This document shows positions 1-64,000 of a DNA stretch of 64,000 nt, piece after piece. How positions within the stretch are numbered: position 1 is the first letter of the stretch; each line of letters begins with the position of its first letter. A program made the translations under genes and the position numbers. Under the pieces are notes generated by a model that worked only from the letters and a program-made list of their open reading frames with translations, did not search any database and had not been told where the DNA came from. The DNA is from Escherichia phage HY03. The stretch lies in sequence record NC_031047.1, one strand, 5' to 3'.

Positions 1-1051
<1,051 letters not shown>

Positions 1052-1111
1052 TTGCTTACATATTCAAATGATATAATTATTTAACTTATTAATGAATTGA
1101 AAGGAAAAATA

Positions 1112-1630
1112 ATGGCTTACTTTAACGAATGTAGTCAACTGATCGAAGGCGCTGATAAAGCTCAAAATGAATACTGGGATATTCTTGGTGATGAAAAAGA
1201 CCCGCTGCAGGTAATGCTTGACATGCAGAAATCTCTGCAGATTCGTTTAGCTAAAGATAAACCTGAATATAACCGTCATCCTGATGATTTGGCTACCGCA
1301 GGTGAAGTTGTTGATTGGCTGCGCAATCAGAAAGACTATATTGATGATGAATTCCGCGAACTTCTGACTTCTCTTGGTGGTATGAGCAATGGCGAAAAAG
1401 ATGCATCTGCTGTATGGAAACCTTGGAAGTCGCAGCATGGTGAACGCCGTGAAACTCTGATTACTGATTTGTCTCCACAAGACCAATTGGAAATTAAATT
1501 TGAAATGATTGATATTCTCCATTTCGTTCTGAACATGTTCCAAGGTCTTGGTCTTACAGCAGAAGAAATTTTTAAACTTTATTATCTGAAAAATGCTGAA
1601 AACTTTGCTCGTCAAGACCGAGGTTATTAA
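1112..1630 (+). CDS. 56: dCTP/dCDP pyrophosphatase gp56
   Basis: 172 aa from ATG 1112 (SD GGAAAAA upstream), MAYFNEC...FARQDRGY; matches recalled T4 gp56. ORF-track start 1097 is TTG. Confidence 0.9.
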   Translation: MAYFNECSQLIEGADKAQNEYWDILGDEKDPLQVMLDMQKSLQIRLAKDKPEYNRHPDDLATAGEVVDWLRNQKDYIDDEFRELLTSLGGMSNGEKDASAVWKPWKSQHGERRETLITDLSPQDQLEIKFEMIDILHFVLNMFQGLGLTAEEIFKLYYLKNAENFARQDRGY

Positions 1631-1830
1631 TGGCTCGTTTAAATAAACGTCAACTTAAGAAAGCCCACAAGAAACGTATTGACCAGCTATTTAAAAATTA
1701 TGACAAGGAGCTCACATACGAGCTCTTATCTAATCAGCTCCACAAAGCTTACACAATTAAAACTGGACATATACAATTAGGTAAGGTGCATGAAGAAGCC
1801 TTAAAATTAATTATAGAGCATTCAAAATGA
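1630..1830 (+). CDS. small early hypothetical protein (soc.2 position)
   Basis: 66-aa basic ORF, ATGA overlap with gene 56 stop. Confidence 0.5.
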   Translation: MARLNKRQLKKAHKKRIDQLFKNYDKELTYELLSNQLHKAYTIKTGHIQLGKVHEEALKLIIEHSK

Positions 1831-2036
1831 AATTTGATTTTTATGCATGGCAAAAAGCCGGGAGACCGGCTAGTCGAGCATTTGGTTCTGATGGATATAA
1901 TATTAGAGCTCATTGGAAGTTTAATGCTCCAGCCGATTATTCTCCGGTAATTATTAACGGTGATGTTGTTATATTAACTAAAATTGGGTATTTTAACGTT
2001 CCGCAAGAATTTATTATAAATAATCATGTAATTTAA
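1827..2036 (+). CDS. small early hypothetical protein (soc.1 position)
   Basis: 69-aa ORF, ATGA overlap with the upstream ORF. Confidence 0.5.
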   Translation: MKFDFYAWQKAGRPASRAFGSDGYNIRAHWKFNAPADYSPVIINGDVVILTKIGYFNVPQEFIINNHVI

Positions 2037-2052
2037 ATAAAAGGAGAATTAC

Positions 2053-2295
2053 ATGGCTAGTACTCGCGGTTATGTTAATATTAAAACATTTGAGCAGAAA
2101 TTAGATGGAAATAAGAAAATTGAAGGAAAGGAAATTTCTGTAGCTTTCCCTCTTTATTCTGACGTTCATAAAATTTCTGGTGCTCATTACCAGACATTCC
2201 CTTCAGAAAAAGCAGCATACACTACTGTGTATGAAGAAAATCAACGTGATGCATGGATTACTGCAAACGAAGATTTGTGGAAAGTAACTGGTTAA
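2053..2295 (+). CDS. soc: Soc small outer capsid protein
   Basis: 80 aa, MASTRGYVNIKTFEQKLDG...; matches recalled T4 Soc; SD AAGGAGAA upstream. Confidence 0.95.
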   Translation: MASTRGYVNIKTFEQKLDGNKKIEGKEISVAFPLYSDVHKISGAHYQTFPSEKAAYTTVYEENQRDAWITANEDLWKVTG

Positions 2296-2302
2296 TAATT
2301 CA

Positions 2303-2330
2303 AGGACTCCTTCGGGAGTCCTTTTTTCAT
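2303..2330 (+). terminator. Rho-independent terminator after soc (AGGACUCC-UUCG-GGAGUCCU hairpin plus U run)
   Basis: 8-bp GC-rich stem, UUCG tetraloop, TTTTTT at 2322..2327. Confidence 0.8.
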
Positions 2331-2337
2331 TTTACCG

Positions 2338-2367
2338 GTTTACTTTCCAAAATGAGTATGGTATAAT
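2338..2367 (+). promoter_or_regulatory. T4-type early promoter (GTTTAC -35, 18-nt spacer, TATAAT -10)
   Basis: GTTTAC 2338..2343, TATAAT 2362..2367; upstream of ORF 2394. Confidence 0.7.
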
Positions 2368-2393
2368 AGAATTATCTTATAGAGGAGAGCACT

Positions 2394-2600
2394 ATGTTAA
2401 ATCGCTGGATTAAACCGAATGAAGATTTAGATATTATCATTTCACGACATGTAATGAAAAAATATGAACTGCAGCCATGGTCTACAGAAGTTGTTGTGCA
2501 TTCATTTATGATGTACGCAGATGGTTCTGTCGAATTTAATGCAGAGATTCGATATGATTATGGTGAGAAGCAAGTTGAATTCAAGAGAGGCTTTTTGTAA
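2394..2600 (+). CDS. hypothetical early protein
   Basis: 68-aa ORF with SD AGAGGAGAG before ATG. Confidence 0.55.
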   Translation: MLNRWIKPNEDLDIIISRHVMKKYELQPWSTEVVVHSFMMYADGSVEFNAEIRYDYGEKQVEFKRGFL

Positions 2601-2941
2601 TGTTTATCTTTAATTGGTTTAAAAGTTTCTTTACGGATTTTTTCTCTACAGCTCCTGGAGAAGGTTTAGTTCCTATTTCAAACGACTACCTTCCTTTAAC
2701 TGTAGTTGAATATGTTTATATGGGAGATGGAACAGTAGAAGCAGTTACTATGACTTATGAAGAAGCCCAAGAATATTATAAAAATCCTTGGCGTTGGTCA
2801 GTACCTACTACATCATCTAATGCACAGAATACACAGTCTAGTTCTGACTCATATGACACTAATGTTCCTGTTCATGTATGGGCGGGCGATTCATGTGGAA
2901 GTTCTTGTGATTCTAGTTGTTCATCTACATCTTGTGATTGA
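2600..2941 (+). CDS. hypothetical protein with Cys/Ser-rich C-terminal tail
   Basis: 113 aa, ends ...[19 protein letters not shown]; TAATG overlap with upstream ORF. Confidence 0.5.
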
Positions 2942-3435
2942 GGAAAATTATGGAAGCGATTTTGTTTGAAATGTATATTAGCAGTAATAGTATGTCGTTT
3001 GTCAAGGATGTTCCAATTACCGTAGCAGTAATGATTGATAAAAGATATGATAATAACATGTATCTAGTAGAAGATTTTATTTCAATGCCAGTTCCAGAAG
3101 ATGTTGAAATAAAACTTAAAAAGATCGGAATTATTGAAACTGTACGAAATTCTCCATTTATGTCAATTCAAGCATTTACTAAATCTAACTATATTGATGT
3201 TGCTGAAGCATATTATAATAATAAACCGTTATCCTTCTATTCATATGATTCAATATATGATTGGAAAATAGATAAAGGAAATAAATTTATAATTACGGAC
3301 GAAAGCGCGCTATCATATTTTATTACCTCTTTATGGAATAATTTAAATCCAAATTTGCTAAAAATTCATAAATTTAACGATGCTCCTACTATTGTTTTAG
3401 GTAAAATAAATGAAAGCTTTCAAGAAGATTCTTGA
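2938..3435 (+). CDS. hypothetical early protein (mrh-region ORF)
   Basis: 165-aa ORF in the soc-modB interval. Confidence 0.5.
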
Positions 3436-3613
3436 ATGGTTCAATAGACCAAACTCAATGTACATTGATGATGGTTGGGTTGAACAGGCAAATAAAGAAA
3501 TGCAGAACGAATCGGAAGAATGGATGAAATCAATGATTAGTGCTGAGAAAGAAAAGAAATTAGAACGCTCAGCGCTTAAATTGATGAGAGACATCTATGG
3601 GGATAAATCGTGA
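3410..3613 (+). CDS. hypothetical small protein
   Basis: 67-aa ORF, AGGT 7 nt before ATG. Confidence 0.4.
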
Positions 3614-3774
3614 ACAGAGATATGACGTTAGAAGAGGCCAAGGCTAAAGCAAATGAAGCACTGGATTTGCTTCTTAAAATTGGCAGTAAAATGATGGAAG
3701 AAAATGAGAAATATATCCAGGAAAACAAAATTCCCGATGGTCCATTAGTAGGCAAAAGGAAATCACATGATTGA
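3610..3774 (+). CDS. hypothetical small protein (GTG start; alternative ATG at 3622)
   Basis: 54-codon ORF filling the gap 3613..3767; stop overlaps next ATG. Confidence 0.3.
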
Positions 3775-4237
3775 AGTAGCAAAACACTATTCAATAGAAT
3801 TTATGTCTAAAGAAGGTAAATCAGTAAATACGCTTGATAAAAATTGCTCATTGATTATTCCTTTAGCAGAAAATCCGGATATTTTAATTAAAGATATAAA
3901 AGAAAGAAAATATCCAGAAAATATTATTCTAATTATAAAGCATACTGAAGATATTTTGCAGAATACTGATTCACCGTTTTCTTCTTCTGAAGCTTTAACT
4001 ATTAAAGGCTATAAAAGAGCTCATGAATATGGTCTTTTTGACCTGTTTGAAGACGATAAAGTTAAATTAGCGAGTCAACCTTCTAAAAGTAAAACATTCA
4101 TTATTGAAGATATTAAAGATATAAATGCATTTGTTAGGATGGTCTGGGCTCATTTTGATGTTGGACTACGCTGGAGAATGTCCGAAGAAGAAAGAAAGAT
4201 TGCTGAAGCTAATCGTCATTTTGGTTTTTATCGCTAG
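3767..4237 (+). CDS. hypothetical early protein
   Basis: 156-aa ORF, SD AAGGA before ATG. Confidence 0.5.
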
Positions 4238-4245
4238 GAATTAAT

Positions 4246-4428
4246 ATGGATTTATTTGAGATGTTAGAAGATAATCATTCTACGAATAACCAGAATGATT
4301 CTAGTGATTATAAGAAAGAGTACCGTATAGTATTACAGAATTATGGAATTGAAGCCCCAGATGCTCTTCTAGAAGAACTAGCTTCATACCATCTTGACCC
4401 TCCGCCTTGGGCTCCCTGGGCAAAATAA
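4246..4428 (+). CDS. hypothetical small acidic protein
   Basis: 60-aa ORF. Confidence 0.4.
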   Translation: MDLFEMLEDNHSTNNQNDSSDYKKEYRIVLQNYGIEAPDALLEELASYHLDPPPWAPWAK

Positions 4429-4439
4429 TTCAAAAAGTT

Positions 4440-4469
4440 GTTTACTTTCCTTTCTAACGATGATATGAT
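4440..4469 (+). promoter_or_regulatory. T4-type early promoter upstream of modB
   Basis: GTTTAC 4440..4445, TATGAT 4464..4469. Confidence 0.6.
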
Positions 4470-4495
4470 AGCTTCTGAAGTATACGGAGGCTATC

Positions 4496-5119
4496 ATGAT
4501 TATTAATCTTGCAGATGTTGAACAGTTATCTATAAAAGCTGAAAGCGTTGATTTTCAATATGATATGTATAAAAAAGTCTGTGAAAAATTTACTGACTTT
4601 GAGCAGTCAATTCTTTGGCAGTGTATGGAAGCCAAAAAGAATGAAGCTCTTCATCGGCAATTGAATAAAATCATTAAAAAGCATTTAACTAAATCACCAT
4701 ATCAGTTATATCGTGGTATATCAAAATCAACAGAAGAACTTATTAAAGATTTACAAGTTGGAGAAGTGTTTTCAACGAACAGGGTAGATTCATTTACTAC
4801 TAGTTTGCACACAGCATGTGGTTTTTCTTATGTTGAGTATTTCACTGAAATAATATTTCGCTTAAAAACTGATAAAGCTTTTAATTATTCTGACCATATC
4901 AGCGACATTATACTTTCTTCTCCTAATACTGAGTTTAAGTATACATATGAAGATACTGATGGATTAGATTCAGAACGTACTGATAACTTAATGATGATTG
5001 TGCGTGAACAAGAATGGATGATTCCAATTGGAAAGTATAGAATAACTTCTATTTCAAAAGAAAAATTACACGATTCATTTGGAACATTTAAAGTGTATGA
5101 TATTGAGGTAGTTGAATGA
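4496..5119 (+). CDS. modB: ModB mono-ADP-ribosyltransferase
   Basis: 207 aa; Arg (LYRG), S-T-x and EQEWMIP motifs of the R-S-E ART family; length and order (modB before modA) as recalled for T4. Confidence 0.75.
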   Translation: MIINLADVEQLSIKAESVDFQYDMYKKVCEKFTDFEQSILWQCMEAKKNEALHRQLNKIIKKHLTKSPYQLYRGISKSTEELIKDLQVGEVFSTNRVDSFTTSLHTACGFSYVEYFTEIIFRLKTDKAFNYSDHISDIILSSPNTEFKYTYEDTDGLDSERTDNLMMIVREQEWMIPIGKYRITSISKEKLHDSFGTFKVYDIEVVE

Positions 5120-5718
5120 AATATTCAGCAATGCAATTAAAAGATTTTAAAATCAAATCAATGGATGCATCGGTGCGTGCTTCTATTCGTGAAGAATTAC
5201 TTTCTGAAGGATTTAATTTATCTGAAATTGAACTTTTAATTCATTGTATTACTAATAAGCCAGACGATCATTCTTGGTTAAATGAAATAATCAAATCTCG
5301 TTTGGTTCCAAACGATAAACCTCTTTGGAGAGGTGTTCCAGTTGAGACTAAACAGGTGTTAAATCAAGGAATTGATATTATTACATTTGATAAAGTAGTA
5401 TCAGCTTCATATGATAAAAATATAGCTCTACATTTTGCTTCCGGTTTAGAGTATAACACACAAGTTATTTTTGAATTCAAAGCTCCTATGGTATTCAATT
5501 TCCAGGAGTATGCTATAAAAGCTCTACGCTGTAAAGAATATAGTCCAAGTTTTAAGTTTCCGGATAGCCATCGTTATCGTAATATGGAATTAGTTTCAGA
5601 TGAACAAGAAGTAATGATACCAGCTGGAAGTGTATTTAGAATTGCAGATAGATATGAGTACAAAAAGTATTCAACATATACTATCTATACTCTTGATTTT
5701 GAAGGATTTAATCTATAA
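5116..5718 (+). CDS. modA: ModA mono-ADP-ribosyltransferase
   Basis: 200 aa; LWRG...SASYD...EQEVMIPAGS motifs; paralog of ModB. Confidence 0.75.
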   Translation: MKYSAMQLKDFKIKSMDASVRASIREELLSEGFNLSEIELLIHCITNKPDDHSWLNEIIKSRLVPNDKPLWRGVPVETKQVLNQGIDIITFDKVVSASYDKNIALHFASGLEYNTQVIFEFKAPMVFNFQEYAIKALRCKEYSPSFKFPDSHRYRNMELVSDEQEVMIPAGSVFRIADRYEYKKYSTYTIYTLDFEGFNL

Positions 5719-5774
5719 TGGAAGGACTTAGATTCATTATACCATGAAAGTTTTAAAGCATTTTTCATAAAGTT

Positions 5775-5805
5775 GTTTACAAGCTGAAGTAAAAATGTTA
5801 TAGTA
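5775..5805 (+). promoter_or_regulatory. T4-type early promoter upstream of srd
   Basis: GTTTAC 5775..5780, TG-n-TATAGT about 18 nt downstream. Confidence 0.55.
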
Positions 5806-5834
5806 TAAGTAGTTAACCCGTCCGTGAGAAAAAT

Positions 5835-6581
5835 ATGAAGCTGTCTAATAACCAAATTCGTAAAATTAAACGTCGTCTAGAGCATACTCAGGCATCTGCA
5901 AAAAGACGTTCTAAAGATTTTAACTTAGACTTCAATTACATTAAGAACATTTTAGATCAAAAAGTTTGTGCTTACTCGGGAGAACCTTTTGATAATCGTA
6001 TTGAAGGAGAGAAATTATCGTTAGAACGTTTTGATAATAACGTTGGATACATTAAAGGGAATGTTATTGCAGTAAAGAAAAAGTATAATACATTTCGTTC
6101 TGATTATACTTTAGAAGAGTTGATTGAAAAGCGTGATTTATTTGCTTTGCGAATTGGTCGTTCATCTGCGAAAAAAGTTCATAAACTAAATTTAGATGAA
6201 AAGAAATGGGCTAAAATCAAAAAGACTTATAATCAAATTAAAGCTATACAGAAAAAACGTGAAAACCGAATTGAACACATTTCTCAGCTTTCTAAATCAA
6301 AACAGACCTCTGACATTAAGCTAAGAATTATAGCACTTAAAGCACGTATTGATGGTTCTCGCATAGCAGAAGGCGCTGAAGTTGTTAAATTGAACGTTCT
6401 TCTTAAAGGCTCGGATTGGAAAATTGTGAAAAAGCTGTCAGAAGCAGAAATGCAATATGATATGTGTGATAAAATTATTCAAGGTGTAGAGCGGTATCAA
6501 AATTTGTCTTTTATTGATAAACTTAAACTGAAAAGAGGATACCCGCTAAATTGTTCAATTTTTAAACTTATCCGAGGATAA
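5835..6581 (+). CDS. srd: Srd-like protein
   Basis: 248-aa basic ORF at the T4 srd position between modA and dda; assignment by synteny and length. Confidence 0.55.
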   Translation: MKLSNNQIRKIKRRLEHTQASAKRRSKDFNLDFNYIKNILDQKVCAYSGEPFDNRIEGEKLSLERFDNNVGYIKGNVIAVKKKYNTFRSDYTLEELIEKRDLFALRIGRSSAKKVHKLNLDEKKWAKIKKTYNQIKAIQKKRENRIEHISQLSKSKQTSDIKLRIIALKARIDGSRIAEGAEVVKLNVLLKGSDWKIVKKLSEAEMQYDMCDKIIQGVERYQNLSFIDKLKLKRGYPLNCSIFKLIRG

Positions 6582-6582
6582 T

Positions 6583-6894
6583 ATGGTTTATGTATATGCG
6601 ATAGTTTACCGAGACAAAGACGGATTTACGGCGCCAGTTCCACTTGATGAACATCGTCCTGCTGTATTTTTTGAATGGAAGATTGCTGATAAAGTATTTA
6701 CCACTCTTAAAGAGCAGTATCGACTAGCTTTAGGTAAAGGAATTCCAAGATTAGTTGAGACTCCACGTAAATTTTGGTTTAATAAAATAGAAGTTAAACA
6801 TGTTAAGCCTGATGTAGATACACAAAGATTATATCAACGAATTCTAGATACTGGGCGTATTGTTAGTATTCCAATTGCAGGGACTTTCCGATGA
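6583..6894 (+). CDS. hypothetical protein (dda.1 position)
   Basis: 103-aa ORF, ATGA overlap with dda start. Confidence 0.5.
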   Translation: MVYVYAIVYRDKDGFTAPVPLDEHRPAVFFEWKIADKVFTTLKEQYRLALGKGIPRLVETPRKFWFNKIEVKHVKPDVDTQRLYQRILDTGRIVSIPIAGTFR

Positions 6895-8210
6895 CATTTG
6901 ATGATTTGACAGAAGGCCAGAAAAATGCCTTTAACATCGTTATGAGGGCTATTAAAGAAAAGAAACATCATGTAACTATTAATGGACCTGCTGGTACCGG
7001 TAAGACTACTCTTACTAAGTTCATCATTGAAGCTTTAATATCTACGGGTGAAACTGGTATTATTTTAGCAGCTCCTACTCATGCAGCTAAAAAGATTCTT
7101 TCAAAACTATCAGGGAAAGAAGCAAGTACTATTCATAGCATTCTTAAAATTAACCCAGTAACATATGAAGAAAATGTCCTCTTTGAGCAGAAGGAAGTAC
7201 CAGATTTAGCTAAATGCAGGGTATTAATCTGCGATGAAGTGTCAATGTATGATAGAAAGCTATTTAAAATTCTGCTTTCAACTATTCCACCTTGGTGTAC
7301 TATAATTGGAATAGGGGATAATAAGCAAATTAGACCTGTTGACCCAGGAGAAAACACTGCTTATATCAGTCCATTCTTTACACACAAAGATTTTTATCAG
7401 TGTGAACTCACTGAAGTTAAACGCAGTAATGCTCCTATTATTGATGTAGCTACTGACGTTCGCAACGGTAAGTGGATTTATAATAAAATTGTTGACGGGC
7501 ATGGAGTACGTGGATTTACTGGTGATACCGCTTTACGCGATTTTATGGTAAATTATTTTTCAATCGTCAAATCTCTAGATGATTTGTTTGAAAATCGTGT
7601 AATGGCATTTACGAATAAATCTGTTGATAAGTTAAATAGCATTATTCGTAAAAAGATTTTTGAAACTGATAAAGATTTTATTGTCGGTGAAATTATTGTA
7701 ATGCAGGAACCATTAATTAAAACATATAAAATTGATGGAAAGCCTGTGTCAGAAATTATTTTTAATAACGGACAATTAGTTCGTATTATAGAAGCAGAGT
7801 ATACATCAACATTTGTTAAAGCTCGTGGTGTTTCTGGAGAATATCTAATTCGTCATTGGGATTTAACAGTAGAAACTTACGGCGATGATGAATATTATCG
7901 TGAAAAGATTAAAATAATTTCATCTGATGAAGAGCTGTATAAGTTTAACTTATTTTTAGGTAAAACTGCAGAAACTTACAAAAATTGGAATAAAGGTGGA
8001 AAAGCTCCGTGGAGTGATTTTTGGGATGCTAAATCACAGTTTAGTAAAGTGAAAGCACTTCCTGCATCAACATTCCATAAAGCTCAGGGTATGTCTGTAG
8101 ACCGTGCTTTCATTTATACGCCTTGTATTCATTATGCAGATGCTGAATTGGCCCAACAACTTCTTTATGTTGGTGTTACCCGTGGTCGTTATGATGTATT
8201 TTATGTATGA
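6891..8210 (+). CDS. dda: Dda DNA helicase (SF1B)
   Basis: 439 aa; Walker A GPAGTGKT, DEVSM; matches recalled T4 Dda nearly identically. Confidence 0.95.
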   Translation: MTFDDLTEGQKNAFNIVMRAIKEKKHHVTINGPAGTGKTTLTKFIIEALISTGETGIILAAPTHAAKKILSKLSGKEASTIHSILKINPVTYEENVLFEQKEVPDLAKCRVLICDEVSMYDRKLFKILLSTIPPWCTIIGIGDNKQIRPVDPGENTAYISPFFTHKDFYQCELTEVKRSNAPIIDVATDVRNGKWIYNKIVDGHGVRGFTGDTALRDFMVNYFSIVKSLDDLFENRVMAFTNKSVDKLNSIIRKKIFETDKDFIVGEIIVMQEPLIKTYKIDGKPVSEIIFNNGQLVRIIEAEYTSTFVKARGVSGEYLIRHWDLTVETYGDDEYYREKIKIISSDEELYKFNLFLGKTAETYKNWNKGGKAPWSDFWDAKSQFSKVKALPASTFHKAQGMSVDRAFIYTPCIHYADAELAQQLLYVGVTRGRYDVFYV

Positions 8211-8216
8211 TTAAAT

Positions 8217-8477
8217 TTGAGGAAGCTATTCGTGGAAATAACTAAAGATCAGTTTTATCTTCTTCAAGATAAAGTTAGCGAAATTTATGAAATTGCTCAT
8301 GGTAAAAATCGTAAAACTGTAAAAATTGAATCTAGTAAGTTGATGCTTCAATTAGAAGAAATTGAACGAGATTTAATTGCGTTAGAATTCTTTTGTGGTG
8401 AAGTGAAAACTGTTACAATTAATGATTATGTTTTAGGCGAAATTAGCTATCTTTATGAGGCGGTTATTAATGATTGA
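8217..8477 (+). CDS. hypothetical protein (dexA.2 position); start may be GTG 8231
   Basis: 86-aa ORF; paralog of the next ORF. Confidence 0.45.
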   Translation: MRKLFVEITKDQFYLLQDKVSEIYEIAHGKNRKTVKIESSKLMLQLEEIERDLIALEFFCGEVKTVTINDYVLGEISYLYEAVIND

Positions 8478-8712
8478 ATTAAGTTGGTGGCAGTTTAAAT
8501 CTCTTATAACAAATGTTAAAGATGTCATTGAAGAAAATCCAGGTCCTGAAAATATTACTATTCGCGAAAAAGCTTCAAAGATAGTATACAGTCTTGAAGA
8601 GATACAAAAAGACATTGAATCTGTGGCAAAATTTATTGATGAGCCCATTAATAAAGTTTATATTCAAGACTATACTGTAGGTCAAATTCGCGATTTAGCA
8701 AGGAAAATTTAA
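8455..8712 (+). CDS. hypothetical protein (dexA.1 position); start may be ATG 8470
   Basis: 85-aa ORF; shares LEEI(E/Q)(R/K)D and (N/Q)DY(V/T)(L/V)G(E/Q)I motifs with ORF 8217. Confidence 0.45.
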   Translation: MRRLLMIELSWWQFKSLITNVKDVIEENPGPENITIREKASKIVYSLEEIQKDIESVAKFIDEPINKVYIQDYTVGQIRDLARKI

Positions 8713-9395
8713 TGTTTGATTTTATTATAGATTTTGAAACAATGGGAAGTGGTGAAAAGGCAGCTGTTATTGATTTGGCTGTTATTGCCTTTGACCCTAA
8801 TCCAGAAGTAGTTGAAACATTTGATGAATTAGTTTCACGTGGCATTAAAATCAAATTTGATTTAAAAAGCCAAAAAGGACATCGTCTTTTTACTAAAAGC
8901 ACTATTGAATGGTGGAAAAATCAGTCTCCTGAAGCTCGAAAAAATATTGCACCATCAGATGAAGATGTAAGCACCATTGATGGTATTGCAAAATTTAATG
9001 ATTACATCAATGCACATAACATCGATCCTTGGAAATCTCAAGGCTGGTGCCGTGGAATGTCGTTTGATTTTCCAATTTTAGTCGATCTCATTCGCGATAT
9101 TCAACGTCTTAACGGCGTTTCCGAGAATGAGCTTGATACATTTAAGTTAGAACCGTGTAAATTTTGGAATCAGCGTGATATTCGTACCAGAATTGAAGCG
9201 CTTCTACTTGTTCGTGATATGACCACGTGTCCCCTTCCAAAGGGAACTTTAGATGGATTTGTTGCGCATAATTCTATTCATGACTGTGCGAAAGACATCC
9301 TGATGATGAAGTATGCTTTGCGATACGCTATGGGTCTTGAAGATGCTCCGTCAGAGGAAGATTGCGATCCTCTGTCTCTTCCAACAAAACGATAA
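8712..9395 (+). CDS. dexA: DexA exonuclease A
   Basis: 227 aa, DEDDh-like MFDFIIDFETMG start; matches recalled T4 DexA. Confidence 0.9.
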   Translation: MFDFIIDFETMGSGEKAAVIDLAVIAFDPNPEVVETFDELVSRGIKIKFDLKSQKGHRLFTKSTIEWWKNQSPEARKNIAPSDEDVSTIDGIAKFNDYINAHNIDPWKSQGWCRGMSFDFPILVDLIRDIQRLNGVSENELDTFKLEPCKFWNQRDIRTRIEALLLVRDMTTCPLPKGTLDGFVAHNSIHDCAKDILMMKYALRYAMGLEDAPSEEDCDPLSLPTKR

Positions 9396-9401
9396 AAAGT
9401 T

Positions 9402-9431
9402 GTTTACTTCCTCGGTTAGTTGTGGTATTAT
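9402..9431 (+). promoter_or_regulatory. T4-type early promoter
   Basis: GTTTAC 9402..9407, TATTAT 9426..9431. Confidence 0.65.
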
Positions 9432-9458
9432 AACACCATAGCTACTGAGGATAATAAA

Positions 9459-9959
9459 ATGAAAATTTATCGTGTTGAATCATCGTTTAGTATTCTTAAT
9501 AATGAAGATGCTATAACAATACGTCGAAATCTTTGTGTTCAAATAACGCCGTACAGGAGTATAATAGATTCATGGAGCGAAGAGTGGCTATTACACGTAG
9601 GTTATGACAGACCTAATTTTATGCATCATAGCGATAATAATAAAAGAATTCCTTTACCACACGAAGACAAATTATTAGTTAAAAACGCTAATATAGCAAT
9701 TAATACTAAGTTCAAGAAAGATTATGTTGGAGTAGAATATCATATTCCAGGATGGTTTATAGCTCTTTATCATTTTGCTTTCGCTAGTGAATATGATATG
9801 ATGAGATGGTTCACACGAGAAGAGCGTGAAGAATTATCTTCTAAAGGATTTTATCTTGCTGTATACGAAGTGCCAGATGACCAAGTTATCATTGGCGGAC
9901 ATCAAGTAATGTTCCGTAAATCCCATGCTGAACTTATAGATTTTATTGAAATGAGATAA
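9459..9959 (+). CDS. hypothetical early protein (motB-region)
   Basis: 166 aa from ATG 9459 (ORF-track frame 9420..9959). Confidence 0.5.
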   Translation: MKIYRVESSFSILNNEDAITIRRNLCVQITPYRSIIDSWSEEWLLHVGYDRPNFMHHSDNNKRIPLPHEDKLLVKNANIAINTKFKKDYVGVEYHIPGWFIALYHFAFASEYDMMRWFTREEREELSSKGFYLAVYEVPDDQVIIGGHQVMFRKSHAELIDFIEMR

Positions 9960-9961
9960 TT

Positions 9962-10501
9962 ATGAAATTTAATTATAATCCTGAATACACACCAAATCCG
10001 GTAGCTAAACTGATTGATTTTGATGTTGTAAGCACTTATGTATGCCCTGTTAAACCACTGGAAATTAAGGAACCTACTATGACTACCGCTATTGAAATCG
10101 GCAAAATCTACAAACTGGTTGAAACTGAAATTAAAACTAATGCCTTGATTTCTGGTCATAAAACTCTGACTGATGTTTTTGGCGAAGGCGAGTTTGTGGT
10201 TAAAAGTTTTTCAAAAAGTAATTGGTATGATAAGAATAAAGCTTACGTGATTCGAGCACAACGCTTAGATAATGATGAAGTAATTAAAACTATAGTCTTT
10301 GAAGCAGAGCTTATCCTCTTCCAAGAATGCGATCCTACTGACCTTTTGACTCGTGCTGTAGCTATCAAGACACCATTTATTTCGGTCTGTGGTTGGGTAA
10401 CAGACCAGTGGATTGAAGATGGTGTTGAACTCCTGAACGTTGTTCATGCAGGTGATTTTAGCGTAGTACCTCGTAGTGCAGTAGTAGCTATTTTGAATTA
10501 A
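9962..10501 (+). CDS. hypothetical early protein, paralog of ORF 10578
   Basis: 179 aa; C-terminal ITDQWIEDGVELLNVV resembles ITDQWVEDGVKLYNAV of the next ORF. Confidence 0.5.
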   Translation: MKFNYNPEYTPNPVAKLIDFDVVSTYVCPVKPLEIKEPTMTTAIEIGKIYKLVETEIKTNALISGHKTLTDVFGEGEFVVKSFSKSNWYDKNKAYVIRAQRLDNDEVIKTIVFEAELILFQECDPTDLLTRAVAIKTPFISVCGWVTDQWIEDGVELLNVVHAGDFSVVPRSAVVAILN

Positions 10502-10503
10502 TA

Positions 10504-10533
10504 GTTTACAAACTCTTGGGACCAGAGTATAAT
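10504..10533 (+). promoter_or_regulatory. T4-type early promoter
   Basis: GTTTAC 10504..10509, TATAAT 10528..10533. Confidence 0.7.
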
Positions 10534-10577
10534 GGTCCTGTGGAGTATAAAATCTTTTTAACAAGTGAGAGATAACT

Positions 10578-11075
10578 ATGATTATTAATATTGGTGAAAT
10601 TGCTCGTGTATCTGATAAATCCCGTTCTAAAGCAGCAGGAAAATTGGTTGAAATTGTAAGCATTCAGCTTAAACACGGTGTTAAAGATGAAGATTCTGAA
10701 GTAAAAGTGCGTATCATTCCTAAAGATGGAAAGTCTAAACCCCAGTTTGGCTATGTTCGTGCGAAATTTCTTGAGTCTGCGTTTTTGAAAGCTGTTCCTG
10801 CTAAAGGAATTGAAACGATTGATACTTCGCATGTAGGTGTAGACTTTAAGTGGAAACTCGGTCAAGCTATTAAGTTCGTCGCTCCTTATGAATTTGAATT
10901 TACTGAAGATGAGGAAGGGGTTGTTCAAAAACGCCGTACTCGTGCTATGTGCGCATACATTACCGATCAGTGGGTAGAAGATGGTGTTAAGCTGTACAAC
11001 GCGGTATTTTTAGGAACATACAAAGTCATTCCTGAAAGTTGGATTAAACACTATAGCAAAGCTCGCTGTGCATAA
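10578..11075 (+). CDS. motB: hypothetical early protein, possibly MotB
   Basis: 165 aa, close to the recalled 162 aa of T4 MotB, at the syntenic position between dexA and 39; sequence identity not verified. Confidence 0.4.
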   Translation: MIINIGEIARVSDKSRSKAAGKLVEIVSIQLKHGVKDEDSEVKVRIIPKDGKSKPQFGYVRAKFLESAFLKAVPAKGIETIDTSHVGVDFKWKLGQAIKFVAPYEFEFTEDEEGVVQKRRTRAMCAYITDQWVEDGVKLYNAVFLGTYKVIPESWIKHYSKARCA

Positions 11076-11100
11076 AGTTTAAAATTTTTTCATAAAACTA

Positions 11101-11129
11101 TATACATCAGTAGTTGATTATGGTACTAT
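11101..11129 (+). promoter_or_regulatory. probable early promoter with weak -35 and conserved leader
   Basis: TACTAT -10 at 11124..11129 followed by the leader TCAACTACTGATACAGAA also seen after the promoter at 23174. Confidence 0.4.
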
Positions 11130-11246
11130 ATCAATATCAACTACTGATACAGAAAACAACTTGGAGAATAAAATGGAAATTCGCCAAAGGTGCTGATACT
11201 CTTCTGAAACGCATCGCTCCAATGTTTAATTAATGAGGAAATTGTA

Positions 11247-11462
11247 ATGAAACGTAAAATTGTTCAGAATTGCACTAATGATGAATTTGAAGATGTATTA
11301 TTCGATCCAGATTTGGTAGTAGTTCAAAAGGAACATACTAGCAAGTTTACTCACTTGACTTCTGTTTATGTGTATGAGAAAGTCGGTGATAAACAACCAA
11401 TTTATGGTGTATTTCGTGAAATTACTGAAAATGGCACAACTTATTGGAAGGAAATTTATTAA
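11247..11462 (+). CDS. hypothetical protein (cef position)
   Basis: 71-aa ORF. Confidence 0.45.
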
Positions 11463-11875
11463 TGGCTATTAAATTTGAAGTTAATAAATGGTATCAATTC
11501 AAAAATAAACAAGCTCAAGAAAATTTTATTAAAGACCATACTGATAACGGAATCTATGCGCGGCGTTTAGGTATGGAACCTTTTAAAATTTTAGATGTTG
11601 ACTATTACGGGCGTCCTACTAAAATTGTGACATCTACTGGCATAGTTGGATATTCATCACGAGGTACAGTCATTGACGAAAACTTTATCTGGCTTTCTAG
11701 CAACGAAGCCGAGTTCTTTAATGAAGTGGAAAATCCATATCAGGCTGCTGAAGAGCAGGAAGACCCTGCACCAGTAACTGAACCATCTGAATTCCCGGTA
11801 ATGAAAGTTACTATTGAAAATAATGAACAAGCATGGTCCTTGTATCAGATGTTGAAAGCTCACTTTAAGGAATAA
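11462..11875 (+). CDS. hypothetical protein (goF position)
   Basis: 137 aa from ATG 11462 (TAATG overlap); ORF-track start 11444 is TTG. Confidence 0.45.
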
Positions 11876-11877
11876 TT

Positions 11878-12054
11878 ATGCCGCTTTATGATTATAAATG
11901 TCAATCCAAAGACTGTGCAAAAGAATACGAAAAAATCAAGAAAATTTCTGAAAGAGATACTGATGTATGTCCTGATTGTCATCGGATTGCTATTCGGTTA
12001 GTTTCCGCTCCTAAGCATGTGAACGGTGGATTTTACGACTTACTTAAAGGGTAA
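11878..12054 (+). CDS. small zinc-ribbon protein (CxxxxC ... CxxC)
   Basis: 58-aa ORF MPLYDYKCQSKDCAKEYEKIKKISERDTDVCPDCHRIAIR...; below the ORF-track length cutoff. Confidence 0.5.
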   Translation: MPLYDYKCQSKDCAKEYEKIKKISERDTDVCPDCHRIAIRLVSAPKHVNGGFYDLLKG

Positions 12055-12056
12055 TT

Positions 12057-12314
12057 ATGAAATATGTTAATCGTTCTATCGCAGCATTAGTATTAGCAGT
12101 GTCTTTAGTAGGATGTACTGATGCTGATAATGCAACCAAAGTTTTGTCTTCAAGCGGTTTTACTAATATTGAAATCACTGGATATAATTGGTTCGGTTGC
12201 TCTGAAAATGATTTCCAGCATACTGGATTTCGTGCTATTGGGACCTACTGGGCAGAAAGTAGAAGGAACAGTATGTTCTGGACTATTCTTCAAGGATTCG
12301 ACTATCCGTTTTAA
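12057..12314 (+). CDS. putative lipoprotein (39.1 position)
   Basis: 85 aa; signal peptide plus lipobox LVGC. Confidence 0.55.
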   Translation: MKYVNRSIAALVLAVSLVGCTDADNATKVLSSSGFTNIEITGYNWFGCSENDFQHTGFRAIGTYWAESRRNSMFWTILQGFDYPF

Positions 12315-12317
12315 ATA

Positions 12318-12335
12318 AAAGGCCTTCGGGCCTTT
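12318..12335 (+). other. C(UUCG)G stable RNA hairpin after the lipoprotein ORF
   Basis: AAAGGCC-TTCG-GGCCTTT; same sequence recurs at 62488..62505. Confidence 0.6.
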
Positions 12336-12360
12336 AGCTTTATGATTACCGGAGTATAAT
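12333..12360 (+). promoter_or_regulatory. candidate MotA-dependent middle promoter for gene 39
   Basis: MotA-box-like TTTAGCTTTA about 12 nt upstream of TATAAT 12355..12360. Confidence 0.35.
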
Positions 12361-12387
12361 ATTCCCGAAACCAAACGAGGATAAGTG

Positions 12388-13938
12388 ATGATTAAGAATG
12401 AAATTAAAATTCTGAGCGATATTGAACATATCAAAAAGCGTAGCGGCATGTACATTGGCTCTTCTGCTAATGAAATGCATGAGCGCTTTCTGTTTGGTAA
12501 ATGGGAAAGTGTTCAGTATGTACCTGGTCTTGTTAAGCTTATTGATGAAATTATCGATAACTCAGTAGATGAAGGTATTCGTACTAAGTTTAAATTCGCA
12601 AATAAAATTAATGTTACTATTAAAAACAATCAAGTAACAGTTGAAGATAACGGTCGCGGTATTCCACAGGCGATGGTTAAAACACCTACCGGTGAAGAAA
12701 TTCCTGGTCCTGTTGCTGCGTGGACTATTCCAAAAGCAGGTGGTAACTTCGGTGATGATAAAGAACGCGTCACTGGCGGTATGAATGGTGTTGGTTCTAG
12801 TTTGACAAACATTTTTTCTGTGATGTTTGTCGGTGAAACTGGTGATGGTCAAAATAATATTGTAGTTCGTTGTTCAAATGGCATGGAAAATAAATCATGG
12901 GAAGATATTCCCGGAAAATGGAAAGGAACTCGTGTTACTTTCATTCCTGATTTTATGTCATTTGAAACTAATGAGTTGTCCCAAGTTTATCTTGACATTA
13001 CATTAGATCGTCTCCAGACACTTGCTGTTGTTTATCCTGATATTCAATTTACCTTTAATGGTAAAAAGGTTCAGGGCAATTTTAAGAAATATGCACGCCA
13101 ATATGATGAACATGCTATCGTTCAAGAACAAGAAAATTGTTCTATTGCGGTCGGTCGTTCACCGGATGGTTTTCGTCAATTAACATACGTCAATAACATT
13201 CACACTAAGAATGGTGGTCATCACATTGACTGTGTTATGGATGATATTTGTGAAGACCTTATTCCACAAATCAAACGTAAGTTCAAAATTGATGTAACTA
13301 AAGCACGTGTCAAAGAATGTTTGACTATCGTTATGTTTGTTCGTGATATGAAAAACATGCGATTTGATTCTCAAACTAAAGAACGACTTACTTCTCCTTT
13401 TGGTGAAATTCGTAGTCATATTCAACTTGATGCTAAAAAGATTTCACGTGCTATTTTAAATAATGAAGCAATTTTAATGCCGATTATTGAAGCTGCTTTG
13501 GCTCGTAAATTGGCGGCAGAAAAAGCAGCAGAAACTAAAGCAGCTAAAAAGGCTTCTAAAGCTAAGGTTCATAAACATATTAAAGCGAATCTTTGCGGTA
13601 AAGATGCTGACACTACTCTTTTCTTGACTGAGGGTGATTCGGCTATCGGATATCTTATTGATGTTCGTGATAAAGAACTTCACGGCGGTTATCCATTGCG
13701 TGGTAAAGTTCTTAATAGCTGGGGTATGTCATATGCTGATATGCTTAAAAACAAAGAACTATTTGATATTTGCGCAATCACTGGATTAGTTCTTGGTGAA
13801 AAAGCGTTTGAAGAAAAAGAAGACGGTGAGTGGTTTACTCTCGAACTAAATGGTGATACAATTATTGTAAATGAAAATGATGAAGTACAGATTAATGGTA
13901 AATGGATAACAGTAGGTGAATTACGAAAAAATCTATAA
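12388..13938 (+). CDS. 39: DNA topoisomerase II large subunit gp39 (N-terminal ATPase part of the split gene)
   Basis: 516 aa from ATG 12388 (SD GAGGA); GHKL ATPase motifs; ends where mobA begins. Confidence 0.95.
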   Translation: MIKNEIKILSDIEHIKKRSGMYIGSSANEMHERFLFGKWESVQYVPGLVKLIDEIIDNSVDEGIRTKFKFANKINVTIKNNQVTVEDNGRGIPQAMVKTPTGEEIPGPVAAWTIPKAGGNFGDDKERVTGGMNGVGSSLTNIFSVMFVGETGDGQNNIVVRCSNGMENKSWEDIPGKWKGTRVTFIPDFMSFETNELSQVYLDITLDRLQTLAVVYPDIQFTFNGKKVQGNFKKYARQYDEHAIVQEQENCSIAVGRSPDGFRQLTYVNNIHTKNGGHHIDCVMDDICEDLIPQIKRKFKIDVTKARVKECLTIVMFVRDMKNMRFDSQTKERLTSPFGEIRSHIQLDAKKISRAILNNEAILMPIIEAALARKLAAEKAAETKAAKKASKAKVHKHIKANLCGKDADTTLFLTEGDSAIGYLIDVRDKELHGGYPLRGKVLNSWGMSYADMLKNKELFDICAITGLVLGEKAFEEKEDGEWFTLELNGDTIIVNENDEVQINGKWITVGELRKNL

Positions 13939-14734
13939 TGACTTAATAGCGCGGGGTAAAACTCGCGTTTCTAAATTTAAAGGTGAAATTCACCATATCC
14001 TTCCAAGATCAATGGGAGGTTCTGATGATAAAGAAAATTTGGTAAAACTGACTTTTCGTGAACACTTTTTAGCACATTTTCTACTATATAAAATTCATCG
14101 TAATCGTGAAATGGCATATGCGATGAATAGAATGTTAAACACTGAAAAATATTTACGTTCTAGTAAATTATATGAAATTGCTAGAATTTACCATCAAAGA
14201 GCAGTATCTGAATGGTCAAAAAACTTTATGAAAGATAAAGTTTTAATGAGAAGTATTAAATCGGGTAAATGCGCCTTATTAATTAAAGGATCATTTAACC
14301 CAAAGGAATGGTGCGGTGTTAATAAAGGTGTTAAGCTTCCTGGAATTAAAGGCATGACATGCTTTAAAAATGAAAAAGGCGAAGTTTTTCGTCTTCATGT
14401 TAATGATCCACGCATTAAAGCTGAAAAATTAGTTGGTATTGGAAATACTGTTGCTGCTACTGCAAAAGCAGCTGAACTTGAAAAAGCGAAACCATGGTAT
14501 AATAAATCAGCGACAAATCCAGAGGCTGTAAAATTAATACCAAATTTATATGAATGGTACGTCACGAAATATGACCCCGATCATTATAAACGAACGGGAG
14601 TTGCTAAATGGAAATCAGTTAATAATATAACTGTGAATTCAAAATTATTCGGCCGAGCATTTAATGAATTTAAACGCGGCTGGATTCCTGATGAAAAGTT
14701 CTACGAGGTGTATAATGAAATTTGTAAAAATTGA
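13916..14734 (+). CDS. mobA: MobA HNH homing endonuclease inserted between topoisomerase segments 39 and 60
   Basis: 272 aa, MNYEKIYNDLIARG...EIHHILPRSMGGSDDKENLV...HF HNH motif; N-terminus paralogous to mobE (46885). Confidence 0.85.
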   Translation: MNYEKIYNDLIARGKTRVSKFKGEIHHILPRSMGGSDDKENLVKLTFREHFLAHFLLYKIHRNREMAYAMNRMLNTEKYLRSSKLYEIARIYHQRAVSEWSKNFMKDKVLMRSIKSGKCALLIKGSFNPKEWCGVNKGVKLPGIKGMTCFKNEKGEVFRLHVNDPRIKAEKLVGIGNTVAATAKAAELEKAKPWYNKSATNPEAVKLIPNLYEWYVTKYDPDHYKRTGVAKWKSVNNITVNSKLFGRAFNEFKRGWIPDEKFYEVYNEICKN

Positions 14735-15247
14735 TTCTTCTAGCATTGATATGAAAAAATATAAATCGCAGAACAATGTCCGTCGTTCTATTAAATCCTC
14801 TTCAATGAACTATGCGAATGTCGCTATTATGACAGACGCAGATCACGATGGATAGCCTTCGGGCTATCTATAGAAATACCTCATAATTAAGAGATTATTG
14901 GATTAGGTTCTATTTATCCTTCTCTGCTCGGATTTTTTAGTAATTGGCCAGAATTGTTTGAGCAAGGACGAATTCGTTTTGTCAAAACTCCTGTAATCAT
15001 CGCTCAGGTCGGTAAAAAACAAGAATGGTTTTATACAGTCGCTGAATATGAGAGTGCCAAAGATGCTCTACCTAAACATAGCATCCGTTATATTAAAGGA
15101 CTTGGTTCTTTGGAAAAATCTGAATATCGTGAGATGATTCAAAACCCAGTATATGATGTTGTTAAACTTCCTGAGAATTGGAAAGAGCTTTTTGAAATGC
15201 TCATGGGAGATAATGCTGACCTTCGTAAAGAATGGATGAGCCAGTAG
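14715..15247 (+). CDS. 60: DNA topoisomerase II small subunit gp60, decoded by translational bypass: join(14715..14852,14903..15247)
   Basis: Codons 1-46 end at GGA 14850..14852 followed by TAG; decoding resumes at TTA 14903 (LGSIYPSLLGFFSNWPELFEQGRIRF...), matching recalled T4 gp60. Confidence 0.93.
14850..14905 (+). other. gene 60 translational bypass element (take-off GGA, UAG, stem-loop, 50-nt coding gap, landing GGA)
   Basis: GGA-TAG at 14850..14855; hairpin GATAGCC-TTCG-GGCTATC 14851..14868; landing GGA 14900..14902. Confidence 0.93.
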
Positions 15248-15276
15248 TTTACTTTACCACAAGGATGTGGTATAAT
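15247..15276 (+). promoter_or_regulatory. T4-type early promoter upstream of rIIA.1 and rIIA
   Basis: GTTTAC 15247..15252, TG-n-TATAAT 15271..15276. Confidence 0.7.
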
Positions 15277-15301
15277 TAATTGGGCAAATGAGGATATTGA
15301 A

Positions 15302-15505
15302 ATGAAATCATATAGAGTAAATTTAGAACTTTTTGATAAAGCAGTTCATCGAGAATATAGAATCATTCAACGCTTTTTCGATATGGGAGAAGCCGAAGAA
15401 TTTAAAAACCGCTTTAAGGATATTAGAGATAAAATTCAATCCGACACCGCAACTAAAGATGAACTACTAGAAGTTGCTGAAGTTATTAAACGCAATATGA
15501 ATTAA
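15302..15505 (+). CDS. hypothetical protein (rIIA.1 position)
   Basis: 67-aa ORF directly upstream of rIIA. Confidence 0.55.
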
Positions 15506-15515
15506 TGAGGAAATT

Positions 15516-17693
15516 ATGATTATCACCACTGAAAAAGAAACAATTCTTGGTAATGGTTCTAAATCAAAAGCATTTAGCATCACAGCATCTCCTAAAGTAT
15601 TTAAAATTCTGTCATCTGATTTGTATACAAACAAAATTCGCGCAGTAGTCCGTGAATTAATTACTAACATGATTGATGCTCATGCACTTAATGGAAATCC
15701 TGAAAAATTTATTATACAAGTTCCTGGACGTTTAGACCCACGATTTGTTTGTCGAGATTTTGGTCCGGGTATGAGTGATTTTGATATTCAAGGTGATGAT
15801 AATTCTCCTGGTCTGTATAATTCATACTTCAGTTCATCTAAGGCTGAATCTAACGATTTCATTGGCGGATTTGGTTTAGGTTCTAAATCTCCATTTAGTT
15901 ATACTGATACATTTAGTATTACTTCGTATCATAAAGGTGAAATTCGTGGTTATGTAGCTTACATGGATGGTGATGGTCCACAGATTAAACCTACATTCGT
16001 AAAAGAAATGGGTCCAGATGATAAAACTGGTATTGAAATCGTAGTTCCAGTTGAAGAAAAAGACTTTAGAAACTTTGCTTATGAAGTTTCTTATATCATG
16101 CGACCGTTCAAAGATTTGGCTATCATTAATGGTCTTGACCGCGAAATTGATTATTTTCCGGATTTTGATGACTATTACGGTGTAAATCCAGAAAGATACT
16201 GGCCAGATCGTGGTGGATTGTATGCTATCTATGGTGGTATTGTTTATCCTATTGATGGTGTTATTAGAGACCGTAACTGGCTAAGCATTCGCAATGAAGT
16301 GAATTACATTAAGTTTCCAATGGGTTCACTTGATATTGCTCCATCACGTGAAGCTCTTTCATTGGATGATCGTACTCGTAAAAATATTATTGAACGAGTT
16401 AAAGAGCTTAGTGAGAAAGCATTTAATGAAGATGTAAAACGATTTAAAGAATCTACATCTCCTCGTCACACATACCGTGAATTGATGAAGATGGGGTATT
16501 CTGCTCGAGATTATATGATTAGTAATTCAGTCAAATTCACGACTAAAAATCTGTCATATAAAAAGATGCAGAGCATGTTTGAACCTGACAGTAAGTTATG
16601 CAATGCAGGGGTTGTGTATGAAGTAAATCTTGACCCTCGACTGAAACGCATTAAGCAAAGTCATGAAACTTCAGCCGTCGCATCAAGTTATCGTCTGTTT
16701 GGTATTAATACAACAAAAATTAATATCGTTATTGATGATATTAAAAATCGTGTTAATATTGTTCGTGGATTAGCACATGCGTTAGATGATAGTGAATTTA
16801 ATAACACTTTAAATATTCATCACAATGAGCGTCTTCTGTTTATTAATCCAGAAGTAGAATCGCAGATTGATTTACTCCCTGATATTATGGCGATGTTTGA
16901 AAGTGATGAAGTTAACATTCATTATTTGTCAGAAATCGAAGCTTTAGTTAAAAGCTATATTCCAAAGGTAGTTAAAAGTAAAGCTCCTCGTCCTAAAGCT
17001 GCTACAGCATTTAAGTTTGAAATTAAAGACGGGCGCTGGGAAAAAGAGGAATTATTTACGCTCACATCAGAAGCAGATGAAATTACTGGTTATGTAGCGT
17101 ATATGCATCGTTCTGATATTTTCTCTATGGATGGTACTACATCTCTTTGTCATCCATCTATGAATATTTTGATTCGTATGGCTAATCTTATTGGCATTAA
17201 TGAATTTTATGTTATTCGTCCGCTTTTACAGAAAAAGGTAAAAGAACTCGGTCAGTGCCAATGTATTTTTGAAACTTTGCGTGATTTATATGTAGATGCT
17301 TTTGATGATGTAGATTATGATAAGTACGTAGGTTATTCAAGTTCAGCTCAACGATATATTGATAAAATTATCAAGTATCCTGAGTTAGATTTTATGATGA
17401 AGTACTTCAGTACAGATGAAGTTTCTGAAGAATATACACGACTCGCTAATATAGTTAGTTCATTGCGCGGTGTATATTTTAATGGTGGAAAAGATACCAT
17501 TGGTCATGACATCTGGACAGTAACTAATCTTTTTGATGTATTATCAAATAATGCTTCAAAAAACAGTGATAAAATGGTTGCTGAGTTTACCAAGAAATTC
17601 CGCATTGTTTCCGACTTCATCGGTTATCGCAACTCTTTAAGTGATGATGAAGTTTCTCAAATCGCTAAAACTATGAAGGCCCTTGCGGCCTAA
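15516..17693 (+). CDS. rIIA: rIIA membrane-associated protein
   Basis: 725 aa; matches recalled T4 rIIA length and N-terminal sequence. Confidence 0.93.
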
Positions 17694-17704
17694 TAAGGAA
17701 AATT

Positions 17705-18643
17705 ATGTACAATATTAAATGCCTGACCAAAAACGAACAAGCTGAAATTGTTAAACTGTATTCAAGCGGTAATTATACCCAACAGGAATTGGCTGATTGG
17801 CAAGGTGTATCGGTTGACACAATCCGTCGTGTTTTGAAAAATGCTGAAGAAGCTAAACACCCTAAAGTTACTATTAGCGGTGACATTACAGTTGAAGTTA
17901 AGAGTGATGTAGCTATTGCTCCAGTTGCTAAATCTGACATTATTTGGAATGCATCTAAAAAATTCATTTCAATTACTGTTGACGGTGTAACTTATAACGC
18001 AACTCCTAATACTCATTCAAACTTCCAGGAAATTCTTAATCTGCTTGTAGCGGATAAGCTGGAAGAAGCAGCACAAAAAATTAATGTTCGTCGCGCCGTT
18101 GAAAAATATATTTCCGGCGATGTTCGAATTGAAGGTGGAAGCTTGTTCTATCAAAATATCGAATTGCGGTCTGGTTTGGTTGATCGTATTCTTGACTCGA
18201 TGGAAAAAGGCGAAAACTTTGAATTTTATTTTCCGTTCTTGGAAAATCTGCTGGAAAACCCAAGCCAAAAAGCGGTATCTCGACTCTTTGATTTCTTGGT
18301 AGCAAACGATATTGAAATTACAGAAGATGGTTACTTCTATGCTTGGAAAGTAGTTCGCAGCAATTACTTTGACTGTCACTCAAACACCTTTGATAACAGT
18401 CCTGGTAAAGTAGTTAAAATGCCACGTACTCGTGTGAATGACGATGATACACAAACTTGTTCTCGTGGTCTGCATGTGTGTTCTAAATCTTATATTCGTC
18501 ACTTTGGCAGTTCAACCAGTCGAGTTGTAAAAGTTAAAGTACATCCGCGTGATGTAGTATCAATTCCGATTGATTACAACGATGCTAAAATGCGTACCTG
18601 CCAATACGAAGTAGTTGAAGACGTTACTGAACAATTTAGATAA
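17705..18643 (+). CDS. rIIB: rIIB protein
   Basis: 312 aa, MYNIKCLTKNEQAEIVKLYSSGNYTQQELAD...; matches recalled T4 rIIB. Confidence 0.93.
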   Translation: MYNIKCLTKNEQAEIVKLYSSGNYTQQELADWQGVSVDTIRRVLKNAEEAKHPKVTISGDITVEVKSDVAIAPVAKSDIIWNASKKFISITVDGVTYNATPNTHSNFQEILNLLVADKLEEAAQKINVRRAVEKYISGDVRIEGGSLFYQNIELRSGLVDRILDSMEKGENFEFYFPFLENLLENPSQKAVSRLFDFLVANDIEITEDGYFYAWKVVRSNYFDCHSNTFDNSPGKVVKMPRTRVNDDDTQTCSRGLHVCSKSYIRHFGSSTSRVVKVKVHPRDVVSIPIDYNDAKMRTCQYEVVEDVTEQFR

Positions 18644-18675
18644 GGGCTTCGGCCCTTATCACATTAAGGAAAATT

Positions 18676-18870
18676 ATGTTAGGTTATCAAGCACGAGTAA
18701 AAGAAGAATACGACCAATTAATGCTCAAAATTAATGCACTGAGCAAATTTTTAGAAAGTACAAAGTTTCTAACGATTAATGAAGTTGAGCAAGAACTGTT
18801 GTTTTCGCAGTTTATCTCAATGAAATCTTATGCAGAGTGTTTAGAGAAAAGAATCGCACAATTCAAATAA
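18676..18870 (+). CDS. hypothetical small protein
   Basis: 64-aa ORF between rIIB and denB. Confidence 0.45.
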   Translation: MLGYQARVKEEYDQLMLKINALSKFLESTKFLTINEVEQELLFSQFISMKSYAECLEKRIAQFK

Positions 18871-18873
18871 AGT

Positions 18874-18897
18874 AAAGGGCTTCGGCCCTTTTGTTTT
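18874..18897 (+). terminator. Rho-independent terminator (AAAGGGC-UUCG-GCCCUUU plus U-rich tail)
   Basis: Hairpin followed by TTGTTTT. Confidence 0.65.
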
Positions 18898-18956
18898 AAG
18901 AGAAACTATGATTTATTATATGAATATCAGTGATTCCGACGTAAAAGGAAAGTTTA

Positions 18957-19514
18957 ATGCAGAAAACGAATCCGGGTTTACAGAGACTATTTCAGATTCC
19001 GACATTTACCCTATCGAACAGTGACTTGACTAGTGAAATGAAGGTCAAAATTGCTGATACTGCAAGATACTCTTTAAAACAAAACCCGAACCAGGATAAA
19101 GCAGAAGTTATTGAAAGATGCCGTATCGCGGTGTACGCAGAGTTTTTTGTAGCAGATTGGCTAAGCGGGTATGTTAACAAAGGTCAAGAAGATGTCGATG
19201 ATCCGTACACATATGCATGGGATGTATTGGCGCATCCAAGATACTGCGGGCTTCGTGTAGAAGTTAAGACACACCAAACTGACTCACGTTGGATTTCTGT
19301 AACAACAGGATGCAGCGGAGAGTATCCATACGGTTCTGGAATAAATCTAGGGCCCATTCTGAATCATCAGGTCGCTGACTGTATAATTATATTCAACACT
19401 AAAGAAATTCATCCAGGTGTCATCCAGTACACTCCGAAGTTCATCGGTGATAGAGAAGACCTTCGTAAGGTTGTAAGAAAAAGCAACTACAACGGATGGT
19501 ATCTTTCCATTTAA
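18957..19514 (+). CDS. denB: DenB endonuclease IV
   Basis: 185 aa; matches recalled T4 DenB length and position. Confidence 0.8.
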   Translation: MQKTNPGLQRLFQIPTFTLSNSDLTSEMKVKIADTARYSLKQNPNQDKAEVIERCRIAVYAEFFVADWLSGYVNKGQEDVDDPYTYAWDVLAHPRYCGLRVEVKTHQTDSRWISVTTGCSGEYPYGSGINLGPILNHQVADCIIIFNTKEIHPGVIQYTPKFIGDREDLRKVVRKSNYNGWYLSI

Positions 19515-19530
19515 AAATTTTCACAAAACA

Positions 19531-19560
19531 GTTTACATACCACAAGGACTGTGGTACTAT
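19531..19560 (+). promoter_or_regulatory. T4-type early promoter
   Basis: GTTTAC 19531..19536, TG-n-TACTAT 19555..19560. Confidence 0.7.
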
Positions 19561-19587
19561 ACAACTATCAGCTACGGAGGAGTAAAA

Positions 19588-19851
19588 ATGAAATTTAAAT
19601 TCTTTTATGTTAAACATAAAATCACAGGTGAATTTGTTTATGTACAATATTCTGAAATTGACGATGCAACATCATTTATTTCATTGGGATTGTCTAAATA
19701 TGAATCAGACCAACCATATCTTACTGATAAATTGCAACAAGAGCGTTTGTTGAATGGTGATTTAAACAATTCTTGGGAAGTTCTTATTTACGATGATTTA
19801 AAGAAAGCTATTAAAGAAAATAATCTTGAAATCATTGAGATTGAACTATGA
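19588..19851 (+). CDS. hypothetical protein (ndd-region)
   Basis: 87-aa ORF with SD GGAGGAG upstream. Confidence 0.5.
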   Translation: MKFKFFYVKHKITGEFVYVQYSEIDDATSFISLGLSKYESDQPYLTDKLQQERLLNGDLNNSWEVLIYDDLKKAIKENNLEIIEIEL

Positions 19852-20036
19852 GTTCATTATGGTGGTGTTTTGTTTGGTTAATTAGTATTCCAATAATTTG
19901 TTTAACATTTACTTTTGTGATGAGGTTATTATGAAAATTTTGAATTCTGTACTTATTGCGTGTGCGTGGTGGGTTGCGCAAGTTTCGGCGGTAGTAGTTG
20001 GTATTCACATTTATTACGAATATTTTTAAAAAAGTT

Positions 20037-20066
20037 GTTTACAAGACTGTTCCTCTGTGGTATTAT
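20037..20066 (+). promoter_or_regulatory. T4-type early promoter
   Basis: GTTTAC 20037..20042, TATTAT 20061..20066. Confidence 0.65.
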
Positions 20067-20094
20067 TATCCTATCAACTACGGAGGAACAGAAA

Positions 20095-20208
20095 ATGAAA
20101 AAGATTATTAAAGCTATATGGAATGTAGTTATAATACTAGTAGTTTTGAGTATATTCCCAATCGTTTTAATGATTGATGTATTAAACGCTTACTTTGGAT
20201 TTATGTGA
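20095..20208 (+). CDS. small hydrophobic membrane peptide
   Basis: 37 aa from ATG 20095 (SD GGAGGAA); the ORF-track frame 19960..20208 extends upstream across the promoter. Confidence 0.45.
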   Translation: MKKIIKAIWNVVIILVVLSIFPIVLMIDVLNAYFGFM

Positions 20209-20215
20209 GGAAAAT

Positions 20216-20413
20216 ATGAAGCGTAAACGCAGTGCTTTTACATTTATGGAATGGTTTTTCGATAATATTTTTCCGGCTTTATTCATTTTCATGTTGATTT
20301 TCGCCTTGGGTTCAGTTGTAGTTGGAATCTATTTGATGACAGTAGTCGGAATTGATATTCATCAAAATGGTTTAAAATCTGTGGTTGAAACAATTTGGAA
20401 TGGTGTAAAATGA
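20216..20413 (+). CDS. small membrane protein
   Basis: 65 aa from ATG 20216 (SD GAGGA); hydrophobic segments. Confidence 0.5.
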   Translation: MKRKRSAFTFMEWFFDNIFPALFIFMLIFALGSVVVGIYLMTVVGIDIHQNGLKSVVETIWNGVK

Positions 20414-20520
20414 TGAATTTACTAAACATTTGGTTTTATATTCTTATGTTTTACATTGGTGCAAATTTCCCATATTGGATGGGATGGTCAACAACTGCAT
20501 TTGGATTTTATACTCCCTGA
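20410..20520 (+). CDS. small hydrophobic peptide
   Basis: 36-aa ORF, ATGA overlap with upstream ORF. Confidence 0.4.
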   Translation: MMNLLNIWFYILMFYIGANFPYWMGWSTTAFGFYTP

Positions 20521-20528
20521 GGTGAATT

Positions 20529-20744
20529 ATGAAAATTTTTAAAGATGTAAAAGTTGGTGAAATTTTCTGTTTAGATAACGGTGATCAGTTAATTCGTATT
20601 TCACCTCTTAAGAGCACTAACGAGAAACCGACAGTTAATGCTACTTTAGCAAATAACAGTAATGAACGTTTCTGTATTGAAAATGATACTGAAACTTATA
20701 CCGTAGAAGAATTCTGGGAATTGAGCGTCGACTGCGACGAGTAA
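20529..20744 (+). CDS. hypothetical small protein
   Basis: 71-aa ORF, SD GAGGTGA upstream. Confidence 0.5.
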   Translation: MKIFKDVKVGEIFCLDNGDQLIRISPLKSTNEKPTVNATLANNSNERFCIENDTETYTVEEFWELSVDCDE

Positions 20745-20804
20745 TTTAATGGCCGTGTGTATTCATGCGGCCTTGGAGTAGAAAATAATTTAGAGGAAAT
20801 TAAT

Positions 20805-21263
20805 ATGAAATATATGACTGTTACTGATCTGAATAATGCAGGCGCAACTGTTATTGGTACAATCAAGAACGGTGAATGGTTTTTGGGAGTTCCACATAAA
20901 GATATTTTATCTAAACCTGGATTTTACTTTTTAGTAAGTAAATTAGATGGTCGTCCATTTAGTAATCCATGTGTGTCTGCACGATTTTATGTAGGTAATC
21001 AGCGTTCTAAGCAAGGATTCAGTGCGGTTTTAAGTCATATTCGCCAGCGTCGATCTCAGCTTGCGCGTACTATTGCAAATAACAATGTTCCATACACGGT
21101 ATTTTATCTACCTGCTTCTAAGATGAAACCTCTGACGACGGGATTTGGAAAAGGTCAGTTAGCTTTAGCGTTTACTCGTAATCATCATTCTGAGTATCAA
21201 ACGCTTGAAGAAATGAATCGTATGTTGGCTGATAATTTTAAATTTGTTTTGCAGGCATATTAA
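20805..21263 (+). CDS. ndd: Ndd nucleoid disruption protein
   Basis: [21 protein letters not shown]...NFKFVLQAY; matches recalled T4 Ndd; ORF-track start 20757 lies upstream of the true ATG. Confidence 0.88.
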
Positions 21264-21343
21264 TGAGCAATTTCCATAACGAACATGTGATGCAGTTCTA
21301 TCGTAACAATCTTAAAACTAAAGGCGTCTTCGGACGCCAGTGA
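21263..21343 (+). CDS. stp: Stp peptide (26 aa), activator of the host PrrC anticodon nuclease
   Basis: [26 protein letters not shown], identical to recalled T4 Stp; TAATG overlap with ndd. Confidence 0.85.
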
Positions 21344-21350
21344 GGAAAAT

Positions 21351-21506
21351 ATGAATATTGCGAAACTATTAGGAGTTATTTCATTTATTTGTTGGATAGT
21401 AGCATGTGTTTTAACTATCTGTATCGATGCTAGCAGTGTGTTTTCACAAGCTTTAGCCCAGGGTATGTGTGCATATTTAACATTTGCGTTGTTATCTAAT
21501 GATTAA
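21351..21506 (+). CDS. ac: Ac (acridine sensitivity) small membrane protein
   Basis: 51-aa hydrophobic ORF at the T4 ac position between stp and 52. Confidence 0.55.
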   Translation: MNIAKLLGVISFICWIVACVLTICIDASSVFSQALAQGMCAYLTFALLSND

Positions 21507-21639
21507 GAAAATCTTGGGCTACTCGGTAGCCCTTGCTGCTTTATTGGTAGCACTATATTATGGAGTAATGTTCGGATTAATTCAAGTCGTGCTTTTCATT
21601 TCTGATGTTATTATGGCACTACATTCACTAGTATGGTAA
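21499..21639 (+). CDS. small hydrophobic peptide (52.1 position)
   Basis: 46-aa ORF overlapping the ac stop. Confidence 0.4.
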   Translation: MIKKILGYSVALAALLVALYYGVMFGLIQVVLFISDVIMALHSLVW

Positions 21640-21643
21640 ATTT

Positions 21644-22972
21644 ATGCAACTGAATAATCGCGATTTAAAAAGTATCATTGATAATGAAGCATTGGCTTAT
21701 GCTATGTACACGGTTGAAAATCGTGCTATTCCAAATATGATTGATGGATTTAAGCCAGTTCAACGATTTGTTATTGCTCGAGCTCTTGATTTGGCGCGAG
21801 GAAATAAAGATAAGTTTCACAAACTCGCTTCTATTGCAGGTGGTGTAGCTGACCTTGGATATCATCATGGTGAAAACTCTGCGCAAGACGCGGGGGCTTT
21901 GATGGCTAATACTTGGAATAATAACTTTCCTCTGTTAGACGGTCAAGGAAACTTTGGTTCTCGTACTGTCCAAAAGGCAGCAGCAAGTCGTTATATTTTT
22001 GCTCGTGTAAGTAAAAATTTCTATAACGTATATAAAGATACTGAATATGCTCCAGTACATCAAGATAAAGAACACATTCCGCCTGCTTTCTATTTGCCTG
22101 TTATTCCTACTGTTCTTCTTAATGGCGTTTCCGGTATTGCAACTGGTTATGCAACTTACATTCTTCCTCATAGTGTTTCTTCTGTTAAGAAAGCTGTACT
22201 GCAAGCTCTTCAAGGAAAGAAAGTAACTAAACCGAAGGTAGAATTCCCAGAATTTCGTGGTGAAGTCGTTGAAATTGATGGGCAATATGAAATTCGTGGA
22301 ACATATAAGTTTACTTCACGAACTCAAATGCATATCACTGAGATTCCATATAAGTATGATCGTGAAACTTATGTGAGTAAAATCTTAGACCCGCTTGAAG
22401 ATAAAGGCTTCATTACATGGGATGATGCTTGTGGTGAGCATGGCTTTGGCTTCAAAGTTAAATTCCGAAAAGAATACTCTTTGAGCGATAATGAAGAAGA
22501 ACGCCATGCAAAAATCATGAAAGACTTCGGGTTGATTGAGCGTCGTTCCCAAAATATTACCGTTATTAATGAGAAAGGAAAGCTGCAAGTTTACGATAAC
22601 GTAGTTGATTTAATCAAAGACTTCGTTGAAGTTCGTAAAACTTATGTCCAAAAACGAATTGATAACAAAATCAAAGAAACTGAATCAGCATTTCGTTTAG
22701 CCTTTGCCAAGGCACATTTCATTAAGAAAGTAATTTCAGGTGAAATTGTTGTGCAAGGTAAAACTCGCAAAGAACTGACCGAAGAACTTTCTAAAATTGA
22801 TATGTATTCTTCTTATGTTGATAAACTAGTCGGAATGAATATTTTTCATATGACTTCCGACGAAGCAAAGAAACTTGCTGAAGAAGCTAAAGCTAAGAAA
22901 GAAGAAAACGAATATTGGAAAACTACTGATGTAGTTACAGAATACACCAAAGATTTAGAGGAAATCAAATGA
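21644..22972 (+). CDS. 52: DNA topoisomerase II medium subunit gp52
   Basis: 442 aa; GyrA-type breakage-reunion domain; matches recalled T4 gp52. Confidence 0.93.
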   Translation: MQLNNRDLKSIIDNEALAYAMYTVENRAIPNMIDGFKPVQRFVIARALDLARGNKDKFHKLASIAGGVADLGYHHGENSAQDAGALMANTWNNNFPLLDGQGNFGSRTVQKAAASRYIFARVSKNFYNVYKDTEYAPVHQDKEHIPPAFYLPVIPTVLLNGVSGIATGYATYILPHSVSSVKKAVLQALQGKKVTKPKVEFPEFRGEVVEIDGQYEIRGTYKFTSRTQMHITEIPYKYDRETYVSKILDPLEDKGFITWDDACGEHGFGFKVKFRKEYSLSDNEEERHAKIMKDFGLIERRSQNITVINEKGKLQVYDNVVDLIKDFVEVRKTYVQKRIDNKIKETESAFRLAFAKAHFIKKVISGEIVVQGKTRKELTEELSKIDMYSSYVDKLVGMNIFHMTSDEAKKLAEEAKAKKEENEYWKTTDVVTEYTKDLEEIK

Positions 22973-23118
22973 GTCCATTCATAGGTATTACAAGCGCTGC
23001 ATTAGTATCTGGTGGCATTTTACTGGCGGGTTTAGGTGTTGTTCCAGCTGTAGCAGGAGGTCTTCTTGCGTTCGGAATTCAACGTGTTATCATGATAGTT
23101 ATCACAGTCATGCAGTAA
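22969..23118 (+). CDS. small hydrophobic peptide (motA.1 position)
   Basis: 49-aa ORF MSPFIGITSAALVSGGILLAGLGVVPAVAGGLLAFGIQRVIMIVITVMQ. Confidence 0.45.
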   Translation: MSPFIGITSAALVSGGILLAGLGVVPAVAGGLLAFGIQRVIMIVITVMQ

Positions 23119-23123
23119 TTTTA

Positions 23124-23149
23124 GGGAGAGCCGAGGCTCTCCCTTTTTT
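23124..23149 (+). terminator. Rho-independent terminator (GGGAGAGC-CGAG-GCTCTCCC plus T6)
   Basis: 8-bp stem and T run 23144..23149. Confidence 0.8.
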
Positions 23150-23173
23150 ATTTTAAAATTTTTTCACAAAACG

Positions 23174-23203
23174 GTTTACAACCAAAGCATACTGTGGTAC
23201 TAT
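23174..23203 (+). promoter_or_regulatory. T4-type early promoter upstream of motA
   Basis: GTTTAC 23174..23179, TG-n-TACTAT 23198..23203. Confidence 0.7.
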
Positions 23204-23244
23204 ACAACTATCAACTACTGATACAGAATTACGGAGATTAGAAA

Positions 23245-23880
23245 ATGTCTAAAGTAACTTACATCATCAAAGCTTCTAACGATGTTCTGAATGAAAAAAC
23301 TGCTGCGATTTTAATTACCATTGCTAAGAAAGATTTCATTACAGCTGCAGAAGTTCGTAAGGTGCATCCAGATTTAGGTAACGCAGTAGTTAATAGTAAT
23401 ATTGGGGTATTGATTAAAAAAGGCCTGGTGGAGAAATCTGGTGATGGATTAATCATTACTGGTGAAGCTCAGGATATTATTTCAAATGCAGCAACTTTAT
23501 ATGCACAGGAAAATGCTCCTGAACTACTGAAAAAACGAGCAACTCGTAAAGCTCGCGAAATTACTTCTGATATGGAAGAAGATAAAGACCTCATGTTAAA
23601 ACTTTTAGATGAAAATGGATTTGTTCTTAAAAAGGTTGAAACTTATCGTAGTAACTATCTTGCTATTTTAGAAAAACGCACTCACGGAATTCGTAATTTT
23701 GAAATTAACAACAATGGAAATATGCGAATTTTTGGATACAAAATGATGGAACATCATATTCAGAAATTTACTGATATTGGAATGTCATGTAAAATCGCTA
23801 AAAATGGTAATGTGTATCTTGACATTAAACGCTCAGCAGAAAACATTGAAGCTGTAATCACCGTAGCATCTGAACTGTGA
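23245..23880 (+). CDS. motA: MotA middle-mode transcription activator
   Basis: 211 aa; matches recalled T4 MotA. Confidence 0.9.
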   Translation: MSKVTYIIKASNDVLNEKTAAILITIAKKDFITAAEVRKVHPDLGNAVVNSNIGVLIKKGLVEKSGDGLIITGEAQDIISNAATLYAQENAPELLKKRATRKAREITSDMEEDKDLMLKLLDENGFVLKKVETYRSNYLAILEKRTHGIRNFEINNNGNMRIFGYKMMEHHIQKFTDIGMSCKIAKNGNVYLDIKRSAENIEAVITVASEL

Positions 23881-23890
23881 GGAATAAATA

Positions 23891-24220
23891 ATGAACAAGT
23901 TAGAAATTGTTAATGAACTTCGTCGTTGCGCAGAACCTACTCAAGAGGGTTGGGATATTTGGTACCATGGAGCTTATCTTGGAACTATCGTAAAGATTAA
24001 GACTGGTAAATACATGATTATTCGTGAAAGTAAAGATGCTCCAGTAGGTATTCGCAATAATTTTATGGCAGCGATAAGTTCATTTACAGATGCAGCTTAC
24101 GAAATTTACCTTGCTGATTATAAAGAATTCCAGGAATCTCAACCAGTTATTCGCTCAATTGGTGTTAACAAAGCTCAACAGAAAACTTTATGGCAACGTA
24201 TTAAAGGATGGTTTAAATGA
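23891..24220 (+). CDS. hypothetical protein
   Basis: 109-aa ORF. Confidence 0.5.
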   Translation: MNKLEIVNELRRCAEPTQEGWDIWYHGAYLGTIVKIKTGKYMIIRESKDAPVGIRNNFMAAISSFTDAAYEIYLADYKEFQESQPVIRSIGVNKAQQKTLWQRIKGWFK

Positions 24221-24368
24221 AAACATTTAAAATTGTCGTAGAATTTTATAACGACGAAGGTGTAGTCCATCTTAAAGCGGCCAACCAGTTTGATGCGGTA
24301 AGAGTATATTGTCAATGCTTTGAAAGTTCTAAACAAGCTATAAAAATTAAAAGTGTTGAGGAAACCAA

Positions 24369-24836
24369 ATGAAAACCTTCAAAGAGCGTCTTGAATTATT
24401 AGACCTGGCTTTATTACGTGAAACTCCAGAAAGTCTAGCAGCTAAATTACAGGCCTATGGCGACTACACCGAATATACGGAAGAGGATGTTTTAGAAGAG
24501 GTTCCTGAAATCTGTTGGCAAGTAGCTCATTGGAACAATAATGAAAAATATCAACGTCGAATTGTGTGTGCAGCCAACCGCTTTAAGTTAAAAGATGGTG
24601 GGACTCTGGTTATTCCTGACGTTCGTCATTATTCTAAAGATATGGCAGAAGTGCTCGACCAGGTAAGTGATAAACTTGTGTCGGACCATGTTTGCGGTGA
24701 AGACCAAGGGTTTATTGACCAATATAGTAATTATTGGACACGTGAAGAAGCAATGATTATTGCAACTTACGCTGGACAAGTACGTATTGAACGCGGTGGT
24801 AGTGAAAAAGAACTTTACTCTGAGGACCTTTACTAA
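24369..24836 (+). CDS. hypothetical acidic protein
   Basis: 155-aa ORF. Confidence 0.5.
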
Positions 24837-25132
24837 TGAATATTAAAAAGTTTCAAATTGATGGAATTACTAATCAAATCCAGGCATTGGAATATGCCAA
24901 TAAAATGATGTCAACTAATTGGGGAATTTATGCTAATGAACCTGCATTTCAGTTTTGTGATATGGAATTAACTAAAAAGCTCGTAGGAAAAGATTATGTA
25001 TGTCCATTTAGTTCCCCAATAAATGGAATGCTAAAACCTGCTTTACGTGATCTTTATATTGCGATGAACGAAGAGATGATAAAAAAGCTAAAACGTCAAC
25101 TGAAGGTGATTCAATTTGGCCAGGGAAATTAA
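24836..25132 (+). CDS. hypothetical protein; may continue into the next frame (see findings)
   Basis: 98-aa ORF, TAATG overlap upstream. Confidence 0.5.
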   Translation: MNIKKFQIDGITNQIQALEYANKMMSTNWGIYANEPAFQFCDMELTKKLVGKDYVCPFSSPINGMLKPALRDLYIAMNEEMIKKLKRQLKVIQFGQGN

Positions 25133-25334
25133 TTCAAAATCCGATTATTTTAATTCTCTCAATGATAAAGATAAAAATCTAATACGGCATTTTATTGTTG
25201 AGATGGGATATACTGATACACGTGATTTAAGAGAACATATATTTGAATGTGGTGTAGCTAAAAAGTTTTCATTCACGTGCAAATGTTTAAGAGAGGTGAT
25301 TCAGCACTATGAACAATTTAGTCGCAAAACATAA
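25116..25334 (+). CDS. hypothetical protein lacking an ATG start; possible frameshifted continuation of 24836..25132
   Basis: Frame opens only 6 nt before its TTG; first ATG is codon 30 with no SD. Confidence 0.3.
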   Translation: MAREINSKSDYFNSLNDKDKNLIRHFIVEMGYTDTRDLREHIFECGVAKKFSFTCKCLREVIQHYEQFSRKT

Positions 25335-25417
25335 TTTTAATAAAGCTTCTGTTCATAAAGATAAGAAGAAAGCGTTTAAAGAATCTAATCGCAAACAGAA
25401 ACATAAGGGGAAGGTCT

Positions 25418-25696
25418 ATGATTATTGATTCTCAATCTGTAGTTCAATATACAATCAAAATTGACATTCTAGAAAAGCTATATAAGTTTCTACCAAATCT
25501 ATATCACTCAATTGTCAATGAATTAGTTGAAGAACTACATCTTGAGAATAATGATTTCTTGGTTGGAACTTATAAAGATAACTCAAAGGCGGGGTATTTT
25601 TACGTAATTCCAGCTCCAGGAAAAAGTATTGATGATGTATTAAAAACTATAATGATTTATGTCCATGATTACGAAATTGAAGATTATTTCGAATGA
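25418..25696 (+). CDS. arn: Arn anti-restriction nuclease (McrBC inhibitor)
   Basis: 92 aa, acidic C-terminus; length and position as recalled for T4 Arn. Confidence 0.8.
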   Translation: MIIDSQSVVQYTIKIDILEKLYKFLPNLYHSIVNELVEELHLENNDFLVGTYKDNSKAGYFYVIPAPGKSIDDVLKTIMIYVHDYEIEDYFE

Positions 25697-25845
25697 GTCA
25701 TAATCTTGAAAAGGTAATCGAGCATAATGTAGCTCAGGAACGTGAGTCGTTCAAGGAATTCGTAGAAAAAATTTTTGAAGAAAATAACACAGACCAGTTT
25801 ACAAATCAAGTGTCTGATGATATTATAATAAAGTCAGCTAATTGA
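25693..25845 (+). CDS. hypothetical small protein (asiA.1 position)
   Basis: 50-aa ORF, ATGA overlap with arn stop. Confidence 0.4.
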   Translation: MSHNLEKVIEHNVAQERESFKEFVEKIFEENNTDQFTNQVSDDIIIKSAN

Positions 25846-25857
25846 GTGGTATAGTTA

Positions 25858-26130
25858 ATGAATAAAAACATTGATACAGTTCGTGAAATTATTACTGTTG
25901 CATCTATTTTGATTAAATTTTCCAGAGAAGATATTGTTGAGAATCGTGCTATTTTTATTGCATTTCTGAATGAGATTGGAGTAACGCATGAAGGTAGAAA
26001 GTTAAATCAGAATTCATTCCGTAAAATTGTTTCTGAATTAACCCAAGAAGATAAGAAAACCCTCATCGACGAATTCAACGAGGGTTTTGAGGGTGTATAT
26101 CGATATCTAGAGATGTATACGAACAAATAA
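25858..26130 (+). CDS. asiA: AsiA anti-sigma-70 factor
   Basis: 90 aa; matches recalled T4 AsiA. Confidence 0.93.
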   Translation: MNKNIDTVREIITVASILIKFSREDIVENRAIFIAFLNEIGVTHEGRKLNQNSFRKIVSELTQEDKKTLIDEFNEGFEGVYRYLEMYTNK

Positions 26131-26787
26131 TTATTTAGCCCTTCCTAATATTCTGGCCGCCTGAGCACATATTGATTCAAGGCGGTCATTACTTATATGA
26201 TCATTTCTATACCAGTACATGGTTATTGTTCCAGCATAGATATTATCCAAATTGAAATATGGACAACTGTACATGTAGTTTATTTCGGGAGTAGGCTTTT
26301 TAGTTGGTAAAAAAGCAAATTTTGAGTCGGAATAATAATGACGTCCATTTAAATGAACTGCATATTCATCCATAGTTTTATCAACAGGATATCCTCCAAG
26401 TGATTTTTCGCTTATTGTTGAAGGTAATTTTCCTTCATATGCTATAATATCAACAAAATAGTTTAAGTTTTTAGGGCGGAAAGAATACACCGCACTAAAG
26501 TCTGCCTCAGATGATATGTGAACTATCTGGAGTTGTTCCAGGGCGACAGATTCAAAGCGTGCATTTCTTTCCTTTTCAATAATTTCACTGTATGTTTCAT
26601 ACTTTGATTGCTTATAGTACTCAAAGAAACTATCTCCCCTATACCAAACAATCGCCATCATAAATAAAAGAATTACGACAGCTACTCGGGAAGCAAGAAC
26701 CTTCCCGGTAGCGTTATCTTTGAACAAGCGATCTAGAATACCCAACAGAATATCAGAGGGCGAAAATGATATTCTAGGTGCTGCCAT
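26131..26787 (-). CDS. t: holin T
   Basis: 218 aa; N-terminal TM segment and large periplasmic domain; matches recalled T4 T. Confidence 0.93.
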   Translation of the reverse strand: MAAPRISFSPSDILLGILDRLFKDNATGKVLASRVAVVILLFMMAIVWYRGDSFFEYYKQSKYETYSEIIEKERNARFESVALEQLQIVHISSEADFSAVYSFRPKNLNYFVDIIAYEGKLPSTISEKSLGGYPVDKTMDEYAVHLNGRHYYSDSKFAFLPTKKPTPEINYMYSCPYFNLDNIYAGTITMYWYRNDHISNDRLESICAQAARILGRAK

Positions 26788-26805
26788 AGACCCTCCTTTT
26801 AAGGA

Positions 26806-26813
26806 TATTTATT
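26806..26813 (-). promoter_or_regulatory. possible late promoter for t (AATAAATA, one mismatch to TATAAATA)
   Basis: Lies about 19 nt upstream of the t start codon on the - strand. Confidence 0.3.
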
Positions 26814-26817
26814 CAAA

Positions 26818-27612
26818 TTATACTCTTGGACCATATATTGCTCCAACATTTTGCCATGTTGGAGCTGATCCTATAACAGCATATCCGGCAGCGCCACCAG
26901 CTCCAACTTTTAGAACTTTACCGCCATCATGCCAGGCATTTTGTCCATTTGCGCCAGCATCACCACCCTGGCCAGAGTGAGCATTACCATAATTATAACC
27001 ACCTCCTGGGCCATCATAAGAAGCTGCGCCACCGGAATAACCTCCGCCTCCTCCTGGGCCAAATGGTCTTCCTCCACCGCCACCAATATCTTGCCACCTT
27101 GCGCCAGAGTGAGGACGATAAGCGATACCGCCACCACCGCCACCACCGCCACAAATTACTCCACCATTATTAATTCTTAATCGACCACCAATGTCATTTT
27201 GAATACAATGTCCACCCTGTTGACCATTACCATCTCCACCAGAATGAGTCCATCCACCTTGTCCACCTCTGCCCCACATATGAGCTCCACCGCTAATATT
27301 CAACTGAACATATTCATTTGGTGTATCTCCATACATGAAGAATAAAGGAACATCTCTAGAATATGATACCAAATTTCCTGTGATATTAAACACTATAGGT
27401 GCACTACCTGCCTCAAAACATCTATCTCGGAACCATTGACCATTAAAGTTATGGTCTGCTCCAAGTGTATGAATTACTTCAACAGATCGACCTATCATAT
27501 TACTCATCCAAAACGGAATTCCCATTCTCAATCTCTGCGCGGCACCACCCATCCAAGGGTCTCCAGTTTGTACCCTCGCAGACGATCCTACCCACGGTCC
27601 TGTTACTGCCAT
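26818..27612 (-). CDS. 38: gp38 tail-fibre adhesin, T2-type
   Basis: 264 aa from ATG 27612 (SD GGAGG); conserved Gly-rich islands GGGGGGG and [14 protein letters not shown] separating variable segments; unlike the short T4-type gp38 chaperone. Confidence 0.85.
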
Positions 27613-27624
27613 ATAAACCTCCAA

Positions 27625-27638
27625 GGGGCCGAAGCCCC
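27625..27638 (-). other. GGGGC-UUCG-GCCCC hairpin between gene 37 stop and gene 38 SD
   Basis: Perfect 5-bp GC stem with UUCG tetraloop on the late transcript. Confidence 0.6.
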
Positions 27639-27643
27639 TCTTA

Positions 27644-30600
27644 TTATTTTAACAACGATTTAACTAATGCTTTAAGTTCTTCGATTTCTGATTTAAGTTC
27701 TGCAATTTCTGCAGTATGCTCATTGATTGCAGCTGTATTTAAACCAATTACACCGTTATAGTTCAAACGAAGTAAAGCTTCACCATCCGGGTCACCTTCA
27801 ACTAATTCAGGCAAAATAGCTTGAACTTCTTGAGCTATCAAACCAGCGTTAGGTTCCCATTTCTGATTACCTTCTTCATCTGTTCCACGTTTCTGCATAT
27901 AAGTGTAACCGTTAATTTTAGAAAGCTTCTGAGAAGCATTTTCAAATTTAACGAGGTCTTTTTTAACGCGAATATCAGAACGGACATAAACATCACGGAC
28001 AAACGTTGAATAGCTGTCATTCGCCTGGACTAGATGACCGTGAGAAATAATCGCTTTATCAACTTCGGTCCACAAACCACCATGACTTCCCCATAGTCCT
28101 GAGTGTTCTTGATACATCGTACCCCATGATGCAATATGCTGTCCGTTAGCAAACATGTTAATACGACCATCACCACCATGAACTAATCCGGTATCATTAT
28201 CACCAATAACAAGACATGGTCCAGTCCATGCAGGGTCACCTCCACCAGCTGATAATCTTGCTCCAGTTTGAACCATGTTAGGAGCATACAGAACTCCATC
28301 GTGGTGGAATTCATATATAGCTTGCGGGTCAGAACCATTTTCCTGGTTACCTACACGAATAATACCTTGTGCCCATTTGTTAGTGATACGGCGCATACCA
28401 AAATCTACACCAGATACGTATCCTTCATTCGTAATAACAGATTTTCCTTTGATAATTGGATAATAACTATCATTACCGACGTAGCCAAAATCCACAAATA
28501 TCGGAGCTTCTTGACGCCATTGACTTCCCCAATCGCCAGCTTGGTGCGCAGTCCAGTATGCTCCATTTATATAAAGACGATCCCTATTAAAATTAAAAGT
28601 AGCAGACCCTTGAGGAGATAAAGCAATTTCTCCGACCTCATTAATGTTAACACCGCTGTTAGTTTGGAAACTGTAAAATGATATAGTATTATCGGCGCCG
28701 CCGTTACCAACATACCAGTTATCAACGCCTGCTTTTTGTCCTTTCATATAACCGGATTCGCTTGCAGCACTATTAATAACAATAACATCCGAGTTGGCAT
28801 TAAGAGTTAAACGGCCTGTCATTGTATCGCCTTCTTTCGAAACACGAGTCGCAATAGCATCGCGAATATTTGTAATGTCTCCTGCTGCAGTAAACGTTTT
28901 CCAGATATCAGACCAGATGTTACCATTGCGAGCAATAGTAGCTTCGCCGCCGCCGACAGAAACGTTATCTGGGAAGTTAACAGTACCGTCTTGATTAAAA
29001 CGAGACGTATGGCCTTGTGAACCATCTTCTTTCAGATGATGAATAACGAATGTACCAGAATTAATTTCAGTACCTAAAGACCAAACTGCTTTACCATTTA
29101 AGAATTTCTGTTTAACAATAGGATAATATTTGCTTACAGCATCATCATCAATTTCCTGGAAAATAGGAGCCGCTTGAGCATATTGAACGGCATAACCTCC
29201 AGCCCCAGCTCCATGACCAGCAAATTTAATATAGCCATTTGCTGCGAACGTATTGTAACTTGATTGTAAATCTGGAATAGTAACTTTACCAGTATCTAAA
29301 GCCATACTAAACGGGCGAAGTGGACCGATATCGCCGTGTTTACCTTCACCGTAAGCAGTTGGAATAATATGAAGACTGCCTTCTGAACGTCTAAAAATGG
29401 CTCCATAATCTGCATTCCAAATGCGAAGACCATTTACAGCATTTGTCGCGATTTCACCGGCTGCGCTGATTGTACCGTCAAATGTAGCATTTTTTACTAC
29501 TGTCAAGTTTTCATTAACAATCTGGGTGCCATTTATAACCGATTCGACTTTACCTGCAGTTGTTCGTTGAATATAACTCATCCAGCTAGTTGCATCAGAA
29601 ATTTCCATGACATTTTTGCGATTACCTTCGCTAGGATTAATAAATGTATTACCCCACACAGAAATTGTCATGTTATCCACAGAACTACTACCTGTTGTGT
29701 TACCTCTAAACATCAGCGTAGAAGAATTATTACGACCATCAATATTAACAGAACCACCAATAACGTCAATATTACCAGGAGTAACTAACAAACCGCCGTG
29801 AGTATTAATGTTTGTGACACCTTTACCGCGGAAATAGTGATGATATCTACCGCCTTGATAATATCCCAAAAGAGTCTGACCATCTCCAAACGCGTTATTA
29901 TCATGATATGTAACAACAGTAGCGAGAGCATAGTTTTCAGTAGGAGGAGTAGTTAAATCGGTTCCATTGGTAGAATATCCAGCTACAAATTTTCTTAGGC
30001 TAGTTGTTTCGCTAGGGCTAAATAAAAATGTTTTCGTTCCATTATTGACGCTGAAATAATATCCATCCTGGTGCCATTTAAATCCAGTATCATTATCCCC
30101 TAAAGCAATACTAGATGGTCCTAGTATTGAATAATCTTTATTGCCAGGTGTTAAACCGATAGAAATTGAGTGACTCGATTTAATTCCGCCGCTCCATGTA
30201 AATGACCAAAGATAAGCGTCTAGCCCATCTCCGCTGTACCAAGTTATTCCATCATTATCTTTAACTTCATGGAAAATGCCAGAACCGACTGCATTACGCA
30301 TGACACGGAGATGATTAATAGCAGTAGTGCTTTCAGACAGTGGAACATTATCTGCCATCGAATAAATGTCATAATCACCTGTAGATTTATTATTAGTAAT
30401 GACTTTGTTGGTCAAAATCTGAGGAGTTGACATAGATTTCCATGCTGATACTTCAGGTGAAGTAAATAGGCCACTACCTGAAAATGCATAAGTGCTTTCG
30501 CTACCAGCGGCGTAGTCTTGAACCCTGATATTAAGTACTTGTGTAGTTAAACCGTCATTAGCAGGAGAAAAAATAATACCGCGTTCACGGTCGGCGGAAT

Positions 30601-30973
30601 CATGAAAACGAACGTGTGCCGTTCCTGAACTTTTTGTAATAAGTTCTCCACCCTCAGTCATAATCTGCCCGGCGGCAATAATATCGCGAGTTACTCGAGC
30701 AATACCAGTTAAATTAAAATTACCTGTCTGAGTGAAAGTGCCATTTAAAGTATAATCACCAGTTTGATTATAGTTTCCTTTATGAATAACATTTCCGTCA
30801 ATACTACCGCCCTTAGCAAAACCCAGATCAATGATATTTCCTTGGTCATCTTTAGTAAAAAGTACGCGGTCTTTTAAATTTATAGCCAATTCACCTTCGG
30901 CTAATACTGAAGCGGCAGGACGTGCTCCTGCGGTTTTGCTTCTTTTAAATTGTATTTGTTTTAAAGTAGCCAT
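27644..30973 (-). CDS. 37: gp37 long tail fibre distal subunit with C-terminal intramolecular chaperone domain
   Basis: 1109 aa; N-terminus [13 protein letters not shown]...[17 protein letters not shown] matches gp37; C-terminal ~110 aa carry an S74-like signature. Confidence 0.9.
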
Positions 30974-30981
30974 AAGTCCTC

Positions 30982-31638
30982 TTAATAATAGCCGAAATCT
31001 TGAACAGAATCCTTAATAACAATTTGATCAAATCGTGGAACATGTGAGGGTTGAGATGCAGGATTCTGTGAAAAAAGGTTTGGCGCAGTTAAATTTCCTG
31101 TCATAGTATCTCCAGAGCGTAATACTCTAGAGTTTGCGTTTGCTGTAACAATATTTATTGCTCCATCAACATAATCTTTCCGTGTAAGGTCATAATTATT
31201 TACTGGTGATAATGAAGTTGCGCGTATTTGTGATGCCTCAATTACACCCTTTGAGCTAATATCTCCATTTCGCGTGTTAATTACTACAGTTCTACCCGCT
31301 GAACCCTGTGATGATTTAAAACCAATACCATACCACGAAACAATATCCATATTTGTAGTATCATACGTGGCATTATCACCAGGACCAGCAAAAATACCAT
31401 TGTCACCTGACCCTGCACCAGGAACAGTCATTCCTTTATTAAAAATTACTTTATTTAAATATGTACCACCATTAGCTTTAGAAACGAAATCGTTATCAGT
31501 TGCCTGTGGTTTATTATATTCTGAATATATTTTAAATGATTTATAGAGTACATCGTCACCGGCTGGATTCAATGGAAAATTTCCTTGATGCCAAATGACA
31601 GAGCCTCCAGTTGTTGAACCTACTTTTAAATCAGCCAT
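30982..31638 (-). CDS. 36: gp36 long tail fibre hinge connector
   Basis: 218 aa, MADLKVGSTTGGSVIWHQGNFPLNPAGDDVLYKSFKIYSEYN... Confidence 0.9.
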   Translation of the reverse strand: MADLKVGSTTGGSVIWHQGNFPLNPAGDDVLYKSFKIYSEYNKPQATDNDFVSKANGGTYLNKVIFNKGMTVPGAGSGDNGIFAGPGDNATYDTTNMDIVSWYGIGFKSSQGSAGRTVVINTRNGDISSKGVIEASQIRATSLSPVNNYDLTRKDYVDGAINIVTANANSRVLRSGDTMTGNLTAPNLFSQNPASQPSHVPRFDQIVIKDSVQDFGYY

Positions 31639-31661
31639 TGTATGCCCCTTTATTTTAATAG

Positions 31662-31669
31662 TATTTATA
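31662..31669 (-). promoter_or_regulatory. late promoter TATAAATA for gene 36
   Basis: Reverse complement of tatttata at 31662..31669, about 24 nt upstream of the gene 36 ATG. Confidence 0.7.
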
Positions 31670-31676
31670 AAGAAAA

Positions 31677-31696
31677 AGGGAACCCGAAGGCTCCCT
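31677..31696 (-). terminator. hairpin (UUCG loop) plus U run after gene 35 on the late strand
   Basis: AGGGAGCC-UUCG-GGUUCCCU on the - strand followed by UUUUUCUUU. Confidence 0.55.
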
Positions 31697-31700
31697 CAAT

Positions 31701-32816
31701 TTAAACTTCTCTAAATTCTTGTCCAAACACTTTACCAGTTTTAGACGATGCTTGCGTAGGAAGTACCATTATATCCGGAGGTGAAGCAGATTCACAGACA
31801 TAATTAACTCGAATACCATTGACGCCAAACTCAGCAGGTTTTGAAATTCCGCCATTTCTTGATACTTCAGAAAAGCTTAAATTTCTCATGCCGCCTTGAC
31901 CAGCTTGAGCAGTTCTTTGTGCATATATCGTAAATCCTACTGCATTTTCAGGAACAACTACATAGTCTTCCTTTAATTCCCATGACTCAGCTTGTCCAGT
32001 AAACTCAGCATGTGTTGAAGAAATATATCCATTCGATTCATCATAAAAACGGATAGATATATTTGTAGTTCCAAGCGCAAGTAAATCGGCATCAGCATAT
32101 AACTGTGCTTTAAGATAAAGAACATCGCCAGGAATTAAATTATAATCAGATAATTTACTTATCGCGGATGAAGTTGGTAAACGCGCAATTTCGTTATTAG
32201 TTCCACCAACCGCTGACATAAACTGCTCAACGCTTTCATATGTTCTTCTTGGAAACCCGGTAGCTCCTACATCTTCTAAACTGTCAAATACAACATCCAA
32301 AATAGTTTGATAATCATCTGTGCTTTTTCTATTACTCAGTTTAACATGCTCTAATGCGATAGCTCTTTTAGAAGAAGTATAAAAAGCAGCATATGATACG
32401 TCGAATCTTGACAATATAGAATCAGATGGAAAAGCAGACGTTCCTGCTCCCCTTAACCAAGATACTACTTCAGGAGGAAAATTAACCTTTCCGCTAGTTA
32501 ATATAGCAACAAGTCTATTGCTTGAAATAGAATTCATGAAACTAACAAAAGCAGCTGATGTAGTATCATTTGAAGTCGAAAAAGCATATGACTTACTATC
32601 AACTAATGCTCCGGTGGAAGGGTCAAAAACTCTTAAATGAAGTCCTGCGCTAAATGTTTGACTTCCGACAGGATTATCCTGAAATTTAACGTATGGTCCT
32701 GCTGTAGAAAGCGGGCAAGAACCCGCTATGCTTATTTTATATCTTACTGAATTGCTTTCCGATAAAAATGGCGTTTGGACATATCCTTGTCCAAACTCTG
32801 CCATAAATTTTTCCAT
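31701..32816 (-). CDS. 35: gp35 long tail fibre hinge protein
   Basis: 371-aa ORF between 34 and 36. Confidence 0.9.
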   Translation of the reverse strand: MEKFMAEFGQGYVQTPFLSESNSVRYKISIAGSCPLSTAGPYVKFQDNPVGSQTFSAGLHLRVFDPSTGALVDSKSYAFSTSNDTTSAAFVSFMNSISSNRLVAILTSGKVNFPPEVVSWLRGAGTSAFPSDSILSRFDVSYAAFYTSSKRAIALEHVKLSNRKSTDDYQTILDVVFDSLEDVGATGFPRRTYESVEQFMSAVGGTNNEIARLPTSSAISKLSDYNLIPGDVLYLKAQLYADADLLALGTTNISIRFYDESNGYISSTHAEFTGQAESWELKEDYVVVPENAVGFTIYAQRTAQAGQGGMRNLSFSEVSRNGGISKPAEFGVNGIRVNYVCESASPPDIMVLPTQASSKTGKVFGQEFREV

Positions 32817-32824
32817 AATACCTC

Positions 32825-35800
32825 TTATTCAACCCATTCAAATTTAACCGTTTTATTCACTGGGTCAGGAATAATGCGAACATTACCAATTCGTAAGAAA
32901 TCACGAATAGTAAGATTACCCATTATAGCATTATCAGATGGTAAAGCACCGATATCAGATGGTTGTGGAGGGTTACCTCCATCAAATACCTGAACAAAAC
33001 TTGACCAAGAGTTTTTGGTTTTCTGCCATGTACGTGTCCAGCGAGTGGTACGCGCTTCTGGCGTCGTTGGATAAGTAATCCAATCTTGGTAAAGCGAATC
33101 AAGTGTATTACCAAACTGAGTCAATGTACCAGGAGATTTAACCTCTTCACCACGTTCTAAGTATGGAAGTCCAGTCACTTCATTAGTTTTTTCAACCATT
33201 TTAAAATAACCCGGGAACTGGTTATAAGTGGCTGAATCGTTAATATCAATTGACCAGAATCCTACAGTTTCAGATGTTGGTGCACGGGTGTATAAATCAG
33301 ATGTTTTAGTACCCTGAGAACGAATTCTCGAGTTAACAGTCAAACCGCCTGAATTTATAGTAGCACCTTTGGCAATGATTAAGCTTTCACCAATTGTAAC
33401 CTGACCAGATTGATTATTAATTGATAATGGACGTAATCCATTAAATCCACCAGTCTGATCGCCAGATGCAGTAAGCATAAAATAGGTGTTAGCAGCATCA
33501 TTACGAATAAAGAATCCATAATCACCGTTTATTGCTCTAAAAGCATTCGACGATTTACTGATAAATTCGCCATTAGCAGTAACTGAACTACCGAATGTTG
33601 CAACGCCATTCGCATTCAATGTTCCTGAAGCATTCACATTTATCGGTGTTACTGTACCATTGATATTAAATGTTATATTACCAGCTTTATTGCGCTGAGA
33701 ATAAAAGTGACTAGACGTTTCATCACTAACTTCAAATACGGTAGAACGTGTTGTGTCCGATTCACCACTGAATTGATTTCCCCACACTCTGACTGTCATC
33801 GTTTGAGCCGGATTCGTTCCAGTTTGAGGTCCTTTCTCAAAAATCAGACGAGTTGCTGTTCCAGTATTAGAAATGGTTAGTGTACTATTTGCTGAAACTG
33901 ATCCACCGAACGTAGCAGTACTAGATGATACAAGAGGGGCACTCAGATTCGTTTGTTGGGTTAAGGTTAGTGAACCATTAACCGTTTGTGCAATATCCCT
34001 ACGAATGAACTGAGATGAATCTAGACCATCCAGTAAATTACTATCTACAGCTTTTGCTTTTAACGGCAAATAATTTGCTAATACACGGTTTAATTCATAT
34101 GGTGATACTGCATAGCTATTTTTCTCATACAGTTCTAAATCTTGGGTAGAACCGACTGTATCATTACCAACGAATGTAATTGAACCAGATGAAGTTTTAA
34201 CAAAGCCCCTTATCGCAGTAGTCGCTGCCCAAGTAGGTTCACTCTGCGCAATCCATTTTAAATTTTTTGGAGATACAGCAGTATTTGCTGATGTTCCAGT
34301 CACAGTTTCAGACTGAGTTGCAACTTTAATAACACCTTCTTGCGCTTCAGTAGATTTAGTACCTAAAAGCTTTTTAGGAGTTATTAAAACATTATCTAAT
34401 GTTCCTGCAGCAGCTTCGACCTGTGTAGCTACACGAAGTGTACCACGTTGTGTCTCATTTGCTTCAAGAATATTAAGGGTATAATGGTCCCAGAGAGTTC
34501 CTGATTCAACTAATCCAGATAGAGCAACAACAGAAGTACGATCAGTACTGTTAAATCTAGTTTTAATTTTTAATGGTGTAGAGATACGAGTATCGTCGAC
34601 GCCTGCGTCGAATTCAACTTGCGTAGCAATTTCAGCTATACCACTTAAACTTTCAGTTGCTCTACGGTCATTTAAAGTTTTAGGAGTGACTGCACGAGTA
34701 TAATCAGTTCCTGTATTAACTTCACTTTGCGTAGCAATTTCAATTAAACCAATTCTTGCATCAGTTGATGTCTTTTTATGTAACGTTTCTGGCGTTACAA
34801 CCGCATTTGCCCATCCTTCTTGGCTTTGTCCAGCAATTACTTCACTTTCAACTGCTAAAATTACTGCACCTTGTTGCGTTGGAGTAGCTTTATACTGATC
34901 CAGTGCTTTAGGCGAAACAACTAAATTATTAGTATTTTTATTATAAACATTTGTACCATTTAATTCACGACTAGAGGCTGGAGTAGCACCTGCAGTAGAT
35001 ACAAAAGTTACAATACCAGATAATGACTCAGAACCTTGACGAGCTTGAAGCTTTTTAGGAGTGATGATTGTAGTATCATCAGTACCTGTATTAGTTTCCT
35101 GCTGCGTAGCAATTTCAGCAACACCTCTGCGAGTTTCTGTAGCAGTTCTTTCATTCAGCTTTTTAGGAGTGATGATAAGGTCATCAGCAAAAGAGAATGT
35201 AGTGTTCTGATTTACTTGAGCAGTAGTTGCTATTCTTGCGATACCTCTACGAGTTTCTGTAGCAGTACGGTTAGCTAATGTTTCTGGAGTAATTGCTAAT
35301 TCTTTTTGTGGAGAATTTTCTAAATCGACGTTAGCTTGGGCTTGTGTAGCTAAAGCAATTACGCCTAATCTTGCTCTAGTAGAATCATTTAAAGAGTCTA
35401 CTCTTTCAACTGTTGGAACGTTTTGTTGTACAACCCAATATTTTCCATCAGAATCTTCTATATAAGCAAGCTGTAAAACTGGAACATAATTAGTTTCGCC
35501 GTTAAAAACTAATTCTTGAACAGTCACCCATTCAGCTTCAGGTGGATATTCTGAGCGTTTTGGGAATTGCAGCAATTGAACTGAAGAAGCAATTTTATCT
35601 TCACCGGCAGCTTTGATTTTAACTGTTTGGCCTTTTCTCATGTAATTCATGGAAATTTTAACAGTATCACCAACAGAAATATCAGTCGGAAGCTGAAGTT
35701 CAATTGTCTGAGCTGTTCCGTTATTCGCACCAAATACCATAACTTCTTCATTTGGACGAATATTAGAATTAGTCGTTATAATGCGTAAACGCGCTTTACT

Positions 35801-36694
35801 ATCCCCGTCAAACAATCTCCACAATTTCTCATTATCATCAAACATTAAGAAACCGTCAATCGTTGTACGGCCTTCAATGGAATGAGTTCCAACTTCTTGT
35901 ATTGAAGTCGTTTCATCGTATGTAGTAACAATTGTATGATAAAGCGGATTTAGTTTATCTAAATCGACGAAATTAATAATATCGCCATGATTAGCAAATC
36001 TTGGAAGTTTAACATTAATTGGTGCAGCAGAAGTAAATCTACGTACGATAAAATCGTTTGATTGCGCTTGATAGAGACTCGCAGGCGTTACAACTACAGC
36101 TTCTCTACTATAATCAGCGACATACATTTGCCACAGACGATTACTAAAAATTAAAACTAGCTGTGACTTTGGATGAGTCATTAGTACTGAACGTACCTGT
36201 TCACCTCTAAAGTTTACAATACTTTGCACTGGAGCTACAATTAAAACTTGGTTAACACCAGGTTTTCCTCCAATGTCTTGGAGAACGATAGTATCTCCAT
36301 CAATTGGGGAAGATGGTAAAGTAAATGTAATGTCATTACCAGCTGCAGTATCAACTGAAATTGATTCGCCTGACTTTAATTGATAAGGTCCTGATGAAAC
36401 AGTTGTCCAATTAGCATCAGTACGTAATGCTCTCCAACGTACGCTATTAAAAGCTCCTGCTGGTTTTGGAATATCATTTATAGCAGCCCAAAAGCGGTTA
36501 TCATAAATGATTACAAAATCTTTTAAATATCCACGAGTTGGATCATATTGTTGAACTGTGTTTTCTTGAATTAAGTAATCAACGTTAACACCGTCAGTTC
36601 CTACGGTACGATCAGCTAAAGCTACGTTGATTATTTTATCGCCACCTGCGTCCAGACCGTCTTCTGCTCTGAACTTTCTTTTAATCTCGGCCAT
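32825..36694 (-). CDS. 34: gp34 long tail fibre proximal subunit
   Basis: 1289 aa, same length as recalled T4 gp34. Confidence 0.93.
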   Translation of the reverse strand: MAEIKRKFRAEDGLDAGGDKIINVALADRTVGTDGVNVDYLIQENTVQQYDPTRGYLKDFVIIYDNRFWAAINDIPKPAGAFNSVRWRALRTDANWTTVSSGPYQLKSGESISVDTAAGNDITFTLPSSPIDGDTIVLQDIGGKPGVNQVLIVAPVQSIVNFRGEQVRSVLMTHPKSQLVLIFSNRLWQMYVADYSREAVVVTPASLYQAQSNDFIVRRFTSAAPINVKLPRFANHGDIINFVDLDKLNPLYHTIVTTYDETTSIQEVGTHSIEGRTTIDGFLMFDDNEKLWRLFDGDSKARLRIITTNSNIRPNEEVMVFGANNGTAQTIELQLPTDISVGDTVKISMNYMRKGQTVKIKAAGEDKIASSVQLLQFPKRSEYPPEAEWVTVQELVFNGETNYVPVLQLAYIEDSDGKYWVVQQNVPTVERVDSLNDSTRARLGVIALATQAQANVDLENSPQKELAITPETLANRTATETRRGIARIATTAQVNQNTTFSFADDLIITPKKLNERTATETRRGVAEIATQQETNTGTDDTTIITPKKLQARQGSESLSGIVTFVSTAGATPASSRELNGTNVYNKNTNNLVVSPKALDQYKATPTQQGAVILAVESEVIAGQSQEGWANAVVTPETLHKKTSTDARIGLIEIATQSEVNTGTDYTRAVTPKTLNDRRATESLSGIAEIATQVEFDAGVDDTRISTPLKIKTRFNSTDRTSVVALSGLVESGTLWDHYTLNILEANETQRGTLRVATQVEAAAGTLDNVLITPKKLLGTKSTEAQEGVIKVATQSETVTGTSANTAVSPKNLKWIAQSEPTWAATTAIRGFVKTSSGSITFVGNDTVGSTQDLELYEKNSYAVSPYELNRVLANYLPLKAKAVDSNLLDGLDSSQFIRRDIAQTVNGSLTLTQQTNLSAPLVSSSTATFGGSVSANSTLTISNTGTATRLIFEKGPQTGTNPAQTMTVRVWGNQFSGESDTTRSTVFEVSDETSSHFYSQRNKAGNITFNINGTVTPINVNASGTLNANGVATFGSSVTANGEFISKSSNAFRAINGDYGFFIRNDAANTYFMLTASGDQTGGFNGLRPLSINNQSGQVTIGESLIIAKGATINSGGLTVNSRIRSQGTKTSDLYTRAPTSETVGFWSIDINDSATYNQFPGYFKMVEKTNEVTGLPYLERGEEVKSPGTLTQFGNTLDSLYQDWITYPTTPEARTTRWTRTWQKTKNSWSSFVQVFDGGNPPQPSDIGALPSDNAIMGNLTIRDFLRIGNVRIIPDPVNKTVKFEWVE

Positions 36695-36728
36695 TCTCCC
36701 GGGCTCCTATTGTGTTTTCAATAATAAG

Positions 36729-36736
36729 TATTTATA
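36729..36736 (-). promoter_or_regulatory. late promoter TATAAATA for gene 34
   Basis: Reverse complement of tatttata, about 35 nt upstream of the gene 34 ATG. Confidence 0.75.
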
Positions 36737-36739
36737 CTT

Positions 36740-36769
36740 GTTTACTTTAAGATTTGGATAGTATATAAT
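36740..36769 (+). promoter_or_regulatory. T4-type early promoter upstream of rnh
   Basis: GTTTAC 36740..36745, TATAAT 36764..36769. Confidence 0.7.
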
Positions 36770-36798
36770 AGAAATCTCACTAATTGAACGAGGTTCAT

Positions 36799-37716
36799 AT
36801 GGATTTAGAAATGATGCTGGATGAAGATTACAAAGAAGGAATCTGCTTAATTGACTTTAGTCAAATTGCGCTTTCAACTGCTTTGGTAAACTTTCCAGAT
36901 AAAGAAAAAATTAATTTATCAATGGTTCGTCATTTGATATTGAACTCAATTAAGTTTAATGTCAAAAAAGCAAAAACGCTTGGATACACTAAAATTGTAC
37001 TGTGTATTGATAACGCGAAATCTGGATACTGGCGTCGTGATTTTGCTTATTATTATAAGAAAAACCGTGGAAAAGCACGAGAAGAATCTACTTGGGACTG
37101 GGAAGGTTATTTTGAATCCAGCCATAAAGTTATAGATGAATTGAAAGCTTATATGCCATACATCGTTATGGATATTGATAAGTATGAAGCAGATGACCAT
37201 ATTGCTGTTCTTGTTAAAAAGTTCTCTTTAGAAGGACATAAGATTTTAATCATTTCGTCGGATGGTGACTTTACCCAACTTCACAAATATCCAAATGTTA
37301 AGCAATGGTCACCGATGCACAAGAAATGGGTTAAAATTAAAAGCGGTTCTGCTGAAATTGACTGTATGACTAAAATCCTTAAAGGCGACAAAAAGGATAA
37401 CGTTGCTTCAGTTAAAGTACGATCTGACTTTTGGTTTACCAGAGTTGAAGGTGAACGAACTCCTTCAATGAAAACCTCTATTGTTGAAGCTATTGCTAAT
37501 GACCGTGAGCAAGCTAAGGTGCTTCTCACCGAATCTGAATATAATCGATACAAAGAAAATTTAGTTCTAATTGATTTTGATTATATTCCTGATAATATTG
37601 CTTCAAACATTGTGAATTACTATAATTCATATAAATTACCACCGCGTGGCAAAATTTATTCATATTTTGTAAAAGCGGGTCTTTCTAAATTAACTAATAG
37701 CATTAATGAATTTTGA
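36799..37716 (+). CDS. rnh: RNase H (5'-3' exonuclease, FEN-1 family)
   Basis: 305 aa from ATG 36799 (MDLEMMLDEDYKEG...); ORF-track start 36784 is TTG. Confidence 0.9.
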   Translation: MDLEMMLDEDYKEGICLIDFSQIALSTALVNFPDKEKINLSMVRHLILNSIKFNVKKAKTLGYTKIVLCIDNAKSGYWRRDFAYYYKKNRGKAREESTWDWEGYFESSHKVIDELKAYMPYIVMDIDKYEADDHIAVLVKKFSLEGHKILIISSDGDFTQLHKYPNVKQWSPMHKKWVKIKSGSAEIDCMTKILKGDKKDNVASVKVRSDFWFTRVEGERTPSMKTSIVEAIANDREQAKVLLTESEYNRYKENLVLIDFDYIPDNIASNIVNYYNSYKLPPRGKIYSYFVKAGLSKLTNSINEF

Positions 37717-37724
37717 GGTGAATA

Positions 37725-37994
37725 ATGGCTAAAAAAGAAATGGTTGAATTTGATGAAGCTATCCATGGCGAAGACTTGGCTAAATTTATTAAAGAAGCAT
37801 CTGATCATAAACTGAAAATTTCCGGTTATAATGAACTGATTAAAGATATTCGAATTCGTGCCAAAGATGAACTTGGTGTTGATGGTAAGATGTTTAATCG
37901 TCTATTAGCTTTGTATCATAAAGATAATCGTGATGTGTTTGAAGCTGAAACTGAAGAGGTAGTTGAACTTTATGACACAGTTTTCTCTAAATGA
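37725..37994 (+). CDS. dsbA: DsbA double-stranded DNA-binding protein
   Basis: 89-aa ORF at the T4 dsbA position. Confidence 0.85.
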   Translation: MAKKEMVEFDEAIHGEDLAKFIKEASDHKLKISGYNELIKDIRIRAKDELGVDGKMFNRLLALYHKDNRDVFEAETEEVVELYDTVFSK

Positions 37995-38310
37995 TATTCG
38001 CCCGGTCGATGAGGCCGGGCTTTCAGAAAAAGAACTTTCAATTAAGAAAGAAAAGGATGAAATTGCAAAGCTTCTTGACCGCCAAGAAAATGGATTTATT
38101 ATTGAAAAAATGGTAGAAGAGTTTGGAATGAGTTATCTTGAAGCTACAACAGCATTCTTAGAAGAAAATTCTATTCCTGAAACTCAATTTGCTAAATTTA
38201 TTCCTTCGGGTATAATTGAAAAAATTCAGTCAGAAGCTATCGACGAAAATCTTTTACGTCCTTCTGTTGTTCGTTGTGAAAAAACTAATACATTAGATTT
38301 TCTGCTATGA
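37972..38310 (+). CDS. 33: gp33 late transcription co-activator
   Basis: 112 aa from ATG 37972 (MTQFSLNDIRPVDEAGLSEKELS...). Confidence 0.9.
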   Translation: MTQFSLNDIRPVDEAGLSEKELSIKKEKDEIAKLLDRQENGFIIEKMVEEFGMSYLEATTAFLEENSIPETQFAKFIPSGIIEKIQSEAIDENLLRPSVVRCEKTNTLDFLL

Positions 38311-38960
38311 TTAAACTCCGCATGCCTGCTGGTGGTGAAAGATATATTGATGGTAAATCAGTTTATAAATTATACTTAATGATAAAACAACACATGAATG
38401 GAAAGTATGATGTAATTAAGTATAATTGGTGCATGCGGGTGTCTGATGCCGCTTATCAAAAGCGAAGGGATAAGTATTTTTTCCAGAAGTTATCAGAAAA
38501 ATATAAATTAAAGGAACTTGCTTTAATCTTTATAAGCAATCTTGTTGCTAACCAAGATGCTTGGATTGGTGACATCTCTGACGCTGATGCACTTGTGTTT
38601 TATCGTGAATATATCGGACGCTTAAAGCAAATTAAATTTAAGTTTGAAGAAGATATTCGCAACATTTATTATTTTAGTAAAAAAGTTGAAGTTTCTGCTT
38701 TTAAAGAAATCTTTGAGTATAATCCAAAAGTTCAGTCGAGTTATATTTTTAAACTACTTCAATCGAATATAATTTCGTTTGAGACGTTTATCTTGCTTGA
38801 TTCATTTTTAAATATAATTGATAAACACGATGAACAGACTGATAATTTAGTCTGGAATAATTATTCTATAAAGTTAAAGGCTTATAGAAAAATTTTAAAT
38901 ATTGATTCACAGGAAGCTAAAAAAGTTTTTATTGAAACTGTGAAATCTTGTAAGTATTAA
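38307..38960 (+). CDS. 59: gp59 helicase loader
   Basis: 217 aa; matches recalled T4 gp59. Confidence 0.93.
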   Translation: MIKLRMPAGGERYIDGKSVYKLYLMIKQHMNGKYDVIKYNWCMRVSDAAYQKRRDKYFFQKLSEKYKLKELALIFISNLVANQDAWIGDISDADALVFYREYIGRLKQIKFKFEEDIRNIYYFSKKVEVSAFKEIFEYNPKVQSSYIFKLLQSNIISFETFILLDSFLNIIDKHDEQTDNLVWNNYSIKLKAYRKILNIDSQEAKKVFIETVKSCKY

Positions 38961-38968
38961 TTGCTTAT

Positions 38969-38976
38969 TATAAATA
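38969..38976 (+). promoter_or_regulatory. late promoter TATAAATA upstream of gene 32
   Basis: Exact TATAAATA about 100 nt upstream of the gene 32 ATG. Confidence 0.6.
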
Positions 38977-38993
38977 GATTATAATTATCTCAC

Positions 38994-39073
38994 TGACCAG
39001 CTATGAGGTCATACATCGTCATAGCACCAACTGTTAATTAAATTAAATTAAATTAAATTAAAAGGAAATAAAA
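38994..39073 (+). promoter_or_regulatory. gene 32 autoregulatory translational operator (pseudoknot plus UUAAA repeats)
   Basis: TGACC/GGTCA and GCTATGA/TCATAGC interleaved stems 38994..39025; (TTAAA)x5 at about 39036..39062 just upstream of the SD. Confidence 0.8.
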
Positions 39074-39982
39074 ATGTTTAAACGTAAATCTACTGCTGAA
39101 CTCGCTGCACAAATGGCTAAACTGGCTGGAAATAAAGGTGGTTTTTCTTCTGAAGATAAAGGCGAGTGGAAACTGAAACTCGATAATGCGGGTAACGGTC
39201 AAGCAGTAATTCGTTTTCTTCCGTCTAAAAATGATGAACAGGCACCATTCGCAATTCTTGTAAATCACGGTTTCAAGAAAAACGGTAAATGGTATATTGA
39301 AACATGTTCATCTACCCACGGTGATTACGATTCTTGTCCAGTATGTCAGTACATCAGTAAAAATGATTTGTACAACACTGACAATAAAGAGTACAGTCTT
39401 GTTAAACGTAAAACTTCTTACTGGGCTAACATTCTTGTAGTAAAAGACCCAGCTGCTCCAGAAAACGAAGGTAAAGTATTTAAATACCGTTTCGGTAAGA
39501 AAATCTGGGATAAAATCAACGCGATGATTGCAGTTGATGTTGAAATGGGTGAAACTCCGGTTGATGTAACTTGTCCGTGGGAAGGTGCTAACTTTGTACT
39601 GAAAGTTAAACAAGTTTCTGGTTTTAGTAACTACGACGAATCTAAATTCCTGAATCAATCTGCGATTCCAAACATTGATGATGAATCTTTCCAGAAAGAA
39701 CTGTTCGAACAAATGGTTGACCTTTCTGAAATGACTTCTAAAGATAAATTCAAATCGTTTGAAGAACTGAGCACTAAGTTCAGTCAAGTTATGGGAACTG
39801 CTGCTATGGGTGGTGCCGCAGCAACTGCCGCTAAGAAAGCTGATAAAGTTGCTGATGATTTGGATGCATTCAATGTTGATGACTTCAAAACAAAAACTGA
39901 AGATGATTTTATGAGCTCAAGCTCTGGTAGTTCATCTAGTGCTGATGACACGGACCTGGATGACCTTTTGAATGACCTTTAA
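39074..39982 (+). CDS. 32: gp32 single-stranded DNA-binding protein
   Basis: 301 aa; matches recalled T4 gp32 including the acidic C-terminus. Confidence 0.97.
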
Positions 39983-40004
39983 CAGATTATATTACTAATT
40001 AATT

Positions 40005-40030
40005 GGGGACCCTAGAGGTCCCCTTTTTTA
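40005..40030 (+). terminator. Rho-independent terminator after gene 32
   Basis: GGGGACC-CTAGA-GGTCCCC followed by TTTTTTAT. Confidence 0.85.
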
Positions 40031-40055
40031 TTTCAAAAATTTTTTTCACAAAACT

Positions 40056-40085
40056 GTTTACATCCTTGTCCTTCCATGGTACTAT
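40056..40085 (+). promoter_or_regulatory. T4-type early promoter
   Basis: GTTTAC 40056..40061, TACTAT 40080..40085. Confidence 0.7.
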
Positions 40086-40128
40086 ACAACTATCGGCAAT
40101 ACTGCTGATGATTAAAGAGGAAAATAAT

Positions 40129-40356
40129 ATGGCTAAAGTTGATATTGACATCGTTGATTTTGAATATATTGAAGAGATTATTCGTAATCGTTATCCTGAA
40201 CTTAGTACCACAAGCGTGCAAGATTCTAAGTTTTGGAGTATTCAAATCGTTATTAAAGGTCCTCTTGAAGACCTCACCCTCTTTATGGCTAATGAATATT
40301 GCGATGGCATGGATTCTGAAGACGCAGAATTTTACATGGGACTGATTGAACAATAA
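40129..40356 (+). CDS. hypothetical small acidic protein (frd.3 position)
   Basis: 75 aa from ATG 40129 (SD AAGAGGAAA); ORF-track start 40003 lies upstream of the promoter. Confidence 0.55.
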
Positions 40357-40402
40357 TTATCAAGGGGCTATTTGATAGCCCCGTTAAAATGAGGAAATCA
40401 AA

Positions 40403-40789
40403 GTGGAAGTTGGAAAAACTTATATCATTAACCCTTTATTTAAAAATGACTTTGCTAACGAGTGCCGTTGCAATGTAATGATGCTAAATTTAATAGAGAA
40501 GCACGGACCTAGTTTTGTTGTAGATGAAATGGAAAGTGATGATTGTGCTGGTGAATGTGTGGTACGTGTAACTATGGAAGATGGTACTGAATACATGGCG
40601 GGTGGCCCACTTGAGACGTATTTTGAGATTTACTCTGAAGAATTCAAATACTTTACTGAGGTAACTTTAGAAAAGCCTCAATCCGCTAATGAAGGTATAG
40701 TTTCTGGCGTAACAAAAATTCACTGCATTGTTGACGAAAATAATGTAGACGAAATCATTGAACTTTTGCGAAAAACTTTTAAGGCCTAA
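40403..40789 (+). CDS. hypothetical protein (frd.2 position), GTG start
   Basis: 128-aa ORF, SD GAGGAAA before GTG. Confidence 0.5.
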   Translation: MEVGKTYIINPLFKNDFANECRCNVMMLNLIEKHGPSFVVDEMESDDCAGECVVRVTMEDGTEYMAGGPLETYFEIYSEEFKYFTEVTLEKPQSANEGIVSGVTKIHCIVDENNVDEIIELLRKTFKA

Positions 40790-40790
40790 T

Positions 40791-41051
40791 ATGACTAAAG
40801 ATGATTTCCTGGATGCGGTAGAAAAAGCTAGTGAGAAATTTGAAGTGATGGGTGTACGGGTCCATAAAGACAGAAATTACGGACTCGATATTCAAACGTA
40901 TTCGTTATGGCTTGTGGGTGAACACAGTCTTGTAACCAGTTTAGTTATGGGTGTCGATACCTATCCTCTATTAGTTAAGTTCAGAAGTATGGAAAAGGCT
41001 ACTAAAGAAATGATTAAGCTTGGTAAGTGGCTCGATAAAATTCAAAAATAA
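40791..41051 (+). CDS. hypothetical protein (frd.1 position)
   Basis: 86 aa from ATG 40791. Confidence 0.5.
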   Translation: MTKDDFLDAVEKASEKFEVMGVRVHKDRNYGLDIQTYSLWLVGEHSLVTSLVMGVDTYPLLVKFRSMEKATKEMIKLGKWLDKIQK

Positions 41052-41053
41052 TT

Positions 41054-41083
41054 GTTTACAGCAGGGTAGTAGTGTGATACTAT
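41054..41083 (+). promoter_or_regulatory. T4-type early promoter
   Basis: GTTTAC 41054..41059, TG-n-TACTAT 41078..41083. Confidence 0.7.
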
Positions 41084-41111
41084 TACCCTATCAACTACTG
41101 AGGAGAATAAA

Positions 41112-41354
41112 ATGAGATTACAACGCCAGAGCATCAAAGATTCAGAAGTTAGAGGTAAATGGTATTTTAATATCATCGGTAAAGATTCTGAACTTGTTGA
41201 AAAAGCTGAACATCTTTTACGTGATATGGGATGGGAAGATGAATGCGATGGATGTCCTCTTTATGAAGACGGAGAAAGCGCAGGATTCTGGATTTACCAT
41301 TCTGACGTTGAACAGTTTAAAGCTGATTGGAAAATTGTGAAAAAGTCTGTTTAA
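41112..41354 (+). CDS. hypothetical small protein
   Basis: 80-aa ORF, SD GAGGAGAA. Confidence 0.5.
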   Translation: MRLQRQSIKDSEVRGKWYFNIIGKDSELVEKAEHLLRDMGWEDECDGCPLYEDGESAGFWIYHSDVEQFKADWKIVKKSV

Positions 41355-41364
41355 GGAAAATAAT

Positions 41365-44064
<2,700 letters not shown>

Positions 44065-44075
44065 TTTTAATTTAA

Positions 44076-44351
44076 TTGCGAGGATATATGATTTTACGAT
44101 TTAAAGATACTTCTGGTGTAGTTCTTTTTACACTTCCTAATCCAAGTGAGTTAGAAGTTCCAGGACCAAATCAGCCTATTATCATTTATGGCAAAAAATA
44201 TTATACTCATAAAATGACTCGTGAGTATTTTGATAATAAAATTTCCACAGTTAAAACTTCTTCTGATTGTTATTATGATATTACTGTTTTAACGGAAGAA
44301 CAATATGAACACCTACAACCGCGCGGGCCGTCTATGCCGGGTAGTGAATAA
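44076..44351 (+). CDS. hypothetical protein (nrdA.2 position)
   Basis: 91-aa ORF. Confidence 0.45.
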
Positions 44352-44630
44352 ATACAAATCCGACTTTGATGTTAATATTCACCGTGGTACATTTAGAGCC
44401 TTTACGTCGGTAAAGATGCTGGCAGCCGGGAGGCTGCCATTGAATTATTCAAAAAAGATTTTATACGTCGAATTAAATCCGGAGAAATAACTAAAGAACA
44501 TTTAGAGCCTTTACGTGGAATGAGGCTAGGATGCACATGTAAACCAAAGCCGTGTCATGGTGATATAATAGCTCATATAGTTAACCGATTGTTTAAAGAC
44601 GATTTTCAAGTTGAGGACTTATGCAATTAA
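44305..44630 (+). pseudogene. small Cys-rich protein gene split across two reading frames; candidate pseudogene or recoding site
   Basis: N-terminal frame 44305..44490 and C-terminal frame 44397..44630 (no start codon) together resemble one small protein; the frame switch lies in the first copy of a 19-nt direct repeat. Confidence 0.4.
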
Positions 44631-46885
44631 TTAATGTTATCAAAAGTAGTGGTGTTTCTCAGAGCTTTGACCCGCAAAAAATTATTAAAGTTTTATCTTG
44701 GGCAGCTGAAGGAACATCAGTAGATCCTTATGAATTATATGAAAATATTAAATCTTATCTCCGTGATGGAATGACAACTGATGATATTCAGACTATTGTC
44801 ATTAAGGCTGCTGCAAATTCTATTTCAGTTGAAGAGCCTGATTACCAATATGTAGCCGCTCGCTGTTTAATGTTTGCTCTTCGTAAGCATGTTTATGGGC
44901 AGTATGAACCACGTTCATTTATTGACCATATTTCTTATTGTGTAAATGCAGGTAAATATGACCCTGAATTGTTGTCAAAATATTCTGCAGAAGAAATTAC
45001 ATTTTTAGAATCAAAAATTAAGCACGAGCGGGATATGGAATTTACTTATTCCGGGGCGATGCAATTAAAAGAAAAATATCTAGTTAAAGATAAAACCACT
45101 GGTCAAATTTATGAAACTCCGCAGTTTGCATTTATGACTATTGGAATGGCACTGCATCAAGATGAACCTGTTGATAGATTAAAACATGTTATCCGTTTTT
45201 ATGAAGCAGTATCTACTCGACAGATTTCATTGCCAACTCCTATTATGGCTGGTTGTCGTACTCCTACTCGACAGTTCAGTTCATGCGTTGTTATTGAGGC
45301 AGGAGATTCGCTGAAGTCTATCAATAAGGCTTCTGCTTCAATTGTTGAATATATCTCCAAACGAGCTGGAATCGGCATTAACGTTGGTATGATTCGTGCC
45401 GAAGGTTCTAAGATTGGCATGGGTGAAGTACGCCATACTGGTGTTATTCCTTTTTGGAAACATTTTCAGACTGCTGTTAAATCATGCTCACAGGGTGGAA
45501 TTCGTGGCGGCGCTGCTACTGCTTATTATCCTATTTGGCATTTGGAAGTTGAAAATCTTCTCGTTTTGAAAAATAACAAAGGCGTAGAAGAAAACCGCAT
45601 CCGTCATATGGATTATAGTGTTCAGCTGAATGATTTGATGATGGAACGATTCGGAAAGAATGATTATATTACTTTGTTCAGTCCGCATGAAATGGGTGGC
45701 GAGCTTTATTATTCTTATTTTAAAGACCAAGACCGTTTCCGTGAATTATACGAAGCAGCAGAAAAAGACCCTAATATTCGTAAAAAGCGTATTAAAGCCC
45801 GTGAACTATTTGAATTGCTCATGACTGAACGTTCAGGGACAGCAAGGATTTATGTACAGTTCATTGATAATACGAATAACTATACTCCGTTTATTCGTGA
45901 AAAGGCACCTATTCGTCAGAGTAACTTGTGCTGTGAAATTGCTATTCCAACAAATGATGTGAATAGCCCTGATGCTGAAATTGGATTGTGTACTCTCTCT
46001 GCATTCGTACTGGATAATTTTGACTGGCAAGACCAAGATAAAATTAATGAATTGGCAGAAGTCCAAGTTCGTGCTCTTGATAATCTTTTGGATTACCAAG
46101 GATATCCAGTTCCTGAAGCAGAAAAAGCTAAAAAGCGTCGTAACCTCGGTGTAGGTGTTACCAACTATGCAGCTTGGCTGGCAAGTAACTTTGCTTCTTA
46201 TGAAGATGCTAACGATTTAACACATGAACTATTTGAGAGATTACAGTATGGACTCATTAAAGCATCCATTAAGCTCGCCAAAGAAAAAGGACCTTGCGAA
46301 TATTATTCAGACACTCGTTGGTCTCGAGGCGAATTACCTATCGACTGGTACAATAAAAAGATTGACCAAATCGCAGCTCCAAAATACGTTTGTGACTGGT
46401 CGGCGCTGCGGGAAGACCTTAAGCTCTTTGGCATCCGTAATAGCACATTATCAGCACTTATGCCATGTGAGTCATCTTCCCAAGTTTCTAACAGTACAAA
46501 TGGTATCGAGCCTCCACGTGGACCAGTCTCTGTTAAAGAATCAAAAGAGGGCTCCTTTAATCAAGTCGTGCCCAATATTGAGCATAACATAGACCTTTAC
46601 GACTATACATGGAAATTAGCTAAGAAAGGTAATAAACCTTATCTTACGCAGGTAGCTATTATGCTGAAATGGGTATGTCAATCAGCTTCAGCGAATACAT
46701 ATTATGACCCGCAGATTTTTCCAAAAGGAAAGGTTCCAATGTCTGTAATGATTGATGACCTTTTGTATTTTTGGTATTTTGGCGGAAAAAATTTCTATTA
46801 TCATAATACTCGTGATGGTTCCGGTACTGATGATTACGAAATAGAAACTCCAAAAGCCGATGATTGCGCAGCGTGTAAATTGTAA
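44621..46885 (+). CDS. nrdA: aerobic ribonucleotide reductase large subunit
   Basis: 754 aa; class Ia RNR alpha; matches recalled T4 NrdA length. Confidence 0.95.
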   Translation: MQLINVIKSSGVSQSFDPQKIIKVLSWAAEGTSVDPYELYENIKSYLRDGMTTDDIQTIVIKAAANSISVEEPDYQYVAARCLMFALRKHVYGQYEPRSFIDHISYCVNAGKYDPELLSKYSAEEITFLESKIKHERDMEFTYSGAMQLKEKYLVKDKTTGQIYETPQFAFMTIGMALHQDEPVDRLKHVIRFYEAVSTRQISLPTPIMAGCRTPTRQFSSCVVIEAGDSLKSINKASASIVEYISKRAGIGINVGMIRAEGSKIGMGEVRHTGVIPFWKHFQTAVKSCSQGGIRGGAATAYYPIWHLEVENLLVLKNNKGVEENRIRHMDYSVQLNDLMMERFGKNDYITLFSPHEMGGELYYSYFKDQDRFRELYEAAEKDPNIRKKRIKARELFELLMTERSGTARIYVQFIDNTNNYTPFIREKAPIRQSNLCCEIAIPTNDVNSPDAEIGLCTLSAFVLDNFDWQDQDKINELAEVQVRALDNLLDYQGYPVPEAEKAKKRRNLGVGVTNYAAWLASNFASYEDANDLTHELFERLQYGLIKASIKLAKEKGPCEYYSDTRWSRGELPIDWYNKKIDQIAAPKYVCDWSALREDLKLFGIRNSTLSALMPCESSSQVSNSTNGIEPPRGPVSVKESKEGSFNQVVPNIEHNIDLYDYTWKLAKKGNKPYLTQVAIMLKWVCQSASANTYYDPQIFPKGKVPMSVMIDDLLYFWYFGGKNFYYHNTRDGSGTDDYEIETPKADDCAACKL

Positions 46886-47526
46886 TGAATTATCAAAAAA
46901 TCTATAATGACCTAATTTCCCGAGCTCAGGCTCGGGAATCTTTATCAGAATATAAAGAGACACATCATATAATCCCTAGATGTATGGGAGGTTCTGATGA
47001 TAAGGAAAATTTAGTTGAATTAACAGGTAGAGAGCATTTTATAGCGCATTGGCTTTTATGTAAAATATATGACACTCCAGGATTAAAGAAAGCTTTTGGT
47101 TTAATGTGCTTGACTGGTAAAAATCGCTCATATAAAATTTCTTCTCAACTATACGAATTAGGTAGACGACGTTTGTCTGAAGCTGCTATAGGACGTGAAG
47201 TTTCTACAGAAACCAGAGAAAAGATAAGTAGAGCTCTTAAAGGAAGGAAATTTACTAAAGAGCATTTAGCTCGCATGAGAAAACCTAAAACTGAAGAAGC
47301 TAAAAAGAATATAGCTGCTGCTAAAGTCGGCGTGCTTAATCCAATGTATGGTACAATCTCTCCAACGAGAGATGTTCCTCATACTAAAGAAACTCGCGAT
47401 TTGATTTCTTTGAGAACTAAACAAGGTGCAGAGTATCCGCCGTGTCCGCATTGTGGAAAGAAAGTTAATAAAGGTAATGCTTTAAGATGGCATTATGATA
47501 AATGTAAATTTAAGGATTCTAAATGA
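46885..47526 (+). CDS. mobE: MobE free-standing HNH homing endonuclease
   Basis: 213 aa; ETHHIIPRCMGGSDDKENLV...HF HNH motif; sits between nrdA and nrdB; paralog of mobA. Confidence 0.8.
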   Translation: MNYQKIYNDLISRAQARESLSEYKETHHIIPRCMGGSDDKENLVELTGREHFIAHWLLCKIYDTPGLKKAFGLMCLTGKNRSYKISSQLYELGRRRLSEAAIGREVSTETREKISRALKGRKFTKEHLARMRKPKTEEAKKNIAAAKVGVLNPMYGTISPTRDVPHTKETRDLISLRTKQGAEYPPCPHCGKKVNKGNALRWHYDKCKFKDSK

Positions 47527-49797
47527 GTACAGTTTTTAATACATCACCTGTTAATATTTTGACTGAGCCGATGTTTTTTGGTTCTGGATTGGGTTTAGCT
47601 CGATATGATATTCAACGGCATCGAGTATTTGAAGAACTTATTGAGAAGTCTTTGTCATTTTTCTGGCGTCCTGAAGAAGTAAACTTGATGATGGATGCTG
47701 CACAATTTAACAAGCTTCCTCAGTATCAGCAGAATATTTTTACTAACAACTTGAAGTATCAATCACTTCTAGATAGCATTCAGGGTCGTGCACCGTCTGC
47801 TGTACTTATGTCATTAATTTCAGACCCAAGTCTTGATACATGGGTTGCTACATGGACTTTTAGTGAAACTATTCACAGTCGTTCATATACTCATATCATG
47901 CGAAATCTTTATACTGATCCATCGAAGGTATTTGATGAGATTGTACTAGATGAAGCTATCATGAAACGTGCTGAATCTATCGGTCGCTATTATGATGATG
48001 TTCTGACTAAAACCCGTGAATGGGAAAATGCTAAAGAATTTACAGAACTAGCTAAAGAATCTCCTGATGCTGTTTTTCGTTTAAATCGAGCTATTAAACA
48101 AGAAGCCGAAGCTAAACGAGCACTAATGAAATCTCTTTACCTTTGCCTTCATGTAATCAATGCATTGGAAGCTATTCGTTTTTATGTATCTTTCGCGTAA
48201 AATGCGCCTTTAAGCAGTAATGCTTATCGAAAACTCCTTTAATTGCTGGAAAATCCAGAAATGGAAAACTAGCAGCCAAGGTTTTGCTTGCACCTTTAAT
48301 TAGTATAATATTATAAATATGATGATTATACTTTTAAGAGGATGCACAATTGAATTATAGAAAAATTTGGATAGATGCTAACGGACCGATACCTAAAGAT
48401 TCTGATGGAAGAACGTATGAAATCCATCATAAAGATGGTAACCGTGAAAATAATGATTTAGATAATTTGATGTGTCTTTCTATACAGGAACATTATGATA
48501 TACATTTAGCTCAAAAAGATTACCAGGCATGTCACGCTATAAAGCTTAGAATGAAATATTCTCCTGAAGAAATTTCTGAATTAGCTTCTAAAGCTGCAAA
48601 ATCTAGAGAAATCCAGGTTTTTAATATCCCTGAAGTGAGAGCTAAAAATATTGCCTCTATTAAATCTAAGATAGAAAACGGTACATTTCATCTTTTAAGT
48701 GGTGAAATACAACGTAAATCTAATTTAAATCGGGTTGCATTAGGTATACATAATTTTCAACAAGCTGAGCATATTACAAAAGTTAAAGAACGTAATATTG
48801 CAGCTATAAAAGAAGGTACTCATGCATTTTGCGGTGGTAAAATGCAGTCAGAAACTCAGTCAAAACGAGTAAATGACGGTTCACATCATTTCTTATCAGA
48901 AGACCATAAGAAAAGAACATCAGCAAAAACATTAGAAATGGTTAAGAACGGGACCCATCCTGCACAAAAAGAAATCACATGTGATTTCTGTGGTCACACT
49001 GGTAAAGGTCCTGGATTTTATCTAAAACATAATGACAGATGTAAATTAAATCCAAATAGAATTCAATTGAATTGTCCATATTGTGATAAGAAAGATTTAT
49101 CACCATCAACATATAAACGATGGCACGGCGACAATTGCAAAACAAGGTTCAACGACTAGTCTTCGGACGTAGGGTCAAGCGACTCGAAATGGGGAGAATC
49201 CCTCCGGGATTGTGATATAGTCTGGACTGCATGGTAACATGCAGCAGTTCATAAGAGAACGGGTTGAGAATTAGCGAGCTCAATCGAACATACGGTACCT
49301 TTAACTTCCATAAGAACATGGAAATCATGGAAGGTAATGCCAAGATTATGAAGTTCATTGCACGTGATGAGCAGCTTCACCTTAAAGGCACCCAATATAT
49401 TATTCGTCAACTTCAATCCGGTACTGATGGCGATGAATGGGTTAAAATTGCTCAAGAGTGTGAACAAGAAGCAGTTGATATTTTCATGGAAGTTAACCGC
49501 CAAGAAAAAGATTGGGCAGTTCATTTATTTAAAGATGGTGATGTTCCTGGATTAAATACAAATAGCATGTGGAGCTTTATTGATTACTTAACTGTATCTC
49601 GTATGAAACAGTGCGGTCTTCCATGCCCAATTACCGATGCTCCGGTTAAACATCCATATCCTTGGATTCGTGAATACCTTAATTCTGATAATGTTCAATC
49701 CGCGCCACAAGAAGTAGAACTGTCATCTTACCTTGTTGCACAGATTGATAATGATGTTGATGATAAAGTTATGATGAGTTTTAAAAAATACTTTTAA
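47523..49797 (+). CDS. nrdB: aerobic ribonucleotide reductase small subunit, intron-interrupted: join(47523..48198,49295..49797)
   Basis: Junction deduced from the conserved R2 motif (...RFYVSFA-C-TFNFHKNMEIMEGNAK...); exon 1 ends at U 48198, intron ends at G 49294. Confidence 0.8.
48312..48319 (+). promoter_or_regulatory. late promoter TATAAATA inside the nrdB intron, upstream of I-TevIII
   Basis: Exact TATAAATA about 30 nt upstream of the ORF start. Confidence 0.65.
48350..49159 (+). CDS. I-TevIII: I-TevIII HNH homing endonuclease, full length (intron-encoded)
   Basis: 269 aa; EIHHKDGNRENNDLDNLMCLSIQEHYDIH HNH motif; C-terminal CxxC...CxxC zinc-finger pairs; apparent TTG start after SD GAGGA. 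Confidence 0.8.
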   Translation: MNYRKIWIDANGPIPKDSDGRTYEIHHKDGNRENNDLDNLMCLSIQEHYDIHLAQKDYQACHAIKLRMKYSPEEISELASKAAKSREIQVFNIPEVRAKNIASIKSKIENGTFHLLSGEIQRKSNLNRVALGIHNFQQAEHITKVKERNIAAIKEGTHAFCGGKMQSETQSKRVNDGSHHFLSEDHKKRTSAKTLEMVKNGTHPAQKEITCDFCGHTGKGPGFYLKHNDRCKLNPNRIQLNCPYCDKKDLSPSTYKRWHGDNCKTRFND

Positions 49798-49801
49798 GGA
49801 G

Positions 49802-49821
49802 TGGGCCGCAAGGCCCATTTT
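49802..49821 (+). terminator. hairpin TGGGCC-GCAA-GGCCCA plus T run after nrdB
   Basis: GNRA-loop hairpin immediately upstream of denA. Confidence 0.6.
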
Positions 49822-49824
49822 ATT

Positions 49825-51412
<1,588 letters not shown>

Positions 51413-51415
51413 GCT

Positions 51416-51445
51416 GTTTACAAGTCCCTCGTGTTGTGTTATAGT
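51416..51445 (+). promoter_or_regulatory. T4-type early promoter upstream of alc
   Basis: GTTTAC 51416..51421, TATAGT 51440..51445. Confidence 0.6.
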
Positions 51446-51476
51446 AGACTTACTGACATAACATGAGGACTTTATG

Positions 51477-51980
51477 ATGGATTTACAACTTATTACTACT
51501 GAAATGGTCGTTGAAGCATACGGTGATACTACAGATGGGATTTCTGTATTCAAAGGAAATCGTCGAGTTGGATATATCACTGATCTTAAGAAAGATTTAG
51601 CTAAGCAAGTCAAGCGGAAAACGACCATTAAAGAATATCGAAATCATCGTCTTGAGCAAGCCCGTGATATGCTTCCTGATGCGGTTGAAGAGATGAAAGT
51701 CTTTTTAGAAAATCAACTCGCTAAGTATGATTGTGAAGTGTTCATTAATCAGACTCAACCTAATGTTCATATCAATAGCTGTAAATGCTATATCATCGTT
51801 AATCCTTTGACGGGAAAACACCGCCTTGGGGTTAGTAATCCAAATCGTAGTGCATCGGATATGGCAGAAGATGTTGAGGCATGCTTTAAAATTTCTAAAT
51901 CTCCAGCTGAACATCATATTTTAATTAACGGTCTTTCTCAAGACGATATTGTAGAGGTTATTAAAACTTTATGCATGTAA
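51477..51980 (+). CDS. alc: Alc (terminates elongation on cytosine-containing DNA)
   Basis: 167 aa from the second ATG (SD GAGGA spacing 7); length and position as recalled for T4 Alc. Confidence 0.8.
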   Translation: MDLQLITTEMVVEAYGDTTDGISVFKGNRRVGYITDLKKDLAKQVKRKTTIKEYRNHRLEQARDMLPDAVEEMKVFLENQLAKYDCEVFINQTQPNVHINSCKCYIIVNPLTGKHRLGVSNPNRSASDMAEDVEACFKISKSPAEHHILINGLSQDDIVEVIKTLCM

Positions 51981-52324
51981 GTAATTTTACAGCTGGATTG
52001 CTATTACTTGTAATAGCATTGGGCGGAACATCTATTATTTTAAAAAATAAGGTAGAAAGATTAGAAACATCAGTTACTGAAATTACAAAAACAGCCAATG
52101 AAAACGCCTTAGCATTAAATAATTTGCGAATTCAGTATAATTATATTGATGCGATGAATAATAAAAATCGTGAGGCAATTGCTGCTATTGAGCGTGAAAA
52201 TGAAAAACTGCGCAAAGACGCAAAGAAGGCGGATGTGGTGGCTCATAAGCCAGGATTGGTTGAAAAACAAATCAACAACTCCTTCAACAAGTTCGCAGAA
52301 GACATCCAGGACCTTTCTAAATGA
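51971..52324 (+). CDS. pseT.3: i-spanin (Rz equivalent; pseT.3 position)
   Basis: 117 aa; N-terminal TM helix then coiled-coil periplasmic domain. Confidence 0.6.
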   Translation: MHVSNFTAGLLLLVIALGGTSIILKNKVERLETSVTEITKTANENALALNNLRIQYNYIDAMNNKNREAIAAIERENEKLRKDAKKADVVAHKPGLVEKQINNSFNKFAEDIQDLSK

Positions 52325-52620
52325 TTAAACTATCAGCAGTAATATTATCTATTGGTCTTCTAGTTGGTTGTTCGACAAAGCCTCTAGAAGTAAAGAAAGA
52401 AACAGTTCATCCTAATTGGCCTGTACAAATAAAGTCATATGATGAAGCTAAACTATCTTGGCAAGTTAAAGTTATCGATGGTAAAGCTTGGGTCGGTATG
52501 CCATTTGAAGATTCCCAGGAATTTCGTATTTGGCTTAATGATGTAAAACGATATGTACATGACCAGAAAACTATGATATGTTATTATCGTCAAGAGTTAA
52601 AAGAGGATAAATGTAAATGA
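52321..52620 (+). CDS. pseT.2: o-spanin lipoprotein (Rz1 equivalent; pseT.2 position)
   Basis: 99 aa; signal peptide with lipobox LLVGC. Confidence 0.6.
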   Translation: MIKLSAVILSIGLLVGCSTKPLEVKKETVHPNWPVQIKSYDEAKLSWQVKVIDGKAWVGMPFEDSQEFRIWLNDVKRYVHDQKTMICYYRQELKEDKCK

Positions 52621-52843
52621 TTTCACGGCATCAATTTGAACATCTCAAAGGATTGATTTATGAATCCGAGATGGCTGCAATGATTTATGGACGCCAGATT
52701 CAGCGGTTAGAATCTTTACCTCCAACTAATGATGTTTTATTAGCTCAATCACGTGCTAATCTCAAAAATGAATATCAAAATAAGTGGGGTAAAGCATCTA
52801 AAGACCTACATGATTATATTCAATCATTGGTTGAGAAAAATAA

Positions 52844-52847
<4 letters not shown>
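52617..52847 (+). CDS. hypothetical small protein
   Basis: 76-aa ORF. Confidence 0.45.
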
Positions 52848-54047
<1,200 letters not shown>

Positions 54048-54048
<1 letters not shown>

Positions 54049-54245
54049 TGGCTTTGCATCATGAAACTTGGGCTATTGTTATTGTAAATAGCGGTTTAGT
54101 TGGTACTAGTAATGGTCAATTTTGTGTTTTCACTAGTGAAATCAGAGCTTGGGAGGAATGTCTTAAATTAAGAGAAAAGAATCCCGATGTTGAACTAACA
54201 GTAAAGAAAACTAAACTGCCTTTACCATGGAAAACTTATGAATAA
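54048..54245 (+). CDS. hypothetical small protein
   Basis: 65 aa from ATG 54048 (TAATG overlap with pseT). Confidence 0.45.
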
Positions 54246-54438
54246 CATAGAAAAGATTTATCAACTTTGTGATAAAATTGAAAAAGAAAAGAAATATCTA
54301 TTTTGTTTATGGCCTATTGTTGATGGAAGAATAGACTTAGATATTCTTGATTATGAAACAGAAGACATAGTAGATGGTTCAACTTTTGATAATGCGTTGG
54401 ATGTTATTAATTGGCTTGAAGAAAATTATGTGGGGTGA
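54238..54438 (+). CDS. hypothetical small acidic protein
   Basis: 66-aa ORF. Confidence 0.45.
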   Translation: MNNIEKIYQLCDKIEKEKKYLFCLWPIVDGRIDLDILDYETEDIVDGSTFDNALDVINWLEENYVG

Positions 54439-54440
54439 AT

Positions 54441-54716
54441 ATGTTTCCGACTTATTCTAAAATCGTAGAAGTAGTGTTTAGTCAAATTATTGCTAATAAT
54501 ATGTTTGAAAAGCTTGATAACGCAGCCGAGCTTCGAATTCATGCTCAAGTGACTCATGTATTGAACACTTTGCTTCCAGACCAGGTGGATTCTATTGCCA
54601 TTACGCTGTATCCGGGTTCCGCGCATATCATTGTCGTATTTGGTCTTGATGCTGAGCTAGTCATCAAAGGCGATATTCGCTTTGAATCACAGACATCAGA
54701 ATTCAAAGCAATTTAA
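54441..54716 (+). CDS. hypothetical small protein
   Basis: 91 aa from ATG 54441. Confidence 0.45.
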   Translation: MFPTYSKIVEVVFSQIIANNMFEKLDNAAELRIHAQVTHVLNTLLPDQVDSIAITLYPGSAHIIVVFGLDAELVIKGDIRFESQTSEFKAI

Positions 54717-54718
54717 TG

Positions 54719-54748
54719 GTTTACTTTATGGTAGAGTTGTGATATTAT
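54719..54748 (+). promoter_or_regulatory. T4-type early promoter
   Basis: GTTTAC 54719..54724, TATTAT 54743..54748. Confidence 0.6.
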
Positions 54749-54778
54749 AGCTCTACCAAAACAAATGAGGAAATTGAA

Positions 54779-55014
54779 ATGCTAAGTGAAAACCAATTAC
54801 TGTTAAAGAATTCCAAGAAAAAGTTAAACTATTTGCTCAGGAATTGGTAAATAAGGTTTCTGAACGATTTCCTGAAACATCGGTTCGTGTTATTACCGAA
54901 ACTCCTCGTTCAGTATTAGTAATTGTGAATCCAGGTGATGGTGATCAAATAACACATCTCAAATTGGATTTTGATGGATTAGTTGAAGCACAAAGGGTGT
55001 ATGGCGTACTATGA
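54779..55014 (+). pseudogene. small early ORF disrupted by a frameshift at an A4 run (one A short of an intact 80-codon ORF)
   Basis: ATG 54779 with SD GAGGAAA reads 24 codons to a stop; the +2 frame is open 54790..55014 without a start; adding one A at 54789..54792 joins them. Confidence 0.4.
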
Positions 55015-55349
55015 TGAATTTAACTGATATAATTGATAATTGTCTTGAAAATGATACTGGTGATCATAGAGCGCTTGATTCTGAAACAGCAAAGTTCATT
55101 AGAATAACTTTAATGAATGATACTCTGGTGAATAGTATTCATCCTTCTGTGTATGATGCTATTATTGTGACGAAGTATCCAGTTGAGCTTCACAAAAAGA
55201 TGACTGGCGCAGTTTTTATTGATAAGAAAAACCGCTTTAAAGACGGGCAGAATATAATTAGTTCTGTTATTAAAAGTATAACTAAACTTCGTCACGAAAT
55301 TTATCGTGTTGAAACTGCTAAATCTGCTTATCTGGTGATTATGAAATGA
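55011..55349 (+). CDS. hypothetical protein
   Basis: 112-aa ORF. Confidence 0.5.
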   Translation: MMNLTDIIDNCLENDTGDHRALDSETAKFIRITLMNDTLVNSIHPSVYDAIIVTKYPVELHKKMTGAVFIDKKNRFKDGQNIISSVIKSITKLRHEIYRVETAKSAYLVIMK

Positions 55350-55927
55350 AAGCGAGTACAGTACTTCAAATTGCATATTTAGTATCACAAGAATCAAAAT
55401 GTTGCTCCTGGAAAGTAGGAGCAGTAATTGAAAAGAATGGACGTATTATTTCTACCGGATATAATGGTTCACCTGCAGGTGGTGTGAATTGCTGTGATTA
55501 TGCTGCTGAGCAAGGTTGGTTGCTGAATAAGCCTAAACATACTATCATTCAAGGTCATAAGCCTGAATGTGTATCGTTTGGTTCAACTGATCGTTTTGTC
55601 TTGGCGAAAGAACACCGTAGCGCTCACTCTGAATGGTCGTCTAAAAATGAAATTCATGCTGAACTAAATGCGATTTTGTTTGCTGCACGAAACGGTTCTT
55701 CAATTGAAGGTGCTACTATGTATGTAACACTTTCTCCTTGTCCGGATTGTGCAAAAGCGATAGCTCAATCTGGTATTAAAAAGCTGGTTTATTGCGAAAC
55801 ATACGATAAAAATAAACCTGGCTGGGATGATATTCTGCGAAATGCAGGTATTGAAGTGTTTAATGTTCCTAAGAAAAACTTGAATAAGTTAAACTGGGAA
55901 AATATCAACGAATTCTGTGGTGAATAA
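55346..55927 (+). CDS. cd: dCMP deaminase
   Basis: 193 aa; zinc-binding HAE and PCxxC motifs; matches recalled T4 Cd. Confidence 0.92.
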   Translation: MKASTVLQIAYLVSQESKCCSWKVGAVIEKNGRIISTGYNGSPAGGVNCCDYAAEQGWLLNKPKHTIIQGHKPECVSFGSTDRFVLAKEHRSAHSEWSSKNEIHAELNAILFAARNGSSIEGATMYVTLSPCPDCAKAIAQSGIKKLVYCETYDKNKPGWDDILRNAGIEVFNVPKKNLNKLNWENINEFCGE

Positions 55928-56163
55928 TGAAATTTCGTTTGGTACAGCTCACAGCAATTAGTTCTTATTCTAACGAGAACATTTCATTTGCTGTAGAGTA
56001 TAAGAAATATTTTTTCTCTAAATGGAAACAGTATTATAAAACTGATTGGACTAGTATTGATAGGCCGTATAGTTGGAAATCTGATTTAGAAAAATGCCAA
56101 AAATTGCTTTCCACTCTTAAAGAACGTGGAACAACTCATATTAAAACTGTAATAGGTAAATAA
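55927..56163 (+). CDS. hypothetical small protein
   Basis: 78-aa ORF. Confidence 0.45.
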   Translation: MKFRLVQLTAISSYSNENISFAVEYKKYFFSKWKQYYKTDWTSIDRPYSWKSDLEKCQKLLSTLKERGTTHIKTVIGK

Positions 56164-56472
56164 ATGAAACTGACGACTGAACAAAAAGTAGCAATTCGTG
56201 AAATTTTGAAAACTAAATTGTCCATGGGGGTTTCAAACGTAGTTTTTGAAAAGTCTGATGGTACTATTCGTACTATGAAAGGCACTCGTGATGCGGACTT
56301 TATGCCAACCATGCAAACTGGTAAATTGACTGAATCTGCTCGGAAAGAATCTACTGATATGATTCCAGTATTTGATGTTGAGCTTGGCGTGTGGCGAGGT
56401 TTTTCTATTGACAAATTGATTTCCGTTAATGGTATGAAAGCTGAGCATTTGCTTCAATTTATTGGTAAATAA
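56164..56472 (+). CDS. hypothetical small protein
   Basis: 102-aa ORF. Confidence 0.45.
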   Translation: MKLTTEQKVAIREILKTKLSMGVSNVVFEKSDGTIRTMKGTRDADFMPTMQTGKLTESARKESTDMIPVFDVELGVWRGFSIDKLISVNGMKAEHLLQFIGK

Positions 56473-56528
56473 ATGCTTTAAGAATTATTTGTTACTATTA
56501 ATTCATCTGTTAACAAAAAGGAAAAACG

Positions 56529-56864
56529 ATGTCTGAAGTACAACAGCTACCAATTCGTGCTGTCGGTGAATATGTTATTTTAGTTTCTGAACCTGCACAA
56601 GCCGGTGATGAAGAAGTTACAGAATCAGGACTTATTATCGGTAAACGTGTTCAAGGTGAAGTTCCTGAACTGTGTGTAATTCACTCTGTTGGTCCTGATG
56701 TTCCTGAAGGTTTCTGCGAAGTTGGTGATTTGACTTCTCTGCCAGTTGGTCAAATTCGAAACGTTCCGCATCCTTTTGTAGCTCTGGGTCTTAAGCAGCC
56801 AAAAGAAATTAAACAAAAATTCGTCACTTGTCACTATAAAGCTATTCCGTGTCTTTATAAGTGA
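56529..56864 (+). CDS. 31: gp31 co-chaperonin (GroES analogue)
   Basis: 111 aa; matches recalled T4 gp31. Confidence 0.93.
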
Positions 56865-56872
56865 TATAAATA
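56865..56872 (+). promoter_or_regulatory. late promoter TATAAATA upstream of rIII
   Basis: Exact TATAAATA immediately after the gene 31 stop. Confidence 0.55.
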
Positions 56873-57011
56873 ATAATATGAATTGGGTGTCGGAATAATA
56901 AGTTAACCGAACAATTCTACGTGGTAGTCTACAACTGAGAGATCTGTCGAAAGAAGATGAAATTCAGAAGAACGTGACTACCGAGTTTTAATCTCTAACG
57001 AGAATTTTTAA

Positions 57012-57260
57012 ATGATTAAACAACTACAACACGCTCTTGAACTGCAACGAAACGCATGGAATAATGGTCACGAAAACTATGGCGCATCTATTGATGTTGA
57101 AGCCGAAGCTCTTGAAATCCTGCGTTATTTCAAACATCTGAATCCTGCTCAAACTGCATTAGCTGCTGAGCTTCAGGAAAAAGATGAACTTAAATATGCT
57201 AAGCCTCTGGCTTCTGCTGCACGAAAAGCAGTTCGCCACTTTGTGGTAACACTGAAGTAA
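57012..57260 (+). CDS. rIII: rIII lysis inhibition accessory protein
   Basis: 82 aa; matches recalled T4 RIII. Confidence 0.9.
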   Translation: MIKQLQHALELQRNAWNNGHENYGASIDVEAEALEILRYFKHLNPAQTALAAELQEKDELKYAKPLASAARKAVRHFVVTLK

Positions 57261-57505
57261 TTCATTGGAGATTCACTGCCTTAGTGTGAGCTAAAATCGA
57301 GGAGCCGTCGAACTGTCTGATTAATGATTTGCGAATCATTATAGTTTTAAGACCCCGGCAGTTTTACGGTGTACCTCTTGAATGTGAATGATGACGGGTT
57401 TATGGTTATCCTGGTCGTTAAATATCCAAAAACCTATGTTCCCCTTGAGGGCTTGCGCAGGCAATGCCAATAAGTCCTGCATTTTCATTTAAAAGAGAAT
57501 TTATA

Positions 57506-57682
57506 ATGGCAAAACAAGCTAAAGCAAAGAAAGCAGTTGAAAAGAAAGTTGGTGATTCTAAACGCGCTGGTTACAAGCGTGGGTCGAACTCTCGTATCAA
57601 TCAAACTGTTGAGAAGATCATGCGCCGAGCACGTGCGGTTCTTCGAGATGATGCTTCTCGTTTTGGTAAGCAGAAAGCATAA
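57506..57682 (+). CDS. small basic protein (30.9 position)
   Basis: 58 aa from ATG 57506; the ORF-track frame allows an earlier ATG at 57464. Confidence 0.5.
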   Translation: MAKQAKAKKAVEKKVGDSKRAGYKRGSNSRINQTVEKIMRRARAVLRDDASRFGKQKA

Positions 57683-57686
57683 GTTG

Positions 57687-57714
57687 AGGACTCCTTCGGG
57701 AGTCCTTTTTTATT
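57687..57714 (+). terminator. Rho-independent terminator, same hairpin sequence as the soc terminator
   Basis: AGGACTCC-TTCG-GGAGTCCT plus TTTTTT; same 20-nt stem-loop as 2303..2322. Confidence 0.8.
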
Positions 57715-57735
57715 TTCCAAAGATTGCACAAAGTT

Positions 57736-57768
57736 GTTTACAGTACGGTTCCTTTGTGATAGTATTAT
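57736..57768 (+). promoter_or_regulatory. T4-type early promoter
   Basis: GTTTAC 57736..57741; -10 TAGTAT/TATTAT region 57760..57768. Confidence 0.6.
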
Positions 57769-57792
57769 CTTACACAAACAAAGGAGAATAAA

Positions 57793-58125
57793 ATGAAAAC
57801 GATTAATTTGAACGCTACAGTTAAAACTAAATGCTTCAATGGTAAATATGATGAAACTATGTGGTTCTTAATGGCAGTTGAAGGTGATATTATTGAAGTA
57901 GAAACAACAGAAGGTATGGGAACAGATTTCACCTTTACAATTCAAGTTCATAATTTCTTTACTGGTTGGATTTATGAATTGAATACAGTAATTGTTGGAA
58001 AAATTGAACAAAATGAATTAGGTGAATGGTATTATGTTACAGCGCGCCAACGCGCCGAACGCTTAATTGAGAAGATGAAAAAAGTTGGTAAACTTGACAT
58101 GCAGCACTGGAAAGTAGTAAAATAA
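57793..58125 (+). CDS. hypothetical protein (30.8 position)
   Basis: 110-aa ORF, SD AAGGAGAA. Confidence 0.5.
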   Translation: MKTINLNATVKTKCFNGKYDETMWFLMAVEGDIIEVETTEGMGTDFTFTIQVHNFFTGWIYELNTVIVGKIEQNELGEWYYVTARQRAERLIEKMKKVGKLDMQHWKVVK

Positions 58126-58127
58126 TT

Positions 58128-58157
58128 GTTTACTTTGGTACAGGATATGATATTATA
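58128..58157 (+). promoter_or_regulatory. T4-type early promoter
   Basis: GTTTAC 58128..58133, TATTAT 58151..58156. Confidence 0.6.
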
Positions 58158-58193
58158 TACCTGTACCGCAATTAAACATCTCGGAGAATAAAA

Positions 58194-58559
58194 ATGAACT
58201 ACATCAACTTTGAACGTAAATATGTTTCTAATGGTATTGCAGGTTCTATTGATACTATTTGCCTTTGGAAACATAAAAATGGATCAGTATGCGAAATTGA
58301 ACAGTATATGACTCCTAATTACGTTTATATGCGATTTGAAAATGGCATCACGGTTTCAATCACAATGGAAGGTTCCAACTTCAAAATCGCTTTGGATGAT
58401 GATTTTCGTCAACGCGATTTAGGGACTCATCCTTGCTGGAATGGTGTTAATCGCAAGCTTCTGGTTAAAACTTGGATTCGTCATATTCTGAGTAACAGAG
58501 CTAAACCTGAGCATCTTGAAGCGATCTTTGATGTAGTTCTTAACGAATTTGATATTTAA
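58194..58559 (+). CDS. hypothetical protein (30.7 position)
   Basis: 121-aa ORF, SD GGAGAA. Confidence 0.5.
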   Translation: MNYINFERKYVSNGIAGSIDTICLWKHKNGSVCEIEQYMTPNYVYMRFENGITVSITMEGSNFKIALDDDFRQRDLGTHPCWNGVNRKLLVKTWIRHILSNRAKPEHLEAIFDVVLNEFDI

Positions 58560-58600
58560 AATAAAATGAGGGGCTTCGGCCCCCTATTGAGGAAAATATT

Positions 58601-58888
58601 ATGTTTATGACTACTTATTTTGATACCCGCAAAAATTTCTGTGAAGTTATTTTCTCAAAGGCACCTAAAGACCTTCCTGCACATTTGCAACCTACTAGCG
58701 AATCGATTAAAAACTACGTTGATGTGGTTTGTCCTTTAGAGTTTCGTACTGTAAATGGGCGCGATACTTTAGCTATCACTAAACTCAATCGTGAAATTGA
58801 CATTGACCCTTCAATTGCGCGTGAAATTAACATTTCTGATATTGGCGGCGGTAATGTTAAATCGCACGGTTTTCAGATGAGGTTCTAA
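58601..58888 (+). CDS. hypothetical protein (30.6 position)
   Basis: 95-aa ORF preceded by a GGGGC-UUCG-GCCCC hairpin at 58569..58585. Confidence 0.5.
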   Translation: MFMTTYFDTRKNFCEVIFSKAPKDLPAHLQPTSESIKNYVDVVCPLEFRTVNGRDTLAITKLNREIDIDPSIAREINISDIGGGNVKSHGFQMRF

Positions 58889-59085
58889 TGAAATTCTTTT
58901 TAGGTCAAACTGTTGAATTAAAGGGAGTTGGTATACCTGGATTAATTTCTAAGGTTCTACCTCCATTTAAATGGAGTGGTATTCAAATAAAAGAGGCTTA
59001 TATTGTTTCCTGGGTAGATGGAAATGAAGACCTTCGTATGGGTGATGAATTATCTCCTATCTACGGATTAAAGGAATTAGTATGA
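58888..59085 (+). CDS. hypothetical small protein (30.5 position)
   Basis: 65-aa ORF. Confidence 0.45.
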   Translation: MKFFLGQTVELKGVGIPGLISKVLPPFKWSGIQIKEAYIVSWVDGNEDLRMGDELSPIYGLKELV

Positions 59086-59288
59086 ATATAATTAATAAGA
59101 TTTTTGGAATTCAGTACATTAAGGTCACATATAAAGTAACAGATAAAAATCCGTATACTGATGAACACGAAGAACCGCAAGTTAAGTCTATTATATTAGA
59201 AAAGGACCCTAACTGGCCAGTTGAATTTCGTCTTCCTTGCTATGGTCATTGGGCTGATGTTGAAATTATAAGCATTGAAAATGTCTGA
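59082..59288 (+). CDS. hypothetical small protein (30.4 position)
   Basis: 68-aa ORF. Confidence 0.45.
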   Translation: MNIINKIFGIQYIKVTYKVTDKNPYTDEHEEPQVKSIILEKDPNWPVEFRLPCYGHWADVEIISIENV

Positions 59289-59739
59289 GTTAGAGATTAG
59301 AAGCAATTTTAGGTGGCCATCATGTGCATTAAGTAATTTCGCCCAATGGCCTTTCGTTATGGATGGTATTCAATTTGGAGGTCTCGAAGGATTCCTCCAA
59401 GGGTGTAAGGTGAAAAATGTTGAACAGCAACGTCGTATATTTGGGTTATCCGGGCTTGCCGCTCAACAAGCTGGAAGGTCTTATGCTAGAGCTCAGGACC
59501 GTGGGACCCTCTTCTGGCTTGGAGTTCCATTTTCAAGATACTCCCCGGCGTGGAAAGAATTATACACAAATGCATATTTTGAAGCAGCGATCCAAAACAA
59601 GGGCTTTCGTGATGCATTACAAGCCTCGAAAGGAAAAGTTTTGAAGCACAGCATGGCTAGTGGTCTAACAAAAGATGATACAATACTAACCGAAGCTGAA
59701 TTTATTGATGTGTTAAACCTATTAAGAGACTCTCTATGA
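59275..59739 (+). CDS. hypothetical protein (30.3 position)
   Basis: 154-aa ORF. Confidence 0.5.
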   Translation: MKMSELEIRSNFRWPSCALSNFAQWPFVMDGIQFGGLEGFLQGCKVKNVEQQRRIFGLSGLAAQQAGRSYARAQDRGTLFWLGVPFSRYSPAWKELYTNAYFEAAIQNKGFRDALQASKGKVLKHSMASGLTKDDTILTEAEFIDVLNLLRDSL

Positions 59740-60575
59740 AGCCTACTATTTTAACTGATATTGATGGAGTATGTTTAAGCTGGCAATCAGGCCTTCCTTA
59801 TTTTGCTCAGAAATATAATCTTCCATTAGAACATATTTTAAAAATGATCCAAGATGAGAAATTTATTTCTCCAGGTAAACTCTTTAATTGTGACGAAGAA
59901 CTTGGCGTCAAGTTAATTGAAAAATACAATCGTTCAGATTTTATTCGTTACTTGTCTCCATATAAAGATGCTCTGTGTGTAATTAACAAATTAAAAGAAG
60001 ATTATAATTTTGTAGCTGTTACAGCGCTGGGTGATTCTATTGACGCTCTGTTGAATCGTCAATTTAATTTGAATGCTCTTTTTCCTGGTGCCTTCTCAGA
60101 AGTAATGATGTGTGGTCATGATTCTTCAAAAGAAGAGCTGTTCAAAAAGGCAAAAGAGAAATATAACGTAATTTGTTATATTGACGATCTCGCTCATCAC
60201 TGCGATCATGCGAGTGAAATATTAAGTGTTCCTGTTTATTGGATGGCTCGAGGGGAGCGTGACAATATTCCAAAAACTGCTCAGCGAGTTTATACATGGA
60301 ATGATGTAGAGAATAAGCTTTTTTCGCCGAAGGAAAATAAAGAAAGTTTTGATCGTGAAAAAGCTATAAAAGATGCAATCGAGAAGATGATTAAAAACGA
60401 TTCTTTTCCTTGGAACACTACCTGGAGAACTCCTGGATTAAATCCTTATAATCATCTATATCATCCATATCAGACACATCCGTTTCAGACATGGAACTAT
60501 ATTAAACCTGGTGGCATAGAGTATTTGTATAATAGACCTACTAGTGGTGATAATATTTTTCAAGGAGCATTCTAA
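59736..60575 (+). CDS. hypothetical protein (30.2 position)
   Basis: 279-aa ORF. Confidence 0.5.
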   Translation: MKPTILTDIDGVCLSWQSGLPYFAQKYNLPLEHILKMIQDEKFISPGKLFNCDEELGVKLIEKYNRSDFIRYLSPYKDALCVINKLKEDYNFVAVTALGDSIDALLNRQFNLNALFPGAFSEVMMCGHDSSKEELFKKAKEKYNVICYIDDLAHHCDHASEILSVPVYWMARGERDNIPKTAQRVYTWNDVENKLFSPKENKESFDREKAIKDAIEKMIKNDSFPWNTTWRTPGLNPYNHLYHPYQTHPFQTWNYIKPGGIEYLYNRPTSGDNIFQGAF

Positions 60576-60841
60576 TGTTTGTTGTTCATACTATTTATGA
60601 AAATGAAGGTAATACTACACGTGATTACGGTCACGTAAATCAATTTTTTAGATGCAATCCAGAATTCCGAGCTCAAAAAGACGAACGAATTTTTAAAAAA
60701 TGTGTAGAGCAAGGTTTCATTTACGTCAAGCACTGGATGCAAGGAAATAAAGTTAGAACCACGTACCACAGGTCTTTGACTGAGCTTAATGATGAATTGA
60801 TTTATAATAGAGCTGTAAACCAAACTCTGAAGGATGAATAA
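60575..60841 (+). CDS. hypothetical protein (30.1 position)
   Basis: 88-aa ORF, TAATG overlap. Confidence 0.5.
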   Translation: MFVVHTIYENEGNTTRDYGHVNQFFRCNPEFRAQKDERIFKKCVEQGFIYVKHWMQGNKVRTTYHRSLTELNDELIYNRAVNQTLKDE

Positions 60842-62304
60842 TGATTCTTAAAATTCTGAACGAAATAGCATCTATTGGTTCAACTAAGCAGAAGCAAGCA
60901 ATTCTTGAAAAGAATAAAGATAATGAATTGCTTAAACGAGTATATCGTCTGACTTATTCTCGTGGGCTGCAGTATTATATCAAGAAATGGCCTAAACCTG
61001 GTATTGCTACCCAGAGTTTTGGAATGTTGACTCTTACCGATATGCTTGACTTCATTGAATTCACATTAGCTACTCGGAAATTGACTGGAAATGCAGCAAT
61101 TGAGGAATTAACTGGATATATCACCGATGGTAAAAAAGATGATGTTGAAGTTTTGCGTCGAGTGATGATGCGAGACCTTGAATGTGGTGCTTCAGTATCT
61201 ATTGCAAACAAAGTTTGGCCAGGTTTAATTCCTGAACAACCTCAAATGCTTGCAAGTTCTTATGATGAAAAAGGCATTAATAAGAATATCAAATTTCCAG
61301 CCTTTGCCCAGTTAAAAGCTGATGGGGCTCGGTGCTTTGCCGAAGTCAGAGGTGATGAATTAGATGATGTTCGTCTTTTATCACGAGCCGGTAATGAATA
61401 TCTAGGATTAGATCTTCTTAAGGAAGAATTAATCAAAATGACCGCTGAAGCCCGCCAGATTCATCCAGAAGGCGTGTTAATTGATGGCGAATTGGTATAC
61501 CATGAGCAAGTTAAAAAGGAGCCAGAAGGCCTAGATTTTCTTTTTGATGCTTATCCTGAAATTAGTAAAGCCAAAGAATTCGCCGAAGTAGCTGAATCAC
61601 GTACTACTTCTAATGGAATCGCTAATAAATCTTTAAAGGGAACCATTTCTGAAAAAGAAGCTCAATGCATGAAGTTTCAGGTCTGGGATTATGTTCCGTT
61701 GGTAGAAATATACGGTCTTCCGGCGTTTCGTTTAAAATATGATGTACGTTTTTCTAAACTAGAACAAATGACATCAGGATATGATAAAGTAATTTTAATT
61801 GAAAACCAGGTAGTAAATAACCTAGACGAAGCCAAGGTAATTTATAAAAAGTATATTGACCAAGGTCTTGAAGGTATTATTCTCAAAAATACCGATGGAT
61901 TGTGGGAAAATGCTCGTTCAAAAAATCTCTATAAATTTAAAGAAGTAATTGATGTTGATTTAAAAATTGTAGGAATTTATCCTCACCGTAAAGACCCTAC
62001 TAAAGCGGGTGGATTTATTCTTGAATCAGAGTGTGGAAAAATTAAAGTCAATGCTGGTTCAGGTTTAAAAGATAAAGCTGGTGTAAAATCGCATGAACTT
62101 GACCGTACTCGCATTATGGAAAACCAAAATTATTATATTGGAAAAATTCTAGAGTGCGAATGCAACGGTTGGTTAAAATCTGATGGCCGCACTGATTACG
62201 TTAAATTATTTCTTCCGATTGCGATTCGTTTACGTGAAGATAAAACTAAAGCTAATACATTTGAGGATGTATTTGGTGATTTTCATGAGGTAACTGGTCT
62301 ATGA
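60841..62304 (+). CDS. 30: ATP-dependent DNA ligase
   Basis: 487 aa; adenylation motif KADGAR; matches recalled T4 DNA ligase. Confidence 0.95.
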   Translation: MILKILNEIASIGSTKQKQAILEKNKDNELLKRVYRLTYSRGLQYYIKKWPKPGIATQSFGMLTLTDMLDFIEFTLATRKLTGNAAIEELTGYITDGKKDDVEVLRRVMMRDLECGASVSIANKVWPGLIPEQPQMLASSYDEKGINKNIKFPAFAQLKADGARCFAEVRGDELDDVRLLSRAGNEYLGLDLLKEELIKMTAEARQIHPEGVLIDGELVYHEQVKKEPEGLDFLFDAYPEISKAKEFAEVAESRTTSNGIANKSLKGTISEKEAQCMKFQVWDYVPLVEIYGLPAFRLKYDVRFSKLEQMTSGYDKVILIENQVVNNLDEAKVIYKKYIDQGLEGIILKNTDGLWENARSKNLYKFKEVIDVDLKIVGIYPHRKDPTKAGGFILESECGKIKVNAGSGLKDKAGVKSHELDRTRIMENQNYYIGKILECECNGWLKSDGRTDYVKLFLPIAIRLREDKTKANTFEDVFGDFHEVTGL

Positions 62305-62489
62305 AAGCTTACTTAGAAACAATTGTTGTAGCTCAAAAAGAAGGTGGAGATGTTTCTACTTCTGTATCACAAGTCATTCTCGAATTTGTAGATGCATACG
62401 CTTATAATAAATTTACAGAAACATTTGATGCCTATGAAAAAGGGCCAAAGTTTGAAATATATCGTACTCTCTTACCATTAGATTATTAA
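62301..62489 (+). CDS. hypothetical small protein
   Basis: 62-aa ORF. Confidence 0.45.
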   Translation: MKAYLETIVVAQKEGGDVSTSVSQVILEFVDAYAYNKFTETFDAYEKGPKFEIYRTLLPLDY

Positions 62490-62505
62490 AGGCCTTCGGG
62501 CCTTT
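62488..62505 (+). other. C(UUCG)G stable RNA hairpin, same sequence as 12318..12335
   Basis: AAAGGCC-TTCG-GGCCTTT. Confidence 0.6.
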
Positions 62506-62509
62506 AATT

Positions 62510-62517
62510 TATAAATA
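62510..62517 (+). promoter_or_regulatory. late promoter TATAAATA upstream of alt
   Basis: Exact TATAAATA about 20 nt upstream of the alt ATG. Confidence 0.6.
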
Positions 62518-62537
62518 GAATAAACACTAGAGAGGAT

Positions 62538-63995
62538 ATGATGGAACTAATTACAGAATTATTTGACGAAGATACTACTCTTCCAATTACAAACTTAAAT
62601 CCAAAGAAGAAAATACCGCAAATTTTTTCAGTTCATGTTGATGATGCAATTGAACAACCAGGCTTTCGTTTATGTACCTATACATCTGGAGGTGATACTA
62701 ATCGTGATTTAAAGATGGGCGATAAAATGATGCATATTGTTCCTTTTACATTAACCGCTAAAGGTTCAATTGCTAAATTGAAAGGTCTTGGTCCAAGCCC
62801 AATTAATTATATCAATTCGGTTTTTACTGTTGCAATGCAAACGATGCGTCAGTATAAAATTGATGCTTGTATGCTTCGTATTCTTAAGTCTAAAACCGCT
62901 GGTCAAGCTCGACAAATTCAAGTTATTGCTGATAGACTTATCCGTAGTCGTTCAGGTGGCAGATACGTCCTTCTTAAGGAACTCTGGGATTATGATAAAA
63001 AGTATGCATATATTCTTATACATCGCAAAAATGTATCACTAGAAGACATTCCAGGAGTTCCGGAAATTAGTACCGAGCTCTTTACTAAGGTTGAATCGAA
63101 GGTCGGTGATGTTTATATCAATAAAGATACTGGAGCTCAAGTAACTAAAAACGAGGCAATTGCAGCATCTATTGCGCAAGAAAACGATAAACGTTCTGAC
63201 CAAGCTGTAATCGTTAAAGTTAAAATTTCCCGTAGAGCAATTGCACAAAGTCAGTCATTGGAATCTTCTAGATTTGAAAGTGAATTATTCCAAAAGTATG
63301 AATCTACTGCAGCTAATTTCAATAAACCTGCTACCGCTCCTTTAATTCCCGAAGCGGAAGAAATGAAACTTGGAATTAATTCAATAGCTTCTAAAACTAA
63401 GGCAGCAAAAATTATTGCTGAAGGAACTGCAGATGAACTTCATTATGACTATAAATTCTTTCCAATGAGTGAGGTTGGTGAAGTTTCTGAAAAAATTAAA
63501 GATGTAATTCTTAATGCGATTAAAAATGAACCAACTACTTCAATAAAATGTTTAGAGAAATACGCAGCAGCTGTTAATCAATTCTTTGAAGAATATAAAG
63601 ATAATTGGCTTGATAAACATAATAAAACCCGTAAAGGACAGCCAGATGATGTCTGGGAAGAAATAACTAAAAATTCTTGGAACGCAGCAAAAACTAAATT
63701 CCTCAAAAGAATGATTTATAGTTTTTCTGGAATTGGTGCAGGTCCAATGATTGATATTACTATTGCCCGTGATGGTTCTAAATATACTCCATCGCAAAAG
63801 CGCGGCATTAGAGAGTATTGTGGATCAGGATATACTGACATCAATAATCTTCTTTTAGGCCGCTACAATCCAGAACGATATGATGTAATGAGTGAAAAAG
63901 AAATTGAATCTGCGATAAATAATTTAGATTCAGCTTTTGAAAATGGTGACCGTATACCAGAAGGCATTACAGTTTATCGTGCTCAAAGTAAGTGA
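62538..63995 (+). CDS. alt: Alt ADP-ribosyltransferase, N-terminal 485 codons; ORF closes at TGA 63993..63995
   Basis: MMELITELFDEDTTLPITNLNPKK...; reading frame ends ...PEGITVYRAQSK-TGA; T4 Alt is recalled as about 680 aa. Confidence 0.75.
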   Translation: MMELITELFDEDTTLPITNLNPKKKIPQIFSVHVDDAIEQPGFRLCTYTSGGDTNRDLKMGDKMMHIVPFTLTAKGSIAKLKGLGPSPINYINSVFTVAMQTMRQYKIDACMLRILKSKTAGQARQIQVIADRLIRSRSGGRYVLLKELWDYDKKYAYILIHRKNVSLEDIPGVPEISTELFTKVESKVGDVYINKDTGAQVTKNEAIAASIAQENDKRSDQAVIVKVKISRRAIAQSQSLESSRFESELFQKYESTAANFNKPATAPLIPEAEEMKLGINSIASKTKAAKIIAEGTADELHYDYKFFPMSEVGEVSEKIKDVILNAIKNEPTTSIKCLEKYAAAVNQFFEEYKDNWLDKHNKTRKGQPDDVWEEITKNSWNAAKTKFLKRMIYSFSGIGAGPMIDITIARDGSKYTPSQKRGIREYCGSGYTDINNLLLGRYNPERYDVMSEKEIESAINNLDSAFENGDRIPEGITVYRAQSK

Positions 63996-64000
63996 GGAAA

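Follow-up and report, generated by a model that had tools for sequence, protein, structure and literature searches.

A one-base deficit in an A tract splits the early gene cd.2 in the sequence record of Escherichia phage HY03

The closest described counterpart of the locus analysed here is gene cd.2 of bacteriophage T4 (NP_049830.1, NC_000866; an intact protein of 79 amino acids, ADJ39940.1, in T4T), an uncharacterised early gene on which a literature search returned nothing. The T4 record carries a misc_feature naming an early promoter, Pe133295, between cd.3 and cd.2. Classical T4 deletion work showed that the region is dispensable in the laboratory, and no strong phenotype is therefore expected from loss of the gene. 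In the T4 reference (NC_000866 / AF158101) cd.2 has one G too many, AAAG(G)AATTC, at a point 17 nt 3′ of the A tract that concerns us here. Its context, AAAGGAATTC (NC_000866.4 133216–133255), aligns to about 54793–54831 of the window, i.e. the 64 000-nt stretch of HY03 DNA (record NC_031047.1) that we analysed, placing the extra G at about 54809. This G was found in no other record; neither of the resequenced genomes, T4T and T4 wild, has it, and in both the open reading frame (ORF) is intact from the ATG; on these alignments it is most likely an old sequencing error. It is because of the extra G that the T4 reference gene is annotated from a GTG, and both this start and the N-terminal sequence 'VKNRLLLK' are probably artificial, produced by that error. 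Since the frameshift of the T4 reference is absent from T4T and T4 wild, database errors do occur in cd.2.

The window belongs to a T4-like (Tequatrovirus) genome, that of HY03 with 170 770 bp, and its ORF list gives the local gene order as pseT (53143–54048), cd.5, cd.4, cd.3 (to 54716), cd.2, cd.1 and cd, the last encoding dCMP deaminase (55346–55927). The succession of cd.3, early promoter, cd.2, cd.1 and cd is conserved between the window, T4, T4T and BF15 / AugustSocin, and cd.2 of HY03 shares with that of T4 its position, its Shine–Dalgarno sequence and an ATGA overlap with cd.1. It differs in that one A of an A5 run is missing, which puts the gene out of frame after codon 4, while T4-type alleles carry an extra TTG codon after the ATG.

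The initial annotation of this stretch described a small early ORF split at an A run, an observation whose main points are borne out by both the sequence and the ORF list. From the ATG at 54779 (plus strand, as are the other elements of the locus given below) the four authentic first codons (MLSE) are followed by 19 out-of-frame codons and a TAA at 54848–54850, the 5′ fragment thus spanning 54779–54850, with 23 codons plus the stop. The second frame, −1 relative to this ATG, is closed upstream by a TGA at 54787–54789 and then open, as originally described, from 54790 to a TGA at 55012–55014 (74 codons). To judge from its identity to the T4 protein, its family matches and its confidently predicted fold, this stretch (54790–55014) represents codons 5–78 of cd.2 plus the stop. 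The frame had been said to have no start codon, but a start-type codon, TTG, is present at 54844 and opens a 56-amino acid ORF (54844–55014) that is exactly identical to a deposited HY03 protein. Adding one A to the run at 54789–54792 does yield a single ORF, of 78 codons plus stop rather than the 80 first given, and its TGA overlaps the ATG of the next gene at 55011 in the manner reported (ATGA). This next gene (55011–55349, 112 amino acids) is a cd.1 homologue whose product has the same sequence as HY03_0275 and many Tequatrovirus Cd.1 proteins.

A comparison with T4-type relatives had been suggested as a check on the lesion, and it agrees with a one-base deficit: where the window has A4, the relatives have A5 and an ORF that is intact from the same ATG. 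The locus is the orthologue of the T4 early gene cd.2, and the alignments together with the allele counts given below show it to be one A short of A5 in the record. A working family member should be an uninterrupted ORF of about 76–83 amino acids starting with MLSE; homologues have 76–82 amino acids and start with MLSE or MLLSE, and the window has no such ORF at this position. Since its ORF is split after codon 4, the HY03 gene is a disrupted member of the family, and a pseudogene as written.

The signals upstream of the ATG correspond to what had been proposed. A consensus scan recovered the early (σ70) promoter at 54719–54748, with 9 of 12 matches together with the TG, and the T4 record marks the same promoter. 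It comprises a −35 element GTTTAC/TTTACT (54719/54720–54725), a 17-nt spacer, a −10 element TATTAT (54743–54748) and a TG at 54740–54741 (extended −10, TGaTATTAT), and the alignment shows it conserved in T4 and relatives. The Shine–Dalgarno sequence GAGGAAA was likewise found where it had been claimed (54767–54773); its GAGG core ends 8 nt before the ATG and the motif is invariant across five aligned sequences. The −10 element is enclosed by a strong hairpin (54729–54758) with a 13-bp stem, a 4-nt loop and perfect arms GGTAGAG / CTCTACC, folding at −17.2 kcal/mol (z = −6.0 versus 200 shuffles). No U tract follows, and the hairpin is therefore not an intrinsic terminator; it would form in read-through RNA from cd.3, and might affect the stability or processing of that RNA. 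According to the T4 record, an inverted orientation was once reported for the 14 nt at its centre.

The same promoter serves another gene in some relatives. In ime09 (880–1407 of the segment compared), ELT1 and RB14 an extra ORF of 175 amino acids (phrog_3710, RB32ORF214c) sits exactly at the cd.2 start codon, taking over promoter, Shine–Dalgarno sequence and ATG, and cd.2 follows with a new Shine–Dalgarno sequence. Many relatives have this insert, which the window lacks. We considered whether RB32ORF214c might itself be cd.2 and rejected this, as in ime09, RB14 and ELT1 it is a separate ORF between the promoter and cd.2.

After addition of one A, the product reads MLSEKPITVKEF...RVYGVL (78 amino acids) and matches Pfam DUF7320 over residues 1–77/78 (E 3.4e-34; 117.1 bits against a curated cut-off of 27 bits) and phrog_1504 over positions 1–77 of 77 (E 4e-40). 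Many phage records contain an uninterrupted ORF whose product agrees with it at every one of the 78 residues (100% identity), and residues 7–78 of the repaired protein share 94% identity with T4 Cd.2. By these sequence measures, the pattern of a frameshifted cd.2 is far beyond chance. The N-terminal MLSE, encoded 5′ of the A run, is nearly invariant among 25 homologues, which identifies ATG 54779 as the true start of the family.

The AlphaFold model of the remainder of Cd.2 (74 amino acids; pLDDT 90.6) predicts one helix, at residues 5–26, plus a four-stranded sheet. A Foldseek search of this model against the PDB gave nothing significant (best E 0.23; RnlA N-terminal domains with a TM score of only about 0.6), the PDB holds no sequence relative of Cd.2, and PADLOC returned no match for it. 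A weak Pfam match to DinI (E 0.048) fell below threshold and was rejected. The family is tiny, with 18 representatives at 50% identity. Separately, four long proteins (405–1440 amino acids) match the Cd.2 profile in three to nine separate stretches each, which suggests that they contain several copies of a module similar to the part of Cd.2 that forms the strands.

In the HY03 record the 56-amino acid remnant (AKJ72915.1 / YP_009284246.1) is named a 'putative olfactory receptor-like protein'. This name is meaningless, the locus being a frameshifted cd.2 (DUF7320). According to the model, about two thirds of the single helix, which is predicted to pack on the sheet, would be missing from the remnant. 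Protein clusters name this remnant, an 85-amino acid variant of 39.1 (HY03_0200) and a 61-amino acid fragment of nrdA.1 (HY03_0257) only from HY03, and none of the three exact sequences had a match in the contig index.

The split could be functional if −1 frameshifting, transcriptional slippage, a non-canonical start or reinitiation at TTG 54844 were to yield full-length or nearly full-length Cd.2. The shift required is indeed −1, re-pairing of an A-site tRNA from AAC to AAA is known from other slippery sites, and TTG 54844 precedes the short ORF's stop by 4 nt, in an overlapping arrangement with that TAA (TTGGTAA). However, the zero-frame codons AGT GAA AAC CAA form no X XXY YYZ heptamer, and re-pairing of a P-site tRNA from GAA to TGA is impossible. 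A stretch of 102 nt that starts at the ATG and takes in all that lies 3′ of the run shows no more folding than its shuffles (−13.2 kcal/mol, z = 0.02), and there is no Rfam match within 4 kb. A run of four A's is much too short for polymerase slippage, and neither TTG 54844 nor ATT 54796 has a suitably placed Shine–Dalgarno sequence; the 56-amino acid product would moreover be deprived of most of the helix in the predicted structure. Nor is the shift conserved, as over 300 relatives have the whole protein in a single frame, and the frameshift of the T4 reference is opposite in direction and at another site. None of the hallmarks of programmed −1 frameshifting (a slippery heptamer, downstream RNA structure, a conserved two-frame arrangement) is thus found here, on which grounds we reject programmed recoding, and we regard a functional split of any of these kinds as highly improbable.

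The rarity of the A4 allele was assessed with 40-mers centred on the run, such that any 28-base seed must span it. Apart from the window, A4 occurred in one of 50 697 records of the phage collection (BYEP01) and in no IMG/VR contig, JGI metagenome contig or GTDB genome, whereas A5 was present in at least 300 phage records, four IMG/VR contigs and five JGI metagenome contigs, i.e. two A4 sequences as opposed to at least 309 A5 ones. A query for A4 on the T4-type haplotype found nothing in the phage collection. The initial annotation held that relatives which share the A4 run and make a validated short peptide would speak against a lesion: an A4 relative exists in BYEP01, but its record (OR757453.1) has no annotation at this position and it brings no validated peptide. 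Its cd.2 has the identical A4 tract and the same resulting frameshift as the window, while the spacer between Shine–Dalgarno sequence and ATG (AACAA versus ATTGA in the window) and several further substitutions differ, which places the A4 of BYEP01 on a different local haplotype.

A homopolymer lesion at the very 5′ end of a gene is the classic position for a contingency switch, and the occurrence of A4 on two local haplotypes could likewise be taken to mean that the tract turns cd.2 on and off at high frequency. High switching rates, however, typically need tracts of seven to eight nucleotides or more, whereas this one has only four or five; a phase-variable locus would combine a long tract with both lengths being common, and here neither is the case, A4 being outnumbered by A5 as above. 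Relatives outside Tequatrovirus encode MLSEQP or MLSETP without such a run, and the A tract is therefore not a conserved device. We consider phase variation the faintest of the possibilities weighed here, and recoding and phase variation, which we reject, are very unlikely even when taken together. Among the origins offered in the initial annotation for the homopolymer indel, pseudogenisation and sequencing error accordingly both stand, while phase variation is unlikely given the short tract and the rarity of A4.

The choice is then between a deletion in the phage DNA and an undercall by one base in the deposited consensus of a phage that really has A5 and an intact cd.2. An undercall would fit an A4 that is essentially unique among hundreds of relatives and set in flanks otherwise identical to intact alleles, and the T4 reference itself has an unrelated spurious frameshift in this gene, corrected in later T4 genomes. 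Homopolymer miscalls are the signature error of 454 sequencing. The sister phage HY01, which has the same style of locus tags, was sequenced on the 454 GS-FLX Titanium platform and assembled with Newbler (PMC5201272), a fact that concerns HY01 itself. The same A4 in an independent record argues against an undercall, but that record, BYEP01, has oddities of its own: an additional A interrupts rIIB, and gp32 is missing its end, the annotated gene continuing into frd.3.

The distribution of indels across the window bears on the same question. ORF scans against T4 and BYEP01 revealed no frameshift in any large gene of the window, with rIIB and gp32 intact, and the assembly is therefore not riddled with indels. 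Only three single-base indels separate the window from whichever of T4, BYEP01 and ELT1 align, namely GG to GGG at 12242 (gene 39.1) and two intergenic changes, A5 to A4 at 23155 (between motA.1 and motA) and T6 to T7 at 40040 (upstream of frd.3); counting the cd.2 run, there are four window-specific sites, although BYEP01 shares the A4 of cd.2. All four lie outside ORFs of at least 150 amino acids, which hold about 70% of the homopolymer runs of five or more, and random placement would put all four outside them in only about 1% of cases (about 0.3^4). Such placement, with no large gene affected in 64 kb, is the pattern expected after selection and favours a real mutation. Submitters, however, commonly repair only those frameshifts that break recognisable large genes, which would mimic this pattern. 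Three of the four indels are in runs of five or more and the sites other than cd.2 are also changes in homopolymer length, which speaks for an undercall in cd.2; pyrosequencing errors, however, do not typically take the form of the GG to GGG change seen at 12242.

Frameshift alleles that are real do circulate in this lineage. The nrdA.1 gene of the window (44293–44627) is split by a complex patch at about 44395–44402 (TTTTGGGGAAATTACG to TTTAGAGCCTTTACG, net −1), and a 40-mer covering this patch is also found in SG1, pSe_SNUABM_01 and ELT1, with no annotation at that position; since it is common to three independently sequenced phages, this allele is certainly real and inherited. Weighing all of this, we judge a real replication-slippage mutation of the Streisinger type, in a dispensable accessory gene, to be the most likely cause of the A4 run in HY03, and give it about an even chance of being right. 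A sequencing or assembly artefact is a serious contender, which we put somewhat short of even. We infer, rather than observe, that the deletion is present in the phage DNA as well as in the record and that it arose by slippage.

Several other differences from T4 came to light in the window. The gene 39.1 homologue (12057–12314) encodes a predicted lipoprotein (signal ...LVGC), and its GGG, where T4, BYEP01 and ELT1 have GG, alters about the last 23 residues, a genome-specific frameshift in a small ORF; a 40-mer spanning this indel (12242) was found in no other phage record. In the T4 reference a different change, an extra T further upstream (equivalent to window 12129), truncates T4's own 39.1. 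At 13916–14731 the window has an intact ORF of 272 amino acids with a weak HNH match, where T4 has a short defective mobA remnant (3654–3767) followed by gene 60.1; a string of single-base indels (window 14049–14256) distinguishes T4 from the window, and the ORF matches T4 DNA in three different frames. In rIIA, compensating +1/−1 indels 20 nt apart (window 17041 and 17061) set the T4 reference apart from the window, BYEP01 and ELT1, representing either a real compensated frameshift of T4 or another pair of reference errors.

Further lesions of cd.2 exist in public data. In BYEP02, a sibling of BYEP01 isolated on the same host, the gene contains a 77-nt tandem duplication whose copies differ at one base (positions 415–568 of the segment compared), and a metagenomic scaffold has TT to TTT in mid-gene. 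BYEP01 and BYEP02 are either heavily mutated stocks or weak assemblies. Selection for loss of cd.2 on particular hosts, for example because Cd.2 is sensed by host defence, with the A5 tract as a mutational escape hatch, would explain these independent disrupted alleles (A4 in HY03 and BYEP01, the BYEP02 duplication and the scaffold insertion). In the protein clusters, however, shortened versions of cd.2 show no obvious excess over those of the adjacent cd.3, for which reason we did not adopt recurrent adaptive loss; host-selected loss is a novel idea and, in our estimation, a distinct long shot.

If the record is taken as it stands, the slippage mutation would act as follows. Transcription from the early promoter 3′ of cd.3 would make cd.2 the first gene of a cd.2–cd.1–cd string. 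With one A lost from the A5 tract that spans codons 4 and 5, ribosomes starting at ATG 54779 would read 19 wrong codons and stop at the TAA (54848–54850), some 160 nt ahead of the normal stop. On this sequence, cd.2 would thus be a null allele or, at best, would give a 56-amino acid fragment without most of the helix. As its ATG overlaps the cd.2 stop, cd.1 would normally be translationally coupled to cd.2; termination about 160 nt before cd.1 would abolish the coupling through ATGA and leave cd.1 reliant on its own weak AGGG-type site. These consequences for the expression of Cd.2 and cd.1 are read from the arrangement of the signals and are to be understood as predictions.

This accessory gene, known but uncharacterised, has either an ordinary one-base frameshift or an error in its record, and no new mechanism is involved. 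The finding carries little biological weight and is mainly a point of annotation, concerning the misnamed remnant of HY03 and the artificial GTG start of the T4 reference. If the deletion is real, HY03 would be a natural cd.2-null phage and the gene dispensable on the host of isolation, which would be mildly useful for assigning a function to the uncharacterised early protein Cd.2.

Among known systems, the HY03 allele also resembles the classical A-run frameshifts of T4 that arose by Streisinger slippage, with hot spots in rII and the e gene. The classical frameshifts were selected and genetically verified, whereas the HY03 change is known only from one deposited consensus sequence; in both, a single base is lost from a short A run and an early out-of-frame stop follows.

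Follow-up and report, generated by a model that had tools for sequence, protein, structure and literature searches.

A modular structured RNA region in the rIII–30.9 spacer of T4-type phages and the horizontal mobility of its core hairpin

In T7-like phages, the RNase III hairpins (R1.1 and others) are long, irregular hairpins in the spacers of early and late mRNAs, and leave protective structured ends. The preQ1-I, SAM-II and guanidine-III aptamers are small H-type pseudoknots located upstream of a ribosome-binding site (RBS). Phage T4 possesses RNA devices of its own: a pseudoknot in the gene 32 leader serves gp32 autoregulation, a hairpin acts at gene 43, and sequestration of the Shine-Dalgarno sequence in a hairpin is established for e, soc, 49 and I-TevI (PMC3014915). 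T4 also makes two stable RNAs from its tRNA cluster, RNA C and RNA D (species 1 and 2), whose role is unknown; in the 2010 review of T4 post-transcriptional control that describes them, no riboswitch or trans-acting regulatory RNA had been characterized in this phage (PMC3014915). Finally, PeSLs (promoter-early stem-loops), which combine a terminator-like stem-loop with an early promoter, are mobile regulatory cassettes of T4-type phages (PMC2839356, PMC4122927). Here, we describe a new structured RNA region of T4-type phages, the spacer between rIII and 30.9, whose core hairpin (module B) is horizontally mobile.

The stretch analysed (hereafter, the window) comprises 64,000 nucleotides of Escherichia phage HY03 (NC_031047.1), a T4-type (Tequatrovirus) genome read in the early-gene direction. 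The local order is cd, 31.2, 31.1, 31, rIII, the gap, 30.9, a terminator hairpin, 30.8 and 30.7, with the following features around the gap.

57012–57260, + strand: rIII, the upstream gene, whose transcripts carry the spacer
57261–57505, + strand: rIII–30.9 spacer, 245 nt
57339–57488, − strand: open reading frame (ORF) of 49 codons, not a gene
57506–57682, + strand: gene 30.9, ATG at 57506, RBS inside hairpin F3 of the spacer
57686–57707, 3′ of 30.9: terminator hairpin, from the terminator scan
57686–57765, just past 30.9: PeSL-like unit (terminator plus early promoter)

A sequence-only reading of the window had singled out this gap as a long, G+C-richer non-coding stretch, and its position at 57261–57505 proved exact, with rIII ending at 57260 and the 30.9 ATG at 57506. 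Comparison with T4, which that reading had proposed, revealed an equivalent unannotated rIII–30.9 gap of 244 nt in NC_000866 (130541–130784). The spacer interval was matched in 769 phage records, with 644 matches covering 80% or more of it, and its conservation and covariation are far beyond chance. Its G+C content (0.404, the 88th percentile among 245-nt windows) exceeds that of the window (0.356) and of the 31–rIII spacer (0.327), but not that of the flanking genes (0.41–0.44). The perfect AATGATT-TGCG-AATCATT hairpin reported in it exists, but occupies 57323–57340, one base to the right of the 57322–57339 first given. Folding energy of the whole interval is near chance on either strand (z = −0.89 for + and −0.70 for −); since these values are not significant, energy alone would not have flagged the spacer. 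No RNA element was described for it in the literature searched, whose scope did not include Driukas and Nivinskas 2003 (Biologija), reportedly the only paper on rIII/30.9 expression.

Expression of rIII from early, middle and late promoters is documented (PMC9409239), and the first intrinsic terminator 3′ of rIII is the one at 57686–57707, past 30.9. The spacer should therefore be co-transcribed with rIII on the + strand. A promoter and terminator scan detected no terminator-like or sigma-70-like promoter site within 57261–57505; hairpin F2 (5 bp, 14-nt loop), which is followed by AUUUUCAUUU, is weak as a terminator or Hfq-type sRNA 3′ end. Like PeSLs, the spacer modules are short non-coding intergenic cassettes of T4-like phages that mark points of module shuffling. 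However, with no promoter-like or terminator-like site inside the gap the spacer is not a PeSL cassette. Modules B, D and E, moreover, exceed a PeSL in size and have conserved loops, and B crosses family boundaries.

Searches for known RNA families were negative. None of the 4227 models of Rfam 15 reached its gathering threshold in 57261–57505, and at E ≤ 10 just two chance-level matches appeared, scoring 14.5 and 16.6 bits where the thresholds are 41 and 100. The flanks and the relatives, including loci with module E, likewise gave no Rfam match at permissive cutoffs. ARAGORN detected no tRNA or tmRNA in the whole window, and Rfam no tRNA in the spacer; the tRNAs that adjoin B in phages muut, A73 and A5-4 are separate genes.

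Spacers between rIII and 30.9 were gathered from GenBank phages, IMG/VR and metagenomes, giving 54 distinct sequences of ~120–420 nt. The spacer is retained throughout enterobacterial Tevenvirinae. In a few distant relatives, rIII directly adjoins 30.9 (L094) or other genes lie between the two (L060). On the + strand, the HY03 spacer is composed of four modules, A, B, D and F, to which relatives add C, E and X. Among these relatives, modules are gained, lost and reordered.

T4-type genomes: A-B-D-F
T2: A-B-C-D-F
JS09 and Dhakavirus: B-C-D-F
teqdroes and S16: A-miniB-D-F
some Mosigvirus relatives: C-D-F only
Klebsiella phages: X-D-A-E-F

Module E, 150 nt long, is common in many Tequatrovirus, Klebsiella, Serratia and Enterobacter phages, and the constant part of the spacer is the D plus F leader. 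In JS09 and Dhakavirus, B directly follows the rIII stop codon. Read-through of the stop codon or frameshifting driven by B was considered and rejected, as the in-frame stretch past the stop is short and lacks conservation. The spacer is a modular RNA region of independently folding units, the stems of which are kept by compensatory change. Module B has the following parts.

57293–57385, + strand: module B, a 93-nt three-helix hairpin
57297–98/57380–81, + strand: helix P0
57299–57302/57374–57377, + strand: helix P1, GAGG/CCTC
internal loop of B: asymmetric, AG against TGTA (2 nt against 4 nt)
57305–57317/57357–57369, + strand: helix P2, with an invariant C·U mismatch beside an invariant G·U pair
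junction of B: conserved, CTGATTA ... TTATAGTTTTA ... CCMCGR
57322–57329/57334–57341, + strand: apical helix P3, loop TGCG

An alignment of 22 distinct copies of B was tested as a three-helix hairpin of 29 pairs. Standard pairing is found in 93% of cells, and 13 of the 29 pairs (33 cells) have changed on both sides, well above the 5.3 pairs and 6.7 cells of column shuffles, none of which (0/500) reached the observed values. Slid controls, with the partner shifted by 1–3 columns, gave at most three such pairs. RNAalifold, run with no supplied structure, returned the identical fold with 12 compensatory pairs, and the minimum free energy fold of the single sequence is again the same (−25.9 kcal/mol, z = −3.21, with 1 of 200 shuffles as good). 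The reverse strand folds worse (z = −1.9). The G·U pair of P2, which would become A·C on the opposite strand, is invariant in all 22 copies, and another P2 position shows G–C, G·U and A–U across the alignment, plus one A·C row. Moreover, P2 has a 2-bp insertion in each of its arms in the copies of A5-4 and Kuravirus. Compensatory changes, two-arm insertions, the invariant G·U pair and the strand asymmetry together indicate selection on a + strand RNA fold, and the fold of B is strongly supported. The corresponding covariance model (R1) scores 117.4 bits at the spacer, its sole copy in the 64-kb window, where the next best hit reaches 14. While the stems vary, B keeps the sequence of its loops and junctions (GAGCYGUCGAA, CUGAUUA, UUAUAGUUUUA and UUUUACRGUGUACC). 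The hairpin can lose its apical two thirds: teqdroes, S16 and Nieuwekanaalvirus EP335 carry a 49-nt ‘mini-B’ of ~15 pairs, consisting of P1, the AG/UGUA loop and P2.

The − strand ORF had been described as 46 codons long and lacking a Shine-Dalgarno sequence; the latter holds, but the ORF actually spans 49 codons. Some GenBank records annotate it, or an ORF that overlaps it, as a hypothetical protein, which speaks in favor of a small antisense gene. However, it is intact only in strict T4-type genomes: 1-nt indels shorten it to 18–26 codons with an altered tail in T2, teqdroes, JS09 and Dhakavirus relatives, no homologous start was found in more distant relatives, and the ORF annotated on that strand in A73 sits in another frame and encodes an unrelated peptide. 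The + strand had been said to contain no ORF with a plausible start, and although two 34-codon ORFs are in fact present there, neither they nor the − strand ORF keep a conserved reading frame or match any Pfam family. Substitutions preserve RNA pairs, not codons. The spacer is non-coding, and we consider an antisense gene the least credible of all the explanations weighed here. Scarcely more probable is a DNA-level or neutral feature, such as a decayed gene, a palindromic mobile repeat or a recombination scar devoid of RNA function. Module boundaries do resemble recombination joints, indels are frequent, and the muut copy, described below, entered via a 16-nt direct repeat. Yet the signs of selection on the + strand fold argue against such a feature, B and D occur in single copy per genome rather than as repeats, and no reading frame is conserved. 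A decayed gene remnant in particular is not supported, with stems under selection and modules retained in unrelated phages. Both explanations are effectively excluded. Taken together, the three readings first offered for the interval (structured RNA or leader, decayed remnant, antisense gene) are partly supported. It is the first that is supported: from genus to genus and from one phage family to another, all four modules hold their stems through compensatory changes, with G·U pairs that could form solely on the + strand.

What this RNA might do is suggested by its anatomy and context, from which we infer a cis mechanism. The reading we prefer, with about even confidence, is that the spacer is a transcribed, non-coding modular RNA of the + strand that forms the 3′ tail of rIII and the leader of 30.9, with modules acting in cis at the post-transcriptional level. 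B would be recognized by a factor that enterobacterial hosts share; the most plausible candidate is an endoribonuclease, or an RNA-binding protein, acting in the RNase III or RNase E pathway. In this way B would cut or insulate the polycistronic transcript, leaving protective structured ends. Such cutting or insulation is proposed to uncouple the fates of the upstream and downstream RNAs. B resembles the RNase III hairpins of T7-like phages in being irregular, in having an asymmetric internal loop and in lying in spacers of co-transcribed genes, and the 29 stacked pairs of P0–P3 provide the coaxial helix of about two turns expected of an RNase III site, where an internal loop often marks the cut. 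However, there is no similarity in sequence or by covariance model, and B is common to unrelated phage families, whereas the T7-like hairpins are found within one. In addition, mini-B, with its ~15 pairs, is shorter than typical substrates and short for RNase III, which weighs against this part of the cis model. Dependence on RegB, for which B contains a GGAG motif, was rejected as a general explanation, since the motif is kept in Kuravirus and Vequintavirinae but lost in S16. To our knowledge, RegB is not known outside T4-like phages.

Besides T4-like phages, B is present in three other coliphage groups, always in spacers and on the sense strand of the neighboring genes. The homologues in Kuravirus, Vequintavirinae and Justusliebigvirus score 80–115 bits with R1. 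In Kuravirus podophages, B lies in the 161-nt spacer between ORF23 and terL, directly ahead of an intrinsic terminator; it is present in about 28 of the 79 matching records, and phiEco32 lacks precisely B. In Vequintavirinae A73 and A5-4, a copy 82–84% identical heads the tRNA cluster, 10 nt (A73) or 70 nt (A5-4) upstream of an unusual first tRNA. A5-4 also retains D and the 11-mer AAGAGAATTTA from the ribosome-binding region of T4 30.9, which points to capture from a T4-like spacer. Its B copy is 16–18% diverged, with P2 kept via the paired 2-bp insertion. Because compensatory change has preserved the fold in the diverged copies of Kuravirus and Vequintavirinae, the structure has been selected outside the rIII/30.9 context as well. 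In Justusliebigvirus muut, arall and AV123, a 98% identical copy sits inside a tRNA cluster, between tRNA-Gly and tRNA-Gln, within a 332-nt insert in which the entire T4 spacer comes first and the final 80 nt of rIII second. The insert is bounded by a 16-nt direct repeat, the second copy of which runs into tRNA-Gln; such an insert with a short repeat is the signature of recent recombination from a T4-like phage via short homology. BLAST searches with B and D found no match in 5,426 complete E. coli genomes or 72,556 PLSDB plasmids. Pattern scans of GTDB and IMG/VR for B or D gave, apart from chance hits, only T4-like and Justusliebigvirus copies. R1 and R2, the covariance model of D, detected no extra copies in the 64-kb window or in the tRNA/rnaC/rnaD region of T4. 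B is present or absent within single genera. It is a portable cassette that has moved among four unrelated coliphage groups with its structure kept.

In the main rival of the cis model, host tRNA- and mRNA-processing enzymes would excise B, alone or together with A and D, as a stable, trans-acting sRNA. It would inhibit a host protein or an anti-phage defense system, or act on it as a decoy or sponge; the spacer would then be a small island of RNA genes. Several observations fit. B lies within the Justusliebigvirus tRNA cluster and leads that of Vequintavirinae, adjoining rnaD-like sequence; in Kuravirus a clean terminator comes immediately after it, as at the end of an sRNA gene; its stems covary while its loops and junctions hold their sequence, as those of a binding surface should; and its presence varies within genera across four coliphage groups, with none in E. 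coli chromosomes or plasmids. T4, moreover, already makes RNA C and RNA D (PMC3014915). B and these two are alike as phage-encoded structured RNAs, and B shares the A5-4 tRNA region with rnaD-like sequence. However, neither B nor D resembles them (R1 and R2 gave no match on the T4 tRNA region), and the T4 spacer is located 60 kb from the tRNA cluster that holds RNA C and RNA D. Further against the rival, the T4 spacer contains no promoter-like site, no convincing terminator follows B or D, and no target suggests itself. In muut, B arrived by a recent capture that brought along 80 nt from the rIII coding sequence, and its place in the tRNA cluster may therefore be a recombination accident. We regard a stable sRNA as possible but doubtful. 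The same tentative weight is given to its broader form, in which B, probably along with its companions A and D and with modules C, E and X of the relatives, would make up a portable, phage-only RNA family that is released from the transcript and acts in trans on a host factor or anti-phage defense. Nonetheless, the conserved loops and junctions of B and its placement beside tRNAs and rnaD-like sequence in two phage groups are no less compatible with a stand-alone stable RNA than with the cis model.

The remaining HY03 modules flank B: A lies upstream, and D and F lead into 30.9.

57261–57292, + strand: module A, stem TCAC (57273–57276)/GTGA (57286–57289), conserved 9-nt loop TGCCTTAGT
57385–57441, + strand: module D, a probable H-type pseudoknot
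57393–57398/57410–57416, + strand: stem S1 of D, GACGGG/CCTGGTC
57404–57407/57431–57434, + strand: stem S2 of D, GGTT/AACC, with a short extension
third loop of D: A-rich, GTTAAATATCCAAAA
57442–57505, + strand: module F, the 30.9 leader, three small hairpins
57441–57451, + strand: F1, a small G+C hairpin, CCC(C)/GGG
57457–57461/57476–57480, + strand: F2, GCAGG/CCTGC
57481–57486/57495–57500, + strand: F3, ATTTTC/GAGAAT, holding the Shine-Dalgarno-like GAGAA, 6 nt before the ATG at 57506

Module A is present in T4, T2 and S16, is rearranged in T4-like phages of Klebsiella, Yersinia and Enterobacter, and is absent from JS09 and Dhakavirus. In its alignment (A8), 94% of cells pair, compared with at most 71% in slid controls, and two of the four pairs show compensatory changes (CG/UA/AU and GC/AU). 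D is the most widely kept module, found in all enterobacterial Tevenvirinae spacers examined, in the Vequintavirinae phage A5-4 and also in muut. R2 scores 67.9 bits at its single copy in the window. The outer pairs of S1 covary, each with three pair types (AU/UA/GC and CG/GC/UA), and 17 cells have changed on both sides. The GGUU in the S1 loop and the AACC past the A-rich tract probably pair, forming an H-type pseudoknot. In three lineages, S2 is lengthened to 9 bp by differing sequences (TTCAAGGTT/AATCTTGGG, TTGGTAGTT/AACTGCTAA and TTGTTGGTT/AACCAACGG). We rate the pseudoknot as probable rather than proven because the S2 core is nearly invariant and the 9-bp extensions are only marginally better than shuffles (30–62 per 1000 for each).

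In F, per-lineage RNAfold predictions give three equivalent hairpins built from different sequences. F2 is GCAGG/CCUGC, GAACUGG/CCAGUUC, GGGAGC/GCUCCC, GGAAC/GUUCC or GAGAGGU/ACCUCUC depending on the lineage, and F3 is AUUUUC/GAGAAU in T4-type genomes and UCUCC/GGAAGA elsewhere. D and F, the latter with its sequestered Shine-Dalgarno sequence, precede 30.9 in all the enterobacterial Tevenvirinae spacers examined, whatever other modules are present. Under the cis model, D and F would set the level of 30.9 translation, a role suggested by F3, which holds the Shine-Dalgarno sequence in a hairpin. Two points tell against it: folding energy lends F little support (z = 0.1), with a variable F3 sequence, and D accompanies B into A5-4, where 30.9 is absent. 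The latter indicates that D is not strictly tied to 30.9. As with the T4 operators and inhibitory leaders, a T4 gene is immediately preceded here by a pseudoknot in its leader (D) and by a hairpin in which the Shine-Dalgarno sequence is hidden (F3). Unlike the inhibitory leaders, the spacer has no late promoter within F3 that would free the RBS, and D also occurs away from 30.9.

The product of 30.9 is a very basic protein of 58 amino acids that belongs to phrog_1427; its PHROGs matches are families of unknown function only, and Pfam gave no credible match. Among the 40 records listed of 1004 that match, homologues of 30.9 occur only in T4-like phages. For this reason, a link between B and gp30.9 was considered and set aside.

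D followed by F also presents the arrangement of a riboswitch or protein-responsive leader: across relatives, a conserved aptamer-like fold directly precedes what could be the expression platform of one and the same gene. In a narrower variant of the cis model, D would be the aptamer and F the platform of a riboswitch or gp30.9 operator that switches 30.9 translation, with A and B as add-ons. The constancy of D and F before 30.9 is what such a sensing leader would predict, as is the sequestration of the Shine-Dalgarno sequence by F3 in all lineages through different sequences. A small, very basic gp30.9 would suit an operator, and autoregulation by gp32 via its leader pseudoknot offers a T4 precedent (PMC3014915). 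The topology of D matches that of small H-type pseudoknot aptamers: a short stem, a loop pairing with an A-rich 3′ tail, and a position upstream of an RBS. In contrast to those aptamers, D matches no Rfam riboswitch model even at E = 10 and has no regulon. It occurs only once in the window, and no metabolic function of 30.9 suggests a ligand. Inspection identified no mutually exclusive pairing between D and F, and the retention of D in A5-4, away from 30.9, again argues against sensing on behalf of this gene. We therefore consider a sensing leader unlikely, and less probable than a stable sRNA.

T4 is the reference phage and the best studied, yet this 245-nt stretch has stood unannotated in its type of genome. 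It now contains a covariation-supported RNA fold that lacks an Rfam counterpart and is defined to the base. The candidate functional RNA is testable: its stems are defined well enough to be disrupted and repaired, deletion variants exist in nature, and there are three further genomic contexts to compare. Any annotation that places ORFs across the spacer would need correcting. The finding bears on how large virulent phages control the fate of their RNAs, and on whether phages trade structured RNAs as accessory functions. If the trans-acting family were to prove real, its members would be the first new functional T4 RNAs since RNA C and RNA D, and would be RNAs exchanged between unrelated virulent coliphages in the manner of anti-defense genes.

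Many T4-like phages (Tequatrovirus and phages of Klebsiella, Serratia and Enterobacter) carry an additional element, module E, inserted between modules B and D of the rIII–30.9 spacer. The window is without it, the corresponding insertion point lying between 57386 and 57387. E and the further optional modules C and X were located in loci from relatives as follows:

L005 ~430-580, L015 ~555-705, L102 and L103: module E, 150 nt, between B and D
L006 (T2), L011 (JS09) and L012/L013 (Dhakavirus): module C, ~45 nt, TACTATCAYGCGTCAGAAAAGGTTATCTGT...
L015 and L104 (Klebsiella and Yersinia phages): module X, a hairpin

The sequence of module E (ATAGCGGCAAGTGCATGCTACC...CAACAGATAAGAG) has no match in Rfam. 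RNAalifold analysis of eight sequences predicted a fold of 46 pairs, 11 of them with compensatory changes; E is apparently a second, uncharacterized structured RNA of this locus. The stem of X also covaries (CCATG/CATGG versus CTTTG/CAAAG) around a conserved TGTACG loop. The tetranucleotide GUAC is repeated in the internal loop of B, the loop of X and module E, and stands directly 5′ of F1, the first hairpin of the 30.9 leader, in T2, teqdroes, S16 and most other non-T4-type spacers, whereas T4-type genomes have GTTC at this position.

Both sides of the rIII–30.9 region hold further elements in the window:

56865-57011: spacer between 31 and rIII
56865-56872: late-promoter-like TATAAATA at the start of that spacer
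56923-56929 / 56976-56982: long stem GGTAGTC/GACTACC, after the late-promoter-like sequence
57686-57765: terminator hairpin followed by early-promoter-like TTTACA-17-TAGTAT, 3′ of 30.9
58094-58156: similar promoter-like sites, before 30.7

In the relative's locus L019, the 31–rIII stem reads GGTGGAC/GTCCACC, a compensatory change from that of the window. The spacer probably serves the late transcript of rIII as a structured leader. The last two elements are PeSL-type cassettes (terminator-like stem-loop plus early promoter) of the kind described for T4-type phages. The gene 30.9 product is a small basic protein; in the GenBank records MZ502379, OL310488, PP658200, LR597660 and NC_054945, it or spacer-crossing ORFs are labeled "1,4-alpha-glucan (glycogen) branching enzyme, GH-13-type". 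This label is evidently erroneous and is being passed on from record to record.

Material of this locus was also found in other phage families, together with RNA genes:

L008 (muut, Justusliebigvirus) 2469-2816: T4-like insert, 332 nt, at the 5′ end of tRNA-Gln
L010 (A5-4) 2666-2744 and L004 (A73) 2606-2684, both Vequintavirinae: tRNA-like gene of unusual form, immediately following B/D
L010 (A5-4) ~2845-2945: sequence related to T4 RNA D, compared with T4 rnaD (L106 2054-2172)

The muut insert comprises, in permuted order, the rIII–30.9 spacer and the 3′-terminal 80 nt of rIII, flanked by a 16-nt direct repeat, TA(G/A)TTTATTGGAGATT. It is a clean case of exchange between phage families through very short homology, possibly by way of a circular intermediate.

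The Rfam tRNA model gives 35.8 bits for the tRNA-like gene of A5-4 and A73, which ARAGORN does not detect; its anticodon loop is CUUCUAA (UCU), its D region is short and its variable region long. Directly 3′ of tRNA-Met, A5-4 carries a clear relative of T4 RNA D (GGGTCGCT.CCG.TAAGTCGTCGGACTGATG...ATCACAGCAGAAACGGCGCACC). T4-like and rV5-like phages thus also share stable RNAs whose function is unknown.

Follow-up and report, generated by a model that had tools for sequence, protein, structure and literature searches.

Early closure of the alt reading frame at an apparent junction with unrelated DNA in a T4-like phage segment

Introduction

The closest described precedents for an interrupted enzyme gene in a T4-like phage are of three kinds. 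The first is gene splitting by a homing-endonuclease cassette: in T4, mobA and the gene 60 bypass reportedly separate the topoisomerase genes 39 and 60 in this way, and in Aeromonas phage Aeh1 mobE is said to split nrdA. The second is the group I introns of the T-even phages, which lie in td, nrdB and nrdD; to our knowledge no intron has been reported in alt. The gene alt is dispensable in T4 and null alleles of it are tolerated. The third is natural decay within the alt family itself, as seen in the alt.-1, alt.-2 and alt.-3 remnants of T4, SG1 and JEP6 and in the fragmented alt of Shigella phage sb3.

The product of alt is an ADP-ribosyltransferase (ART) of the R-S-E class. It is injected together with the phage DNA and, within seconds of infection, ADP-ribosylates numerous host proteins, among them RNA polymerase alpha, EF-Tu and MazF (PMC8120803).

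Here we describe an alt gene that stops early at the right-hand end of a 64,000-nucleotide stretch of phage DNA; the whole of this stretch is referred to below as the window. A sequence-only reading had recognised the ORF as alt, closed by a TGA at the start of the presumed catalytic region, and had offered a nonsense or frameshift allele, a sequence error or opal readthrough as explanations.

Results

A truncated alt ORF at the conserved alt locus

The window is a mosaic Tequatrovirus (T4-like) segment, and JEP6, ELT1, SG1, RB3 and a51, the public genomes nearest to it, show approximately 96-97.5% identity. At its right end, DNA ligase gene 30 (60841..62304) is succeeded by a 62-aa 'phage blade' ORF (62301..62489) and then by alt, the same order as is found in relatives. 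The features discussed are listed in Table 1. When read from its first ATG, at 62538 and in frame with the start annotated in relatives, the alt ORF occupies 62538..63995 and encodes 485 aa, the last of which (EGITVYRAQSK) are followed directly by TGA. Its product shares 99.8% protein identity with Alt of Salmonella phage SG1 (697 aa) across residues 1-483. Full-length Alt proteins of relatives measure 682-697 aa, in line with the length of about 680 aa given for T4 Alt in the sequence-only reading, and those inspected run for some 200 codons past the stop site. The ORF reading, the match to SG1 and the continuation of the gene in relatives together confirm that this is alt and that it has been cut short at the TGA. 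A class of Alt proteins of about 485 aa was not represented in the best 120 matches of a protein homology search.

Table 1. Features at the right end of the window. Coordinates are window positions; a dot marks a feature without a strand.
Feature	Coordinates	Strand	Basis or remark
GC-rich hairpin AAAGGCC-TTCG-GGCCTTT, then T run	62488..62506	+	immediately 5' of alt; direct reading of sequence
TATAAATA late-promoter motif	62510..62517	+	21 nt 5' of alt start; direct reading of sequence
Truncated alt ORF	62541..63995	+	484 aa if counted from the ATG that relatives annotate; homologous over its first 483 residues to 697-aa Alt
ADP-ribosyltransferase domain PF03496 (ADPrib_exo_Tox), N-terminal 41%	63672..63989	+	Pfam; Alt residues 378-483, profile positions 2-81 of 196
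CGT codon, Arg480, catalytic Arg of R-S-E motif (..TVYRAQ..)	63978..63980	+	alignment to CdtA/iota toxin
Breakpoint	63990..63991	.	63990 is the last base common to all relatives; 63991 is the first unrelated base
TGA closing the alt frame	63993..63995	+	within unrelated DNA; five bases short of the window end (64000)
TGAGGAAA, stop plus Shine-Dalgarno-like octamer of T4 gene-junction type	63993..64000	+	octamer survey of window

The hairpin upstream of alt has the appearance of a terminator or stem-loop separating alt from the 62-aa ORF. It is followed by TATAAATA, the T4 late-promoter consensus (-10 element), whose position ahead of alt fits Alt as a late, virion-packaged protein. The ORF has both the conserved genome position of an Alt-type enzyme, after gene 30/30.x and behind a late promoter, and the Alt N-terminal region.

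The catalytic domain is cut after its arginine

The ORF matched the PF03496 profile with partial coverage (E = 3.9e-20), whilst in intact SG1 Alt the same domain extends over residues 378-627 (profile positions 2-195). It had been suggested that the catalytic domain would lie downstream of the stop. This holds for the S-T-S and E-x-E motifs, but the domain itself begins at residue 378 and is cut after 41% of the profile. The YR dipeptide close to the stop had been proposed as the catalytic-Arg motif by comparison with paralogues including ModB, which does read LYRGISKSTEE in the window. A search of solved structures bears this out, since the TVYRAQ of Alt aligns with TVYRRS of Clostridioides difficile CdtA and iota toxin; in the same search ATEAEV of Alt aligned with AGEYEV, the ExE motif of these toxins. 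An alignment of the 697-aa, 685-aa (alt.-2) and 682-aa (T4-type) paralogues shows conservation of YR-x-Q, FVSTSL and E-x-EVILPRG, and Arg480 is invariant in all Alt paralogues aligned.

The two remaining motifs are missing from the truncated ORF. FVSTSL corresponds to residues 507-512 of relatives, past the stop, and the EAE within their ATEAEVILPRG also lies past it. In a tblastn search the 3' portion of alt had no match elsewhere in the window, from which its EAE motif is likewise absent. Judged from its sequence, the visible ORF is an Alt homologue by descent and an incomplete ART, in which the Arg is kept and both S-T-S and E-x-E are gone.

The homology ends abruptly ten bases before the window end

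A megablast search with alt returned 511 records, of which 317 cover at least 80% of the query, from approximately 500 Tequatrovirus genomes. The best 40 of the 511 align only as far as query position 1451-1453 (window 63988-63990). The alignment to SG1 shows 9 differences over 1450 nt, none of them in the last 634 nt, and then 8 mismatches in the final 10 nt. At this point relatives have CAAAGTA/TGACTGCTCC, as against CAAAGTA/AGTGAGGAAA in the window, where the slash marks the breakpoint; in longer context these are ...GTTTATCGTGCTCAAAGTA/TGACTGCTCCTATATAC... (..VYRAQSMTAPIYEA..) and ...GTTTATCGTGCTCAAAGTA/AGTGAGGAAA respectively. A read spanning the junction would contain CAAAGTAAGTGAGGAAA, whilst CAAAGTATGACTGC and ...CAAAGTATGACTGCTCC... 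represent the sequence without the junction, that is, an intact alt. The terminal AGTGAGGAAA is unrelated to TGACTGCTCC in any register, and no indel of 1-2 nt rescues the alignment. These comparisons indicate that the early stop is a structural junction to different DNA and not a point change.

In intact alt the breakpoint falls inside the Met486 codon (AGT A/TG ACT). The site lies in the most conserved DNA of alt; 161 of 308 records are at least 99% identical over the last 60 nt.

A deletion that brought the ten bases up from further downstream was also considered. Allowing up to 2 mismatches, the terminal 10-mer is not present in the 3' half of alt, and in 9 relatives no convincing site for it turned up within the 8-10 kb that follow alt, on which grounds a local deletion was rejected. 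A longer-range deletion would take out essential baseplate genes.

The terminal bases resemble a T4 gene junction

The window contains nine other copies of TGAGGAAA, all of them + strand. In eight an ATG or GTG comes 2-5 nt later and opens an ORF of 30 aa or more, and in the ninth an ATG lies at 6 nt, so that a start codon succeeds the octamer at 9/9 copies compared with a background of 6.7%. The full 10-mer is also found in the window at 21339, where it precedes an ORF starting at 21351, and JEP6 has 5 exact copies of it outside the window region, each with an ATG 1-6 nt after. Because TGAGGAAA precedes a start codon at every other copy in the window, a new gene is predicted near 64003-64009, and it is probable that a different gene starts there, just beyond the window. 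The joined DNA brings with it a stop for the upstream piece as well as a putative translation start region (AAG TGA GGAAA, 63990..64000).

The visible part of the partner amounts to 10 nt, and the combination of a stop with a ribosome binding site (RBS) is so common that ten bases cannot name it. A donor search of IMG/VR with GTAAGTGAGGAAA(N2-7)ATG gave at least 120 matches, mostly unrelated. One T4-like lineage in IMG/VR has 16 nt in common with the junction (AAAGTAAGTGAGGAAA), located ahead of an ORF of 228 aa close to the lysozyme gene. This match was judged to be compatible with chance, since as an early-gene RBS the 10-mer is common and has five further exact sites in JEP6. We know of no common Illumina, Nextera, MGI, PacBio, ONT or transposon end that matches the 10 nt.

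The junction in other genomes

Junction 22-24-mers were found in none of IMG/VR, the JGI metagenomes or the GTDB genomes, and megablast with the last 70-100 nt did not find the junction in phages (50,697 records), E. coli genomes or plasmids. Neither the 484-aa nor the 485-aa product has an exact match in the protein sequence index. Patterns designed for other partners at the site (left flank followed by non-T, or non-A followed by right flank) gave a single unrelated chance match (L010). The seven contigs with an identical ligase all have an intact alt, and none exceeds 98.7% identity to the window.

The site itself is intact almost everywhere, and the early stop is no accident of a variable gene. 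The 201 residues across it are uninterrupted in 1190 of 1195 phage records, and 20 IMG/VR loci, ranging from 34 to 100% identity, encode it without interruption; no insertion at this alt site was found among these relatives. A closer inspection of exceptions among the phage records revealed a cut record (ESh24, whose linear record ends 13 nt past this very point), a weak partial match (Sf20) and an evident misassembly in alt with 77-nt tandem duplications (BYEP02). A literature search for alt interrupted by endonucleases gave nothing relevant.

Discussion

Origin of the junction

We consider it somewhat more probable than otherwise that the window ends on a real junction with a gene cassette, whether by insertion or by replacement, which has left a catalytically dead and possibly still packaged Alt fragment. 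The ancestor would have been an SG1-like Tequatrovirus with a full-length 697-aa alt, in which alt became joined to unrelated DNA after codon 484, four codons past Arg480. The joined DNA would open with a stop overlapping a T4-type RBS, with another gene starting 3-9 nt past the window. Two routes can be envisaged: a gene cassette may have been inserted into alt, or another cassette may have replaced the 3' part of alt, perhaps together with the variable alt.-2/alt.-3 region. The fragment would in either case keep its N-terminus, including the MELITE/L-type prohead-protease/capsid-targeting end.

A real junction is ranked above an artefact because a perfect stop plus RBS motif would very seldom result from a chance chimera or an adapter. 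The rest of the window also has the look of a clean assembly, with long intact ORFs that include those of 1289 aa and 1109 aa, nrdA and the ligase. Moreover, the same window holds three cassette-type gene interruptions, namely a td intron with an I-TevI-like ORF, an nrdB intron with an HNH ORF, and a mobA-like ORF with a 50-nt bypass between genes 39 and 60. The second alt paralogue is reduced to remnants of 67-92 aa in SG1, JEP6 and T4-type phages and is a 685-aa gene in RB3; the alt region decays naturally in this lineage, which supports a real junction.

Several observations count against a real junction: 10 nt of the partner are all that is seen, the junction is unique, no relative has an insertion, and a breakpoint 10 nt from the window end is also what would be expected of a record-end, concatenation or wrap-around artefact.

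Such an artefact of assembly or data handling is possible, though we consider it the less probable account. The window would then end at, wrap around or concatenate across a contig or record end. Its final 10 nt would stem from elsewhere in the phage genome or from a chimeric read, and the phage itself would carry a normal, full-length alt. In its favour are the closeness of the breakpoint to the window end, the failure to find the junction or the truncated protein in any collection searched and the lack of structural variants at this site in relatives. The N-terminal 1450 nt also show no decay, as expected of an intact gene. Phage records can indeed end inside alt, as does that of ESh24, and misassembly occurs in alt, as in BYEP02. 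However, the 10 nt are not adapter-like and form a perfect T4 stop plus RBS motif, which occurs at approximately 6 sites per ~170-kb genome, so that the probability of obtaining it by a random chimeric join or junk is of the order of 1e-4. The window start, moreover, is an ordinary mid-gene cut without junk, and the other long ORFs of the window are intact. One specific version, a circular wrap of the window, was rejected, as the sequence preceding the window start in a relative differs from the 10-mer.

A special case of a real junction is the entry of a mobile element into the DNA encoding the catalytic site, the element being a group I intron or a free-standing homing-endonuclease gene. The 3' part of alt would then follow the element and function would be restored through splicing or a two-piece enzyme. 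We regard this as unlikely, and an intron as less likely than an endonuclease cassette. In favour of such an element, the site is in the most conserved DNA of alt and 4 codons after the catalytic Arg, and the phage has several endonuclease genes. The break at the Met486 codon means that a downstream piece could start at its native ATG. Further, if the shared A is counted with the insert, T is the last base of the upstream part, in the manner of the 5' splice sites of td (GGGT/TAATTGAGG) and nrdB (GCGT/AAAATG), and an in-frame stop comes right after the junction, as it does in td and nrdB of the same window. Against this, the RBS occupies +5 to +11, where the td and nrdB introns have their P1/guide region. 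When the exon is read as ending in T at 63989, nothing in the 10 visible nt is complementary to the exon end CAAAGU, although a guide could lie further on. Nor is there an element at this site in approximately 1200 phage records or 20 IMG/VR loci, and therefore no known donor. A Rfam gathering scan missed the evident td and nrdB introns of the window, and its negatives carry no weight.

The simpler origins offered by the sequence-only reading fare much worse. A point nonsense mutation, small frameshift or base-calling error in an otherwise collinear alt is highly improbable. The frame does close with a TGA, and the dispensability of alt would make a null allele tolerable, but any such change would leave the flanking bases alignable, and the last 10 nt are not. 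After 634 nt of identity to SG1, 2 of 10 bases match beyond 63990 and indels of 1-2 nt give no alignment; even where a 2-nt insertion makes the TGA match, it is followed by GGAAA in place of CTGCT. Programmed opal readthrough or recoding that carries Alt past the TGA, for which there is only the TGA itself and the presence of a recoding element (the gene 60 bypass) elsewhere in the phage, can be dismissed almost entirely, because it would need alt codons after the TGA, and the bases found there are not alt-like, form an RBS motif and correspond to a region that is plain ORF in relatives.

Consequences for the phage

If, as we infer, the junction exists in the phage rather than in its assembly, the late-promoter motif and the preserved Alt N-terminus would have the fragment made late, and the 484-aa product would probably be packaged. 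Without S-T-S and E-x-E the fragment alone should be unable to ADP-ribosylate. A phage of this kind would be expected to be viable, given that Alt is dispensable in T4 and that ModA and ModB are encoded in the window. It would represent a natural catalytic null in which the packaging part is kept, usable for studying the role of the large N-terminal region and how far the paralogues (alt.-2, ModA and ModB) compensate.

Were the partner a mobile element, the few split genes of T-even phages would be joined by a new target site, in a gene for a late virion protein, and alt would be the first ADP-ribosyltransferase gene of a T-even phage to be split or to contain an intron. The element would then separate the catalytic Arg, on its upstream side, from S-T-S/E-x-E, on its downstream side, with activity perhaps arising via splicing or through assembly of two polypeptides in the capsid or host. 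Should the junction instead be an artefact, the practical lesson is to refrain from interpreting features that lie a few bases from the end of a window or contig.

Comparison with known systems

Unless it is an artefact, the alt feature is a new instance of a known event in which a cassette junction disrupts a phage gene that is dispensable. Its nearest counterparts are T4 Alt and the Alt-like enzymes of Tequatrovirus (the 697-aa form of SG1 and RB3 and the 682-aa T4 type), with which it has in common the locus, the late-promoter motif, the N-terminus and the context of the catalytic Arg. It differs from intact Alt in lacking residues 486-697, which hold S-T-S, E-x-E and the C-terminal tail, and in continuing into unrelated DNA from 63991.

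The likeness to homing-endonuclease gene splitting lies in a conserved enzyme gene being cut at a conserved site, where the joined DNA brings a stop and an RBS, and the 39/mobA/60 arrangement of T4 is present in this window too. In contrast to those cases, neither an endonuclease ORF nor a downstream piece of alt is seen past the break, of which 10 nt are visible, and no other phage surveyed has an element at the alt site. The T-even group I introns offer a second parallel, as the upstream part of alt can be read as ending in U, an in-frame stop lies within two codons and the break is in catalytic-motif DNA; unlike them, the 10 nt hold no guide for CAAAGU and have an RBS-like motif in the place of P1. 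Finally, genes of the alt family in this region are often truncated or fragmented, and in this respect the ORF resembles the products of natural alt paralogue decay. Those, however, arose by deletion or frameshift of the second paralogue or by collinear frameshifts, whereas here it is the first, otherwise perfectly conserved copy that is joined to foreign DNA.

Irregular alt records in related phages

Shigella phage ESh24 (ON528734.1; loci L132 and L133 are its two record ends) is deposited as a linear 'UNVERIFIED' record that is cut within alt, 13 nt downstream of the breakpoint in the alt ORF of the window. The record finishes with ...CAAAGTATGACTGCTCCTAT and begins with ATACGAAGCA, and these two ends join as contiguous normal alt sequence. 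Among ~500 records, the chance of a cut falling as near to the breakpoint as that of ESh24 is ~0.1.

The alt gene of Escherichia phage BYEP02 (OR757454.1; locus L157, 1501..2400) contains two 77-nt tandem duplications, which disrupt its frame. These duplications are most likely an artefact of assembly at k=77. In Shigella phage sb3 (PQ666541.1; locus L003), alt is annotated in two fragments, one of 300 aa and another of 204 aa. The latter is called from the Met486 ATG, the same codon in which the window breakpoint lies. This fragmented alt looks like a collinear frameshifted allele rather than a junction.

Repeats and microhomology

The junction in the window (63986..63993) reads CA-AAGT-AAGT-GAGGAAA and thus contains a tandem AAGT repeat. 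One ribosome-binding site in the relative JEP6 is TTTCAAAGTGAGGAAATATG, and CAAAGT is common to this site and alt. It is conceivable that the alt junction arose through a microhomology-mediated join with a 4-nt duplication.

Elsewhere in the window, rnlA (gene 63) is separated from alc by DNA that includes a 54-nt element, which is 100% identical to a stretch of phage RB3 that directly follows the second alt paralogue, alt.-2 (L002, 7158..7211). The element is a dispersed intergenic repeat, and possibly a substrate for recombination at cassette borders.

Introns and endonuclease cassettes

Both td (42188..43605) and nrdB (47523..49797) are split by a group I intron-like insert with an endonuclease ORF. 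The 5′ junctions are GGGT|TAATTGAGGCC for td and GCGT|AAAATGCGCC for nrdB. When the entire window was scanned against Rfam at gathering thresholds, no match was obtained despite these inserts; the scan is therefore blind to the ORF-bearing introns of td and nrdB.

Coordinates of intron-associated, endonuclease and repeat features in the window
Feature	Position	Length
gene 39 ORF	12385..13938	
mobA-like HNH endonuclease ORF, after gene 39 ORF	13916..14734	
gene 60-type translational bypass element (GGATAG...GGA), after mobA-like ORF	14850..14902	50 nt
td exon 1	42188..42739	
I-TevI-like GIY-YIG ORF in td insert	42868..43605	
HNH + NUMOD3 ORF between nrdA and nrdB	46885..47526	213 aa
nrdB exon 1	47523..48200	
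HNH_3 ORF in nrdB insert	48350..49159	269 aa
nrdB exon 2 ORF	49264..49797	
rnlA/alc intergenic element	51416..51469	54 nt

The HNH + NUMOD3 ORF is a mobE-like free-standing homing endonuclease. Between 12385 and 14902, gene 39 is succeeded by the mobA-like HNH ORF and then by the gene 60-type bypass. From this order it follows that the T4 mobA/hop cassette occurs in the present, non-T4 isolate.
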